The position numbers and the translations under genes were made by a program. A DNA stretch of 46,855 nt, counting the filler, from Catajapyx aquilonaris (Eukaryota): assembly GCA_000934665.2 (NCBI GenBank). It is 2 parts of 2 records of this genome, joined end to end, with 100 filler letters (N's around TTAATTAATTAA, not from the genome) between each part and the next. Parts side by side here need not be neighbours in the genome. Positions count along the whole stretch, not along the records: positions 1 to 23,624 come from KZ539407.1; 1 more part is not named here. One strand, written 5' to 3'. Of this stretch, positions 1 to 46,855 are shown in pieces; the first letter of the stretch is position 1; each line of letters begins with the position of its first letter. A model generated the notes under the pieces. That model did no database searches. It was not told where the DNA came from and saw only the letters and a list, made by a program, of their open reading frames with translations.

Positions 1-426
1 TGCGACTATCAATTCGGAGCGCAGTGACCCTGGCGAAGTTGCAGAAGGCCATCAGGTGAAAACGACCAGGCTTTGCTGAATGGATACGACTGGGAAGTTC
101 TTCCTCACACACCCTATAGTCCCGACCTAGCCCTCACAGACTATCACTTATTCAGAGCCCTGAAAGCAGACATGGCAGGTCAGCATCTCCTAAGCGACGA
201 TGGGGTGAAGAAGGCTGCGTGACTGGTGCTGTCAACAGGGCACCCCTTTCTATTGGGAAGGGATTCAGAAACTGGTCTGGCGATGGGATAAGTGCGTTCT
301 TCGGTGTAGAAACTATGTAAAAAAGTAGATGTCCATTGTCCTCATGTACCCTGTAAGTTTTGTCATTTGTGTTCATACAGAATAAAGGTTACAGCCTTGG
401 AGACCTTACTTTTTGATCACTCCTCG
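1..426 (+). mobile_element. mariner-like transposon, 3' remnant with decayed transposase and right TIR
   Basis: From 91 reads WEVLPHTPYSPDLALTDYHLFRALK (mariner YSPDL motif), then after a frameshift FYWEGIQKLVWRWDKC. Ends ...ACTTTTTGATCACTCCTCG followed by TA (427-428). Confidence 0.9.
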
Positions 427-2750
427 TATATACCGGTATATACACATGGCAAAGGATACGTAGAAGTAAAAAAGAGAGTCCGCAAGCCCTCGTATTTATG
501 ATGTCCCTCGCTCCAGGGGTCAAGTTTGGGGTAAATAGGGTTGGAAGAAGGACGCGGGGTCATGGCCGGATGTAGGAGAGGGGAACGGAGAAACATGAGG
601 GAGGGGCCTAATTAGGAGGGGGGAAGGTGGTGAAGTAGGACCGGTATAACCACCTCCAGAAAAGACCAATAACAAGGTATAATGACGAAAGTATAGGTTT
701 GGCGTCGACAGTGCTCAAAATAGGCTTATAAATTCTGATGTCATCGTTCGAAAAATACGTTCATCGACATGGGATTGTGTATGCAGTGTAACAAAATAAC
801 TTACGAGTAATTAGGCTTGGAGGAAATTTTAAAAATTATTATTACTTACAAACTGGTCTTAGCCAATTTTCTGGATGTCGTAATATAATCATGTAACCTG
901 TTCGTCAATAGGAGAAACCTTAATAACACGCCAGTGAATTATCCTTACTTTTCATACTGCCAGCATGGATGTCATAATGGCCATATTTCCACACCACTGA
1001 ACTGCTTGCAAGTAGTGTAGTAGACTAACGCTTCAGTATTAATACAACATTACATCATGCCCCTCTCTTCCTAATGCAGCCTCAAAGATGCATTAAGAAG
1101 TAATGATGATTCTGGCTAGTACATGTGACTTTCCGCACAGAGAGGCCAAAATAACGATAATGGACTGCTTTTAACTCTGTTGCTGCTACAAGTCGCTGAA
1201 ATTTAATAGTTTATCACCTTTAAAAGACTCTTTGGCTCTTAGCAGCAGCCCAACTCTGCACGGAAACAAACAAGACGAATTCGATTTTTAGGGAGCCGCC
1301 TCCCAGGAACCTGCGAAACAGAATTATTTTTGAGAACCTGAAAAAAACCCAATTTCTTCTAAAGGCACCTGTGAAGAAATTGTTCCATTTAGGGCACCAT
1401 TACTTCAAGAACATATTAGTACTTTATGCAGTATTTAAAAGAATCAGTGTTTCCTAAAGCAAACCAACAAAATAATAGTGCTTTTCAATATATCCAAGGT
1501 TATTTGTTGTCCAGAGGAGCTGAGAAAATTTTTAAAGGCATATAACAAACATTTCCTATCAAGATGCCTGCAAAAATAGTTCCTTTGGAGGGACTTGTAA
1601 AAATAAGCATGTTTGTAAGCCGGAAGTAATCCGGAATTTTATTAAAGAAACTTTGTTACTTGACAGTCCCTTCTCAACATTGTTTTTGTTCCAGGAAGGT
1701 AGCTGCCACCTGGGAAAAGTTCCAAATCGGCCACCAATAGATCAATACGCCAAAGAGTGTGCCTGAGACAGCGGGAGGGGGGTAGTCCTCCTTCCCCCTC
1801 TCTTCCCTCTAAAAGGTAGAGTCTGGTCCTCTTTTGCTATCTGGTGAGGTCGGCGCCATAAAAGTGGCGGGATTGGTTTGGCAAACAGTTGGCGCAGTTA
1901 ACGCGCAGAGACGCCTCGTTGAAACGCCCTTTTCTTCTTCCCATTTCCAGGGGCCCTGCCTCGTCCTCTAAGCCTGTCAACTGCAGATTTGTCACAAAAG
2001 TACGAGACACGGAAGCGATATCCCCCCCCCCCTTTCCTTTTTTTGCGAACCCACCCCCTCCTATCTCCCACGCTCCTCCTCTACAGAAAATTGCATGACT
2101 GCTGTCTTGTCCTCAAAATGGCATCAACTCCACTCGCGACCCATGCATTATAAATTAAGCGTTTTGAGAGGAGACGACTTGCAGCATGGGCTAGGATAAC
2201 CACAGGGGACGCATTCAGGGGGACAGGAAGGGTGGTGGAGGAGCGTTTTTGTGTTTTTGAGAGTTTCCCTTTATAAGTGAAGAAAATTTGTGGAGTCAGG
2301 TATTAAAAATGCAGGGTTGTCGTAACCGTGTTTTATGTTCTACTGAACAAAACTATAGACTGCGAAATTCAATTTTAATGGAATGTCAGCTCCTCTAGTC
2401 AAAAAGTGGGTAAAATAAAAAGACCAATGTATGCCAAAGTTTCCAAACAGTCATAAAGTGCCACGTTGCTTCAACAAGCAATTCATAGCACGTGATGGAT
2501 TTTCTAAAGACTATCTGGTCGGTTCTGTCTATTTATAACAGTTGATTTTGGTATCACTCTATAGAGTATGAGATGCAAAATCAATTTTATGTGAAGGAGT
2601 AGAACATACGTAGTGTATTTTCAATGGTTTGAACATAGTAACATGTAACACTGTATGTAACATGTAACACATAGTAACACTGTATGGTATAATGTGGAAC
2701 TTGCTGTAGATGAAAAAAACTGAAATGCCTACCCAATATGGAAAATAAAT

Positions 2751-3430
2751 GGAGGGAGATGGTGGGGCGCTGCGGTAACGTATGGTCCCACGGATGTTAA
2801 GGTCCCGGGTTCGATCCAGCCTGGGGACACCCCCTTCATCTCGTGCAGAGTTGGGTCGTCTCTGGCTTCGTCTCGGGTGGAATTTCCGCTAGACATATCC
2901 ACCCGGGGGAGTTCACAAATTATGTACCATCTTGGAAACTGTGCACTGCACATTGCACATCCCCTCCTGTCATCCTGCCCGTGGGCCCGGGGCATTCAAA
3001 TGAATAGGCACCAAAATTTTATTTACTACATATATTTTATTTTGTATATTTTGTTTACCTCATGATGTCTCTTACGGGATCTGTAGGGGGTGGCACACCA
3101 TCATCTGTTGTCTGTATATTTTTCCGCTTCTTTCTCCGGTGCAAGGAAACAGGGACATTGGGAAAGGATAGAGATTGTTGGGGAGGGGACACTTGTGCAG
3201 GTGCAATGTCTTAAACCTTTGGGCCATGTGCAGTCCCCCATGAGGTTAGGTTGCCAGACACCTCCAAGGTGCAGGTCAGAAACACTCCTGACGCAGGTGA
3301 AAGGGAACTCCCAGGCGGGGATCGAACCTGGGACCCTTCACTCAGCAAGCCGAGTCGTTACCATCTCGGCTACCACACCTCCCCAAATAGGCACCAAAAT
3401 GTAACATCCATCAATAAAAAATAAATAAAG
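2751..3430 (+). mobile_element. tRNA-derived SINE family A, copy 1 (interrupted by a SINE B copy)
   Basis: A-box-like TGGGGCGCTGCGG, B-box GGTTCGATCC, tRNA-Pro-like AAGGTCCCGGGTTC. Body homologous to the copy at 5396-5732. A-rich tail near 3413-3429. Confidence 0.75.
3018..3385 (-). mobile_element. tRNA-derived SINE family B, copy 1
   Basis: Minus-strand head GGGGAGGTGTGGTAGCCGAGATGG...GGTTCGATCCCC. 15-bp TSD AATAGGCACCAAAAT at 3003-3017 and 3386-3400. Homologous to 4888-5225 and 35417-35773. Confidence 0.9.
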
Positions 3431-3471
3431 GTCAAAGTGCTTGTCCCCAAGGGGTCAAAGCACTACCCACA

Positions 3472-3544
<73 letters not shown>
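3472..3544. repeat. (ATT)n microsatellite
   Basis: Perfect trinucleotide run. Confidence 0.97.
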
Positions 3545-3548
<4 letters not shown>

Positions 3549-4597
3549 GAAAAAATGTCTTAGAAAAAGCCTAACGATGCCTAATCTCTGAAACAATGTA
3601 ATGGAAAGAATGGAATCAGGGAAACAAAGGAAAATATACCTTTGGAAAAAAGTGTTTTAGTTTTGCAATTTAATACAACGGAATTCGAGTAGCCTACTGT
3701 ATCATTCACTGTTGAATAGAGTTAATAGCCTAAATGTAAGGAAGCCAAAATAATGTGCACAAGAGTGGAAGTGAAGTTGTAGTAGTAGGCCTGTAATTTA
3801 TTTTTTAAATGGTTCACCTTTCAAGATAAGAGTCTACAGGAAACACAGGAGTCCAGGTCTGTCAAAGTGCAATAAAGTGGTCTTATAATGCCCAGCTACT
3901 CGCCCTGAAAGTAGACGTTTGTGTGAATCAGTATCAAAGACCATTTTTAAAAGATGCATGTGTAATAATATGCGGTATTACAGAGAGCATTGAACCGAAG
4001 GTCAAACATTTGCATTGCAAATTGTCGTTTTCCTAACTTTGTTTGCCACCGTTAACAATGGCAAGGTCTCATAAGCACGTTATAAAGTAGTTCCGATCGA
4101 TTTCCATTTCCCAAGAAAGAAAGAAAGATGTATATGAAGACATAAAAGGACGCGAACTGTAACTATCTCCTTTTCTTAATGGGAACTGCAATAACATTTT
4201 TGAGTTCTTTTTCCGCATTCGTGGCAGCAGTGGATGCTCTCGGTCGCTTGGAAGATGAGTTTTTTTTCAGCCTGAGAACGAAGCTCATTGGAAACCATTG
4301 ACCACCACTGGTAATTCTTGGCCACTTGGCCCTTGGCCTGATTGCACAAAAGCAAACACCAATTATCTCCCGAAGAGTAAATATCCTAGGGTTTCCGCCT
4401 TCATCACCAGCACCTTTCGTTTCTTTGCTCAATTTCACTGCTGCGCATGTCCCCAATAGTATTTGACGGATATCTTTCCTTTGCCTTCAAATCTCATGAT
4501 TAAAGTGATCGAGAGTAATTCTACAAAAATCAAAATAAACAATGTTTCATTTCACCAAGATATCGTTATGCTTTTTGCAAAGAGTTCTGCTATAATA

Positions 4598-4805
4598 CAG
4601 GGTGTCTAAACTTTTTTGTCCGAACAGTTATCGGAAAAGCCTATGTATCTTCTAGCTATGTAGCCAGAATATGCCCCAACATACCTGGCACATCACTCAA
4701 CAGTTGAGGGATGTACCAGAAATGTTGGGGCATATTCTGGCTACATAGCTAGAAGATACAATCATAGGCTTTTCCGATAACTGTTCGGACAAAAAAGTTG
4801 AGATA
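4598..4805. mobile_element. palindromic Tc1/mariner-type MITE, right terminus damaged
   Basis: Starts TA|CAGGGTGTC. About 100-bp arms are inverted around a centre near 4700. The right arm lacks the final ACACCCTG. Confidence 0.75.
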
Positions 4806-4887
4806 TAAATATAATTTAACCATATATAATATAATAATATACTATATTTATTATAGCAGAACTCTGGGTTTTTTCCAAAAAGGAATT

Positions 4888-5225
4888 GGGGACGTGTGGT
4901 GGCCGAGATGGTAACTTCTCGGCTTGCTGAGTGAAAGGTCCCAGGTTCGATCCCCGCCTGGGAGCTCCCTTTCACCTGTGTCGGGAGTGTCTCTGACCTG
5001 CACCTTGGAGGTGTCTGGCAACCTAACCTCATGGGGGACTGCACATGGCCCAAAGGTTTAAGACATTGCACCTGAACAAGTGTCCCCTCCCCAACAATCC
5101 CTATCCTTTCCCAATGTCCCTGTTTCCTTGCACCGGAGAAAGGAACTGAAAAATATATAGAAAACTGATGGTGGTGTGCCACCCCCTATAGATCCCGAAA
5201 GGGACATCACGGGGCAAACAGAAAA
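4888..5225 (+). mobile_element. tRNA-derived SINE family B, copy 2
   Basis: Closely similar to 3018-3385 in the opposite orientation; A and B boxes present. Confidence 0.9.
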
Positions 5226-5395
5226 GAGGAAATGTTGAATCAGTTAGTATATTATTACATTCATATCATCTGATAAGCAGAAGAATATAAAACGACATAT
5301 CGCAGGGAGGAGCCTGAGGCTGTATTACCCCTGAAACATGGTTAAAATAATTCAAAGCAGAATAATGCTGCTGGGTAGGCAGGAAATTGTCAGAT

Positions 5396-5732
5396 TTTTT
5401 TCTTCTTCATTTACCCAGTGATGACCTGTTGGGTCTATAGGGGGTGGTGGATTACCACCATTGGTATTTTGTTTTGGAGCGTGTAAGAGAATCTTATGAA
5501 TTACTCCAAGGGTTGGTAGGAGGGGATGTGCAAAGTGCATGTGCGCGGTCGTTAATTGGTCATTTTTGTGAACTCCCCCGGGTGGATTAGTCTTTAGGAA
5601 ATTTCCACCCGAAATGAAGCCAGAGATGGCCCAACTCTGCACGGATAAAGGTGGGAACCCCGGGTGGGGATTGAACCCGGGACCTTCATATCCGTGGGCG
5701 CACGCGTTACCGCGACGCCACTTCATGTCCCT
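5396..5732 (-). mobile_element. tRNA-derived SINE family A, copy 2
   Basis: Head with GGTCCCGGGTTCAATCCC. 12-bp TSD AAATTGTCAGAT at 5384-5395 and 5733-5744. A-rich tail. Confidence 0.85.
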
Positions 5733-7881
5733 AAATTGTCAGATATTTAGCGGTATAACTTTGGATATTATTATTAAACTTCAAATCCTGTATAGTGTCT
5801 ATTCCTGTTCTTGTATCACGGAATTCAGTAATTACCTCTACGTCAATGGCGTCATATATAGCCATATTCTCCTGATCCTGCAATACCCTGTAAATCCTGC
5901 GATTCTTATGGCAATTAAGCAAACTTTATATTCACTCATAGAATCAGTACATCAATATTTAGTTATATTTACATGCACTTTTATGACAAGGACAGCATTT
6001 GCAAAACTTATCGTATAACACAGTTTTTATGAAGTCTTTTTTACATTCGTGATATTCCCAGCGTATCCATATAACGTGACGGAAACTCGTTTCAGGCGAT
6101 TTCCAGTGTTTCGCTCCGGATAAACGGCGCCGTTATATATACTGAAAAATAAATTCTGCTGCATTTCCACCAGGACCATTATTTTCCACCTTATTTAGAG
6201 GAACATGTTAACTTTTCTGACACTGTCAAGTCACTAGTTGCACGTGCTGCCACGCTGTTATTGCAGAATACTGATCATTCCACGTCAAGTAAAGTATGTT
6301 TAGTGCAACGGAAAATTTGCAATATTCTGTTTTGTCACTGTGACACGGGGTCTAATATCGTACTCTTGATATTGACTGGGGCTTTTGACGGTTACCATTA
6401 TTACCAATGCAGGCCTATTTTTTCTCCTATTGTTTAGAGATACGGTACTTTCTAAAAGAAACTATTTAGCAATCTTAATCAAATATATTCATTATCGCTA
6501 TTATTTTTCACACATCTTGATAATCTTATATCAGTGATCATTTCTGAAAAATGAAGAGTGTTAACTCTACTGTACAATAGATTCACAAACTAAATGTTTG
6601 ACGGGATCACCCAGCACCTTAAATACGTATTATTTCACTGCATTTTTAACCATTTACTAGTTCAATTTTTTATATTCGCTTTTAACTGCTTTTTATTACA
6701 ATACGGTATCTTTTTGTGAGAAAATGATGCACTATAACATAAAATCGTCATAGATATGTATACAATAAAAAATAATTAGGTACTGTCTTGGAATCAGTCT
6801 GGAATGGGTTAAAGCGTTAAACAATGGTTACATAACATTCACGTTATTACACTGCACATTAGCATTCTGTATTCTGCTGAGCAAGTGTGTAGACTGTAGA
6901 GAATGAAATTGGCGGTTACTGTAACTGTGTTCTTGTACTTTATAATAATATTAAGTTATTCATCAATTTTGGTAGCAGGCGTATTAGGGATAGATGCTAT
7001 TCCAATAATACAATGCCAGAGCTGTATCATAAGGTGATTGGGGGCGGTGAGGGGGGGGTTAAGCCATTTCAAATAATATATTGGTATAATATAAGTTTGA
7101 AATTAAATTTCTCAAGATATTTCTTGCTCTGCCGAGGAGACAGCTGCTGAATATGACCAGTTATGAGAAATTGACTCTCTTCATGTCGCTGAGCCACGGT
7201 ATAATGAATTAGCTCGTAACTCAAACTAGGAAAATTCTTCTTCTTAAAACTATTGAAAAATGTTTGAAATTATTTTAAAAAGCCATTACATTCTTCTACT
7301 AGTATTGCAGGTACGAGTTGTTTCATATACTGGATGTCCGAATAGGGCTTACTCAGGCACTACTCACAAGAGAGCGGGGCGCTGATGAGCAAGAGGGTAT
7401 AGTAAGTTACTCGTAAGTAGCCGAGTAGGCTATCGATTCACTTTGACAGCTGCGGCGGACAATACAAAAGTAGACGGCTGCTGTCGTAGGTACTGCGCTA
7501 GTACGGTTTCAATGCCGTAACACTGTTGTACCCTCTTGCACGCACGCAGAGTAAAGTAACTGTCCATCACTCTGAAAAAGACCATTTGCTTGGGACTCAG
7601 GGGCGAGTGAGTTGCCAGGAGCACCGTTGGCGGTATTCATTTAAAGCGGACCTATTTTGCATAGCTATTAATTATTGGTGTTCATTGTTGCCAACAATTA
7701 ATAATAATGAGGTAATCCTTTTAATTATCAAATTATCGAGAATGGCGCAACACGGAAATATATTAGGGCCTACACTGAAGAGTAAGCAAACACTCATTGA
7801 CAGTCAATTACCTGTCATGTCTAATGTTGCTCGGCTCGTGGTCTATTTAAATGTCGTGTGTCTCCTTATGGTAACAATAAT

Positions 7882-8572
7882 TAGAGTCCGGATTTTTAGG
7901 CAAATGCCTATTTAGTTCCTTAACAATTTGGATCGTTTTGTGAAGAGATCTATCCTTTTCATAAGTGCAGGATGTGGAAAATGTAGGTTTTATAGTTCCT
8001 AAAATGGCCTATTTCGTGGTTTTGGGAACTACAGTATTTTGCCCATTCTGCCCTTTTGCGACTTTTCATGCCTGTTTGGTCTTTTTTGGGATAGTTTTTG
8101 ACCTTTTTGCAGTAATTTCTGGACTTTTTTGGCCTATTCCGGGCCTATTCCTTCAGAGGCATGTTCGGTTTTTTGATGAGTATTTTTTTGTGCTCCTGAA
8201 AGGACCAAAATCGTTCAGGAGTAATACGAATCATGCTTCCGTAACATGTATGCCAATGTTTTTCTGAAATTTCCTCTGATTAGAAAAATATTTGGCAGCA
8301 TATTGTGCAAGAAGTCTGGTGCAAGTGGAAACTGGCTATAAGCGGTAGAGTCCAGATCAAGTGATACTTGCTTGCACTTTGTTTTTTGCCCAAGTTTTGT
8401 GATTTTCTGTCAGTTTATCGTTGTTATTAGATTTTTGCTCTGGTTTGCGACTTTATATTTATACTTTAAGCCTATAAAATTATTATGTTCTTTTAATTTA
8501 CCTATTTTATTTGTGCCTATTAGAGGTTTTTTGTGCCTATGCCTTTGTTCGTGCCTAAAAATCCGGACTCTA
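7882..8572. mobile_element. non-autonomous hAT-like (hATm-type) DNA transposon
   Basis: 21-bp perfect TIR TAGAGTCCGGATTTTTAGGCA. Degenerate 8-bp TSD ACAATAAT/GTAATAAT. Repeated GCCTA subterminal motifs. Confidence 0.8.
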
Positions 8573-8581
8573 GTAATAATA

Positions 8582-9317
8582 CAGGGTGTAACTGAACTCA
8601 GTGCACAGACGTATATGACTGCCTGCCTAGGCACCAGAGGATCGATTTGGGTAGAGTAGTCATTATGTCTGGGCCGCCGCATTACCGAGATAATCGACCC
8701 ACCTGATAGTTAGCGATTTGGCTAAAGAGTGATTTGTAAATAGCAGTGAAAGTACCAGTGCTCTTCAAAATTAGCAGCGACATTCAGAACAAATTGAAAT
8801 TACAAACCACAACACAACGTTTTTGCCTAATCGCTCCTTCTGACTGGGGGAGGGTTCGATGGGTGGCCTAACCGACAGGATATTTTGTACTACATGTTTG
8901 GGGGCAATTATCTCGGTAATGCGGCGGCCCAGACATAATGACTCCTCTACCTAAATCGATCCTCTGGTGCCTAGGAAGTCAGTCATATACGTCTGGGTTC
9001 AGTGGGGCTTAACGTCGGCCTATTTCTGCCTCTAAGGCTCAACACCGACGCCAGGGGGTGGTCCTCCTCCTGGAAATTTTGCCACTCTGGGGATCTTTAA
9101 CGTGCACTCGCGCAATGTCACAAGCACACGGGACCGACGGCTTTACTTCTCCTCCGAAGGAAGGCGCACTCTCACTTTTCTACCACCCGGAGAAAAGTCA
9201 CCGACCTCGGCCGGGTTCTAACCCACAACCTTGGGACCAGAGGCGAGGGCGCTAACCACTAGTCCACCAAGGCCGGCTAGTCATATACGTCTGTGCACTG
9301 AGTTCAGTTACACCCTG
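8582..9317. mobile_element. Tc1/mariner-type MITE with ~115-bp TIRs
   Basis: TA|CAGGGTGTAACTGAACTCAGTGCAC...GTGCACTGAGTTCAGTTACACCCTG|CA. Right TIR is split by a SINE. Confidence 0.9.
8996..9278 (-). mobile_element. tRNA-derived SINE with Nin/Deu-like central domain
   Basis: 15-bp TSD AGTCATATACGTCTG (8981-8995, 9279-9293). tRNA-like head. Core CCTTCGGAGGAGAAGTAAAGCCGTCGGTCCC...GCACGTTAAAGATCCC. Tail GACGTTAAGCCCC. Confidence 0.85.
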
Positions 9318-9829
9318 CATAAGGTTGTACATTAATTAATAATAATTGGTTACTCCGTGGCATAGGCCTGTGGCTCTTAATTACGACTTTCTTTGTTTTT
9401 ACAGTCAGTCCCCGACTTGCGTAGATCTGGACTTACTAAAATAAAATAATTATACGTAGTAATTTTCGACCTAGCTGGCTCTATTGCGAACTTAATATTT
9501 GAGAATATAAACCTTTGCTCAGAGTTACGTAAATTGTTGCGGAAATATACATTTACGTAAGTCGAGGATTACCTCTAGGCCTACTTTACTGTGGACGGAG
9601 AGATTTTTTTTCCCCAATGTGAAAGTACAGATTTCAGTAATGAAATTAAATTTTGACCTGCCCCCCCCCCGCCCCCCAGGCGACAAACTTTGCCTTTTAT
9701 AACATAAGGTATACAGGAATATAAGGACCCCTAGCTCAGACATACGTGGATTCGAACTTGTATTAAAAATTTCAGACATGCGCAAAAAATACAGTATTTA
9801 AGGAAAAAACTGGCAACAGCGATATTCCG

Positions 9830-9960
9830 ATGTGTTCTCTCCGTGTTCACGTTGGTTTTTTCAGGGTTCTCCCGTTCTGTCCCCCAGTAAAAATCTATCA
9901 GCAGCTCAGAGATTTAATAAAGCAGGGCTTGAAAAGAGGATGCCACAGGTCTACCACGGA
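9830..9960 (+). mobile_element. 5'-truncated fragment of the V-domain-like SINE
   Basis: GTTCTCTCCGTGTTCACGTTGGTTTTTTCAGGGTTCTCCCG resembles the core of the SINE at 12097. Confidence 0.5.
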
Positions 9961-12096
9961 GTAATGAATTATTATTAATAATATTTATTGTAGTACTTTC
10001 TCACCTATGATGCAGTGTGGTGGACCAAAAAAGGGAAAAAATATTGTAACAGCTGTCTTACTTGTTTGAAGAATTAATTTGTACATTTACCACTACATTG
10101 AATGTGGCTTTGAAACATTTATATTTCGCTAGGCTACGCCTACTATGATGTGTCACCGGTCTCCTTTCTCTCCAAACCTGTAAGGGCTTTTGGGCGAAAT
10201 AAATTGACAAATTGGCCTACATAAATAAACTAATAGCGGGCACAACTTTCCGGTGAAGTTTTTGCTACCGTAATAGATAAGTAGGTTTATAATGCGGTGA
10301 ATGCATGTAGCATGTGGGACATACCTGGTAGAGTAGACGGCGTCCAGTCAGAATGACCTACAGCAGCAGCATCGGCCGCAGTTGATTCGAAACGCAAACC
10401 TGATTGATGCGAGCAATTTTTTTTGTTTGTTCCGGTGTTCCTGGAGAAAGTGGATCCTGGAACAAAATGGACGTAGTTTGCGGTAAGAAGTGTAGGTCTG
10501 GGAGAACAAATTGAAAGGGATCCGGGTGGCAGAATGAAGGCCCGTCCGGATTCTGTTCCCTCTCCAGACGGACGGGGAAGCCGCCGAGCTGGCAGAGTTC
10601 GACTTCTCTTATTTTCTAATCAATCACTGTCGGACGCCATCAGCTGGGATGAAGTACAAAGCAGTCCATTAGAGTGCTGGCAGCACCATCGCCGCATCAC
10701 CCCACCCCAGCCCTCTCCACCGCCACCACCACCTATAGCCTTCTGCACCCATTTTGCCAGCGCTTGTTCCTCCATTTGCGCCAGAATAAGAGCCTAATCA
10801 TCACTCCCTGCCACCTGCCGATGCCTGTTACATGCACACCAGACTGCCTGGCTGCCTGGTCAGGATTTCAGACAACATTTTCCACCAGCTATTTGGGGAC
10901 CGGATGTGTTGTCGGCGTCCGGTAGGTGTTATCAGATTTGCAAATGACATTTCCGGGAGAGAATCCAGTCCCTGATAATGCGGCGCTGTGTCCTTTGGAC
11001 ACCACAATATTTGGTGCTTGAAATCACTAAGCAATAACATTTGCGCCAAACATAGCACCACAAAATGCGAGTCTACTAATATTGTAGGCTACGAGAGAGT
11101 GTGCAAAATATTTATGTTGTTCGAGATATTATGAACATGATTCCATGGTTCATTAGCCTACATTGCATAATTTTATGGCCGTATAACATTGCTGGATAAA
11201 GTGTGCTTGTGGCCTTGTGCATCATAATTCCAATATCAAGCGTAATAGTGACTGAGGAACGCTCTGGGGTAGGCCTAGTATGCATAAGATGTACAAATCC
11301 TGGAGTACCGGTACACAATACTAACAAGATTGGTTTATTTCTGTGGTCGGAGTATACAATGTGGAGCGTGCTTGTTGAATGAAGGCTGATCCCTGTGGCG
11401 TAAGGTCTCCCGGAGAGTAAGTTATCCGGGGTTGACTGCGGAAGTTTGCTGGCTAGTCTTCCTGGAAACCGATATCAATCGGGGGGAAGGGGGAGGGAGG
11501 ACGAGAGCGAGGGGAGAGGGCAATGCCGCGCCAAGTCAGGCTGTGAATTGCAAGTGCATAAATCTGCAGGCGAGCTAAGGCCAACAGCTACAGCAGCAGC
11601 AGCTAAGGCCACAGCCAACCGACTTGCAGCTGATCATAAATCTCTTTGCCTTCCCCCCTATTCCCTCCTCTTCTCCCCTGCCACCCTCTCTCTCCACGAC
11701 AACATTTGCTTGGGACTTAGGCCAACCTGTTTATTTCCTATGGAACAACCTGCTACCAACGGCATTGCCTCATTTTTTCCTCCTTCCTTCTATGGTAGGA
11801 CTAAGACTGCTTAGGTCAAGGCACAGGTGTAGCCTACATCAACAATTTTTATTTTTGTTACGAGCTGCGCTTTATCATATGTATGCCCATCTGTGACATG
11901 AAGTCATACGAGTATGTGCATGTTTATGGGAAAATCACGCTGACTTGATTTATTGCCATCCCCACACAAAAAAATTCGGTTGCATAATTATTACGATGAA
12001 GCAGGTTATATTATGTAACTTAAACATTATTACCGAGGCTGTTATTTCTAATGTCTTCGCATGCTATCTTTGTTATACTCTCGGCTAACGGAGGGA

Positions 12097-12330
12097 GGGG
12101 CGACACGGTGCCCGAGTGGTTAGCGCCACAGCCTTCCACCTCTAAGGTCCTGAGGTCGATCCCCGGGTCGGACGCAGGACACTTATAGAGTTTCGATGGG
12201 TTCTCTCCATGTTCGCGTGGGTTTTCTCGGTGTTCTCCCGGTATCAAAATCCATCACACCCGGCCTGAAAATATTTGAGAAAGGTCTCTGTCAGAGTCGT
12301 TGTAGCCTACTAGATGTTGTGGACTTGTGG
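12097..12330 (+). mobile_element. tRNA-derived SINE with V-domain-like core
   Basis: Head GGGGCGACACGGTGCCCGAGTGGTTAGCG...GGTCGATCCCC. Core GAGTTT...GTTCTCTCCATGTTCGCGTGGGTTTTCTCGGTGTTCTCCCGG. 3' end approximate. Confidence 0.7.
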
Positions 12331-13094
12331 TGATGGCGGTGGCGGGCGGTGTGCAGGCGTTCTGGCGCGAAAAAAGCCTTATCGCCGCTATAGACTAGAA
12401 GGCACGAACTTCATCTGACTACCTCCAGGTACAAATAGAAGACTTGGATATGCGAAAGGTGACATTTTGTTGTGTGCAGCTTGAGCTACAGTGGTGGGGT
12501 GTTTCTTTGAAACGAGCGAGTTGACTGTTGTGTTCGAATTGTGTGGTATGGTACGGTAGTGTATTTCGTAGTGTGTGTATAATAAAGATTATTATAGCTT
12601 CGGGATAGACCAGGGAGCTAGCAGGGAGATGGGTCGGTTCTAGATGTGGTGTCGAGTGTTCCGAGCACAAATCCTTTGGGGGAAACCAGGTCAGCTAGGG
12701 TCATGCGACCTTTTGAACTAATGGTATGCGGGAGAAGGGCCACTATTCAAAAGGAATCTGGCGGTAACTTGACCAAATACGGGAGTTAACGTGAGATGCT
12801 ATCTCACCACCAGACTCTCTCTAGCTCTAGAATTTGTGGTTACATCATGATGATACCCTGACTTTCAGTTGACCCACATTTAACTTTAGTTTTAAAAATC
12901 GGCTGTTGGTGAAGTTTTTAAATTTTATTTAATTTAAAAATGGGCCTCTGCTAAAATAGAGTTGTTGCAAGTTTGTCAGTGAAACATTTTCACCTTAATT
13001 ATTATCTTAGATGCACGAGATAATTTCTAGATGTAAATATTGAATTTTAAATATACAGTATATTTAGGATCTTATTAGCAGTTTTGAAGAGTTC

Positions 13095-13451
13095 TGTGGT
13101 TCACACGAGACACGCGACCCCTTTTTATGATAGTCAAGTAACCTGCGACCCCNCCGAGTGTTAGTAGGCGTTGAAAAAAAACCGTCGCGATGAAATTTTC
13201 TATAAACATTTTTAAATTTTTTTAAAAATAGTCTTATTTAAATGTATACAAATTTCCGCGGCAACGCGCGACTCAAGGGGGTAATCACTCGACTGAAAAG
13301 TGTACACTGGAGTACCAAATTCAAGGAGTACGAAGGAGTAATAAAGAGTGAGGTACCTGATGAGGAGTACCAAGGAGTACCTCTTGCAGGTGTACACCGG
13401 AGTACCGAAGTGATTATCCCCTTGGCGCGACCCCCCGGTTGGGAACCGCTG
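13095..13451. mobile_element. hAT-Charlie-like MITE (right end clear, left end uncertain)
   Basis: Ends GGTTGGGAACCGCTG followed by TTCTAGAT (Charlie-type NTCTAGAN target). CGCGACCCC subterminal motifs and internal GAGTAC repeats. Confidence 0.5.
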
Positions 13452-13889
13452 TTCTAGATAATCTGGTAATAACGAACAATAACAACCACCTCTTTCATCC
13501 CAGCCATCGGCGCCCTAATACCAGTGTGCACTAGTGTGCAGGCTTTTGGCTCTGAACAGGCTGCTGGCCGAACCCCATGCCAGCAGTTAGCCGCTAGGTG
13601 TCTGCCATACCATCGTATACCAGCACAAAATGCACCACTAGTTAGCTATCCGGCTGGACCACCTCGGTATTGCAACCTCTCTTGAATGTGATGGGGCTAT
13701 TGGAGAGAGTGGAGTGGCCGTGTGAGCACGTCTGCACGTGACCAGAGTGGAGTGGTAGAGGAAGTAGTGGGACCGGGGGGGGGGGGGGGGGGGGGGGGGA
13801 NAGTGAGAGAGTCAAGGTTTAACTTTCCCCTTAGCGGTGTCTGTTATAACCAACCGCCTGCACACGATATCCCATCGACACATGCGCAG

Positions 13890-15465
13890 TAGGGTGGGCC
13901 GAAAAAAAGCGTTTTTTTGAGTTGTAATGCAAGAGCGAAAAAAAGTTGTGTTGGGTGATCCTTATGACGTGTGAAAAATATGGGTCACGTGAGTCATCTG
14001 TAATAGGGTCCGCGAGGGGCGTATCTGAGGTGACCATCACTTCCGGGTTGTCACTTTTTTGCGTGTGGGTAGACTTTCGTAACCTAAACACGTGAAAGTG
14101 TGGCCCGTTGGGTCAAAATGTCGTTATTTTTGCGATATCAAGCACCGTTTACGAGATAAGGCTCAAAACAAAGGGCAGCAAATTACAGAAAATTGCAGTT
14201 CTACAAAAAAATACTTTTTTTTTCTGAAAATGTTATTAGTGAGACTTATTGTGAATTTCTCGCTGAATCTGAATCTCTGCTCAGAAGGTTTCTGTCAGGC
14301 AGAGTTTTTGAGATACATCGTTTTAAAGTTTGGAACGGTTTACTAGGGGTCTTTCCGAATCAAGTGAGCCGAAATTTTTATACAATCATCATCTCGGATC
14401 TTGGTGAAAATAATCACAGATGTACAGACATATCCCATAAGGATGCATATCAAGTTTCAGCCACATTGCACAATACCATTGAGAGCAAGGGGATAACAAC
14501 TTCGTGGAACCGGTGTGCAGGGTCCCTGTGGAACCGGCCTGGAACCGGGTGGTACCGGGCGGTACCGGGCGGTTCCAGGAACTGGTAGTAACTTTTTGGG
14601 GAAGTTGCTAACCCCTTGATTGGGAGGAGGGAAGTCGAGAAACTTGGAAAATGGCCGTGTCTGAACAAGTGACTAATGAAATGTAAAAATAAATTTTCGT
14701 AACATTTTAGAGAAAAACTAATTCCATGGGCGCATTCGCCTGGTGTTTCTCTTTCTTGTGATGTACGGTACTGATACGTTGATTGGGTTTTGACCAATTC
14801 CACTAACCGAAAAAATAATGTTCTTCATAAAAGGCATAATTTTCGGTCACTTTCAAAGTTTCTCGATTTTCGCCCTCCCAATGGTATTGCGCAACGTGGC
14901 TGAAACTTGATATGCAGCATTATGGCATATGTCTGTACATATGTGATTATTTTCACCAAGATCCGAGATGATGTAAACAGATTTTGGCTCACTTGAATCG
15001 GAAAGACCCCTAGTAAACCGGTCCAAACTTTAAAACGATATATCTCAAAAACTCCTCATAACAGAAACCTTCTGAGCAGAGATTAACGAGAAATTTACAA
15101 TAAGATTATCTGTTCACATTTTCAGAAAAAGGAACAAATATTCTTTTTTGTAGAACAGTGACATTTTCCGTAATTTTCTGCCCTTTGTTTTGGGCCTTAC
15201 CTCGTGAAAGGTGCAAGATATGGCAAAAAATAGCGACATTTTGACCTAGAGAGCCACACTTTCCTGTGTTTAGGTTAAGAAAGTGTACCCACACCCAAAA
15301 AAGTAACAACCTGGAAGTGATGTGAGGTCGCCTCAGATACGCCCCTCGCAGACAGATGACTCACGTGACCATATTTTTCACACGTCAAAGGATCACCCAA
15401 CACAACTTTTTTTTCACTCTTGCATTACAACTTTCAAAAAAAAAAGTTTTTTTCGGCCCACCCTA
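13890..15465. mobile_element. foldback-like non-autonomous hAT (hATm-type) element with ~590-bp inverted arms
   Basis: TIR TAGGGTGGGCCGAAAAAA...TTTTTTCGGCCCACCCTA. 8-bp TSD ATGCGCAG/ATGCGTCG. Arms at about 13890-14480 and 14880-15465. Confidence 0.85.
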
Positions 15466-16796
15466 ATGCGTCGTTTGTATCCACTGCAATTTTCCAACCA
15501 CATCAAGAGTCTGGTCAATTATACGGCACAAAATTAGTCGCTGATTAACCTTAATCCATGATCATGTAGTACTCCAATGTTTACCAACATAAATATTTTA
15601 CTTTAGTATGAAATCAACCCAGAGGTAACGTAAGGATAGGCATAGCTTAATGCTGTAATTATTTTTGGCGGAAACGTAAAATCCCCACATGAAAAGGCTT
15701 ACTTTCGCCATAGAACCGATTTTATTTTAAATAATGTGCACTATTTACATGTCCCTGGGGAAACCACTCATTTCTTATAAGTAACGTTTAATTATCATAA
15801 TATTAATAGGCCTGGACACTCTGAATTAAATGGCGGTTGGTTCTAAGAGGACCGTGTGCGGAGGCCCCTAGGGCAATCCATTTGGTGGCTGGCTAACCCG
15901 CCATGCATCTGCCCGAAGATTGGTCGCCCAGATCATAGAGAATGGTGGTGGTGGTGGTGGTAGGGGGGGGGGGGGGGGGGGNAACTTTCGTGAGTCTCAG
16001 TTAAGGGTAACTCTTCAAAATCTAATGCTAGAAGGTGGCAGAAGATTGTTCGCTATTACTGAGCGTGATGAGACTGAAGTGCTTAGATAATTTGTAATGA
16101 CATTTAGTTCTCACTATAAATATAGGTAGTCAGTTTCTCTCGAGGACGAAGTAGATGAAAAAAATATTATTTCAAAGTATGCCAGGCAATGGCACTATCC
16201 ATGGCGGGAATAAACCGCCACCTAAAAATGCAGATGGATTCAACGGCTTACCATCGCATAATATATTAACATTAATGCATAGAGTGAAATTATTCACTTG
16301 TCCAATATGGTGAATTTAAAAATGCACTCAATGCATATATTTATGCATGTGAAATGAATAAAGTCCCAGTTTCTAGTTGGTAAGTGAATAAAATTATGCA
16401 CTCCAGGTTTTCAGCGTTACAGCTTTAATGAGTAAATGGTCCCAGTGGCACTTACAGCTTTCCTTTTTTGTTACATTTGGCCTTGGATTTTTATTATTAA
16501 GCAGTGATGTACGTCGTATGTTTACTATTATTGCATCTGGCCATGTACCTTGATTGTACACTACCCTGCATTAATGGCTATGCACAGACATCGCCACCTG
16601 GCGGAAATAAGAGGCGGCGGCTGCGTCCAGAATACTTGGGACAGCTCAAGAATGCTCACGAGACCGCTCAAGACATCGCGGTGGATTCAAACGCTTGCTA
16701 CAAAGATGGATCATAGATATATCATACGCGGTGGCCAGGTATAACCTGGTCACCGCTGGCTACCCCTTTATGGGAATTAGGTCGTGATGCAATGTA

Positions 16797-17681
16797 CGAG
16801 GGCCGTTTCAAAATGATATACAATAATTTTTTTGCCACAGACACAGCGCCCATGCATGTCGGAGAATAGGCACACACAATATAGATAGAATCCTCCTGGA
16901 CCAGAGTTCACTGGCACTGGCACTAGTCAACTTCCCCAGGCCCTCCAGGAACCACCTTTTGGTGGTGCGGCGCACCAACTCCCGGACAACTCTTCACAGT
17001 CAACAATGTCCTCGAAATGGCATTGGCGAAGGGATTCTTTAAATATATTCGAACAGATGAAAGTCACTGAAGGAGGGGACATGGTGGTATAATGGCTATT
17101 CTACTGACCAGCCAAGCGGGATGCCCAGGGTTCAAATTCCGTCCGCGTCAGGCAGTCACCGGTGATCACCTTCACTTGTGCGGGTCTTTATCTGCTTTTC
17201 ACCCGACATGCCCGGGCAGAATTGCACTCCCTTCTCTGCCAAAGGCCGAGAGAAAAGGTTTGGCATATATAAGATGGTCAAAAATGACTACTTAAGAGCG
17301 TCNCCCCTTAGAGGGCCCCTAGCCCTATCACGGGGTGTGACAAACTAACAAACTAACAAACAAAGTCAGTGGAGGCCAGGCCAGGGGAGTACGGTGGGTG
17401 TGGAAGTATTCAAAGCAAGATTCTTGAAAAAAATCCCTTCGCCGACGCCATTTTAAGGACATTGTTGATAGTTGCTGACTGAAAAGTTGTCCGGCAGTAG
17501 GCGCATCGCAGCTCCAATAAGTGGTTACTGGGGGGGTCTGGAGAGGTTGCTACACCCATGACTCCTGTGCATTAGGCTCCGGGAGGGTTCTGTCGATAGT
17601 GTGTGCCTATTTTCCGATCTGCATGGTCCCTGTATTTTCGGCAAAAAATATAAATAGTAAATCATTTTGGTACTGCCCTCG
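16797..17681. mobile_element. mariner-derived MITE made of two inverted 3' ends
   Basis: TA|CGAGGGC...GCCCTCG|TA. Minus strand (SINE removed) reads ILPHPPYSPGLASTDFHLF. Both arms carry decayed transposase C-terminus. Confidence 0.85.
17074..17361 (+). mobile_element. tRNA-derived SINE with (CAAACTAA)n tail
   Basis: A-box TGGTGGTATAATGG, B-box GGTTCAAATTCC. 14-bp TSD AAAGTCACTGAAGG/AAAGTCAGTGGAGG (17060-17073, 17362-17375). Confidence 0.8.
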
Positions 17682-17700
17682 TATATATGTATGTATCTAA

Positions 17701-18237
17701 GAGATGGATAATAAAACCATTGCGATTTCTCTGAATGCATTGAAGTTGTGAACCAGTTATTACACGGATCACGAGAATGATTATTAGGAACATTATTGTC
17801 TGTTGTTAATGTGTGGCTGTTATAGGGGACTTATGGGAGTGCGCGTAAACATCATCACTCTTCTCATATAATTTCTCTGTTAAATTCTGGAGTTTTAAAT
17901 ACACTGTAGTAAAACGAAGCAAGTCATATAGGGTGGTGCAAAAAGATTGGATATAGGCGACAACTGTCATTCGAGAGACTCCAGTACGACTCTGACTAAT
18001 GATTGGCAATGGATGACATTTCTTGTCAAGCCCAGCAGATCCTACCGCTTCCTGTAGATAACTTCTGAATTAAAAAGCGAAATGATAAGAGAAGATTGAT
18101 GCCGTTTACACGCATTCCCAAAAGTCCCCTACACAGCCGCACATTAACATGAAATAACAATACACGTGGTCCGTGTAATAATTGGTTCACAACTTCAGTG
18201 CATTGATAGGAATCTCAATGACCTTATAATCCAACCC
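17701..18237. mobile_element. MITE with ~170-bp imperfect TIRs, superfamily unassigned
   Basis: TGAAGTTGTGAACCAGTTATTACACGGATCACG is mirrored by CGTGGTCCGTGTAATAATTGGTTCACAACTTCA; further arm similarity beyond. No TSD seen. Confidence 0.7.
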
Positions 18238-18238
18238 A

Positions 18239-18345
18239 CGGTTCCAGGATTTCGTCCCCGACAAAACGTCCCCGAAAATTCGTCCCCGACACATTACGTC
18301 CCCGCCAAATAACGTCCCCGGAAAAAACGCCCCCTTCGGGGATGT
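18239..18345. repeat. tandem 14-16-bp CGTCCCCG repeats, probable MULE-like terminus
   Basis: CGGTTCCAGGA followed by five to six (A/T)nCGTCCCCG units. Partner end not found. Confidence 0.6.
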
Positions 18346-18518
18346 CCCGAGAGAAAGACAAGAAAATCATGTCACGTGATATAAATTTAATATCAATACA
18401 AATATACCGGTACTGTACAGTACATGGTCATGCTGTCGGTGTGAAATTACATGAATGATGAAGTCGTTAAAATCATACCCAACATATGAATCGCACGCGA
18501 AAACACAAATTACAGTAA

Positions 18519-18810
18519 TAATAATAATAATAATAATTCATACCCCGTTATCAGCCATCGGCTCTTTAGGGGGGAAGTTTGTTTTGGCTGGAACTCTTTG
18601 CTTTCATTTTACTGTGCTCATTGGGATAGGATAGGGACGGAAGGAAGCGGCTGTGGCCTATTAATTACGGAAACAACTCCGGAATTTCCCTGGAAGGACC
18701 GTGGGAAACCACAGAAAACCGCGGTCAGAGTTGCCGGCCCCGGGATTCGAACCCAGGACCTCCCGATTAGCAGTCGGACGCCTTATCCACTATGCCAACC
18801 TGCTTCGGTT
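18519..18810 (-). mobile_element. tRNA-Ser-like SINE of a widespread insect type
   Basis: 17-bp TSD AACACAAATTACAGTAA (18502-18518, 18811-18827). Head with GACTGCTAATC and GGTTCGAATCCC. Core GGTTTTCTGTGGTTTCCC...GGCCACAGCCGCTTCCTTCC. (ATT)n tail. Confidence 0.9.
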
Positions 18811-18821
18811 AACACAAATTA

Positions 18822-19867
18822 CAGTAAAACTTCTATAAGTCGAATCTCCATGGGACCGAGAAAAAACTTCGAGTTATAGAAGATTCGAGTTAGAGAAGTT
18901 TGGAATTATTAATGCACATAACCCTATATGGAAACCTACCTTTATATCCAGCTACGAAATGTGTTCAAAACTTAAAAATAACTGTCACTATCACATTTAC
19001 AATGTTCCTCGTTGTTGTGGTGTAAAAAAGTCTCCATTATGGACATTTGCCTACTCTTAGATTCAAGGATTCAATTGTCACAATCAAGTCAAACCCTTCT
19101 TTGGGTACGTCAGGTAGACGGTGGAGATCAGGAAATTGAGCCTTTCTGTGCATGTGGCCTACTCTCGACCCTTAGGCTGGGAAATGAGAAAATGTTCCGT
19201 ACTCGCCAACATGAACTTGGACTTAAGGGGGGTTCACACTAGCTGACTGGAGCATACGAAAAGAACGATCCGAAAGAGTGGACCAATCAGAGCCCACTTG
19301 AGGATGACGAAAAGTGAAAGGGATTACGAAACAGAAAAGATGGGAGAAATCAACTTTTGACGGACACGGAATACGGAATACGTAGGCTAACGGACCTATC
19401 CACCAATGGAAGAGCCAGGAAAGCGGCAGGGGTGTGGCGAGCGAAAGTGAAAGTGAACGTGGGGGTAGCGCCGGCAGCGCCTCTGGCGGGGGAAGGACGA
19501 AGAACCTTAGTCGCGACGCGGGAGCCGGGGCAAGCGGGCCTGGGGAGACGGGAGAAGAGAAGGGGTACTGGTCAGAAGGGAGGGAGAGCCCCAGGGAGAG
19601 TCCTGCCAGAGAGTTCAAGCACAGCGCATGCGCTGCGGGATCCAGAGGCTAAAGCCACGCCACTCGCTTTTGTGTCTGAACACCTTTCGCCTCTTTCCGT
19701 TCGTTCCGTCATACCGTTCCGTTCGTTTCGTATGCTACCGTCAGCTAGTGTGAACCAGCCTTTAGGGAGACTGAAAATGCATTGATATCCCATCGTAAGA
19801 CCCCGCCAGCACTTCGAGTTATGGAAAACTTCGACTTAGGGAAGTACGACTTATAGAAGTTTTACTA
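18822..19867. mobile_element. pogo/Tigger-like non-autonomous element
   Basis: TA|CAGTAAAACTTCTATAAGTCG...CGACTTATAGAAGTTTTACTA|TA. Repeated TTCGAGTTA subterminal motifs at both ends. Confidence 0.85.
19226..19761. mobile_element. PIF/Harbinger-like MITE nested in the pogo-like element
   Basis: TIR AGG(GG/CT)GGTTCACACTAGCTGAC...AGCATACGAAA. TTA TSD at 19223-19225 and 19762-19764. Confidence 0.85.
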
Positions 19868-20083
19868 TACCCTTTAGAAGGCCCTCAATTCTCACCTCCT
19901 TCCAGTAAGGGATCTCCGTGGAAATGAGCGCCTTCAAAGCTAGCATGTCAGACGAATGCCAACTACATGTACGATATAAGACAGTGCTGTCTAATGTGGG
20001 ATACTCCAGTGCTGTTACTCCCTATGGGGCATTGGATAGCATACTTCTTTATTATCTTGTCTCATTGTGCTATATTTTAGAGA

Positions 20084-23000
20084 CTCGCTTTGCGAGGCGT
20101 GGGGCTGCGCCCCACTTGCGCCCCTTCGGCTCGAATTAGTCCGGTCCCGCGCAGGTCCTCCTCGGTCTCCGTAAGTCTCCGAGGCGCGGTGCAGGTGCAC
20201 CCGGCCACCCCACACTTACCACACTCTCCGATGTGAACAGAGCAAGTCTTTTTACACAAAAATTGGTCGGAGCGGAGTGGCAACAGTTTACAGAACCCGT
20301 GACGTCATCGCTAAAGGTGTGGAGTATGAGAATGCGCCCTAGCTGACGCATGGTGAACAAGGTCCCGAGGTGGGATTAGAGTAGAACCATATGTCAGCGG
20401 TAGGGGGAAGGGGGCTCCGGAGAGGGTGTGCTATTGTTCTCCGGCGGCTTAATGACGAGCGGATGGGCAAGGTGGCACGTGCAAAAGTCGACTTTTGGCC
20501 ATCTCCAAAACGGCTGGGAATTTTGCGATTATGAGGATTTTTGGCATTGCTAAACCGGGAGCAACAAATCCAACGGAATTTCGACCAGAGCTCTACGACC
20601 TCGGGAAGTGCGTAATCTTTTCCGTCCTCCTATATCCTCCTCGGATTTGGGCTTTATATATATTAGACTCGCTTCGCGAACCGGTGGGGCTCCGCCCCCC
20701 GGACCCCCCCGTGGGGCTCCGCCCCACTTGCGCGCCTTCGGCGCGGTTCCCGTATTCCGCCTAATCCATCCGGTTACAGAAATCAGTGACTTCACCGGTA
20801 GCCCGGAGGAGAATGCGAACGTGCCCTGTGTGACGTATCGTTGAAAACAGCGATTGGGATGACAAAGTGGGACCATCTGTGACGTATCATTCCCACGTCT
20901 CCAGGTTTGAGTAGTGTAAAGATCCCAGGGGGTGGAGGGGAGGGGGTGGGCCATTGTTCTCCTTCTTTACGACCATCTGCGGGCAAGGTCGCAAGTCGAT
21001 CCGAGGCAGTTTGCGGATACATTAATTTCGCGATCTCGGGTTTGCGTCTACATTTAATTTGGCGATCTCGAAAACGACTGAGAATTTTGGGACTTTGAGG
21101 ATTTTTGGCCAATGTAAATCGGCTGCAAGGAATCCAACGGAATTTCGACCACAGCTCTACGACCTCGGGAAGTGCGAAATCTTTTTCATCCTCCTCCTAT
21201 ATATCCTCCTCCTCCTCGTTTAGGGGCTTTATGTATACTTGACTCGCTTTGCGAGCCGGTGGGGCTCCGCCCCCCGGACCCCCCCCCCNNNNNCCCCCCC
21301 CCCCCGTGGGGCTGCGCCCCACCTGCGCGCCTTCGGCGCGGTGCCCGTATTCCGCCTAATCCATCCGGTTACATAAATCAGTGACGTCACCGTTAGCGAT
21401 GAGGAGTTTCCGAACGTGCCCTCTCTGACGTATCGTTCAAAACAGCGCTTGGGACGACAGATGGGACCATCTCTGACGTATCATTCCAACGGCTGCTTTG
21501 AGCTGTGGGTTTGAGCAGGTCCATGGTTTGAGTGACAAGCGGGTGGAGAGGAGTGGGTGGTCCATTGTTCTCGGGGATCCGGGGGAGTTTGCGGATACAT
21601 TAATTTCGCGATCTCGGGTTTGCGTCTACATTTAATTTGGCGATCTCCGAAACGGCTGGGAATTTTGCGATTATGAGGATTTTTGTAAACACTAAACCGG
21701 GGGCAAGGAATCCAGCGGTGCAAGTCCGAGGTTTCTACGACCTTGGGAAGTGCGAAATCTTTTCCATCCTCCTCCTATATCCTATATCCTCCTCGTTTAG
21801 GGGCTTTATATATACTTGACTCGCTTTGCGAGGCGGGGGGGGCTCCGCCCCCCCACACCCCCCCTTGGGGCTGCGCCCCAATTGGCGCGCCTTCGACGCT
21901 ACGCGTTCCCGCCCGGGCCTACCCACTTACCCAGCACCGCTAGAGAGCTGGAAATAATAACCTGGAGTTCGTCGTCAACGGACGAGTGACCAATGAAGCA
22001 TGACAAATACCTGGATCACCACTACGTGGCTGGCAACAATATCCGGGAGTATGTCGTCAACGGAATGAACAATGAAGCAAGACAAATTCCAGGACTACCA
22101 CTACAGGGCTGGCAATAATAACCTGGAGTATGTCGTCAACGGACTGACCAGTGAAGCATGGCAAATACCACACCTGCAACAATCAACCAACCTACCAACC
22201 AGCCAATCAACCAACAACAATGAGCGCGCCCCACAAGCAACAGTGCAAGTGCAGCCGGCCGCCACACACTTCCTCCTACACTCTGCAAAAATTGGTCGGG
22301 GCGAGGTGGCAGTGTGGCATCCATGTTCACAGGACACCCGTGACGTCACCACTAAAGGTGCGAGTAAAAGGCAACATGACGCTATAACAGATGACGTAGT
22401 GGAGGCGTTGAGTAGGGGAGGAGGATTCGANNNNNNNNNNNNNNNNNNNNNNNGGCCGCCGGGGGAAGCGGGAGGTTATTGTGGGTGGTGGAGGCAATGC
22501 GATAGTGGTGCTCGTCTGTTGGCCGCCCGGGGAACCGGGGGAGTTGGCGGATATACATTAATTTCGCGATCTCGGGTTTGCGTCTACATTTAATTTGGCG
22601 ATCTCAAAAACGGCTGGGAAATTCGCGGTTTTGAGGATTTTTGAAAATAGGAAAGCGGGTGCAAGGATTCCAACGGCGTAAGTCCGAGGTCTGTACGACC
22701 TCGGGAAGTGGGAGATCTTTTCCATCCTATATCCTCGTCGGATTGGGGCTTTATATATATATTAGACTCGCTTTGCGAGGCGGGGGGGCTCCGCCCCCCC
22801 ACACCCCCCCTTGGGGCTGCGCCCCAATTGGCGCGCCTTCGGTGCTACGCGTTCCCGCCCCGGCCTACCCAGCACCGCTAGAGAGCTGGCAACAATAACC
22901 TGGAGTATGTCGTCAACGGAGTCAACAATGAAGCATGACAAATACCTCACCTCCAACAATCAGCCAACCCATCACCCAGCCAATCAATCCAGCCAATCAA

Positions 23001-23624
23001 CCAACAACAATGAGTGCGCCCGATTTGCGCGCCTTCGGCCCGAATTGGTCAGGCGCAAGTGCAGCCGGCCGCCCCACACTTCCCCGTGACGCCACTACTG
23101 AGGGTGTGGAGTATAATCTGAATGCGCCCTAGATGACGTATCGTGAAAAGGCAACATGACGCAATAACATATGACGTGGTGGCGGCGGTGGGTAGGGGAG
23201 GAGGATTCGAGGGTCCCCCGCGGGAGGAAGTGGGTGGTGCAGGTGCAGGCGATGGTGGCTCTCGTCTGTTGGCCGCCTGGGGCAACTATCTGGACCCGTA
23301 TCATTTTAAAAAAAAGGCTAGGTGGGATTAGCGTGAGCTGTCAGCGGGTGATGGATGGGGCTATTGTTCTCGGGAAGTTTGCGGATTCATTAATTGCGCG
23401 ATCTCGGGTTTGCGTCTGCATTTAATTTGGCGATCTCGAAAACGGCTGGGAATTTTGCGATTATGAGGATTCTTGTAAACACTAAACCGGGGGCAAGGAA
23501 TCCAACGGTGCAAGTCCGAGGTTTCTACGACCTCGGGAAGTTCGAAATCTTTTCCATCCTCCTATATCCTATATATCCTCCTCGTTTAGGGGCTTTATAT
23601 ATACTTGACTCGCTTTGCGAGGTG
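20084..23624 (-). mobile_element. head-to-tail array of non-autonomous Helitron-like units (5 complete, 1 cut by the gap)
   Basis: Units 20084-20667, 20668-21242, 21243-21819, 21820-22766, 22767-23608, 23609-gap. On the minus strand each starts TC(TAA/AAG)TATA..TAAAGCCC and ends in stacked hairpins plus CGAG. No TSD or TIR. Confidence 0.7.
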
Positions 23625-23724
23625 NNNNNNNNNNNNNNNNNNNNNNNNNNNNNNNNNNNNNNNNNNNNTTAATTAATTAANNNNNNNNNNNNNNNNNNNN
23701 NNNNNNNNNNNNNNNNNNNNNNNN
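23625..23724. other. assembly gap with synthetic TTAATTAATTAA linker
   Basis: N-run / TTAATTAATTAA (23669-23680) / N-run. The 12-mer gives stop codons in all six frames. Confidence 0.9.
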
Positions 23725-24355
23725 GAGCCACCAACTTGTCCGTCTGGGCATGACCTGTACCAATAACACGGCATGAAGCAAATTGGATGCCAATTGTGAT
23801 AGCAGTGATGCAGCAGTGATGGGTGGACAATTCAATTTGAATTAAATTTAATTCGAAGTAAATTCCACACTGATAAATGGAATTGAACTGATTTACGATT
23901 TATCAAATTCCTGCCTATATGGAATACAGAGGTGGGCACCATTCATTTCAAAAGTAGGTTGGTGCATTTCAATTCATTGAGAATTTGCAGTATCACCATT
24001 CAGTTCAATTTTCTTACATTCCATACATTGGCTGTATCAAAAAGGTGTCAATAACCACTATATTGGCCCAAACTGCCCACACTTCATCATTATTTTCGAT
24101 TCAATACCATTCACTGTGATTAGCTATTCTTATCTATTTCAGTTTGTCTGAGATGTCATTCATTGTGCCTCTGCTCCCAATAAATTTTTGTTAGTTTCAA
24201 TTTTAAGCACACCCTATTCATTTAATATACCCCAATATGGCCCAATATTAGGTCACAATTATTTTGTAAAGTAAACTAGATGATGTGGATTTTTTTTTGA
24301 TTGGTGCTTGCATCATTTTTGTCTTGGGTTTCTCCTCTTTATTGACTTTATTGGT

Positions 24356-24590
24356 TATAGTAAAAAAGGTAGTAAGTGCCATTTTGGGAGAATGCAGAAA
24401 ATGCTGTTTTTTCTCATGGCGTCACTATGAGGTGACATGAAATAATATTCTATTGACTGCAAGAAAAACTACTACGGGTTGCTTCTGGCACTTGATGCCT
24501 ATTTTACAATATTTCCCTTGACATTTACTACTGTTTTTACTTCATATCTCCATTTTCGCATTTTTGTCACTTACTACCTTTTTTACTATA
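24356..24590. mobile_element. MITE with 23-bp perfect inverted ends
   Basis: TATAGTAAAAAAGGTAGTAAGTG (24356-24378) and its reverse complement (24568-24590). Confidence 0.75.
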
Positions 24591-24782
24591 GGTCTTCACT
24601 TGTTTTCACCATTAAAACACGAATTAACTTTCAATAGGGTTTTCATTGCTTTATGCTGGGCTGCACCAATTAAGGCTGATTGACAAATATTGTAACAAGT
24701 ATTCACGTTTGGCGACTTTTTCACAATTAACTTTATACCATGTTTTACTAATATGCTACAAATGGAATTGTTCCTTGCATAC

Positions 24783-25007
24783 CTACTGGGAGCAATGCCC
24801 CCGATATTCCATCCTGATAGAAGCCTCATAGCTCATGTAGTGCCTCCCTCCTTCACCCCTCACAGAGATGTGAGGGGTGTGACCAAGTTCTGCACTGCAG
24901 TGGATGTGTGGTGTGGTGACCGATAACTTTCCACTTGCCGGGCTGAAGCGTGTGTTGCAGCTATTTCCACTTACCTCTACTGTTCCATCACTTTTATCAA
25001 CTGACAC
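24783..25007 (-). CDS. uncharacterised protein, coding exon 3 (VSVDKSDG...RGHCSQ*)
   Basis: Acceptor CTTCCACTTTTATGCAG|GTG, phase 0, matching the exon-2 donor. Ends at TAG 24785-24783; an overlapping GTAGGT donor could extend it. Confidence 0.7.
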   Translation of the reverse strand: MSVDKSDGTVEVSGNSCNTRFSPASGKLSVTTPHIHCSAELGHTPHISVRGEGGRHYMSYEASIRMEYRGHCSQ

Positions 25008-26077
25008 CTGCATAAAAGTGGAAGTTCATTTTAAAATCACAAGTAGCTCATCATAAATTATGACGCCCATTATGATAGGGATGCCAGGGTGAATAAGGAC
25101 ACAAGTTACAAAAATTCTTAAACTATTATTGCCATTTAAAAAAATGGAAAATATCAAAATATTATTTTTGCAGGAGTGAAAGTAAGTCATTTCTCTCTGA
25201 ATTTCGGTACACAAAATTGTGTACAAAATTATTTTTGTGCAGATTGGCATGGTCTCACCATGCCAATCTGCACAAAAATAATACACAGTGGAATGCAGTG
25301 GTGTTTGGTGAGTAATTTCGGATCTACTTACAATTGGTGAACTTTTAAAATTTTTATTTGTTTGTGAAAAATATTTTTGTATCTACAGTGAGGTAAAAGG
25401 GATACGGCAAAAAATTAAGTCTTTCAACATTTTAATAGGGTGCAATTGAAGACCTCGGGGGAAGAACGATCCAAGTCCACTTTTTGTCAAAATTAAGCTA
25501 CATATCTCAGAAGATAATTTCACTAGTGTAGAATATGATGGTTTGGTCGTGGTTGTTGAGTAATGATCATTGGTCACTATGGAAGGCCCCGAAAGTGGAA
25601 TTTACAATAGAACCTTAGGGGCCTTAGAAATTTAAAATTGGAATATCTCCGTTTCGCATGAAGTGGACCTTGATCGTACTGCCAATTATTCAATTATTCT
25701 TCAATTCTTCAATTATTCATTAAAATTAGCTAAGCATTGCTGCGATGACAATTGGATTTCAGAGAATTTGAATTGGGAAAAGCTACTTTATTGTTTTAAG
25801 TAGCCTACATTCTAGGTTAGACCTATAACATGCAACATTGGATATAACATTTTTATAAGTAAAAATAATTTTGCATAAAACTGCTGGAGGTAATAATTGC
25901 AACTATTTTTGGCCATCAAACATTTCCTAAAACAAAAATTAAGTGCCTATTAACCACAGTTGCCTGTTGAAAAAGTGATTTACAGTTAAAACAACAGTCG
26001 TCCCGAATCCCTATTGACCCCACCTTTGCATTTGGGATGAATAGGGACAGCCGGAGAGGCATATAAATATCAATATA

Positions 26078-26538
26078 CAGGGTGCAGGAAACTGTCCCTT
26101 CACTTTGGGGGATGGTAGAGGGATTCTAGGCGACCATTTTAAGTAAAAGTGTTGTAGGTCTCAGTCTCCGCAGAGTAGTTACTGAGATAATTAGTATAAA
26201 ATAAAGAGTAGGCCTGCATGAGAGCATCATTTATGTCAGATATACAGCTTACGACACTTCCATTGGATAGGAAACTTCCTGCTACACCTGACGGAATTGC
26301 ATCTTAAATTTAAATTTATTGTATGGTGAGACCTAAAAATGAAGAGGGTAAGATCACACAGAGGGATGCATACTGCCAGGATATTTTTTACCTTCTGTTT
26401 GAAGTCCATTATCTTAGTAGCTAATTAGCTATGCTGTGGAGGCCTACGATGCCTATACAGTATACTTAAACTGATGGCTAGAACGAGAACCCCTCTATCA
26501 TACTCCTAAGCAAAGGCACACTGAATTTCTGCACCCTG
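26078..26538. mobile_element. old Tc1/mariner-type MITE within an intron
   Basis: TA|CAGGGTGCAGGAAA...TTTCTGCACCCTG|CA with long degenerate inverted arms. Confidence 0.7.
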
Positions 26539-27441
26539 CATGTAATACTAAGCATGCAGTACAGGTATATCTGTACATGTAACAGGTTTAAGTTGGAGAG
26601 AAAAATATATTGTGTGCTCCAGTATGCTTAATGCAAAGGGTTTAAGACAAAAATTTAAAATTTAAACATTATATTCATACAGTAACAGTACACAAAACCC
26701 CAAAAGTGTCCCTATTCACCCCATTTTATGGTACCCGGTATGTCCTTAACAGCGCAAATAAAACTTTGCACATGTGGATGGGTTAAATGTGACTGTCAAA
26801 TGCATACCACAGCTGAACAACATACCAAAAGTGAGTCATAATCAAGTAGAAGTTGTATCATTGTGTACTTGTAGGTAGCAGAATCAGATGTGCCCCATGT
26901 GCAGTCAGATGCAAACCATTCTAGGAAATGCTCTACTATATGAAAAAGCCAACTATCTCACGTCAGCACCTAGGCTGTGAAAACCGAAGTGACCCCTCGA
27001 CATAAAGTGATCTTCTTATTCCTAGGATGTGACCTTAGAAGTTTGTCAGAATAATTTCGAAACACCCTGTAGAAATATGTCAACTTCATGCAGGAATGGA
27101 CAACTTTGTTTTCACTTTTCAAAATCATTTCCCTCTCACCTCACCCATTCTGGATGAAATTCACCTAAATTATATCACCTTTACCACCTATCTGGATCTG
27201 AATTCATTCTCCCCCGAGATTATAATATAGTTAGACACAAAACCTGGACATGCAGCAAATCTGAATGATATTTTTCTCACAGTGAGTAAACAGACTAAAC
27301 ACCATACAAAATATAGACCCAGAAAGAAAGATATCAGCAAGAAATGGTCATGGTACTCCATTCTCAGTATATCAGTGGTCAGCAAACTCCCCCAAACTGT
27401 CTGGCAAGAATTTGAAAGCAACTGTGAAGTTGCTCACTCAC

Positions 27442-27948
27442 ATGAATGTCATGTATCATCCAGTTCTTGAAATGGTCTCCAACCCAAAAGTCCGCGTCTG
27501 TGCTCTCTAGCACTGAGTGGAAATTTGTTGGCAAAGCTGGGCCATGCTTAGGTAGAAAAACCACCATAGTAGGGTCATCAGTAATACCCCCATAATTTTG
27601 GTCAGTCGTAAGAGACATTCTCTGTTCCCAATTGATGGTTGTCTTATTACGACACATCTTTGCCATGTGGTATTTTCCGCTTGGTGTTCGAGTTATCAGT
27701 TGCACTTCGTTCTCATTCTTTTGCCACATGTTGGCATTTGGCATCGTTAAAGCAGCAGCAGACCCTTGTGCAGAAACAGACAGGGCTGTCTTGGCTATTT
27801 CACTGTGTACTCGAAATGCTTTGTTGGGAGCAATTTCGACAGACACCCACTGTAAGTCGAGGAGAACATTTCCACGGACGGTGACTGTCAAATTGCTCAT
27901 GCAACTTTCCAGGTTGTTATCTGTGATGCTGGAGAACTTTATGCCGGC
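27442..27948 (-). CDS. uncharacterised protein, coding exon 2 (AGIKFSS...WMIHDIH, 169 aa)
   Basis: Acceptor TCTTATTTATAG|GCC, donor CAT|GTGAGT, both phase 0. 507 nt with no stop, in AT-rich surroundings. Confidence 0.75.
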
Positions 27949-29229
27949 CTATAAATAAGAGAAATACCTTCATTTCATATGCATGATTCATTGTAATGTG
28001 ATCATCAGTGATCATCAGTCAGAACAGTGTAATAGGCAGTAATGACTACATAACAATATTTCTGAAAGTTTTAATTTGAGGATGTAGCATGTGATGTATC
28101 AAATGCATACAGATTGATAACTAGAATCATAATGAGTTTGAAGATTGATGCACAGCATTGTGCAATGGCTGACCATTACATAACACACTGTGCCATGTGT
28201 GTATACCATAGATTAGGAGGATTTGTACGGTACGTCTTTCCCGGAAAATGTAGAATTAGTTCATTTCAATATTTCAGAATGTGAGGATGTTTAGCTTTGT
28301 TGAGAAATGGGACCATCGATGACGTAGTGAAATATCAGTGTTCCCTCATTACAACGAAGGCAGGTTTGTGTGAAGGAGGACATAAAATTTGAACGAGATT
28401 TTTGTGATGAATTAAAGCCTATATGCACAGGTTTTGAAACTATAGCCTCCACATAATAAAATCATCATAGGCCACATCTTTGGTGGAAAGGATCTGCTAA
28501 GGGAATTTTTATTCTTTCTTGGACCAGCATAATTTTAATGGAAGTTGTTCCTAGTAATGTCCGATGGAAAAGTCGAAATCAGTTTTGTCTATTGTATATT
28601 CTAGAATTTATTGAGAAAATATGAATTCAAGTTTCTCATTTGTGCCATTATTCTCATGGTAAAATCATCACATGAGAAACTATATAGCAATGCTGCATTT
28701 TTGTTTTTTATTCTTCAAGCAATGGTAGATGACAACTGATTTTTAGAGTGGCATATGGTTCATTAACACTGATATTCAACGAAATAAATAATTTTGTAAC
28801 ACTGGTTACACGGGTTCATGCCCCTTCTAAAGGGAATACAATCATGGGAAGATATTATGATTTTGGAAACATTAACAAAAATAATTACAGCTTTATCAAA
28901 AATTGTCATCTCGAAAAATGAGACATAATCTGCCATTGCTGAAAATATCAAAATAAAAATTATTTAACATTCTGTGGTGATATTAATGCAAATTTCACAC
29001 ATGGATTTTTGAAGTACCAAAATTGATACAAGTACTACAAAACTAAGATTCACTTTTTCATCTGCCATTCATTAATTAGGAACAACTTGCACTAAAATTG
29101 TGGAAGTTGAAGGAATCCTGCAACCAATCCTTTCATGATAGTCGGGCACTCCTCAACTTGCTAAAAATCAGATAAGCCGCACCAGCACTATCATGTAGAA
29201 TGCTCATTAGACCATTTCCCCAAACTCAC

Positions 29230-29361
29230 CTGGTGCTGTTCCCCCAACTTTTTGTTGTTGGGAGTGGTGACAGTCTTGTTTGAGTCTCCTCGGGTCTTAT
29301 CTGGTAGCGGCATCAACAGTTTGTTCCCACTCATAACTTTTCCTCCTTTGTTTGCATTCAT
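29230..29361 (-). CDS. uncharacterised protein, probable coding exon 1 (MNANKGG...GEQHQ)
   Basis: ACAGCCATG start context. Strong donor CAG|GTGAGT in phase 0, compatible with exon 2. Confidence 0.55.
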
Positions 29362-29508
29362 GGCTGTTTTTGTAATAGTAAGAGACAATAATAATATGTA
29401 CCAAAATTTTCAAAATATAAACCAACCTTTCAGAACATGTGTTTGTTTGTTACAGAGGCAAAAGCAACTAAGGCTATCTGGCTACCAGAAAAGAGACAGG
29501 TGGTTAAA

Positions 29509-29663
29509 CCCTGTAATGCCCCTTGGGTCATATCTGGCACACCATTTAGTGCAATTTGGCACTTACAGGAAATATAAAAATTGCAAAAGTTGCAAAAATT
29601 GCACTAAATGGTGTGCCAGATATGACCCAGTGGGCATTACTTAGATTAGTGGGCATTACAGGG
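29509..29663. mobile_element. piggyBac-like MITE
   Basis: TTAA(A)CCCTGTAATGCCC...GGGCATTACAGGG|TTAA. Inner inverted repeat TGGGTCATATCTGGCACACCATTTAGTGCAATTT. Confidence 0.85.
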
Positions 29664-31358
29664 TTAAAGAGAGAGGGATATTTTGAGACAGGAAAACTGA
29701 AAACAAAAGAAAAAAAGGAGAGTTGCTGGTGTCTCTCCTGGTCTGCCTCATACCCCATGAAGACCTTATTGCAACATGGGAGACTCTACCACTAGTCAAA
29801 GCTACTGCAGGCATAGCTCTCGAATGTTAGGATGTTCCTTGAATTTTTTCTGATAAAACATAACCTGACTAGTTAGCAACTTTCAGCAACCGGTGTACGT
29901 ACAGTGTTGGTGAACAACTGGTCAAGCAACCAGCTGCAAGTAACCAGTTAGCAACCACTGGTGACCCATCGTCATTAACCTGTGGCAACCATAGGTAACA
30001 CATTAGTAATGAGCAACTGGTGTACTGTACACCATCAGTGGAAGCTGCTAATCCCTTGACAGAACGTTCACTTGACCATACCTTTTATAAGCTCGTCGGT
30101 GTTGGAACAGCAGGTCTGCGGCTTGAGTGATGTAAAATCATCTAGCCCTAGCCGTCTTGGTTTGGTGTAGCCCTATACTGAAACAGTGAATAACTTAGTG
30201 TGTTTATATAGTAGTCCTAACTGTTGCCTGGCAATGCATACCATATATGATGCATATATCGTAAATATATTATTCTGTTGGAATTCAGTGGAATTCTTTG
30301 ACTACCGGTACCTAAGGCATTTAAAAGCCAGTGAACTATATAGACAGCTGAAGAGCGAGGTGACAGAAACCTACCAGTCTCATCAGCTGGAGCTGTGAGC
30401 AACAATGTGAAGGCTGGCGTAAAGTCCAACTGCCGTTCCCTCCCCGATTCGAATGGTGGTGAAAGGGGAGTGACCTACTACTGCCTACTGGAACAAGTAC
30501 TGGAATAATCGGGAATGATAAACAAATAAAAAAAAGAACGTCTGACGTGGCCCCGATTGAGCGTATCCACTCATGAGGCGGCATTTTTCAAAAGCCTCTA
30601 AGCTGTTCTCGTAACGCGGTTAATTGGGAAGGCATCAGCAAGTTTTCATGACATTTGCGTAATACTGATGTGATAGAAAAGCCAGAAACGGTCAAGTCCT
30701 TAACCGTTCACAAGCTGGCGAGGACCAGTGTTTTCGAGCGAATTTGACAGTAGCCTATACATTTTAGACTTGGAGTGAACGAGAGGTCAGTGGACGAATG
30801 GAGTTCTAGAATATTGGTTTCTCGCTATCGCTATGACGGATTTTCGCGAGCTAGTGAACACATTTTGAAAGGTTGGTTCGCAAGTTCGCCAGAACCGGGG
30901 TTTCAGTATTCGGATTTCAAACGAAAAAAATTCTCGCATCCACTGTATTTTTATAAAAAGCCTTCCAGGATTCAGGTTCATCTTCCCCTGATCTTCCCAA
31001 TAGTAAAGAGAGTATTGTTAAGAGGGGCATTGTTGAGGCTCACTTATATATCATAATTATGCATGTCAGAGACCCAGAGGCGGATGTAGACGTCGTTGTT
31101 GTTGGGAGGGGGGGGGGTGATTTGTCGCCGCGCTCCCCCCTTCCCACCCCCTAAACCAAATAAGCCCGCTGCAGGCGAAAAATTTTTAAAACTCTGTAAG
31201 CACATCGGATAAAAGCAAGTAAAATTCAATTATTTTCTGTTTCTNNNGGGGGGGGGGGGGGGGCCTTGGGGATTCTGGGCTGGGGGTGACAAGGGGGATA
31301 GGACTAGTCCTGGCGCAGTAGTTAGGAGTTGGTGCATCAGGGTGTTCAGGAGTTTGGA

Positions 31359-31393
31359 GGTTGTTGTTGTGGTTGTTGTTGTTGACGACTACG

Positions 31394-31431
<38 letters not shown>
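31359..31431. repeat. compound (GTT)n/(CTA)n microsatellite
   Basis: Trinucleotide runs seen directly. Confidence 0.95.
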
Positions 31432-31433
<2 letters not shown>

Positions 31434-31450
31434 GGCCAGTGTCTCCCCAG

Positions 31451-33410
31451 CAGCCCACGGACACTACCCCTATCTTCTGGGCTTATCACCTGCCGAGGGA
31501 TTACGCACCGACTGCTCACGTGAGACCTCCACGAGACATTTCCCAGAGCATTTATGTGGCGACCCTACCGGACTAAGGCTGAACTTTATAGGTACGAGAG
31601 GGAAGCGCGGGGAAGCGCTACATGCTGCTGGCCCAACATGGCCGCCGGCGGCCATGTTGGACCCCACAAGCCCTTTCCTTTCGTACCTATAAAGTTCAGC
31701 CTTAGTCCGGTAGGGTCGCCACATAAATGCTCTGGGAAATGTCTCGTGGAGGTCTCAAGTGAGCAGTCGGTGCGTAATCCTTCGGCAGGGGGTGGGTGGG
31801 GAGTGACCTAACCTGTCTTCTACAGCCGTGCTCCCCAGCAATTGACACTGGACTACACCTCTACACCTTCATGACGTGACCTTATCAAGTTGTCACTTTA
31901 GCTGCGGGCCTATTTCCAAGCGGATTGCCTCTTAGTTTTACAGAATTCAGCTACAGCTAGTGCCTGTGTCAGAGGAGTTTTGCGGACACTGGCACTGGTG
32001 AACTCATCTTCAATATTTAGATGTGGAATCGCGCATACCAGATAAATGGCCTTTCCAACAGGGTACGTGTAACAATACAGAAGGTTGTTTCACGTCTATG
32101 TGACCGATTTGAAATGGTCGATTTACCTTACGTGAACCCTCGTCGCCGCCACCAGCGATTATGCCCGATGTGCTTCCCTTGGTTCCGCACTATCGCCCGA
32201 CAATGGAGTTTTCATTGCAACAGGCTGCGTTACAAAGATACGAGGTCAATCGCGTCCCATTCCTCGCGGCAAGCTTTCCAGAGCCAAGCCACTGACTTGG
32301 GGCGCCGACTTCCAAGGGCTCGTTTTAGGAGGCCAAATCCACAGAAATCCATGGGGGATGCATCAGGAGATTTGACAGGGATTGCAGAAAATGGTATGGC
32401 ACGTATCCCGGTGTAACGGGCGAAACGTACCCCGGGCGAAATGTACCTCCCCCCCCCCCCCCNCCCCCCGGTACAAATCGCCCGGGTTATTTCCCATGTT
32501 TCTGTCCATGAAGGCCGCCGTTGAAGGCCGCCGTTGAACGCGACGTACGACTTGATGCCTTATTGTCTTGATGCAACCACACTTTGTTGACATCCCAGGC
32601 TTCCAGCCGAAGATCTCCCCGGATGATGCGATTAACAGTTGCCACGGACCTCAGAGTACGGAATATATGCCACGGACACTCCCACACGTGATGCGATGTG
32701 CCGTTGTGTCTTCGGGTTCTCCTGGGTGACCATGGCTCTCACCTTTGCTGCGATGAGCCGATTTCGGCCGGACGTGGGTCTCCTTTCCTTCTTCTCCTGC
32801 TGCACCATGGACTGATGGGGGTCCATTCTTGTTCCGTTTCAACACGCCCTGCACACATGGTTTAGATTTTAGATACCTTGTAACCTTTCACCTTGCACTG
32901 TTGTACTATCTTGGACTGCGAGTATCCCGCGTCGGAAAGTGCTACTATGTATCCCTACCAGGCCTATGACACTCCTCGAATACGGTAGGTTAACACCTGT
33001 GTCCTGGCCAGACGGCGCTAATGGCGAATGTCCCTCCCATGGTTGTAGAAGACTCAGGTTAGGTCCCTCCCCACCCACCCCCTGCCGAGGGGTTTTGCAG
33101 CGGGTGCTCACCTGAGACCGCCACGAGACATTTCCCAGAGCATTTATGTGGCGACCCTACCGGACTAAGGCTGAACTTTACAGGTACGAAAGGGAAGCGC
33201 TACATGCTGGCCCAACATGGCCGCCGGCGGCCATGTTGGGCCCCCCAATGTAGCCCTCCCCTTTCGTACATATAAAGTTCAGCCTTAGTCCGGTAGGGTC
33301 GCCACATAAATGCTCTGGGAAATGTCTCGTGGCGGTCTCAGGTGAGCACCCGCTGCAAAACCCCTTGGCAGGTGATAAGCCCAGAAGATAGGGGTAGTGT
33401 CCGTGGGCTG
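31451..33410 (-). mobile_element. Tc1/mariner-superfamily element with ~380-bp inverted arms, each containing a ~300-bp palindrome
   Basis: Outer TIR CAGCCCACGGACACTACCCCTATCTTCTGGGCTTATCACCTGCC, perfect at both ends. Palindromes at 31489-31789 and 33081-33372. Decayed transposase inside. Confidence 0.85.
32130..32890 (-). pseudogene. decayed IS630-Tc1-mariner transposase
   Basis: HTH-like KTQRHIASRVGVSVA..TVNRIIRGDL, then WLHQD.KASS and IPVKSPDASPMDFCGFGLLKRAL...EEWDAI. Frameshifts, an internal deletion and a small insertion at about 32410-32495. Confidence 0.8.
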
Positions 33411-34283
33411 GGTTGGACCGTCCGGCTAGTGGGCGGTGATTGGTGGAGGGGGGAAACGTCACGGGGAGGATAAATTCAAACTGGGATAGCCGGATAGGGC
33501 TTTCCATGCAATGTCATGCACTTTACGTAATTATTTTCACACACTTCTAAGTGAGCTAAAAATTTGAGAATTGGCAGACCTGTAACGCAGACATCCAAGA
33601 CTACGTCAAATGTCCCGAATCACACATTTTCGCCCTGGGGCCGGCCCACGGGCGAAAGTTCTTAGGCAAGGCAAAAAGGGCATAATTCCCTTCTTGGCTA
33701 ACCTAATGACACAAATTGGCACACTGAACACTGACATGGAAATGAAAGCAGTGGTAAAAGTACGAGAACCTAATCGCTCTGCTTCGGGGCGGCCAAGAGG
33801 CTTGTATAAAAGTGGGAAGAAGCGCAGAAATTGTTAGAGGATATTGAAATACAAGTAATTCATTACTTTATTGTTTATTGTCATTTCCAACACCGACGAT
33901 AATCTTTTCAAATATGATGAAGTATGATTTTGTTAAAGATTATATTAGTATTTTACGTCAGTACAAGTTAAGTGCAATAAAGGATGAAACATAATAAGAC
34001 TGCAGAGGTATTTTGACAATATTTTGGCACATCAGGCTTTTGTTTCAGAAGTAGCTGCCTTGAAACCAATCAGGAAAAGTGGACATCTGCGTACCGTATA
34101 TTGGGGGCCTAAATTCATTACCACGCACATGCAACTGGGTGCATCACGTGCACAAATATTTTGGCGAAGCTGCTTTTTTATTAGCTGCGCTGACTCACGG
34201 CTGTTCGTGTAGTTTATTGTTTGTCCCGCTGGAGGTGCTGGAGTCCCGCTGGCTTCGCGTCACGGCCGGTATGGTGGTGCAAG

Positions 34284-35200
34284 ATGGGCGGATCGGAGTG
34301 TGCAGTGGCTATTTGCAAAAATTATTATAGCAGAACTCGCGAAAGAAATGTAATCTATCACAGATTTCCGAAGGATCCGATCCTGTGCAAGCAGTGGCTG
34401 ATGAAGTGTAAAAGGGGTGATGTAGTGAATGTTAAAGATGCTAGAATCTGTTCAGATCATTTTATACCGGATGACTATGAAAGAGACCTACGAATCGAGT
34501 TGCTAGGGTTACCGCCCAAAAGAATATTGAACGCAAATTGACTATTGAAGAAGAAACCACCACTGCAGTTCTGCAAGTGGCCGGGTATCCTGAAAATGAT
34601 GAAGTTTTACCTGCCTCACCTGACTGTACATCTGCCGCAACTTCTTTTGATGCCACAGGATTGGTATGTATCTATTAGTCTACGATAAACTTATTTTTTT
34701 TAAATGATTTTTCTCTCTCTACAGGAGTCAATAATTAATGAACCATCTACGAGTAGTGTGGTTGCTACTCATTCATCAAATATTGACACACCAATTTCAC
34801 ATTCATCAACTAGTGGCGTGGATAGAAGGGGAAAGAGACATAGTGCACGTAGCATACGGAAGCGGGCTATTGACACTCTGGAAAATGTATCACCCATTAA
34901 GAGGTCGCGAACATCAGAAACTCAAACAGACAGCATCCTCAGCAGTCCTGCACAGAAAAAAAGGGAAAGTAGTTTACTTCGAGAAAATGAGCGACTGAAG
35001 AAGACTATTGCAAACCTTACTGCTTCGAATACAGCTAGAGGCTTGGAAGTACAAAATTACAAGAAGATTTGCACTCGGCAGAAAAGAGTTTTGAAAGCAA
35101 AACAAGCCAAAATAGACTCTGCTGTAGAAGACAAAGTGACAAAAGTTTTCAGTAAAATATTTACGCCCAGGCAGATACGTGCTCTCACCACTGGAAAGGT
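34284..35200 (+). pseudogene. THAP-domain P-element-like transposase, 5' relic with intron
   Basis: MGGSECAVAIC...HRFPKD...W...C...RICSDHF (THAP C2CH zinc finger). Frameshift where the AVP motif is expected. Intron 34664-34724 (GTATGT...TACAG). Coiled coil then FSKIFTPRQIRAL. No catalytic domain. Confidence 0.85.
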
Positions 35201-35416
35201 CCATGGTGTATCTAACACAGGAAGCAGGCATCATTTATGACCAATGTATAAGTGAGGGAGTCATAATCATTGGTATCAGCACACTTCATTAAGGGCAAAT
35301 TGCATTTATTTACATGGCTGTGGATAGCATTCCTTAACATTTGGCACCTACATTCATGTAAGTTCTTAAATTCCTCCGCATTATTTGTGCATGTGCCAGC
35401 TCCCATTATGCAATTA

Positions 35417-35773
35417 TTGGGGAGGTGTGGTGGCTGTGATGGTATAACGTCACGGCTTGCTGAGTGAAAGGCCCCAGGTTCGATCCCCGCCTGGGGAACT
35501 TTCCTTTCACCTGCGTCAGGAGGGTCTCTGACCTGCACCAAGGAGGTATCTGGCAACCTAACCTCCTGGGGGACAGCACATGGCCCAATAGCAAATGACA
35601 CTGTACCTTGCACACAGGTTCCCTCCCCAAAAATCCCAATCCTTTCCCATTGTCCTTGTTTCCTTGCACCGGTGAATGAAGAGAAAAATATACAGAAAAC
35701 TGATGGTGGTATGCCACCCCCCTATAGCTCCCATAGAGGGACATCACAGGGTAATAAAAATAAAAGATAAAAA
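35417..35773 (+). mobile_element. tRNA-derived SINE family B, copy 3
   Basis: 12-bp TSD ATTATGCAATTA (35405-35416, 35774-35785). Homologous to copies 1 and 2. Confidence 0.9.
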
Positions 35774-36205
35774 ATTATGCAATTAGTTCCAATAATACAG
35801 AATCCTACAACCCCCAGTTAGTTACTCTTTGATTGCCACAATTCTGCAATGATTTTGAGTCACATGGATTTGACCTTAAACAGCACCACGTAATGGCAGG
35901 CGTTCCACTCCCAAGAACCCAAAATAAATTCTGAAGAAAGTAATGGGGGATGTAAATAACCACACCAGGCTTCTATTGAAATGACTTTGTTTCAAATCTG
36001 AAAACACAGCAAATTAACTTATCTACAACATTCACTCGGAAAAAATGAGATTGACTTCAAGTGAGAAGGTAAGCATGGGAACATAGAAAAAAAAAATCAA
36101 CCACACTTTTTGTCAGGCCCAATCACCCGCAATTAAATTACATGTCTCTCCAAACTCGAGGGGGGCAAGAAACGGCAAAATTGTCCACACACTCGCCACG
36201 CGTGT

Positions 36206-37816
36206 TCACAGCTCATCTTTAAGATTGTTGTCCTCCTCGGAAGCTGTGGGTGGAGGTCCTCCTGCTCCTTGATATAACTTGGCAATGATTGGCTGCACAA
36301 CATCTTCCAGTTCCTTCTTCTGTCGCTTGAATTCTTCTGTGCGTGCATCATGGTTGCTCTCCAGCCACTTGATTTTCTCATCAATCACCTCGATGATCTT
36401 CTCCTCGTCATCAGCCAGCTTCGCCCCAAGCTTGTCCTTGTCATTCACTTGATTTTTCAACGAATAAGTGTATGACTCCAGCTCATTACGTGCCTGGAGT
36501 CTTTCCTTCAGCTTCTTGTCATTATCTGCAAACTTCTCTGCATCCTTGATCATACGCTCAATGTCATCTGGAGTGAGCCTATTCTGGTCATTGGTGATTG
36601 TGATTTTCTCCTTGTTGCCTGTTCCCTTGTCTTCGGCCAAGACCTGAAGGATACCGTTGGCATCAATCTCAAATGTGACCTCAATTTGTGGTACACCACG
36701 TGGTGCTGGTGGGATTCCTGTGAGGTCAAACTTGCCCAGGAGCTGGTTGTCCTCGGTCATAGGTCTCTCACCCTCGTACACCTGAATGGTAACAGTATGT
36801 TGGTTGTCAGAGGCAGTGGAGAAGATCTGTGACTTCTTGGTTGGTATGACCGTGTTGCGGGGAATCAGCTTGGTCATGACACCTCCCACAGTTTCAATTC
36901 CCAGGGTCAGAGGGTTGACATCGAAGAGGACAATATCACCAGTGTCTTGCTCACCACTCAACACTCCAGCCTGAACTGCAGCACCATATGCAACGGCTTC
37001 ATCTGGGTTAATTCCCCGACTAGGCTCCTTGCCACCAAAGAAGTCCTTTACCAGGTGCTGGATCTTTGGGATGCGGGTTGATCCACCAACCAAGACAATC
37101 TCATCAATATCCTTCTCCTGCATGTCAGCATCTTCCAACACCTCCTGCACGGGGTTCATTGTTGATCGGAACAGATCCATGTTCAACTCCTCGAACTTGG
37201 CGCGGGTCAGAGTCTCGGAAAAGTCCTCTCCCTCATAGAAGCTCTCAATCTCAATTCGCACCTGGTGGCTTGAAGACAGAGCACGCTTGGCCTTCTCAAC
37301 TTCACGACGCAGCTTCTGAACAGCACGGTTGTCTTTCCTGATGTCTTTGCCCTTCTTTTTCTTGTACAGCTTGATGAAGTGGTCCATCACACGCTGATCA
37401 AAGTCCTCACCTCCCAAGTGAGTATCTCCATTGGTAGCAATAACCTCAAACACACCATTGTCAATGATGAGCAAGGAGACATCAAAGGTTCCACCACCCA
37501 AATCGAACACCAGCACATTCTTTTCACCTTCCTTCTTGTCAAGCCCATAAGCAATGGCAGCAGCAGTTGGTTCATTGATGACACGCATCACATTGAGGCC
37601 TGCAATCACTCCAGCATCTTTCGTTGCCTGGCGCTGAGCGTCATTGAAGTAGGCTGGGACGGTAACGACAGCATGAGTCACTTTCTTCCCAAGGTATGCC
37701 TCAGCCACCTCCTTCATTTTGCTTAACACCATTGCAGAGATCTCTTCTGGTGCAAACACCTTCGTGCCCTGAGCTGTCTCAACTTGAATGTGCGGTTTGC
37801 TGTTCTTCTCAATCAC
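36206..37816 (-). CDS. HSPA5: ER chaperone BiP/GRP78 (Hsc70-3), last coding exon
   Basis: HSP70 motifs [31 protein letters not shown]-terminal KDEL. Acceptor TTTTCCTCTTTAG|GTG, phase 0. Confidence 0.98.
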
Positions 37817-38006
37817 CTAAAGAGGAAAAAGTCACTCAGTAACAGCCAAATAAAATCTTAAGGAACACTGAAAACATTCTGCCACATTGCAAGTTCTGTT
37901 AAAATATAAAATAAGTAAATCCGTAAAATGCAATATTATTTCCCTAAATGTTCCCTTCAAGACTACATTTGCAGGCAAGTAGGCATGTTGCAGGCAGTAG
38001 GCATAC

Positions 38007-38238
38007 CTTGAATGGGAAGTACTTGATGTCATGCTGAACAGATGTATCAGTCCACTCCCTCCCAATGAGCCGCTTGGCATCGAAGACTGTGTTCTCAGGG
38101 TTCGTTGTCAACTGGTTCTTGGCTGCATCACCAATCAGACGCTCACCATCAGGAGTGAAAGCAACATAGGAAGGCGTGATTCGATTACCCTGGTCATTAG
38201 CAATGATCTCCACCCTTCCATTCTTGAAAACTCCAACA
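38007..38238 (-). CDS. HSPA5: BiP/GRP78, second coding exon
   Basis: (C)[27 protein letters not shown]...YFPFK. Acceptor TTTGCTTTCAG|T, donor AAG|GTATGC. Confidence 0.97.
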
Positions 38239-38864
38239 CTGAAAGCAAATACCACAATATTACTTCACTGCCATCTAATCAGCAGCCTATAGTAAAACTT
38301 GCAGAATGATGCAACATGAACAAAAACTTTCAAACCCACAATGAAAGAATAGATTAATCTGTGGCTCAATACAATGAAAAGATTAAGTACAGTAGCCACC
38401 AGTCAAGTTCATTTTAAATAGTTAGTAGTTGAATATTAATATTTGTGCTGGTGCAGCAAAGCTGGTTGATTTGCTCCATAAAACAGCAAAATAGGGTGTT
38501 ACTTTTGGAACGACGAATGGGGTCATGTCATCTTAAGGCATCACTAAACACCTCCAGTGATGCAATAATTTTATATGAGTCTACATGAATACAATCATGT
38601 AGCCATTGGGTGTTAATTGGTTTTAGTAATGAGCACAGCTACAGTAGTTGCCTAGAGCCTAGTATGAATGGAAATCTGAAACTGCGTTTTTTAAAATGCC
38701 AAATTAGTGTTCCATTGCATTCATGCCTGACACACAGATCTGCTGCTGCCACCAGTGCTGTATCAACTACAAAATCCTACATCAATAATGATTCCCCCTC
38801 ATAAATGCAATGTCAATCCCATTTCACCATATTCCAATGCCCTAAAGTGCAACTGTGCAAAGTA

Positions 38865-39021
38865 CAGTGTTGGACATTAATCGAGGCATACTGCTAGCGA
38901 CATTTTCCGAATTCCACAGGAGTCTCGCTCGCCCAGCTTGCAGTATCCTTATCTTAGATTCCTTCTCCTGCCGCTTCAGAAAATGTCGCTAGCAGTATGC
39001 CTCGATTAATGTCCAACACTG
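38865..39021. mobile_element. Tc1-like MITE in BiP intron
   Basis: TA|CAGTGTTGGACATTAATCGAGGCATACTGCTAGCGACATTTTC perfect TIR; TA TSD. Confidence 0.92.
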
Positions 39022-39347
39022 TACAATACCAGGAGCATTTGACTCCATGAAGTTAAATGCTCTTACATGCACTTCCCAGCCTTTTAACAGGCTCATTTTA
39101 CAATAGCAGGTCCCATCATTCTAGCACCCATTCTGTCAATGGTATGGAATTGAGGGGTCAGACAATCAGGTGAATCTTGGGCCAATCTGGTACATTTCGA
39201 GGGCGAATCCCCCAGGTGACTCATGAGGAATCTCGGGTGAAATATGATCAAGGTGGTTTTTGAAATGTCTGACCCCTCATACGAGGCCAGGCGGATGAAA
39301 CAATCGACACCTGAGAATGCACCTCAGTCATACAACAATAAGAATAA

Positions 39348-39517
39348 AGGCCCATACACACAGCTGGTCGACAGTTTTGGTTTTTGGTCGCGCTGACGCC
39401 GCGGACCAATCATGACTCGTGTAAACAAGCTCAGCACTTGTGTTGCGCTTGTTGATTGGTCCACGGCGTCAACGCAACCAAAGACCAAAACCGTTGACCG
39501 CCTGTGTGTATGGGCCT
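39348..39517. mobile_element. PIF/Harbinger-like MITE in BiP intron
   Basis: TAA|AGGCCCATACACACAG...CTGTGTGTATGGGCCT|TAA. Confidence 0.9.
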
Positions 39518-39520
39518 TAA

Positions 39521-39742
39521 CCCCTGGTTTTGAAACCAGCAAGACCAGCAAACACCAGCATGCTGGTACCAGCAATACAGTGCCAATTTCCAGCAGACCA
39601 GCATACCAGCATGCTGGAACCAGCATACCAGCAATGATAGCTTGAAACCAGCAGAGACCAGCAAACAACCAGCATGCTGGTACCAGCAAAACAGTGCCAA
39701 TTCCCAGCAGACCAGCATACCAGCATTGCTGGTTTCAAAAGG
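39521..39742. repeat. ACCAGC-repeat element, possibly a non-autonomous CACTA/EnSpm-like transposon
   Basis: Many ACCAGCA/TGCTGGT units. Inverted ends TTTTGAAACCAGCA / TGCTGGTTTCAAAA. Internal duplication with a period of about 110 bp. Confidence 0.6.
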
Positions 39743-40035
39743 ACAACGTTTCCTATTTCCTGAGGGCGTTTCCATGGAAACCTGAAAAGTGGGCGGTTGC
39801 AGATGCATTCCATGACGTCCTTCGGCTAATACGAGCACAGATTAGACCAGAACTGCGAACATGAATTTCTCTAGCGCACATACTCTAACGCTTGATCATT
39901 CAACGCTGCTTCCACGCAACACTGGCTTAAATGCTGCAACATCTTCCAGGTCTAAAGCAGCCTCATAGCTAACCGCGGCTTATGCCATACCCTCGTTCCA
40001 CACTCCCCTCATCCCCACCCTCCCGCACAACGTAC

Positions 40036-40157
40036 CATGAGTAGGTGGTTCCCAAGTCGATTCCAACGACTGTCCCCACGTCGGGCTTCTTGTCCTCCTT
40101 GGCCACGGCGCAGGTGAGCAGAAGGGCCGCCGCTGCCCAGATCCAAGATAACCTCAT
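40036..40157 (-). CDS. HSPA5: BiP/GRP78, first coding exon (signal peptide)
   Basis: [40 protein letters not shown]. Donor TG|GTACGT, phase 2. Alternative in-frame ATG at 40169. Spliced total 654 aa. Confidence 0.95.
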
Positions 40158-40274
40158 AATCCTGGCCATCACAACCACTGCAACCACAAGACCACCCATT
40201 AGTGAGATTCGAATGCGGCACACGGGCTAGGCCCCACACACACACAGTCAGGGGCAAAGGAGAGGGGCACTCAC

Positions 40275-40345
40275 CTCAGCAGATCATCCAACCCCCTTTT
40301 CTGCCAAGCCGAGATCTTGTTCCACGTCAAGACGACCAGAAATGG
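40275..40345 (-). other. HSPA5: probable non-coding first exon of BiP
   Basis: Donor GAG|GTGAGT at 40274. TATA-like TTAAAAG near 40375-40381 and initiator-like CCATTT about 30 nt downstream. Confidence 0.6.
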
Positions 40346-40535
40346 AAAGAAGGAAACCGGTGGAGGCCACGCTTCTTTTAACAGGCCGAGCCGAAGGGGC
40401 GATCGTGTCGCTACCCCCATTGGTCCACATCACCGCACGTGATTGCGTCAGACCCTGTCATTGGCTCCGAGCTGGCCCGAGATGATTGGGCCGCATCCTC
40501 CCACGGTTGTTAAAGACGCATCGTCCGCCATCTTG
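40320..40535 (-). promoter_or_regulatory. BiP promoter with UPR-type elements
   Basis: UPRE TGACGTGG (40322-40329). Three CCAAT boxes (40419, 40460, 40485). ERSE-II-like ATTGGTCCACA. ERSE-like CCAAT-N9-TGACG (40446-40464). TGACGCAAT next to CACGTG (40436-40450). YY1-like CAAGATGGCGG near 40524-40534. Confidence 0.7.
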
Positions 40536-40829
40536 TTTTTTCTCATTCGAACAGATTCGTTCATGATTCTTGGCATATTCCATCCACGACAGGGAGCTTG
40601 TTCCATCCTACATCTGGCTTGTACACCAGTACACGTAAGTCGCAATGCAATTTTTTTGCTATCCCAGGTGTGGTTTTCACACCTTGATTCGGTGGCCTCG
40701 TATTGAAGCCACTACAGAGCAAGATGACTCACTCTCCCCGACCCCCACAGCTAAAACGCCTGATGTGGTACTATTTCAGTGGGGATGTGTCCCCACAATT
40801 GGGTTTTCCAAAATTCCATTTTTCTCAGC

Positions 40830-40887
40830 CTAGGTTAGGTAAGCGTAAGGTAGGGTAGGTTAGGTTAGGTTAGGTTACACTAGGTTA
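40830..40887 (+). repeat. degenerate (TTAGG)n tract
   Basis: GGTTAGGTTAGGTTAGGTTA core with variant units. Confidence 0.75.
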
Positions 40888-40991
40888 GAAAAGTTGTGTT
40901 ATCAATGTCCTCATAGCTAATATCATACAGAGTGTGCATGTGTGTGTGTGTGTGAAGGGACTTGGCACTGACTCGGTTGCATCCTCCCCAG

Positions 40992-41317
40992 ATGATGTCA
41001 AGGGATAAGAAAATGCCACCGCTGGATTTGTTCCCCGACTCCACCCTTCCTTCAACCTCGGTCCAGGATGACACTGCTCACGGGAAGACCTTCAACACGG
41101 GAAGGGTGGCCCAGCAGGGCTGCAGCCTCAAGGAAGAGGCAGTGGAAGAACATGGTGGCAAGGAACAATATGGCATAGCCATGGGCCAAGACCAAGCTGA
41201 TGGGCAGGACTACCACCATGCCAACCTGCCATACCCGGAGGGACAAAAGTGTGGAGGAGATGGGGATGGGCTAGGGGCAAAGCCCCATCCCCAGCCGAAG
41301 GAGGAGAAACCTGACAA
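40992..41317 (+). CDS. putative orphan protein, exon A (divergent from BiP)
   Basis: Acceptor CATCCTCCCCAG|ATG, donor AA|GTGAGC (phase 2). GC-rich open frame in AT-rich surroundings. Confidence 0.5.
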
Positions 41318-42658
41318 GTGAGCTGCTTACAAATTACATTCAACAACTTATACTATAAAGTATAGAGTGTAGAGCATATATTCTAGGCACCAGGAGATAG
41401 GATTAAGTAAAGATAACTTTTGGTCTCTGAATAGTTTTTCTCAAGATAATAGTATTATGTCACAAGATATTAATATTCTGGCAGCAATGTGCCTGCCTTT
41501 TTTTCATGTAACATGTAGGTGTTGCCGTTCATTTTCTTAAAATAAGCAGTTTAGTGCTACACTAAATCACTTATCACAACTGGAACATGAATGGAACATA
41601 TGCTGCATGGAATGTACACTTGATTAATTATTACACTATGAAACACGATATGATTTTGTCCATGGAAATTCATCGCTATTTCCATGTTCCTTAGGTCACT
41701 CGTAACTTATAATGGCCATTCATTTTGTCTGATATTTGTTTTTGACCTCGGGGAAGTCAAAAAACCAAAATCCTCAAATATAGGGGTTTTTCCCAATCAA
41801 GTGGGCCTAAATGTTGCTAGAGTGCTAGACCATCTCGGATTTTGCTGCCAAAAATCACATCTGTACAAACCTATGGCATAACACTGCATATCACGTTTCA
41901 GTCAAATTGCGAGATACCGTGGGGAGGGAAAAAATCGCGAAATTTTGGAAATTTGCTCCTTTTTGGATAATTTCTTTCGGTTAGTGCAAGCGGTCAAAAC
42001 CCAATCAACATAATTATACATCAAATGAAAGAGAGACGTAAGGAGAATTAGCCTATGGAATTATTTTTCCTCTGAAATGTAACCAGAAAAAGGGTGTGGC
42101 ATTTTATCTGTCACATGTCCAAGAATTTGGCTCCTTGAAAATTAAAGATAATTCTGTAAAACATATCTATTATTTTCTCGCGAGCCATGCATGACCCAGG
42201 ATTGAAACCGAACATATTGAATCTTGTATAGGTCACAACTCCTATCACCAAAGAGGCGCTTAGAACAAAAGTGGCCCATGTCCAAAAAGCTCAAGTTGGG
42301 ATAATTCACCTGCAAGTTTGGAAGGTCATAGAAAAAAGGGAAATCATATGTCTGGATCATATGTTGTCAGATTGGCAATCATTACAGGGCAGGCTTTTTT
42401 TTAGATGTATTGCTATACTGTCACAAAAAAACTGATTTATTGATAAAAAATCATATGTGACTTACACCATAATGATCCTACAGAATCATGGACTCACACC
42501 ATTGTTGACTGGGTGTAATAAAATTGAATCTGGATATAATATACTTCAAGGGATTTTAGGTAAAAATTAATTTCAATAAAAAAATTCAGAGGAAATTTTC
42601 ACCAAATATTAAAAATTCCCAAATTCACAACATAATTTTAAACATGGCAAAACTGACA

Positions 42659-44144
42659 CTTAATAGGATTTATTCGGACTGGCCATGCCCGTTAAGGCCC
42701 AACAGCCCACTCACTCCCAACACCAACAAACATAATACAAAATAAAACAACTACGCTGCCACCAATCATCCATAATCCAGTCATCCAATAAGTCACCAAT
42801 CATCCAGACAACAGTGCACCAGTCACCAATCATCCAGACAACAGTCCACCAGTCATCATTCATATTCCAGTCATCCATCATCAAGTCATCAAGTCATAAG
42901 CCATCAGTCATCCATCAAGTCATCCATCATCGATTCATACGCCACCAATCATCCAACATCAGTCCACCAGACATCCTCCATCATCAGGCCACCAGTCATC
43001 CATCATCAGGCATCAGGCGCCGCGCCGTGTCCTTGCAGTGGTCCCTCCTGCCCCCCGGAAGTCCCTGTTGAATAATCATCAGCCTCTAGGCAGAAACGAT
43101 TGAAAGCTTCTGGGATTAGAGTGAAGGCGCTCTTGTTGCAAGGCCAACCCAGGCCCTTGGACACCGCCGCACATAGCAGTTGGCCCCGTGCTCTCAAAAC
43201 CTCTGGTAACCTGCAATCCCACAGCACATGTTCGGGGTCCTGCCTTCCTAAGCTGCACGAACATCTGGCACTCTCCTCGACTCCTTTGTCAAAAAATCTA
43301 GAGAGATAGGCCCGGAATGGGCCGTGACCCGAGATGAAACGGGCAACATGACCATGAACGTGTCTCCTGATGTCCACGGCTGGCAGGAAGGCCCGGCTCC
43401 AAGTCCTCCCAACCACTTCCCAGCGAGTCTGCCACAGTTCCAAAATGTGCTGCTGTATCCTCCTGTTCACCGCTGATCTGCGTTCCGGTAGGAACACCTG
43501 GCCAACTAACTGGTCCTACGCCCGTCTTGCCTCCTCATCCACTCGCTCATTCCCAGACACCCCAGCGTGGCCCTTCACCCAAAACAGAGAAACCACCGCC
43601 GGGATGACCTGATGAATATCCCTTATCCTGGCCGCCACCGTCGTCTGCATCCTGGGATCGGCCAACGTCATGAGTGCGGACAGGGAGTCAGAGGTGATGC
43701 CAGCTCTGCTGCCTGTGGGAAGCCCCAACTCACTTAGCGTCTCCATGGCTGGTCCCACCATCTCCAGTTCCATATCAAAGATTCCAGCTGTAGGTGGAAA
43801 AGGCACTCTCCTCGTGAACATCTCCCTCCCGGCTCCATCGTAGGCCACCAGAGCCCCTCCAGCTTTCCTGCCCTGGGTGACGGATCCGTCCGTGAAGATC
43901 ACCACATCATTAACCAGCTCCTCAGTCCATCGTCCTATGTCGAGGCGCTCCCAAGTCCAGGGAGGGACCAGGTGCCGCAGATCCTGATTCCTGACCGTCA
44001 GACCTTCAGACTCCCTTTTCTTGAAGATCCGAACCAGGAATCCATGCCCAGGTTCCAGAGAATAGGCCCCATACTAGAACCCTGAGGGCAGCCCCTAGTC
44101 ATAGTGAAGGTGAAGCCTGGGAGCCTCATTTCTCTAGGTTAAGG
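42659..44144 (-). mobile_element. 5'-truncated R1/LOA-like non-LTR retrotransposon (RT fragment, RNase H, C-terminal Zn knuckle)
   Basis: 14-bp TSD TGGCAAAACTGACA (42645-42658, 44145-44158). Motifs RGCPQGSSMGPILWN, IFTDGS...WVKGHAGVSGNERVD, SGHGPFRAYL...CSC...EHVLWDC. One in-frame stop at 43516-43518. Confidence 0.92.
42760..43010. repeat. CAGTCATCCATC-type degenerate minisatellite in the LINE 3' UTR
   Basis: Repeated CAGTCA/TCATCCA units. Confidence 0.75.
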
Positions 44145-45215
44145 TGGCAAAACTGACAGCCACACACTTATTATTTGTCATACACAATATTATTTTGTCC
44201 ATAGAGGTGCCCCCAGATATATCGCTTGGATCTTGGTCGGCCATCTTTAACAGCTGGTATGGGACTTACACCAGGATTGTTTCAAGGGTTAGGCAACTCT
44301 CCTTGGAGCATAAATGAGATTATGTCATTTACTGCCCAAATATCCAACTTAGGACTTATACAAAAAAATTTACCAACTTGGAGTAGTTCTCTGAATGTGA
44401 TGGCAGTCCTATCTCGAAAATGGCATTTTTGGACTTGGGCCACTTTTGTTCTAAGCGCATCAAATATGGCTGCTCGTACTCAAATACATCACTAATTGCT
44501 TGTTGGGGTCTCCTTGGACATGTGACTGAACAGTGACTAATGGAATACCACACACCTTTTTCTGGGTACATGTTCAGGGAAAACAAATACTCTTGTTTCT
44601 CTTTCATGTGATGTATATGCTGATTGGGTTTGGACCACTTCCACTAACCGAAAAAAATTATCCCAAAAAAGGTCCAATTTCCAAAATGTCGCGATTTTTT
44701 CCCTCCCCACGGTATTTCGCAATTTGGCTGAAACCTGATATGCAGTGTTATGGGGTCGGTTTGTACTACAGCTGTGATTTTTCGCAGCACAATCCGAGAT
44801 GGTCTACAAACATTTAGGCCCACTTGATTGGGAAAAACCCCTATATTTGAGGATTTTGGTTTTTTGACCGCCCCGAGGTCAAAAACCAATCGAAGACAAT
44901 ATGAATGGTCATTATCAGTTATGAGTGACCTATGGAAAAAAAATTGCGATGAATTTCCATGGACAGAAAAAATGTTGATTTTGTTGCATAGTGTTATAAT
45001 TACCTTTGTACTACGTGTTTGGAATCAATGACAACTCTATGAATTACAAAAATAACAGCATAAAATGAACATGTGAATAGATAAAAACTGAAAGGAAAAT
45101 GCACTTGAGTAAGTAGTCTGAACATGCAGCAATGAGAGCTTGTTGCCTGAAAAATAATTATGTCAAGTGTGCCAATTAATCAAAGTACATTTTCATCGCA
45201 TTTACACGAAAACAG

Positions 45216-45441
45216 GGAGAGGTCGAAGATGATGGGGACTACTAGGGCCATGGACATGGACACTTGGGCTGCTGCCTTAGCCCAGTTGCAGAGGGAGGAG
45301 GAAGACAGGCAAAGAATGTTTCAGCCTGTGGAAGGTCCGGTTGACTGTAGGAGGCCACCGGGGCCCAGGCAGCACGTACTGAGGGAGGAGTTTACGCGCC
45401 TCCTGGCCCACATGAACGACTTTGAGAAAATCAACAAATAA
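45216..45441 (+). CDS. putative orphan protein, exon B (ERSKMMG...EKINK*)
   Basis: AACAG|G completes the AA+G Lys codon and continues in the long open frame. GC-rich island ending at TAA. Weak polypyrimidine tract. Confidence 0.45.
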
Positions 45442-46855
45442 TATTCCAGGCAATGTATAATATTACCAGTCACACTGGGACTATATTCCCGAGATGACAG
45501 TTCAGTTAATTATATGTACATAAAGGGTGCATGGTTAATTCATGATTTGGAAATCAGCCTGTCATTGTCGTTAATTTAATACAACTTAGTTAGACTCGCA
45601 AATATGTTCATAAATATTTTTTTATATGCTTATCATTGTTCAGATATGCCCAGTGATTGGCCTGGGCCCTCGTATATGTTCCAACTGAATTCAGTTAAAA
45701 CTGAAATGTTGAACTCACATGTTATGACTTTCAATGAAAATACTTGCTTCTCTAATAGAATTTGAGTATTCTATAACCCAAGAAAAATCACAACACCATA
45801 TACAGTATAACCAGGGTATAACCCATACTCTAGCTAGTTTCCAGAGTGTAGAAAATCTAGTGGCAGATTAATAATTAGTGGGGTATGGTTGTTAATCAGC
45901 TGTGAGTGCTGATCTATGAACCCTCCAGGTCTTGTTGTGCATTATTGCAATGCACATAGGGGAAAATTGCCCTATTTGAAGGTCAAAAAAGGCAATGGCA
46001 TTAGAGATACAGATATCTGGCCTACTTGCCAAATCCCCTGTGCAAGGTAACAGAAATCATCATCATATACAGAATTCACAATGTGTGACTCACCCCATAA
46101 ACACTTTGACTCATCACGTAGTTACCATAGTTTTCACTTTCCCTGTTCAACAATGAGAGGACAGAGAGGGTGGGGCACATTTCAGTGGAGATGAGTGCTG
46201 GTTATAGCTCTCTGGTGGACTTTGCCCGTGCGGTGACCCATCACCAACGTGCATGTAGTGCTACTTTGCCCCTGAGAATGGAAGGAGTGTGCAGAGGGAG
46301 AGACTATCTGCCAACTGGTAGTGGCCTATCACACTATGTCCGTGTGGGGGATGGGCCAGTCAGTGTTGCCAAAATTTGGCAACGGGTCCGCTACTAGTGT
46401 TAGTAAGATTGAAAAATATAACACACTGCCACCCAACTGAGCAACTCCACAGCCATCTTTTGGTGCATCTGCACATTGCTTAGTTGTTACAGATTTTTGT
46501 TGTTGAAATGGTGTAATATGAACATAATAATATTAAAGGGGGGCTCCATGGAAGAAGGGGCTAGCTGCAGCGTTAGGGCTGTGCAGTTATTGAATTTGGA
46601 AACCAGTTATAGGTTATTGAAATAATCTCGGTTATAACTGGTTAGCAGTTATTTTAGATTACCAGGTTATTTTCATAGGAGAATTGGTAAATATCACACG
46701 AGATCAGAGCTGCAAGTGTATAAACACGTAGCCAGAGCATGGGGGAGAGTAGCCTACTGTGCATGCTCACTTGCCTTCTGAATAGGTTTCCCATGATCCC
46801 ACCTATTCACAGGGCGAGTTGGAGGGTGAGTAGTAGGGCGGCTCGAAAAACACTT

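Follow-up and report, generated by a model that had tools for sequence, protein, structure and literature searches.

A head-to-tail array of mosaic, Helitron-like non-coding units in Catajapyx aquilonaris

The DNA analysed here (the window; 46,855 nt, filler included, from two records of the Catajapyx aquilonaris genome) carries a head-to-tail array on the minus strand at positions 20084-23624. The array consists of five complete non-coding units and a 16-nt stub, without spacers. The units are mosaics of at least three types of head, body and tail, and they belong to a highly abundant family whose modules are reassorted elsewhere in the genome. Our best explanation, held tentatively, is that a rolling-circle process gave rise to this array from an abundant, non-coding, modular family, and that it now behaves like a satellite through homologous exchange. 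It is probably an ordinary transposon-derived satellite, not a new cassette system. The units are:

20084..20667, minus strand: unit 1, 584 bp; short type, with body blocks in common with units 4 and 5.
20668..21242, minus strand: unit 2, 575 bp; variant terminal hairpin, CTCGCTTCGCGAA on the plus strand.
21243..21819, minus strand: unit 3, 577 bp; body and tail like those of unit 2, first ~190 nt of the head like that of unit 5.
21820..22766, minus strand: unit 4, 947 bp; long type, carrying a 79-nt subrepeat.
22767..23608, minus strand: unit 5, 842 bp; long type, with a single copy of the 79-nt subrepeat and an internal relic tail.
23609..23624, minus strand: sixth unit, initial 16 nt (terminal hairpin) only; the scaffold end cuts the rest.

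The five lengths and the truncated sixth unit are exactly those claimed in an earlier note made from the sequence. The common junction described there (GCGAG/TC on the minus strand, GA/CTCGC on the plus strand, the slash marking the joint) was recovered at all five internal junctions without an added or lost base. The motif TATAYTWGACTCGC occurs five times with no mismatch, versus 0.67 occurrences expected even when two mismatches are tolerated. The junction at 20668 is a variant by one base, and the head-to-tail sequence at each junction carries private variants. On the minus strand five of five complete units start with TC, as TCTAA or TCAAG, in a unit phase set by the single visible array edge, whose position is known to within 5 nt. 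The two types of 5' end were also confirmed: TCTAATATA in units 1 and 4, TCAAGTATA in units 2, 3 and 5. At the other terminus the proposed non-canonical CGAG end is present, with minus-strand GCGAG at six of six unit ends and no CTRR. Alignment of the units revealed no T runs at either end. A terminal hairpin stands at the one array edge in view; the next base is T, and the flank begins TCTCT. This edge can be placed only to within 20079-20084, a paralogue contig covering the flank no further than 20078.

Unit tails are GC-rich and contain two to four triloop hairpins. On the minus strand a CTCGC-AAA-GCGAG hairpin closes the unit, immediately before the TC of the next, and the hairpin sequence CTCGCNNNGCGAG matches five times versus 0.02 expected. 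A second hairpin, GGGGC-NNN-GCCCC, ends 16-18 nt before the unit terminus, while the last lies at 0 nt. The GGGGC-NNN-GCCCC pattern was identified 10 times in the window, nine of these within the array, versus 0.04 expected window-wide. Folding of the tails as single-stranded DNA gave z-scores of -1.1 to -4.3, with the terminal hairpin in the centroid structure of four of the five tails. The hairpins, and a relic of an older tail, are located as follows:

20084..20096: terminal hairpin CTCGC-TTT-GCGAG; also at 21243, 21820, 22767 and 23609, with the variant at 20668.
20101..20113: GGGGC-NNN-GCCCC triloop hairpin of the tails, which recurs at 20686, 20713, 21261, 21308, 21839, 21867, 22785 and 22813, nine sites in all.
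23015..23059, minus strand: relic tail of unit-1 type within unit 5, without terminal hairpins (tail profile E 1.1e-4).

Judged from sequence features, the body plan appears to be that of a non-autonomous rolling-circle (Helitron-superfamily) element with a non-canonical tail. Canonical Helitrons have a CTRR 3' end preceded, at about 10-12 nt, by a GC-rich hairpin, and their insertion between A and T leaves no target-site duplication. The description of these units as Helitron-like is anatomically fair, given the TC start, the terminal GC hairpins, the non-coding sequence, the conserved ends around a variable middle with subrepeats, the relic tail and the array arrangement. The Helitron reading is only partly supported, and membership in a known family is putative at most: the CTRR end is absent, the last hairpin is terminal (the second ends 16-18 nt from the terminus), subterminal inverted repeats were not found in the units, and no Rep/helicase was found in the window.

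Specifically, none of the 76 open frames of at least 90 aa in the 46,855-nt window matched a Rep/helicase family, and the array units themselves have no coding capacity. Neither BLAST nor nhmmer (head, tail and full-unit profiles) identified further copies in the window, apart from the relic tail in unit 5. Exact-pattern scans with the head and junction motifs found no relative in metagenome contigs, viral contigs or prokaryote genomes. Subterminal inverted repeats of 12-15 bp were sought in both orientations and found in none of the five units. The best inverted matches are 9-10 nt long with 1 mismatch, occur in three of the five units at inconsistent positions (two units have none) and are equalled by 13-39 of 200 shuffles; the opposite orientation yielded none of at least 8 nt. 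Against Rfam, the array gave no match at the gathering threshold and none when hits with E up to 1 were admitted, so a known structured-RNA gene family is unsupported. A CRESS-virus-type origin was considered, but inspection of the AT-rich junction by eye, for a nonanucleotide in a stem-loop, showed no match to the consensus. Replitrons, which extracts of PMC10288648 describe from plants, algae and protists only, were also set aside. The neighbouring scaffold carries an HSP70 gene, at a distance of ~13 kb from the array in window coordinates.

A complex satellite or other tandem repeat without rolling-circle origin, for example one that is spacer-promoter-like or subtelomeric, is an unlikely source of the array, though several features would suit it. 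If so, the TC...CGAG junction would be a mere point inside a conserved, palindrome-bearing block of 280-350 nt. In an array, head and tail do merge into one conserved stretch that spans the junction, and hence conservation by itself marks no terminus; yet the visible edge is 0-5 nt away from the terminal hairpin and not at an arbitrary phase. Read on the plus strand, each unit presents TGACG and CCAAT motifs upstream of a TATA-rich stretch that is followed by the hairpins, and the 3.5-kb array contains 22 TGACG sites versus 45 in the remaining 43 kb. This order of motifs would be at home in such a repeat, as would an array that runs into a scaffold end; however, there is no Rfam family match in the array and no rRNA within the window. 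Helitron-type membership failed on two defining features, the CGAG end and the subterminal inverted repeats, which again favours a satellite of other origin, but three features, namely the start with TC, the stack of 3' hairpins and the internal relic tail, are specific to the rolling-circle body plan.

Turning to the internal structure of the units, shared ends of about 190 and 90 bp had been proposed, and we identified a 192-nt block that is 63-95% identical in five of five units and a shared tail of 78-112 nt. By nhmmer the head extends over about 240 nt in four units and 174 nt in unit 1. Overall, the conserved head measures about 175-245 nt and starts TC(T/A)A(A/G)TATA on the minus strand. 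A 32-nt head duplication is present in four of the five units and absent from unit 1. The greater length of units 4 and 5 is accounted for by an extra module that contains a 79-nt subrepeat and sits behind a relic older tail.

21587..21647, and likewise 21009-21070 and 23377-23438: 32-nt head duplication, inside a tract of 53-62 nt that is identical among units 2, 3 and 4.
21935..22170: 79-nt subrepeat, 2.9 copies in unit 4 (Tandem Repeats Finder).
~22866-22947: further copy of the 79-nt subrepeat, in unit 5.

The interiors, said to differ, are indeed variable and separated by large indels, but they are not unrelated: all units align via common TGACG-containing motifs. The relationships proposed among them hold. 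Units 2 and 3 have their interior in common (74-97% identity over body and tail), units 4 and 5 likewise (78-97%), and unit 1 shares blocks with units 4 and 5, at 73-75% identity in one body block. Units 1 and 2 are 92% identical over alignment columns 40-100. Head and interior do form a mosaic, the head of unit 3 being 96-97% like that of unit 5 and its body like that of unit 2; by block, identity between units 3 and 5 over the first 190 alignment columns is 97%, 90% and 96%. Breakpoints within units fall 40-190 nt into the head, and unit 3 switches partner on a tract identical to unit 2 over 62 nt and to unit 4 over 53 nt. This switch, as read from the alignment, would fit either homologous exchange or a change of path by the assembler. 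The similar heads of units 3 and 5 lie 1.79 kb apart, a spacing that might reflect a higher-order repeat of two units; only 16 nt of the sixth unit are present.

Assembly therefore has to be considered as a source of the mosaic and unit order, which would be partly artefactual if a short-read assembler or gap closer had switched copies at identical tracts. We regard this as improbable. The assembly is interrupted at three places in or beside the array:

21289-21293: 5-N gap in unit 3, inside a C/G run.
22431-22453: 23-N gap in unit 4.
23625..23724: synthetic spacer between the two scaffolds (44 N, a 12-nt AT linker and 44 N).

Because the synthetic spacer follows directly, the array stops at the scaffold end. 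Both this and the gaps inside units 3 and 4 would be expected of a troubled assembly, as would the exact coincidence of unit 3's change of partner with identical tracts of 53-62 nt. We compared the window, whose own assembly is gapped, with independent contigs from four read sets of one sample, probably the sample used for that assembly. Per run, 2460-3498 contigs matched at 85% likeness or more. Among the 32 of 12,378 pieces listed, contigs reach 127-309 nt inside the array, and none spans the stretch or a whole unit or bridges a junction; neither this lack of bridging pieces nor the low depth of parts of the array proves anything. There are also many positions in unit 1 where every matched contig has a base other than the window's. 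On the other hand, 710-1030 contigs per run are at least 99% identical to the window, and the junction sequence recurs with its private variants each time. Other combinations of modules were also found: contigs in which a body of unit-2 type meets a head of unit-4 type (20986 to 22522) at depths of 500-1950, and contigs joining the tail side of unit-2 type to a unit-1-type body (20784 to 20286) at depths of 1390-2380. Since reassorted modules thus appear in unbranched contigs independent of the assembly, mosaicism is a property of the family, which argues against artefact. The assembled order of units is presumably the true one.

Summed word depth is 450-93,000 in array bins versus 20-32 for long single-copy-like contigs, a summed contig depth that is not a copy number. 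Only about 1% of matched contig sequence continues into unlike sequence, and no loose ends lie at unit junctions among the 24 of 1161 loose-end rows listed. In contrast, 19-44 loose-ended contigs lie on each side of the neighbouring interspersed element. The difference is a weak hint that the majority of family copies are in tandem. The very high depth, with hardly any contigs entering unlike flanks, is also what a satellite without rolling-circle origin would show.

How units of different types came to be joined is a further question. The argument of the earlier note that one rolling-circle concatemer cannot yield such differing units is sound. Its alternative, sequential and junction-specific accretion of circles, stands as one of several explanations, and the evidence leans slightly against it, because like units adjoin, unit 3 switches on an identical tract and modules are recombined elsewhere. 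In such a scheme, to which we give a small chance, a transposase would nick resident termini or 5'-end mimics, and subfamily circles would be inserted there one at a time. This could account for exact junctions in five of five cases even though differing head and tail types meet, and extracts of PMC4067079 describe distantly related Helitrons that directly adjoin in bat and maize. However, like neighbours occur twice here (units 2 and 3, units 4 and 5), which would be rare under independent draws from many module combinations. Serial insertion alone also leaves the mosaic breakpoints within units, one of them on the identical tract of 53-62 nt, unexplained. The flank past the last hairpin (minus strand) resembles a unit 5' end, with a score matched by 1.8% of the 93,056 20-mers of the window; as the paralogous contig covers the flank to 20078, the resemblance belongs to the target and not to a broken unit, but p = 0.018 from one AT-rich flank is weak. 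It is unlikely that a rolling-circle family with a CGAG terminal hairpin targets resident termini or 5' mimics and stacks subfamily circles into cassette-like arrays, as a eukaryotic system resembling integrons. If it did, the first insertion would have left its footprint in the array edge beside a 5'-end-like target.

Returning to the reading that we prefer, a rolling-circle-derived array that has come to evolve as a satellite, we infer both the origin and the mechanism of exchange. The array may have been seeded in the way of known Helitron arrays, by rolling-circle copying past the termination hairpin; alternatively, a joined-end circle or end-to-end insertion could have provided the first units. 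Later evolution would have been satellite-like, via unequal crossing-over and gene conversion among neighbouring and dispersed copies. Exchange at tracts of 50-60 nt identical between units may then have reshuffled heads, bodies and tails.

As it stands, the value of this result lies mainly in annotation, in that it describes a modular, thousand-copy repeat on which short-read assemblies break. Should the rolling-circle reading prove right, the array would be an arthropod example of Helitron-type elements becoming satellite-like DNA, and the family would illustrate how heads, bodies and tails get reshuffled. The unusual CGAG end within a terminal hairpin could also help define the 3'-end needs of the Rep/helicase transposase.

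Tandem arrays of Helitrons are recorded, in extracts of the literature, from bat, silkworm, Drosophila, rice and maize (PMC4067079, PMC5148889), and head-to-tail Helitron junctions from a Drosophila Y chromosome (bioRxiv 10.1101/2021.06.02.446622). Non-autonomous Helitron arrays in such extracts include Helibat in Myotis, arrays in Bombyx, Helitron-1_DPe on the Drosophila pseudoobscura Y, plant centromeric Helitrons and subtelomeric arrays of Hydractinia. End-to-end joining of different Helitrons and heterogeneous arrays have already been published (extracts of PMC4778049, PMC4067079 and bioRxiv 10.1101/2024.11.21.624632). As far as the extracts of PMC4067079, PMC5148889, PMC4778049 and bioRxiv 10.1101/2021.06.02.446622 and 10.1101/2024.11.21.624632 go, the present array resembles these in its non-coding head-to-tail units, the 5' TC directly after a 3' end, varied lengths, high copy number and the abutting of different elements. 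New 3' ends by bypass or adjacent insertion are a further likeness; for bat Helitrons, an extract of PMC4778049 attributes internal relic tails such as that of unit 5 to bypass of the 3' end or to insertion beside a truncated copy. It differs in that CGAG lies here inside the terminal hairpin, whereas Helitron arrays have a hairpin, ~10 nt and CTRR, and in that one short array mixes three or more types of head, body and tail.

Extracts of PMC4067079 also allow comparison with HINE/DINE-1, the non-autonomous Helentrons of the Helitron2 group. Like these, the units occur in an arthropod host, are non-coding, reach high copy number and have conserved ends, central tandem repeats in some copies and heterogeneous subfamilies. 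Helentrons and HINEs carry subterminal inverted repeats of 12-15 bp, set 2-4 nt inside the 5' end and 38-60 bp before the 3' end, insert at TT and have T runs at their boundaries, whereas the units here have neither these inverted repeats nor boundary T runs. Their 3' palindrome of 5-10 bp lies 8-35 bp from the terminus; here a similarly short palindrome (5-bp stem) sits at the terminus itself, and a further one ends 16-18 nt from it. Finally, the array is like the DINE-TR1-type and oyster Helentron-carried satellites described in extracts of PMC7492417 and PMC12628747, in which a mobile element is amplified in tandem and then undergoes unequal exchange. In those satellites it is mostly an internal subrepeat that expands, whereas here the whole element is the repeat unit.

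The DNA of the window is eukaryotic, and between positions 20084 and 23624 it carries six repeat-unit starts, counted along the + strand, at spacings of 584, 575, 577, 947, and 842 bp. Read on the minus strand, units 1 and 4 begin with TCTAATATA and units 2, 3, and 5 with TCAAGTATA; all end in ...CTCGCAAAGCGAG, with a one-base variant in unit 2. The junction motif has five zero-mismatch matches, versus 0.67 expected even allowing two mismatches, and the hairpin pattern CTCGCNNNGCGAG occurs five times in the window versus 0.02 expected. All five internal junctions are free of gained or missing bases. Unit spacing, these motif counts, and the lack of indels at the junctions bear out the head-to-tail array with an exact shared junction described in the earlier note. 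Only 16 nt of the sixth unit are present before the following feature:

23625-23724, synthetic spacer (44 N, a 12-nt AT linker, and 44 N) separating the two scaffolds

Given that this spacer is synthetic, the array terminates at a scaffold end, and the sequence beyond need not be its genomic neighbor.

Based on a five-unit alignment, block-wise identities, and profile searches, three regions were distinguished: a head (the minus-strand 5' side), a body, and a hairpin-bearing 3' tail. The head is conserved (174 nt in unit 1 and ~240 nt in the other four units) and carries a 32-nt duplication, absent from unit 1. The body is variable, yet can be aligned across all units via common TGACG-containing motifs (22 TGACG in the 3.5-kb array versus 45 in the other 43 kb of the window). 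The interiors thus differ, as had been claimed, but are homologous rather than unrelated; they are modular and indel-rich. The tail is GC-rich, 78-112 nt long, and built of triloop hairpins; GGGGC-NNN-GCCCC occurs 10 times in the window versus 0.04 expected, nine of these in the array. Folded as single-stranded DNA, the tails have z-scores of -1.1 to -4.3, and the terminal hairpin is in the centroid structure of four of the five, the exception being unit 2, which has the variant hairpin. Units 4 and 5 track the body of unit 1 as far as a degraded copy of the unit-1-type tail, which in unit 5 is:

23015-23059, relic unit-1-type tail (tail profile E 1.1e-4)

Past the relic, both gain a module of 79-nt subrepeats (2.9 copies in unit 4, one in unit 5) and terminate in a second, intact tail.

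The mosaic character of the units, also proposed earlier, is confirmed in the window sequence by block-wise identities. Over the first 190 alignment columns the head of unit 3 resembles that of unit 5 (97%, 90%, and 96% identity), whereas its body and tail resemble unit 2 (74-97%). Units 4 and 5 are 78-97% identical in body and tail but only 81% in the first 40 columns. Unit 1 is nearest to unit 4 at its start (86% over 40 columns), then to unit 2 for a further 60 columns (92%). The partner switch in unit 3 sits on a tract that is identical over 62 nt between units 2 and 3, and over 53 nt between unit 4 and each of units 2 and 3. This tract, together with gaps within units 3 and 4, could also suit assembly chimerism, so the particular unit order and some breakpoints may be artifacts; we consider such chimerism improbable.

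Contigs of four read sets were matched to 19300-23624 at 85% likeness; the reads come from one sample, probably that used for the window assembly, and do not constitute independent support. Per run, 2460-3498 contigs fit this interval, 710-1030 of them at least 99% identical. Summed word depth, which is not a copy number, is 450-93,000 in the array bins versus 20-32 for long single-copy-like flank contigs. The repeat family clearly has hundreds to thousands of copies in the genome, and abundance differs more than ten-fold among blocks of the array. Some contigs join a unit-2-type body to a unit-4-type head (20986 to 22522, depth 500-1950), and others a unit-2-type tail side to a unit-1-type body (20784 to 20286, depth 1390-2380). 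Both combinations are absent from the window, so reassortment of head, body, and tail is a property of the family, beyond this locus and its assembly. Only ~1% of matched contig sequence continues into unlike sequence, and no loose end at a unit junction is among the 24 entries listed of 1161, a weak hint that most copies lie in tandem rather than alone. For comparison, an unrelated interspersed element at 19762-19866 has 19-44 loose-ended contigs per run on either side.

How did such an array arise? The earlier argument that a concatemer made from a single circle should consist of identical units is, in our judgment, right. We tentatively favor the view that the units came to differ mainly through homologous exchange, at a little short of an even chance. 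Rolling-circle copying or end-to-end insertion would have laid down the initial array, on which unequal crossing-over, gene conversion, or template switching during copying could then have acted. Three observations point to such exchange: like units are adjacent twice, the clearest breakpoint (the unit 3 head switch) falls on a long identical tract, and other genomic copies combine the same modules differently. Serial end-directed insertion could instead have built the array, and it has direct precedents: passages of PMC4778049 describe bat Helitrons inserted with the 5' end of one against the 3' end of another, and part of PMC4067079 describes distantly related Helitrons directly adjoining in bat and maize. 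We regard serial insertion as improbable here.

At the one visible edge, a ~1296-nt contig of single-copy-like depth matches only the flank 19904-20078 (~90%) and nothing further. This places the true array edge within 20079-20084, at or no more than 5 nt from the terminal hairpin, and on the minus strand a T follows. This flank resembles a unit 5' end, a score equaled by only 1.8% of 93,056 window 20-mers; because the paralogue shares most of the flank, this likeness is a trait of the target rather than a broken unit. With a single AT-rich site, it is a weak hint. The flank 19904-20078 is also repeated in the genome, at low copy (summed depth 121-167 versus 20-32 for single copy).

Other features were also identified in the window. 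The interspersed element at 19762-19866 (~105 bp) has a summed contig depth of 74,000-135,000. The consensus that precedes it in other copies recurs at ~19196-19225, so it seems to have been split by insertion; inside it sits a ~540-bp element (19222-19765) with 46-nt terminal inverted repeats (87% complementary). Further features are:

18732-18803, minus strand, tRNA-Ser(GCT)-like sequence in a repeat-rich stretch (Rfam 39.7 bits; ARAGORN)
34194-34538, plus strand, open frame with a THAP domain (E 4e-15)
36206-38264, minus strand, HSP70 gene in two open frames (Pfam HSP70 4.7e-220 and 7.6e-31)
43519-44073, minus strand, open frame with RNase H (E 5.6e-11)

Tandem repeats of 16 nt (18249-18334 and 18868-18909) lie beside the tRNA-like sequence, which could be a repeat of tRNA origin and not a functional gene. 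The THAP frame is likely a transposon-derived gene and the RNase H frame a likely retroelement remnant. The ~130 nt between the HSP70 frames are probably an intron; NAD-GH matches opposite HSP70 are antisense frames of that gene.

The units resemble non-autonomous rolling-circle elements: they start with TC, carry stacked GC hairpins at the 3' end, have no coding capacity, keep a variable middle with repeats between conserved ends, and form head-to-tail arrays. The relic internal tail of unit 5 is a further likeness; part of PMC4778049 attributes such relics to 3'-end bypass or insertion beside a truncated copy. None of the 76 window open frames of at least 90 aa encodes a Rep or helicase, Rfam gave zero matches in the array, and no relative was recovered from the metagenome, viral, and prokaryote collections scanned. 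The "Helitron-like" label holds for the body plan but not for the 3' end, since the units end in CGAG rather than CTRR and the last hairpin is terminal. Helentrons and HINEs, defined in passages of PMC4067079 by 12-15-bp subterminal inverted repeats, differ as well: a search of the units found no such repeats, and their boundaries have no T runs. As the body plan is present but defining features such as the CTRR end and the subterminal inverted repeats are missing, the array unit behaves like a rolling-circle element and is probably derived from one, and the family is not assigned to Helitron1 or the Helentron/HINE group. A satellite that never had a rolling-circle origin is, beside this body plan, an unlikely account. 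Helitron classification handles 3' and 5' ends separately, since the ends reassort. Such a scheme is only alluded to in PMC4067079. Tandem Helitron arrays (in portions of PMC5148889 and PMC4067079), arrays "with variety of unit lengths" (an excerpt of bioRxiv 10.1101/2024.11.21.624632), and head-to-tail junctions in an insect (likewise for bioRxiv 10.1101/2021.06.02.446622) are already published, and in frogs, by a section of PMC12001565, arrays are more prevalent from Helitron2 than from Helitron1. Beside these systems, the family itself, ending in CGAG within a terminal hairpin, may be new.
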